Of a stretch of DNA of 4,502 bases, positions 1 through 4,502 are shown piece by piece. Position numbers and translations under genes: made by a program. Origin of the DNA: Dictyostelium discoideum (Eukaryota). The DNA is taken from positions 1-4,502 of the forward strand of contig CH709155.1 of NCBI GenBank assembly GCA_000004695.1. Reading direction: 5' to 3'. How positions within the stretch are numbered: position 1 is the stretch's first letter; each line of letters begins with the position of its first letter. The notes beneath the pieces were generated by a model. The model was not told where the DNA came from. It did not search any database and worked only from the letters and a program-made list of their open reading frames with translations.

Positions 1-160
1 CGAAAACAACTAAGGTAGTGTTTGCTGGATTCAAAGAGTTCAAGGTACAGAAATTGCGGAATCTTGTATAACTGGAGCTATATACTTTGAGAGTTAGGGG
101 TTCCCGAGACTTCATTAACAGCTCAGCTGTTTTTGTATTTGTTGTACGAGCGAAGGACAT
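1..160 (-). CDS. putative tyrosine recombinase ORF, N-terminal 53 codons; continues past the window start
   Basis: On the minus strand, ATG = rc(158-160) and overlaps the TAA of the upstream ORF (TAATG). All 53 codons to the window edge are open: MSFARTTNTKTAELLMKSREPLTLKVYSSSYTRFRNFCTLNSLNPANTTLVVF. The pattern TLK.Y....F..FC....P......V.F resembles the N-terminal core-binding region of tyrosine recombinases. That similarity is from memory and no search was run. Confidence 0.35.
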   Translation of the reverse strand, partial: MSFARTTNTKTAELLMKSREPLTLKVYSSSYTRFRNFCTLNSLNPANTTLVVF

Positions 161-690
161 TACATGAGATTGGAAAGTTGAATAATCCCCAGCTTCCAAC
201 GTTGTTGAATCTGGGTTGGTATCGACTCTACTGATTGTTTGGTCAATACTTCTTGGAATGTTCCCAGTACTTGAGGAAACATGTGACGATGATGACGAGG
301 AACTTGAGCTTGAATCATCGGAAACCAAGTTGCTGATCTCCAGATTGGGAAGATCAGTATTATAGAAACCTTCTTCGAACTGGATGAGTTCATCTTCTCC
401 AGGATAGAAGGCAAAAGAATGGGTGGTGGGAAGGCTAGATATTGCTCCCATTGACTCCAATCGAGGTGGAGTGCATTCATTCTGATTGTTGAGTAGTTGT
501 TCGTTTGATGGTTGAGGTGAGATGCGAACAGATCCATCTGTATTTGACCGAATTGAAGTTGGATGCGATTGAACACTTCCTTCTTCAGTTGCCAGTTGTA
601 ACTCTTGATTACTCTGGACGATGATTTGTGATTCATCTCTGAAAGACGACTGAGGTGGTCGGCTTTTACATTGAAGAATCCTGGAATGTG
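160..690 (-). CDS. DIRS-like ORF3 (RT/RH/MT polyprotein) C-terminal fragment: RNase H end plus DLFAS/methyltransferase-like domain
   Basis: This is the ORF-track 160..711 reading on the minus strand. Residues LHIPGFFNVKADHLSRL match the terminal RNase H motif of gypsy/DIRS elements. Downstream, IQMDLFASHLNHQ...ALHLDWSQWEQYLAFPPPILLPSILEKM...KKVSIILIFPIWRSATWFP matches the DIRS DLFAS domain as I remember it. Codons above 690 are read-through into an unrelated fragment. Confidence 0.75.
   Translation of the reverse strand, partial: HIPGFFNVKADHLSRLSEMNHKSSSRVIKSYNWQLKKEVFNRIQLQFGQIQMDLFASHLNHQTNNYSTIRMNALHLDWSQWEQYLAFPPPILLPSILEKMNSSSSKKVSIILIFPIWRSATWFPMIQAQVPRHHRHMFPQVLGTFQEVLTKQSVESIPTQIQQRWKLGIIQLSNLM
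666..690. repeat. 25-bp direct repeat, copy 1 (ttacattgaagaatcctggaatgtg)
   Basis: It matches 1640-1664 at 24 of 25 positions (g688 versus a1662). It encodes HIPGFFNV on the minus strand. Confidence 0.9.
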
Positions 691-959
691 TAAGAAAGCT
701 AGCCAAGTCAATCAGAAAGAACAACGAAGCAAAACAATCATTGTTAAAATTGAATTATCATTCCAAGCCCAATGTCAAGAAATTAGTTAACTCAAGTGGT
801 AATAACACTACAGGAAACAGTAGTAATAGTAAATCCAGTAGTGGGAGTAATGGCCGATCTAACAACTTCAATGGATCACCAAGTAGTGTTGCATCAGGTA
901 GCAACAATACCAAGTCTGCCAACGGTACCAACAACCGTTTTCAGAAGAACAAGAAGTAA
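690..959 (+). pseudogene. gag-like ORF1 C-terminal fragment (N/S-rich tail ending NNRFQKNKK*)
   Basis: Frame 0 reads VRKLAKSIRKNNEAKQSLLKLNYHSKPNVKK...NNRFQKNKK, stop at 957-959. The near-identical reading occurs at 4022-4291 as the end of the long ORF1 of the second copy. No upstream ORF1 body is present here. Confidence 0.6.
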
Positions 960-961
960 AC

Positions 962-1040
962 TTACCAGTAGGTGGCGTCTGTTCCACCCACAAACAAGTT
1001 TGGAAAGAATTGGGTCTTCCAAACTTTTGTCAAGAGGTCC
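962..1040 (+). pseudogene. ORF3 (RT-containing ORF) extreme 5' start fragment, truncated at 1040
   Basis: The frame beginning at 962 reads LPVGGVCSTHKQVWKELGLPNFCQEV. This matches copy 2 at 4294 onward (LPVGGRLFHHKQVWKELGLPNFCQEVVNGLKVHLL...), which continues into an RT N-terminal region. Confidence 0.45.
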
Positions 1041-1150
1041 CCGCCCTTAGTCGGAATTCCATAAATCAAATTGTTTTAGTTTTTAGTGCCACTATTTATA
1101 CGTTTTTATTTTCTTAAAAATTTCGCAAAACTCAAAAAAATAAGAGTTTT

Positions 1151-1268
1151 CGACCCTTCACAACTTTGTGCATAGTGTCGGTTCGGAATTTTTCAGTTTT
1201 TTCGACCTTGCGCAATGATCGCGTCATTGTGCCGGTTCAAAATTTTTACTTTTCTTTCGAAAATTTTT
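1151..1268. repeat. diverged tandem duplication, about 54 bp x 2.3 (ttcgacc...ggttcRRaattttt)
   Basis: Unit 1 is 1151-1203 and unit 2 is 1204-1258, about 70% identical. A partial third unit, tttcgaaaatttttt, follows. Confidence 0.6.
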
Positions 1269-1275
1269 TATTCTT

Positions 1276-1295
1276 CGAATGTTCTAGAACATTCT
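1276..1295. promoter_or_regulatory. heat-shock element: four contiguous perfect nGAAn/nTTCn units (cGAAt gTTCt aGAAc aTTCt); 1277-1294 is an 18-bp perfect palindrome
   Basis: This is an exact match to the alternating 5-bp HSE consensus over 20 bp. The DIRS-1 terminal repeats of Dictyostelium are reported to carry heat-shock promoters (established knowledge). Confidence 0.55.
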
Positions 1296-1347
1296 AAAAA
1301 ATTATCTTAAATATTTGGGAAATTCAAATAAATAAATGTTATTCATA

Positions 1348-1363
1348 ATATATATATATATAT
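1348..1363. repeat. (AT)8 microsatellite
   Basis: atatatatatatatat. Confidence 0.9.
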
Positions 1364-1485
1364 TTAATATAAAATATAATTTAATAAATTAAATTTTTAA
1401 TTAATTTTTTCTTTTTTTTTTAAATCTTTTTAATTTTTATTTTTAAAGTGATATTATTAATATATCTTATCAAGTTAACTTTATT

Positions 1486-1575
1486 AAGTATTATTATTAA
1501 GTATACTTATTAATTATATAATTATTAAGTATACTTAATAAGTATAATTAATTAGTATACTTATTAAGTACACTT
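1486..1575. repeat. array of palindromic AT-rich units built on ttaagtatacttaa (a 14-bp perfect palindrome) and attaagtatacttattaa variants
   Basis: There are four or five copies in both orientations, for example 1494-1511, 1525-1538, 1553-1570, plus a 9-bp-arm inverted repeat ataagtata...tatacttat. Confidence 0.65.
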
Positions 1576-1592
1576 TATAATAGTACTATTTA

Positions 1593-1811
1593 CATTCCTA
1601 CTTTAAAGATGCTTTTAAGGTTTTTTTTCGCCCCCTGTGTTACATTGAAGAATCCTGGAATATGCTCTCCAATCAAGTTCACTTTCTTCTTGAGGCATTG
1701 TTTCCAAAGTTGTTCGAACAGAACTGAGAGATCTTGTATCTGGCCACCCTGGCGATTGATGTAAGAGAGAGTGGTAGTGTTGTTACGTCCGTTATCGCTT
1801 AATTGGACGAT
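1593..1811 (-). pseudogene. RNase H fragment of DIRS-like ORF3 (SDN...TTTLSYINRQGG...LWKQC...LIGEHIPGFFNV), detached from its continuation at 666-690
   Basis: The minus strand reads *IVQLSDNGRNNTTTLSYINRQGGQIQDLSVLFEQLWKQCLKKKVNLIGEHIPGFFNV, then junk (TQGAKKNLKSIFKVGM*). The SDN..TT..YIN+QGG and HIPG..N motifs have DIRS/gypsy RNase H spacing. The frame is bounded upstream by TAG, the reverse complement of 1812-1814. Confidence 0.7.
1640..1664. repeat. 25-bp direct repeat, copy 2 (ttacattgaagaatcctggaatatg)
   Basis: See copy 1 at 666-690. The two copies bracket a 949-bp block. Confidence 0.9.
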
Positions 1812-2165
1812 CTATTAATCGTCGGTTCAACAAAAGAAGAATGTTTATCCAACCTCAAAAAGACACTGGACTTACTTGTCAAACTAGGTTTCAAGTTAAA
1901 CCTAGAAAACAGTGTTCTCGAACCAACTCAATCAATTACGTTTCTCGGATTACAAATCGATTCTGTATCAATGAAGCTCCTTGTTCCCAAAGAAAAGAAG
2001 AAAAGTAACATCAAAGGAAATAAGAAACTTTTTAAAACTAGATTGTTGCTCCCCAAGAAAGCTTGCTGGTTTAAAAGGAAAGTTAATCGCACTGAAAGAT
2101 GCAGTCATCCCCTTCAGACTTTACACTCACATCACAGCGAAGAAAAAACCACCTTTAAAGCAAAT
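1803..2165 (+). pseudogene. reverse transcriptase fragment (from the LDD of the YxDD box through the thumb) with one frameshift near the A-run at 1990-2006; truncated at both ends
   Basis: Frame 0 reads LDDLLIVGSTKEECLSNLKKTLDLLVKLGFKLNLENSVLEPTQSITFLGLQIDSVSMKLLVPKEKK. Frame 1 then reads VTSKEIRNFLKLDCCSPRKLAGLKGKLIALKDAVIPFRLYTHI. Together this matches the RT pattern YLDD.L....T.EE....L..VL..L...G..LN..KS.L.P.Q.I.FLG..IDS..M...LP.EK...I......LL......V..R.LA.L.GKL.A...AV.P.RLYTR. The Y codon position is TAA (1800-1802). Confidence 0.8.
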
Positions 2166-2320
2166 TTAAATTTAATTTAAAGCGAATTTAAAGTCCTGAA
2201 TTAAAGCCAATTTTAAAGGTAATTTTAAAGGTATTTTTTAAGGTTACTTTAAAATCACCTTAAAAATCACCTTTAAAATTACATTTAAAATTAGCTTTTT
2301 AATCGCTTTAAAAGCTAGGT
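2160..2320. repeat. degenerate minisatellite of roughly 12-bp period with a TTTAAA core; unit orientation flips at about 2246 (aattttaaaggt x3 versus acctttaaaatt-type units)
   Basis: Units are aatttaaagcg, aatttaaagtcctg, aattaaagcc, aattttaaaggt, aattttaaaggt, attttttaaggt | tttaaaatcacc, ttaaaaatcacc, tttaaaattaca, tttaaaattagc, tttttaatcgc, tttaaaagc. The right half is the reverse complement of the left-half unit. Confidence 0.75.
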
Positions 2321-2333
2321 CCTTAGTTCGAAG

Positions 2334-2347
2334 CCGTTAATTAACGG
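2334..2347. repeat. 14-bp perfect palindrome ccgttaattaacgg
   Basis: It is identical to its own reverse complement. Confidence 0.9.
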
Positions 2348-2391
2348 ATAAATTTTTTAAATTTTTTTTTTAATTTTTCAAAAATTACCAA

Positions 2392-2426
2392 AAGGGATTC
2401 GATCCCCCGACCCTTTATCAAAGGGT
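2392..2426 (-). other. tRNA-like half-molecule: anticodon-arm-like hairpin (ACCCT-TTGATAA-AGGGT, anticodon GAT) followed after 1 nt by a T-arm/B-box-like GGGGG-ATCGAAT-CCCTT. Not a complete tRNA gene
   Basis: On the minus strand, 2410-2426 forms a 5-bp stem with a 7-nt loop whose loop is TTGATAA. Positions 2392-2408 read GGGGGATCGAATCCCTT, a 9 of 11 match to the B-box GGTTCGAATCC. No D-arm or acceptor pairing partner could be found upstream. The variable region would be 1 nt. Confidence 0.3.
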
Positions 2427-2481
2427 AGTCTCATCAACCATTTCACCATTTGATTGCTTTGATGCAAATTTAAAATTGATT

Positions 2482-2503
2482 GTAAAGTATTTTGATACTT
2501 TAC
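2482..2503. repeat. perfect 9-bp-stem hairpin gtaaagtat-tttg-atactttac
   Basis: The stem arms are exact reverse complements. Confidence 0.85.
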
Positions 2504-2800
2504 GAAGTTCGGGTTTGGAAATCTAAAATAAAAATTAAAAAAATAATAAAAATAAAATAAAAACATTTTTCGTTTTTCGAAAAATTTAGTTTTTCACTTT
2601 GAATACAAATAACAATATTAGTATTATTTATTAATTTGAATTTCTAAACATCTATTTAATTTATACATATTTAACTATAAATTTAACACTTTTATTTTAA
2701 CTCTTTGATAGTACTGGCCAGGCTTAATTAAAGAGAGATTTTCAGATTAAATCACAATAAATAAAATAAATTAAATAACAACAACAACAACAACTACAAA
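2504..2800 (+). other. AT-rich leader upstream of ORF1: candidate 5' terminal or promoter region of the element copy starting at 2801
   Basis: The region is non-coding at about 15% GC and ends in (AAC)n running into the ORF1 ATG at 2801. No HSE of the quality seen at 1276-1295 is present. Its identity as a terminal repeat cannot be established from this window. Confidence 0.3.
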
Positions 2801-4291
2801 ATGAATAAAACACCAACAATAACAACAACTACAACAACTACACCACAAATTAAGAAGGATCTACATGAAAATGAACAAGGAAAGAAGGAGCTAATGGATA
2901 AGCTCAACGAATGTAAAAGTGCATATGCTATATTAAGCTCAAAGGGCCACGCACTTGAAGGTGAACTAAAATGAGCTAAAGAAAGTAGAGACGAATACAA
3001 ATCAAAATGTGAACAATTAATCGTAGAGAGAGGAGGATTCAAAAGCACAATATCAAAATTGCAAGATGAACTAAGTATATATATATATATATTACCAGCT
3101 AGTCGAGGTATACAAAACACCAGCCACTGAGAAGGCAGGTATAATGGAAGAGGAAGAGACCGAATCAGAAACAACTAGTAATGATAGAAGAGACACTCAT
3201 GCTAAACCAACTCCATCAAATGAATTCATCAGTATTGTTGAACTTTTCATCAGTGAAGGTGCCATCACAGCACTTGAAAGAGTAAACTGGTTATTCTCCG
3301 TATATAATGTTTATGAAATCAGATCAAGAATTCACTATTTGATTACAGGCGTCTTCAACAGACCAAACGAAACAAGAGACACACTCTTGAAAGTAGCCAA
3401 TGCCCTCAACAACTGTCTATCATCAGAAGAGAAGACAGATTAGAAGAGAATTATAGAAATAGTCAAAAATTGCGACAACTCTTCAAAACATAAAGCAGAA
3501 GTTTGGGATGCTTTCGTTAAAATTAGAACATTAGGTGTCAACTTAGATGGTACTAATCTCGAAGCTTAGATCTTGAAGTGGAACAAAGCAAAACTCTATT
3601 GGAGTACTGCTTTGACAACCAATGAAAGATTTACCAATTTACTAGGTGGACTTCACGAGAACGTAACGCTTGAAGTATTAAAACTCAAGGAGGCACTAAG
3701 TGAAGAACAATTCGCTGAATCTAAGCAAGACCAATGGTTCACATGGATCAGAAAATCGGTACAAACTATTAGCGAATCAACGATAGCTTAAAACCTTTGC
3801 TTCTCATGTCAAGTATGTTATCATCTGATAGCTACAATGTCGATATAGAACTTATTAGTTATTTAACTCAGAGTGCAATCGTCTTAGCCGTTAATGCTCA
3901 AGCATCGCTTAGTCGTGTCCGTCGTAACAACATCGCTAAAGAAATCTATGGTTCTGAAGCACTCTTACCAATTAAGATCAAGGATACACCAAAGATGTTT
4001 GATGAAACTGAAACTGAACGTGTAAGAAAGCTAGCCAAGTCAATCAGAAAGAACAACGAAGCTAAACAATCATTGTTAAAATTGAATTATCATTCCAAAT
4101 CAAATGTTAAGAAATCAGTTAACTCAAGTGGTAATAACACTACAGGAAACAGTAGTAATAGTAAATCCAGTAGTGGGAGTAATGGCCGATCTAACAACTT
4201 CAATGGATCACCAAGTAATGTTGCATCAGGTAGAAACAATACCAAGTCTGCAAATGGTACCAACAACCGTTTTCAGAAGAACAAGAAGTAA
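2801..4291 (+). pseudogene. gag-like ORF1 with three premature stops and two frameshifts
   Basis: ATG 2801 begins MNKTPTITTTTTTTPQIKKDLHENEQGKKELMDKLNECKSAYAILSSKGHALEGELK, ending at TGA 2972-2974. The same frame runs on through ...KSTISKLQDELS. A frameshift then occurs inside the (TA)n tract at 3076-3092 (codon phase 2 to phase 0). The frame continues ...IMEEEETESE... with TAG at 3441-3443 and TAG at 3567-3569. A second frameshift falls at about 3773-3790 (phase 0 to phase 2). The frame then runs to NNRFQKNKK with TAA at 4289-4291. The heptad-like, charged and N/S-rich composition is typical of a gag-like protein. Confidence 0.7.
3076..3092. repeat. (TA)8.5 microsatellite inside ORF1
   Basis: tatatatatatatatat. 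The reading frame of ORF1 changes across it. Confidence 0.9.
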
Positions 4292-4370
4292 ACTTACCAG
4301 TAGGTGGACGTCTGTTCCACCACAAACAAGTTTGGAAAGAATTGGGTCTTCCAAACTTTTGTCAAGAGGT
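4020..4370 (+). repeat. second copy of the 351-353 bp segment also present at 688-1040
   Basis: See feature 688-1040. Identity is about 96-97%. Confidence 0.85.
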
Positions 4371-4502
4371 TGTAAATGGATTAAAAGTCCATCTACTTCC
4401 AAATTTCAAGCCGATGCCAAACCCAATTCCGATTTCAATTCCAGAGGGTCCGAAATCAGATTGCATCACACAGGAAGTACAAGACTTGTTATTAGACGAT
4501 GC
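4294..4502 (+). CDS. start of DIRS-like ORF3 (RT polyprotein), partial; continues past the window end
   Basis: The frame is open from 4234 (after TAG at 4231-4233) to the window end: LPVGGRLFHHKQVWKELGLPNFCQEVVNGLKVHLLPNFKPMPNPIPISIPEGPKSDCITQEVQDLLLDD. It overlaps the ORF1 end in the -1 frame. The only in-frame ATG is at about 4421. Confidence 0.5.

Follow-up and report, generated by a model that had tools for sequence, protein, structure and literature searches.

Does the direct repeat that flanks an interrupted RNase H reading frame at this Dictyostelium discoideum locus mark the insertion of a mobile element, or did it arise in another way? The stretch analysed here, hereafter the window, comprises 4,502 nt of contig CH709155.1 and carries pieces of the retrotransposon DIRS-1. 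Centromeric DIRS clusters are highly fragmented and nested, with DIRS inserting into DIRS (PMC2665215; PMC7192593). Those of D. discoideum interleave DIRS-1, a Ty3/gypsy-like element and other repeats, and their fragmentation has been described as "mainly due to subsequent insertions" (PMC2665215). A sequence-only reading of the window had proposed that a block with near-identical 25-bp repeats at its edges splits a once continuous RNase H frame, and had attributed the repeats to microhomology or template-switch repair, or to an unusual insertion. We examine the repeat, the two halves that it borders, the DNA between them and the junctions, and then weigh how the arrangement may have come about.

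Comparison of the window with itself found 666-690 and 1640-1664 identical at 24 of 25 positions with starts 974 nt apart, exactly as had been proposed. Within this match lies a perfect 22-mer, TTACATTGAAGAATCCTGGAAT, to which dinucleotide-preserving shuffles (n = 200) gave 0.00 matches even with 3 mismatches permitted. Around the mismatched position every other DIRS-1 copy reads GGAATAT(G/A), and every ORF1 copy reads AAC followed directly by GTGTAAG. From this the GTG at 688-690 is most simply read as ORF1 sequence, which would leave an RNase H-derived duplication of 22 nt, exact throughout. The repeat itself is thus upheld and its length revised: it appears to consist of 22 exact bases plus 3 junction bases rather than a diverged 25-mer. 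Measured between the 25-mers the insert is 949 nt (691-1639), and between the 22-mers it is 952 nt (688-1639).

Centromeric DIRS clusters are difficult to assemble (PMC2665215), which lends some initial credit to an assembly artefact in which repeat reads were joined chimerically. However, an identical structure is present in an independently assembled strain (GCA_054883475.1, contig JBTAPE010000033.1, 4.9 Mb; locus L006 below), which holds all eight junctions of the window and does not differ from it anywhere in the two repeats, the terminal repeat, X, S4 (Table 1) or segment S5. Elsewhere, what separates L006 from the window is 8 point changes or indels together with a 44-nt deletion in a microsatellite. 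Because the junctions are identical in a strain assembled independently, the structure is no assembly artefact; we give that reading a negligible probability and regard it as effectively refuted. Among the other cluster DNA searched, none of the eight junction 24-mers was found outside this orthologue. A further locus, L007 (strain tag ACTFIR), which lies about as far from the end of a contig of chromosome size, proved non-orthologous and held 0/8 junctions.

Table 1 Coordinates of the split DIRS-1 copy, the flanking duplication and the components of the intervening block in the window.
Feature	Positions	Strand	Description
S1, left half of copy A	2-687	-	HIPGFFNV RNase H tip through Dam-like methyltransferase domain
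Left 22-nt duplication copy	666-687	.	688-690 (GTG) extends match to 24/25
Copy B ORF1 3' fragment	688-1039	+	Last 90 codons, stop 957-959, plus 80 nt downstream
Complete right terminal repeat of copy B	1040-1402	+	Ends at natural DIRS-1 terminus ...TTTAATT
X, part of AT-rich module 'E'	1403-1639	+	237 nt; unrelated to DIRS-1
S4, sole remaining piece of copy A upstream half	1640-1783	-	144 nt, RNase H C-terminal region
Right 22-nt duplication copy	1640-1661	.	Continuous with S4

On the minus strand, 1640-1811 translates as IVQLSDNGRNNTTTLSYINRQGGQIQDLSVLFEQLWKQCLKKKVNLIGEHIPGFFNV, and the ORF at 160-711 as ...HIPGFFNVKADHLSRLSEMNHK...QMDLFASHLNHQ.... The products of the window ORFs 160-636(-) and 3144-3443(+) matched no recorded protein exactly. 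Removal of either repeat unit (974 nt) leaves a single open frame of 225 codons that contains ...LIGEHIPGFFNVKADHLSRL..., confirming the predicted in-frame join at the C-terminal edge of RNase H, and this joined frame matches Dam (PF05869, E = 2e-11). The intact homologous frame in L006 (615 aa) contains RVT_1 at residues 58-222, RNase_H at 337-444 and Dam at 462-567, and the duplication site corresponds to its residues 440-447 (HIPGFFNV). The site is therefore the RNase H terminus, as the sequence-only reading had it, and the domain which that reading named 'DLFAS' is the Dam-like domain beginning at 462. The two halves form one collinear, uninterrupted sequence in 11 other DIRS-1 copies, where the 22-mer occurs once, always preceded by GGTCGGCTT and followed by AT(G/A)CT; proteins P0001, P0009 and P0015 read through the site as ...LIGEHIPGFFNVKADH.... 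Occurring once in each of 11 copies, the 22-mer is no repeat internal to the element, which had been named as one of two findings that would undo the proposal.

S1 and S4 lie on the same strand and are collinear, and their spans on the reference copy (2618-4571 and 2499-2642) overlap exactly by the repeat. S1 is 93-97% identical to other DIRS-1 copies. In L006 it extends leftward unbroken for 1954 nt, with 5888-7841 aligning continuously to reference 4571-2618, and reaches the natural end of the right terminal repeat of what we call copy A. Beyond the limits of the window, the L006 sequence of copy A runs unbroken to a gene with a weak Phage_integrase match (6346-7892), with a copy of the internal complementary region (ICR) ending at ~6312 and the right repeat ending at 5888-5889. 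Copy A combines an RT - RNase H - Dam frame, a recombinase ORF, an ICR and an inverted terminal repeat, the features by which DIRS-1 is recognised. S4 encodes ...SDNG..TLSYINRQGG..LIGEHIPGFFNV and is 93-99% identical to other copies. Differences from a further copy, C, number 8/264 for S1 and 1/122 for S4, and those from the next-closest relative 11/264 and 5/122. The ranking of nearest relatives is thus identical for the two segments and their divergence is similar, a one-copy test whose power is low because S4 is so short. As part of the scenario given below, we consider it fairly probable that S1 and S4 are halves of a single DIRS-1 copy, located in a centromeric DIRS cluster.

The DNA between them is debris of two other elements and not a single mobile unit. 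It had been described as an ORF1 fragment plus AT-rich DNA bearing a heat-shock element; the ORF1 fragment and the heat-shock element are both there, and the two-part make-up gives way to one that also includes a full right repeat and an unrelated repeat. The ORF1 fragment belongs to a second DIRS-1, copy B. It duplicates window 4020-4370 (96% identical to 4016-4370), shows 95-98% identity to the ORF1 ends in L001, L002 and L006, and was also matched by tblastn with ORF1 residues 245-333. The right terminal repeat of copy B is 97-98% identical over its full 363 nt to L006 13987-13627 and 6250-5888, and its outer part is complementary to the ICR. Its DIRS-1 identity is marked by the heat-shock element GAATGTTCTAGAACATTC at 1277-1294 and by a natural NTT terminus (...AATT) at the base shared with other right repeats. 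The remainder, X, comprises a T-rich stretch, then an array of 13-nt TTATTAAGTATAC-type units, then a conserved end, ...CTTTAAAGATGCTTTTAAGGTTTTTTTTCGCCCCCTGTG. X was considered as an LTR and rejected: neither the LTRs of the neighbouring Skipper-like element (L003 13645-14007 and 19915-20298) nor those of the gypsy-like element (L005 52-266 and 5348-5562) include X-like DNA. ARAGORN found no tRNA genes in the window or in L001-L003, the tRNA-like pieces being fragments only, and Rfam searches gave sub-threshold hairpin-type miRNA matches alone, at the 2205-2295 palindrome. The terminal bases of the whole block are ...TTTTCGCCCCCTGTG on the plus strand and ...GCTAGCTTTCTTAC on the minus strand.

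The junctions of the block differ in kind. At J1 (687/688) copy A is joined to the interior of ORF1, at about reference position 1131, with no element terminus. The flanks there share an imperfect microhomology (GAAT.ATG against GAAC.GTG, 5/7 shared; exact at the crossover for 0-2 nt), and to judge from these bases J1 is an apparent illegitimate join in GAA[T/C][A/G]TG. J2 (1039/1040) is an internal deletion of ~2.7 kb that carries ORF1 downstream sequence straight into the right-repeat region (TGTCAAGAGGTC joined to CCCGCCCTTAGT). At J3 (1402/1403; AAATTTTTAATT joined to AATTTTTTCTTT) the right end of copy B meets AT-rich DNA. Three independent right repeats with differing flanks all stop at this base, and ICR copies run on past it; DIRS1-like termini obey an NTT/ATT rule (PMC3266345). 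At J4 (1639/1640) the end of E abuts copy A without microhomology, and the same E end stands against four other unrelated flanks (L001 15085, L003 13311, L005 5941 and L006 2987). J3 and J4 are probably natural element ends, J4 being the point where an element end met its target; for E, five recurrences of the same end point to this. Natural ends at 1402/1403 and 1639/1640 suggest that the pile was built largely from ordinary nested insertions and not by template-switch pasting of one unit. Further to the right, S4 breaks off at J5 (~1784-1788), where it meets, in an inverted join, an RT fragment on the plus strand (1788-2130). Natural element ends occur at four of the eight window junctions; three further natural-end junctions and three further illegitimate joins lie within the 4.5 kb.

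The locus is a real rearrangement scar, and we consider it reasonably probable that it was formed by nested insertions and then by break repair, with the 22 nt stemming from repair synthesis. The analysis shows the anatomy, the kind of junction at each boundary, the unbroken site in other copies and the recurrence of the arrangement in a second assembly; in what order the events took place and where the additional 22 nt came from is what we infer. The AT-rich repeat E would have arrived in the RNase H coding region of copy A with its natural end against TTACATTG..., producing J4. Copy B would then have entered that AT-rich DNA through ordinary recombinase-mediated integration, without duplication, producing J3. 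Breakage and repair may subsequently have cost E and B their left parts and fused A with the middle of ORF1 of B, producing J1, with the interior of copy B lost (J2) in a similar event or in the same one. The extra 22 nt would have been made by repair synthesis, by neither a transposase nor a recombinase. Either the broken A end may have been extended by at least 22 nt on an intact DIRS-1 copy and then end-joined, or the target may have been nicked at sites ~22 nt apart and filled in as the E end inserted aberrantly, by one end only. Many near-identical DIRS-1 copies lie nearby and are available as repair templates. No pre-event allele, whether copy A still intact or A holding E in full, was found in the loci examined.

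Most likely the 22-nt duplication arose as a side product when a break was repaired, with no action of the DIRS-1 recombinase. Target-site duplications have both flanks at the termini of one element; here the right copy abuts the E end and the left copy abuts the interior of ORF1. Since DIRS1-like integration is described as leaving no target-site duplication (PMC3266345) and the ends of the block come from different elements, the repeat is not a DIRS-1 target-site duplication, a point on which the sequence-only reading was right. Its proposed mechanism survives in part: a repair-type origin is still the best reading, whereas template switching of one unit sits poorly with the natural ends and with J4, which has no microhomology. 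A point against the favoured scenario is that it needs three or four events, compared with one for a single copy-in.

Such a one-step templated copy-in, in which a strand leaves A, copies ~950 nt from a composite locus and returns 22 nt behind, could take the form of MMBIR/FoSTeS-type template switching or of the capture of a free DNA fragment by a break whose ends are staggered by 22 nt. A short flanking duplication around an insert of sequence known elsewhere is the classic signature of this process, the imperfect microhomology at J1 suits it, a single event suffices, and short extrachromosomal DNAs do arise from fragmented DIRS-1 loci (PMC7192593). However, the right end of the copied tract must coincide exactly with the natural E end, J4 lacks microhomology, and a search of other cluster DNA (121,969 nt from four assemblies, a small sample amounting to a few percent of the clusters) turned up no donor with J2 or J3. 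We regard the two forms together as unlikely, while giving them more weight than any other alternative. It is also rather improbable that S1 and S4 derive from separate DIRS-1 copies that were cut independently and joined by ectopic recombination or successive insertions, with their overlap due to chance. The cluster is certainly dense in breakpoints, with 169 fragment ends on the 4571-nt reference within about 104 kb. Four other independent breakpoints fall 10-18 nt from the repeat, a region which may break above average, and S4 is an orphan whose other side is also an illegitimate join. Yet a collinear neighbour in the same orientation overlapping by 25 nt or less would be expected in well under 1% of cases, by an estimate that assumes uniform breakage, and nearest relatives and divergence are alike for both segments.

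Two further alternatives invoke reverse transcription, and both seem very improbable to us. A true target-site duplication could be left by target-primed reverse transcription if a read-through RNA ending at E had been inserted by non-LTR (TRE-type) machinery at a nick in A. The asymmetry between a natural 3' end (J4) and a 5'-truncated, microhomologous J1 fits this process, whose hallmarks are 5' deletions, extra or microhomologous junction bases at the 5' side and duplications of variable length (PMC5391098). Nevertheless, the block has no A-rich tail at either end and contains no TRE sequence, and TREs, which target tRNA genes, hardly occur in centromeric clusters (PMC2665215). Other E copies also argue against it: no flanking duplications were detected around three of them, where the left boundary of E is undefined. 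A chimeric cDNA would have formed if the DIRS-1 reverse transcriptase had switched from A RNA to an antisense or read-through RNA spanning X, the right repeat and the ORF1 fragment, and had resumed 22 nt back; copy A would then already have carried the block when it integrated. Template switches are required in DIRS-1 replication and the proteins work in trans on truncated templates (PMC7192593), and both terminal repeats drive transcription (PMC4482531). Run-off at an RNA 5' end would account for the sharp J4. Against this, the full right repeat in the block runs to its natural DNA end (J3) with non-DIRS DNA next to it, DIRS-1 sense transcripts are missing nearly all of the right repeat (PMC7192593), and the junctions are absent from the other copies examined.

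Breakpoints around the site raise one more idea. Within 43 nt at the RNase H site lie six fragment ends that stem from five independent rearrangements, compared with about 1.6 expected. Four other ends at reference 2652-2660 compare with about 0.3 expected for that 9-nt span, an excess that we do not take as established because the span was picked post hoc. A separate peak of fragment ends at reference ~1685 was rejected as an artefact of a ~205-nt deletion in the L001 reference copy. There is a slim chance that the RNase H / methyltransferase boundary is a preferred cleavage or integration site and that the 22 nt reflect a staggered cut by an enzyme of E or DIRS-1. A preferred site, if true, would be the first sequence-level clue to how DIRS-1 and its companions pile into DIRS-1 copies. 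The modest excess of breakpoints, if genome-wide, could bear on how DIRS-1 targets DIRS-1, which the present data do not establish. The locus is a well-resolved example of cluster scrambling, in which normal element-end insertions are interleaved with illegitimate repair joins, and it warns against taking a long repeat at the flanks of an insert in such a pile for a target-site duplication. Beyond annotation its significance is little; it is an ordinary scar within the pile of transposons of which the centromere is made.

The block resembles non-LTR (TRE) insertions in their variable, sometimes long duplications and their intact 3' and truncated 5' ends, but differs from these tRNA-gene-targeted elements in having neither an A-rich tail nor TRE sequence. 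With canonical DIRS-1 integration, carried out by a tyrosine recombinase, it shares the presence of DIRS-1 within DIRS-1, a known preference, and the normal-looking ATT end at J3. It departs from that model in that no DIRS-1 terminus abuts A at either end of the insert, and copy B entered the intervening AT-rich DNA and never copy A directly. Repair can yield short flanking duplications through MMBIR/FoSTeS, through synthesis-dependent strand annealing with end joining, or through fill-in of a staggered break with fragment capture. The locus has in common with such cases a short direct duplication of the target, an insert whose sequence is found elsewhere and one junction with imperfect microhomology, whereas its other junction has no microhomology and lies at a natural element end, and no donor was found in the cluster DNA searched. 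In simple nested insertion the halves of the host element abut or overlap by the short duplication of the inserting element; at this locus the overlap amounts to 22 nt, and the insert has one side that is no element end. The nested centromeric clusters described by Glockner and Heidel (2009; PMC2665215) are nonetheless like the present locus in organism, in type of region and in the natural element ends found at 4/8 of its junctions.

An exact 22-mer, TTACATTGAAGAATCCTGGAAT, is present twice in the window, against 0.00 expected in 200 shuffles. The sequence-only reading had reported a longer repeat, 666–690 against 1640–1664, and its match of 24 of 25 bases, 974 nt apart, is correct; the RNase H-derived duplication, however, is only the exact 22-mer, and the mismatch comes from ORF1 sequence. 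The left repeat copy has GGAATGTG where all other copies have GGAATAT(G/A), and because AAC followed by GTGTAAG is common to all ORF1 copies, the GTG of the left repeat belongs to the ORF1 fragment next to it, as its first three bases. J1 (687/688), the left junction, lies within the imperfect match GAA[T/C][A/G]TG.

The minus-strand translations of that reading were reproduced, as was its frame restoration: with one repeat unit deleted, the frame stays open for 225 codons, through ...LIGEHIPGFFNVKADHLSRL... What that reading called a 'DLFAS domain' is the methyltransferase domain of DIRS. Searched against proteins, the repaired frame matched Dictyostelium entries exclusively, nearly all from D. 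discoideum. A neighbouring copy carries an uninterrupted 615-codon frame with RVT_1 (residues 58–222), RNase_H (337–444) and Dam-like methyltransferase (462–567) domains, in which HIPGFFNV occupies residues 440–447, placing the repeat right at the C-terminal limit of RNase H. The 22-mer is single and its site uninterrupted in 11 of 11 other DIRS-1 copies (~122 kb; 121,969 nt), always between GGTCGGCTT and AT(G/A)CT, and three annotated proteins are continuous across it. An internal repeat of DIRS-1 is ruled out by this one occurrence per copy.

The orthologous locus, L006, lies on a contig of 4.9 Mb in another assembly (GCA_054883475.1). Aligned to window 2–4502, L006 7153–11609 differs by eight point changes or indels and by a microsatellite deletion of 44 nt, and by nothing in either repeat, the terminal repeat, X, S4 or S5. 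The eight junction 24-mers are all found in L006, and none recurs in the remaining 121,969 nt of cluster DNA. Finding an identical structure in a separate assembly all but excludes an assembly artefact. The 44-nt stretch (window 2774–2817; absent at L006 ~9924) sits in an (AAC)n/A-rich tract that runs up to the gag ATG and takes it in; its absence reflects either a polymorphism of the microsatellite type or a difference between the assemblies. Of the eight point differences, four (window 18, 97, 98 and 106, G versus A in L006) cluster inside 90 nt of the sequence of copy A, the interrupted DIRS-1 element.

Features of the window around the duplicated 22-mer
Feature	Positions	Strand	Description
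S1	2–687	minus	left piece of DIRS-1 copy A
ORF1 3' end + 80 nt downstream (copy B)	688–1039	plus	stop 957–959; 96% identity to window 4016–4370
J2	1039/1040		ORF1 fragment meets region just inside right terminal repeat; microhomology <=1 nt
Complete right terminal repeat (copy B)	1040–1402	plus	97–98% identity to two others
X	1403–1639		unrelated AT-rich DNA; 13-nt unit array and conserved end ...TTTTCGCCCCCTGTG
S4	1640–1783	minus	right piece of copy A
J5	~1784–1788		S4 (reference 2642–2499) head-to-head with S5
S5	1788–2130	plus	RT fragment, reference 1796–2135; encodes ...LDDLLIVGSTKEEC...
Palindromic module	2133–2481		TTTAAAGG-type units; ends CACAGC...GCTGTG
Truncated Ty3/gypsy-like LTR retrotransposon	2482–3770		LTR (TGT...ACA) ~2482–2689; compare L005 52–5562

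S1 and S4 are collinear on the same strand, the stretch they share in element coordinates is precisely the repeat, and both rank their relatives in identical order. Divergence from the closest copy is 8/264 for S1 and 1/122 for S4, and from the next 11/264 and 5/122, with 5/264 and 1/122 private changes. With only 122 informative bases in S4, these comparisons are consistent with derivation from a single DIRS-1 copy but do not prove it. That two unrelated DIRS-1 fragments overlap here by chance appears improbable to us, even though breakpoints are dense: in a census of 169 fragment ends on the 4571-nt DIRS-1 reference, four other independent rearrangements (L001 3436, L002 18010, L003 3669 and L003 11111, in the comparison loci) end 10–18 nt from the repeat, at reference 2652–2660 (~window 648–656). 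Internal deletion, with CTCA or ACCA as microhomology, accounts for two of these four, and fusion with unrelated DNA for the other two. The RNase H site near the repeat may be locally fragile, a post hoc reading that is not significant once the choice of interval is taken into account. An apparent peak at reference ~1686 was false, caused by a near-intact L001 copy (~18466) lacking ~205 nt kept by most copies. Two different rearrangements share a breakpoint directly after TTTACACTC in the RT–RNase H linker: the palindromic module insertion at window 2128–2130, and a 699-nt internal deletion (reference 2136–2834) at L006 15349–15353.

Within the block, J2 is an internal deletion of ~2.7 kb in copy B, the second DIRS-1 element. 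Its right terminal repeat contains a perfect four-unit heat-shock element (1277–1294) and ends ...AAATTTTTAATT at the same base as two other right repeats with different flanks; copies of the internal complementary region (ICR) run on past this base. The terminal ATT agrees with the rule for DIRS1-like elements (PMC3266345). J3 (1402/1403) is therefore a normal DIRS-1 right end.

X belongs to a recurrent AT-rich module, E, also found at L003 13311–13620, L005 5563–5941 and L006 1880–2987, and laid out as two tRNA-like pieces, an A/T stretch, a 13-nt TTATTAAGTATAC array and a conserved end GGATTTAAAGGTGCTTTTAAG...TTTTCGCCCCTGTG. The tRNA-like pieces were found at the start of E in other loci, and E falls outside the LTRs of both neighbouring elements, the Skipper-like and the gypsy-like one. 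Around E copies no flanking duplications were seen, the right boundary being the only defined edge. Because the E end, preceded by a similar array, recurs against four other unrelated sequences (a Skipper fragment in L001, DIRS-1 ORF1 in L006, DIRS-1 RNase H at a different position in L005, other DNA in L003), J4 (1639/1640) is a recurrent natural boundary of E. Junction alignment found no microhomology between E and the RNase H target at J4.

Since J3 and J4 coincide with natural ends of elements and J1 does not, ordinary nesting is the simplest history, which departs from the idea of one block pasted in whole. The general conclusion of the sequence-only reading, a repair origin, agrees with ours, as does the absence of target duplication in DIRS1-like integration (PMC3266345). 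We consider nesting followed by breakage and repair the probable class of explanation. E would first have come to lie within copy A, DIRS-1 B would then have integrated into the AT-rich DNA of E, and breakage and repair would have lost the left portions of both E and B, joining A to mid-ORF1 of B. Since pure deletion cannot make an overlap, DNA synthesis must account for the extra 22 nt. The broken A end might have invaded a near-identical DIRS-1 copy, of which there are many, been extended across the old insertion site, released and end-joined; or nicks ~22 nt apart might have opened the target, with the E end entering by an aberrant insertion at one end only and fill-in closing the gap. By either route the duplication would be a repair product.

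Copy-in by a one-step template switch, or fragment capture, needs a single event, but the copied tract would have to stop exactly at the natural terminus of E, and 121,969 nt of cluster DNA from elsewhere yielded no donor; we regard it as unlikely. Target-primed reverse transcription matches the two-end asymmetry and long duplication (PMC5391098), yet is very doubtful for a block with neither A-rich tail nor TRE sequence, in DIRS clusters that TREs avoid (PMC2665215). Equally hard to credit is a chimeric DIRS-1 cDNA, conceivable given the trans-acting proteins and obligatory template switches of DIRS-1 (PMC7192593) but poorly matched to a block that holds a complete right repeat together with DNA flanking it.

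Beyond the block, S1 extends left in L006 into an uninterrupted 3' half of copy A, 1954 nt in length, spanning the recombinase region, the ICR and then the natural right repeat end; S4 is just 144 nt long. J5 is an inverted DIRS-to-DIRS join with 1–2 nt microhomology and small indels, and the CACAGCG... end of the palindromic module cuts S5 at ~2130–2133. L006 holds a complete 760-nt copy of this module (2064–2823), nested within the 13-nt array and bordered by TA at either end; it resembles a small DNA element with inverted repeats (MITE- or 'thug'-like). More of the module lies at L006 1–305. The module end CGCTGTG followed directly by TAAATATTCTTAATAAAATAAATTTATCTG occurs twice in L006 (1–305 and ~20290–20600) in the same orientation, ~20 kb apart, which suggests segmental duplication within the cluster. 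Rfam gave sub-threshold miRNA-hairpin matches only, at window 2205–2295. The Ty3/gypsy-like LTR begins TGTAAAG... at 2481/2482; tRNA-like (B-box) pieces lie at ~2395–2460, ~20 nt from the LTR start, with similar spacing in L005. Its gag has three in-frame stops and a coiled-coil, ATG16-like match in P0018, returned three homologous gag proteins only in the protein database search, and meets yet another DIRS-1 ORF1 at 3770/3771, with AG common to both.

Nucleotide comparison with seven loci from four assemblies identifies the window as a mosaic out of a DIRS-1-rich cluster, with four natural-end and four illegitimate joins within 4.5 kb. The centromeres of D. discoideum are such clusters, highly fragmented and about half DIRS-1, and other DIRS-1 copies are the preferred insertion target of DIRS-1 (PMC2665215; PMC7192593). 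The scar will not surprise a specialist and opens no long-standing question; the only thread that might do so is the modest, post hoc breakpoint excess near the RNase H site. The locus adds one more example of a familiar type of event: a scar left by rearrangement in a graveyard of transposons whose heavy fragmentation had been described before.

Follow-up and report, generated by a model that had tools for sequence, protein, structure and literature searches.

A predicted heat-shock element in the right terminal repeat of an internally deleted, nested DIRS-1 copy of Dictyostelium discoideum

Introduction

The terminal repeats of DIRS-1 in Dictyostelium discoideum reportedly contain an active heat-shock promoter, which is said to have been described in 1984 by Zuker and colleagues (PNAS 81:2660) and by Cappello and colleagues (MCB 4:591); a heat-shock promoter in the inverted terminal repeat of DIRS-1, there also called Tdd-1, was reportedly described in the same year by Cohen and colleagues (MCB 4:2332). 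The heat-shock factor trimer binds at least three inverted nGAAn units and activates transcription by RNA polymerase II. In Arabidopsis, the LTR of the retroelement ONSEN/ATCOPIA78 carries heat-shock elements that are bound by HSFA2.

DIRS-1 is a 4814-bp element with an 88-bp ICR composed of 33 + 55 bases (PMC7192593), and definitions of its ITR, ICR and right extension (rE) have been given (PMC3266345). Retrotransposition requires the ICR, and the start of transcription is placed at the LTR's inner edge (PMC7192593). A 4.5-kb mRNA is transcribed from the left LTR, an antisense RNA of 900 nt, termed E1, is induced by heat shock or stress and is not expressed in axenic growth, and the right LTR alone drives GFP and probably also the long antisense RNA lasDIRS-1 (PMC3950715). 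PMC2685390 ascribes heat-shock promoter activity, in yeast as well, to the DIRS-1 repeat and, citing Zuker 1984 and Cappello 1984, reports heat-inducible transcription for the DIRS-1 repeat family.

Here we describe one such repeat in a 4,502-nt stretch of D. discoideum DNA, referred to below as the window. The motif at its center of interest is very probably the standard heat-shock element of the DIRS-1 terminal repeat; because the heat-shock promoter of these repeats was reported in 1984, the motif is already known and ordinary. The copy that carries it is a deleted one, nested inside another DIRS-1, and we delimit its parts and compare its element with those of related repeats. For these comparisons we used nine GAG-encoding loci, L001–L003 from D. 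discoideum, L008 from D. cf. discoideum, L004 from D. firmibasis, L005 and L007 from D. dimigraforme and L006 and L009 from D. citrinum, which together amount to 158 kb.

Results

Four contiguous heat-shock units in a low-GC stretch

The 18-bp perfect palindrome GAATGTTCTAGAACATTC lies within the 20-mer cGAAtgTTCtaGAAcaTTCt, in which GAA and TTC alternate through four perfect units at 5-bp spacing (local sequence ...ttattcttCGAATGTTCTAGAACATTCTaaaaaa...). By sequence, a heat-shock element is recognized from a run of three or more inverted nGAAn units spaced by 5 bp; here there are four, all perfect. Exactly four units are in register, since the next unit on the 3′ side reads AAA (2/3 bases) and the TTC upstream, at 1274-1276, is out of register with the element. 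Palindromy also covers the six 'n' positions (tg/ta/ca), which goes beyond what the heat-shock consensus requires. The surroundings of the element are low in GC (20-34%). The pattern GAANNTTCNNGAANNTTC has one exact match in the whole window and none in 200 dinucleotide-preserving shuffles of it. Allowing 2 mismatches adds just one match in the window, which overlaps the exact one, and at this stringency two or more matches occur in 20 of the 200 shuffles. Both the exact 20-bp match and the palindrome had been claimed in a first-pass annotation made from the letters alone, and both were placed correctly.

A full-text literature search for 14-mers of the motif found no open paper that quotes them, and a search on the Dictyostelium heat-shock factor, its binding or heat-shock elements found nothing specific. 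We take GAATGTTCTAGAACATTC, the sole heat-shock-element match in the repeat, to be the element mapped in 1984.

The repeat is the right end of an internally deleted copy

The coordinates of all segments are collected in Table 1. The presence of DIRS-1 in the window is evident from the ORF at 3797-4291, whose product is 95-96% identical to D. discoideum proteins that are DIRS-1 ORF1 (GAG) products. The stretch from 1040 or 1061 to about 1400 corresponds to a repeat of ~340 bp, five copies of which were found by BLAST in L001 at 90-95% identity, some of them flanking GAG-pol units. Matches to terminal repeats extend over 315-364 bp at 90-95% identity and lie at L001 16056-16417, 9863-9533 and 5296-4983 and at L003 13121-13482 and 9862-9549. 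Those directly upstream of GAG (L001 9533-9863, L003 9549-9862) match the window in reverse complement only; those downstream of pol (L001 16056-16417, L003 13121-13482) match it in forward orientation and at greater length, covering 1040-1400 at 94.8% identity. Left repeats diverge past the (AT)n run and are without the right extension. Moreover, 1346-1400 is 100% complementary to L001 15990-16044 and L003 13055-13109, which form part of the right ICR just upstream of the intact right repeats. In the right ends of L001 and L003 the order is ICR, a spacer of ~35 bp (AGTCCCATCCCACCCGCCCTTAGTCGGAATTCCAT), the repeat beginning with AAATCAAATTGTTTTAG..., (AT)n and the right extension ending in ...TTTAATATAAAATATAATTTAATAAATTAAATTTTTAATT, and reverse-complementing the outer 55 nt of the right terminus gives exactly the right half of the ICR. 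This layout agrees with the published definitions (PMC3266345) and with PMC7192593.

Table 1. Segments and features of the 4,502-nt window.
Feature	Position	Strand	Evidence
Host DIRS-1 ORF3, methyltransferase-domain region, interrupted after 686-690	1..690	-	92% identity to L001 20546-19859; Pfam Dam PF05869, E = 1.4e-11
ORF1 (GAG) 3′ end and 79 bp downstream	684..1038	+	96-100% identity to window 4016-4370; 96.6% to L001 10559-10909
Native spacer remnant, 22 bp, between ICR and right repeat (canonical AGTCCCATCCCACCCGCCCTTAGTCGGAATTCCAT)	1039..1060	+	Comparison with L001 16041-16075 and L003 13106-13140
DIRS-1 right inverted terminal repeat, inner end to (AT)n run	1061..1363	+	Homology to L001/L003 copies; part in common with left repeats, inverted
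TATAAATA box, probable core promoter	1093..1100	-	Conserved in repeat copies
Heat-shock element (very probable)	1277..1294 (20-mer 1276-1295)	.	Exact match, 0/200 shuffles, recurrence in repeat copies
Right extension (rE), ending ...AAATTAAATTTTTAATT	1364..1402	+	Complementarity to L001/L003 ICRs; marks right end, not left
End (~237 bp) of another AT-rich repeat element, X, not DIRS-1	1403..1639	+	L001 matches with the same terminus
Host DIRS-1 ORF3, continued	1640..1783	-	94% identity to L001 19883-19740
Reverse transcriptase	1788-2128	+	BLAST against L001
Non-DIRS-1 segment	2129-3770		BLAST against L001
ORF1 3′ end and start of next ORF	3771-4502	+	BLAST against L001

At the junction 1038/1039, the sequence downstream of ORF1 (CAAGAGGT) is joined to the spacer (CCCCGCCCTTAG), the last 22 bp of which are kept. 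The 88-bp ICR that precedes an intact right repeat is deleted here, and no other copy of it was found in the window. Its loss reflects an internal deletion and is no argument against identifying the repeat as a right one. Because the spacer lies on the inner side of the repeat and rE on its outer side, and because the repeat is oriented like the ORF1 fragment, as expected of a right repeat, 684-1402 is best read as a single DIRS-1 copy that is 5′-truncated and has lost ~3 kb internally, including the ICR. Over 1061-1345 the window repeat is 94.1% identical to the D. discoideum consensus, with 17 differences, none of which falls within the element or the TATA box. We conclude that 1277-1294 is very probably the heat-shock element of a DIRS-1 terminal repeat.

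Three of the 17 consensus differences (at 1167, 1209 and 1239) are CpG-to-TpG/CpA changes, which would fit the DnmA methylation of the DIRS-1 LTR reported in PMC3950715; three are too few to test.

The first-pass annotation had located the motif in an AT-rich block, 1041-1639, that interrupts an element, adjoins a truncated ORF1 fragment and lies inside another copy, and had proposed that the whole block was promoter DNA derived from a DIRS-1 terminal repeat and placed there ectopically. The interruption, the terminal-repeat origin and DIRS-1 identity, the neighboring truncated ORF1 (its 3′ end) and the nesting in another copy (in its ORF3) are all borne out. Alignment of the block with DIRS-1 termini succeeds as far as 1402, through spacer, right repeat and rE (~60% of its length), and fails over 1403-1639 (~40%), where element X begins. 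Ectopic placement is also contradicted, the repeat being the natural right end of the deleted copy.

The surrounding mosaic

The stretches 2-690 and 1640-1783 are contiguous in other DIRS-1 copies, and 684-1040 together with the low-GC stretch that follows interrupts a minus-strand DIRS-1 ORF3. The right terminus of the deleted copy is joined to an unrelated AT-rich element, and the two form a 949-bp composite within ORF3 of another DIRS-1. Nested DIRS-1 clusters of this sort are typical at D. discoideum centromeres. The window has seven mosaic junctions; with up to 3 mismatches allowed, the 158 kb sampled contain no further instance of any of them.

The composite insert (691-1639) is flanked by a 25-bp direct duplication, 666-690 versus 1640-1664, with 24/25 bases in common. 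Integration of DIRS elements is said not to duplicate the target site (PMC3266345).

Element X contains 13-bp near-palindromic tandem repeats (TTATTAAGTATAC) and has the terminus TTTTCGCCCCCTGTG. It matches L001 15715-15936 at 83% identity and L001 13285-13527, in reverse complement, at 75%, and all three stretches share the terminus ...CTTTAAAG(A/G)TGCTTTTAAG...TTTTCGCCCC(C)TGTG. Its structure points to a DNA transposon bounded by terminal inverted repeats, with the 13-bp repeats in subterminal positions; the DNA transposon families known in D. discoideum are Tdd, DDT and thug (PMC5633606). A reading of 1040-1639 as one long variant terminal repeat was rejected, as the DIRS-1 match stops at the canonical terminus near 1402 and the remainder matches a separate element with termini of its own. 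In L001, two X ends in opposite orientation (13285-13530 and 15380-15936) enclose 2.65 kb of DNA inserted into a DIRS-1. This insert is flanked by TTAAATAC on one side and ACTGCCG on the other, compared with uninterrupted TTAAATACTGTCG in L003, and its insertion possibly produced a 2-bp duplication.

A fragment of DIRS-1 reverse transcriptase on one side and GAG from residue ~106 on the other enclose the 1.64-kb non-DIRS segment at 2129-3770, which probably represents one more mobile element in decay. Its ORFs are degenerate, 2801-2974 being coiled-coil-like and 3144-3791 having two in-frame stops, and an (AT)n run occupies 3070-3095. The sole match within it is 2521-3036, with ~69% identity to L003 17342-17768, and Pfam searches with the ORFs of 2801-3791 returned coiled-coil noise only. 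Assignment of 2801-3770 to the GAG N-terminus and of 2470-2800 to a left terminal repeat was discarded: the segment lacks residues 1-105 of the GAG of intact copies and resembles neither a terminal repeat nor DIRS-1. At 2201-2312 there is a long, loopless hairpin with 48-nt arms that are 88% complementary and made of 12-bp CTTTAAAATCAC-like repeats; Rfam gave only sub-threshold matches to miRNA families for it. Stretches resembling a tRNA T-arm occur on the minus strand at 2395-2465 of the window (GGGGGATCGAATCCC) and at ~13530-13600 of L001 (GGGTTCGATTC), and neither ARAGORN nor Rfam found a tRNA gene at these stretches. A scan for bacterial promoters and terminators, inapplicable to a eukaryote, gave no more matches than chance.

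Recurrence of the element in DIRS-1 repeats

Eighteen repeat copies were aligned and then scored for the element. In D. discoideum, 8/10 repeats (the window counted) have the exact four-unit element at the same alignment position; one of these eight has an A at an 'n' position that breaks the palindrome and leaves all four units in place (GAATGTTCTAGAAAATTC). The other two carry either a 2-bp deletion or a G-to-A change in the first unit. The 158 kb contain nine exact four-unit matches, and since all nine are inside copies of the DIRS-1 terminal repeat, the motif is a fixed feature of the D. discoideum repeat and no chance match.

Other lineages differ. In D. cf. discoideum the element is exact in 2/5 copies, and a central 1-bp insertion (TTCTAAGAAC) breaks the 5-bp register in the remaining 3/5. 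The five D. citrinum copies are without the element and have GAATGTC(G/A/T)TTTCGGCATTC instead. Only a dimer, GAAAATTC, is found in the three copies from D. firmibasis, and the segment that holds the element is absent from the two from D. dimigraforme. In the repeats sampled from the other species, the TATA block is still present, as is the outer ~70 bp.

The absence of the element from the repeats sampled in three other species is a minor new point, and because the element is not conserved there, DIRS-1 biology does not depend on it in general. This absence from D. citrinum, D. firmibasis and D. dimigraforme would be consistent with a recent gain of the perfect four-unit element by DIRS-1 in the D. 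discoideum clade, an interpretation that we regard as tentative and rather unlikely, given a small sample in which the copies may not represent active lineages.

Promoter position and predicted transcripts

Read inward, the TATAAATA box, at 1100-1093 on the minus strand, follows the element after 176 bp and is separated by ~30 bp from the repeat's inner end, a position that fits the published start (PMC7192593). The sequence CACTATTTATAC is invariant in the copies from D. discoideum, D. firmibasis and D. citrinum. The distance of ~176 bp between element and TATA box is greater than in typical hsp promoters. Any transcript of this copy would most likely start near 1065 on the minus strand, downstream of TATAAATA. 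A start near 1300, as proposed in the first-pass annotation, is unlikely, since DIRS-1 transcription begins at the inner edge of the repeat (PMC7192593).

Under heat or other stress, a heat-shock factor trimer would be expected to occupy the element and to activate RNA polymerase II at the repeat promoter. In a complete DIRS-1, the left repeat would then give rise to the 4.5-kb sense mRNA and the right repeat to the inward antisense RNAs, 900-nt E1 and lasDIRS-1. In the window copy, a heat-activated factor at 1277-1294 may stimulate minus-strand initiation near 1065, and the resulting RNA would be chimeric, running first through the ORF1 fragment (1038-684) in antisense and next through the methyltransferase region of the host copy (690-1) in sense.

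Discussion

Our comparisons place the palindrome at 1277-1294 in the right terminal repeat of a deleted DIRS-1 copy. Taken alone this carries little weight, the heat-shock promoter of the DIRS-1 terminal repeat having been textbook knowledge since 1984. Its value lies in the annotation of a nested locus, in which the bases of terminal repeat, spacer, foreign element and host copy can now be told apart, and the anatomy of the locus shows where a heat-induced chimeric transcript would be expected. Without an ICR, which is essential (PMC7192593), and without most of the coding sequence, the copy cannot retrotranspose; its element is nonetheless intact.

Whether the element acts at this locus is a separate matter from what it is. 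It could be an intact but silent relic that owes its preservation solely to the youth of the copy (94% identity to the consensus) and gives no transcription; we place this at about even odds, and it competes with function at the locus and not with identification of the element. The copy is defective in several respects (internal deletion, no ICR, truncated ORF1), and it may be silent because DIRS-1 clusters, which are centromeric, are heterochromatic and are controlled post-transcriptionally by RNAi (PMC3950715, PMC5633606); E1, moreover, is absent under axenic growth (PMC3950715). Against silence, neither element nor TATA box is damaged, the right LTR by itself acts as a promoter in a reporter (PMC3950715), and heat-shock-induced DIRS-1 transcripts were, to judge by the title of Zuker 1983 as cited in PMC3950715, originally seen as a family of RNAs from many copies.

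Far less probable is that the palindrome has been kept for some other purpose, as the site of a dimeric protein encoded by the element or the host or as a cruciform used in replication or recombination, and that its match to heat-shock units is incidental. Such a role would account for palindromy at the six 'n' positions, which heat-shock factor does not need by its consensus, and would accommodate a motif specific to the D. discoideum clade in an outer repeat that the species otherwise share. However, the D. discoideum copy with GAATGTTCTAGAAAATTC has lost the palindrome and kept every unit, heat-shock promoter activity is attributed to the repeat, also in yeast, in PMC2685390, and the presumed sites of action of the tyrosine recombinase, the termini and the circle junction, are ~110 bp away (PMC3266345, PMC7192593). 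Chance occurrence of GAA and TTC in AT-rich DNA unrelated to DIRS-1 termini is already refuted and has a negligible probability, for although both triplets are common in an A+T-rich genome and 20 of the 200 shuffles give two or more matches once 2 mismatches are allowed, none of the 200 gives an exact one, and the identical 18-mer sits at a fixed position of homologous repeats and nowhere else in 158 kb.

The species comparison offers a small lead on when DIRS-1 became heat-responsive. DIRS-1 expansion is reported to be unique to D. discoideum (PMC5633606). If a gain of heat or stress inducibility coincided with that expansion, it could have helped DIRS-1 to take over centromeres.

Among known systems, the DIRS-1 (Tdd-1) repeat promoter is the closest: organism, element, ~340-bp repeat and position of the heat-shock element are all shared, and the window repeat is 94% identical to the consensus. 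The window copy differs from a complete DIRS-1 in being reduced by the ~3 kb deletion to a right end and an ORF1 fragment, without the ICR, and in being nested, together with a foreign AT-rich element, inside another DIRS-1.

Compared with canonical eukaryotic heat-shock elements, the window has four contiguous perfect units where three suffice for a heat-shock factor trimer. It also contains two overlapping 13/14 matches to the Pelham box CTnGAAnnTTCnAG of Drosophila hsp70, namely tTcGAAtgTTCtAG at 1274-1287 and CTaGAAcaTTCtAa at 1284-1297. In contrast to canonical elements, the predicted element of the window belongs to the terminal repeat of a transposon, has its nearest strong TATA box ~176 bp away and is fully palindromic, spacer bases included.

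ONSEN/ATCOPIA78 offers a parallel from plants, in that the terminal repeat of a retroelement carries a stress-response element of the host and transcription of the element rises in heat. The two differ in architecture, ONSEN/ATCOPIA78 being a Ty1/copia element with direct LTRs and an integrase, whereas DIRS elements have inverted repeats and a tyrosine recombinase. They share no sequence homology, and their heat-shock elements are independent acquisitions.
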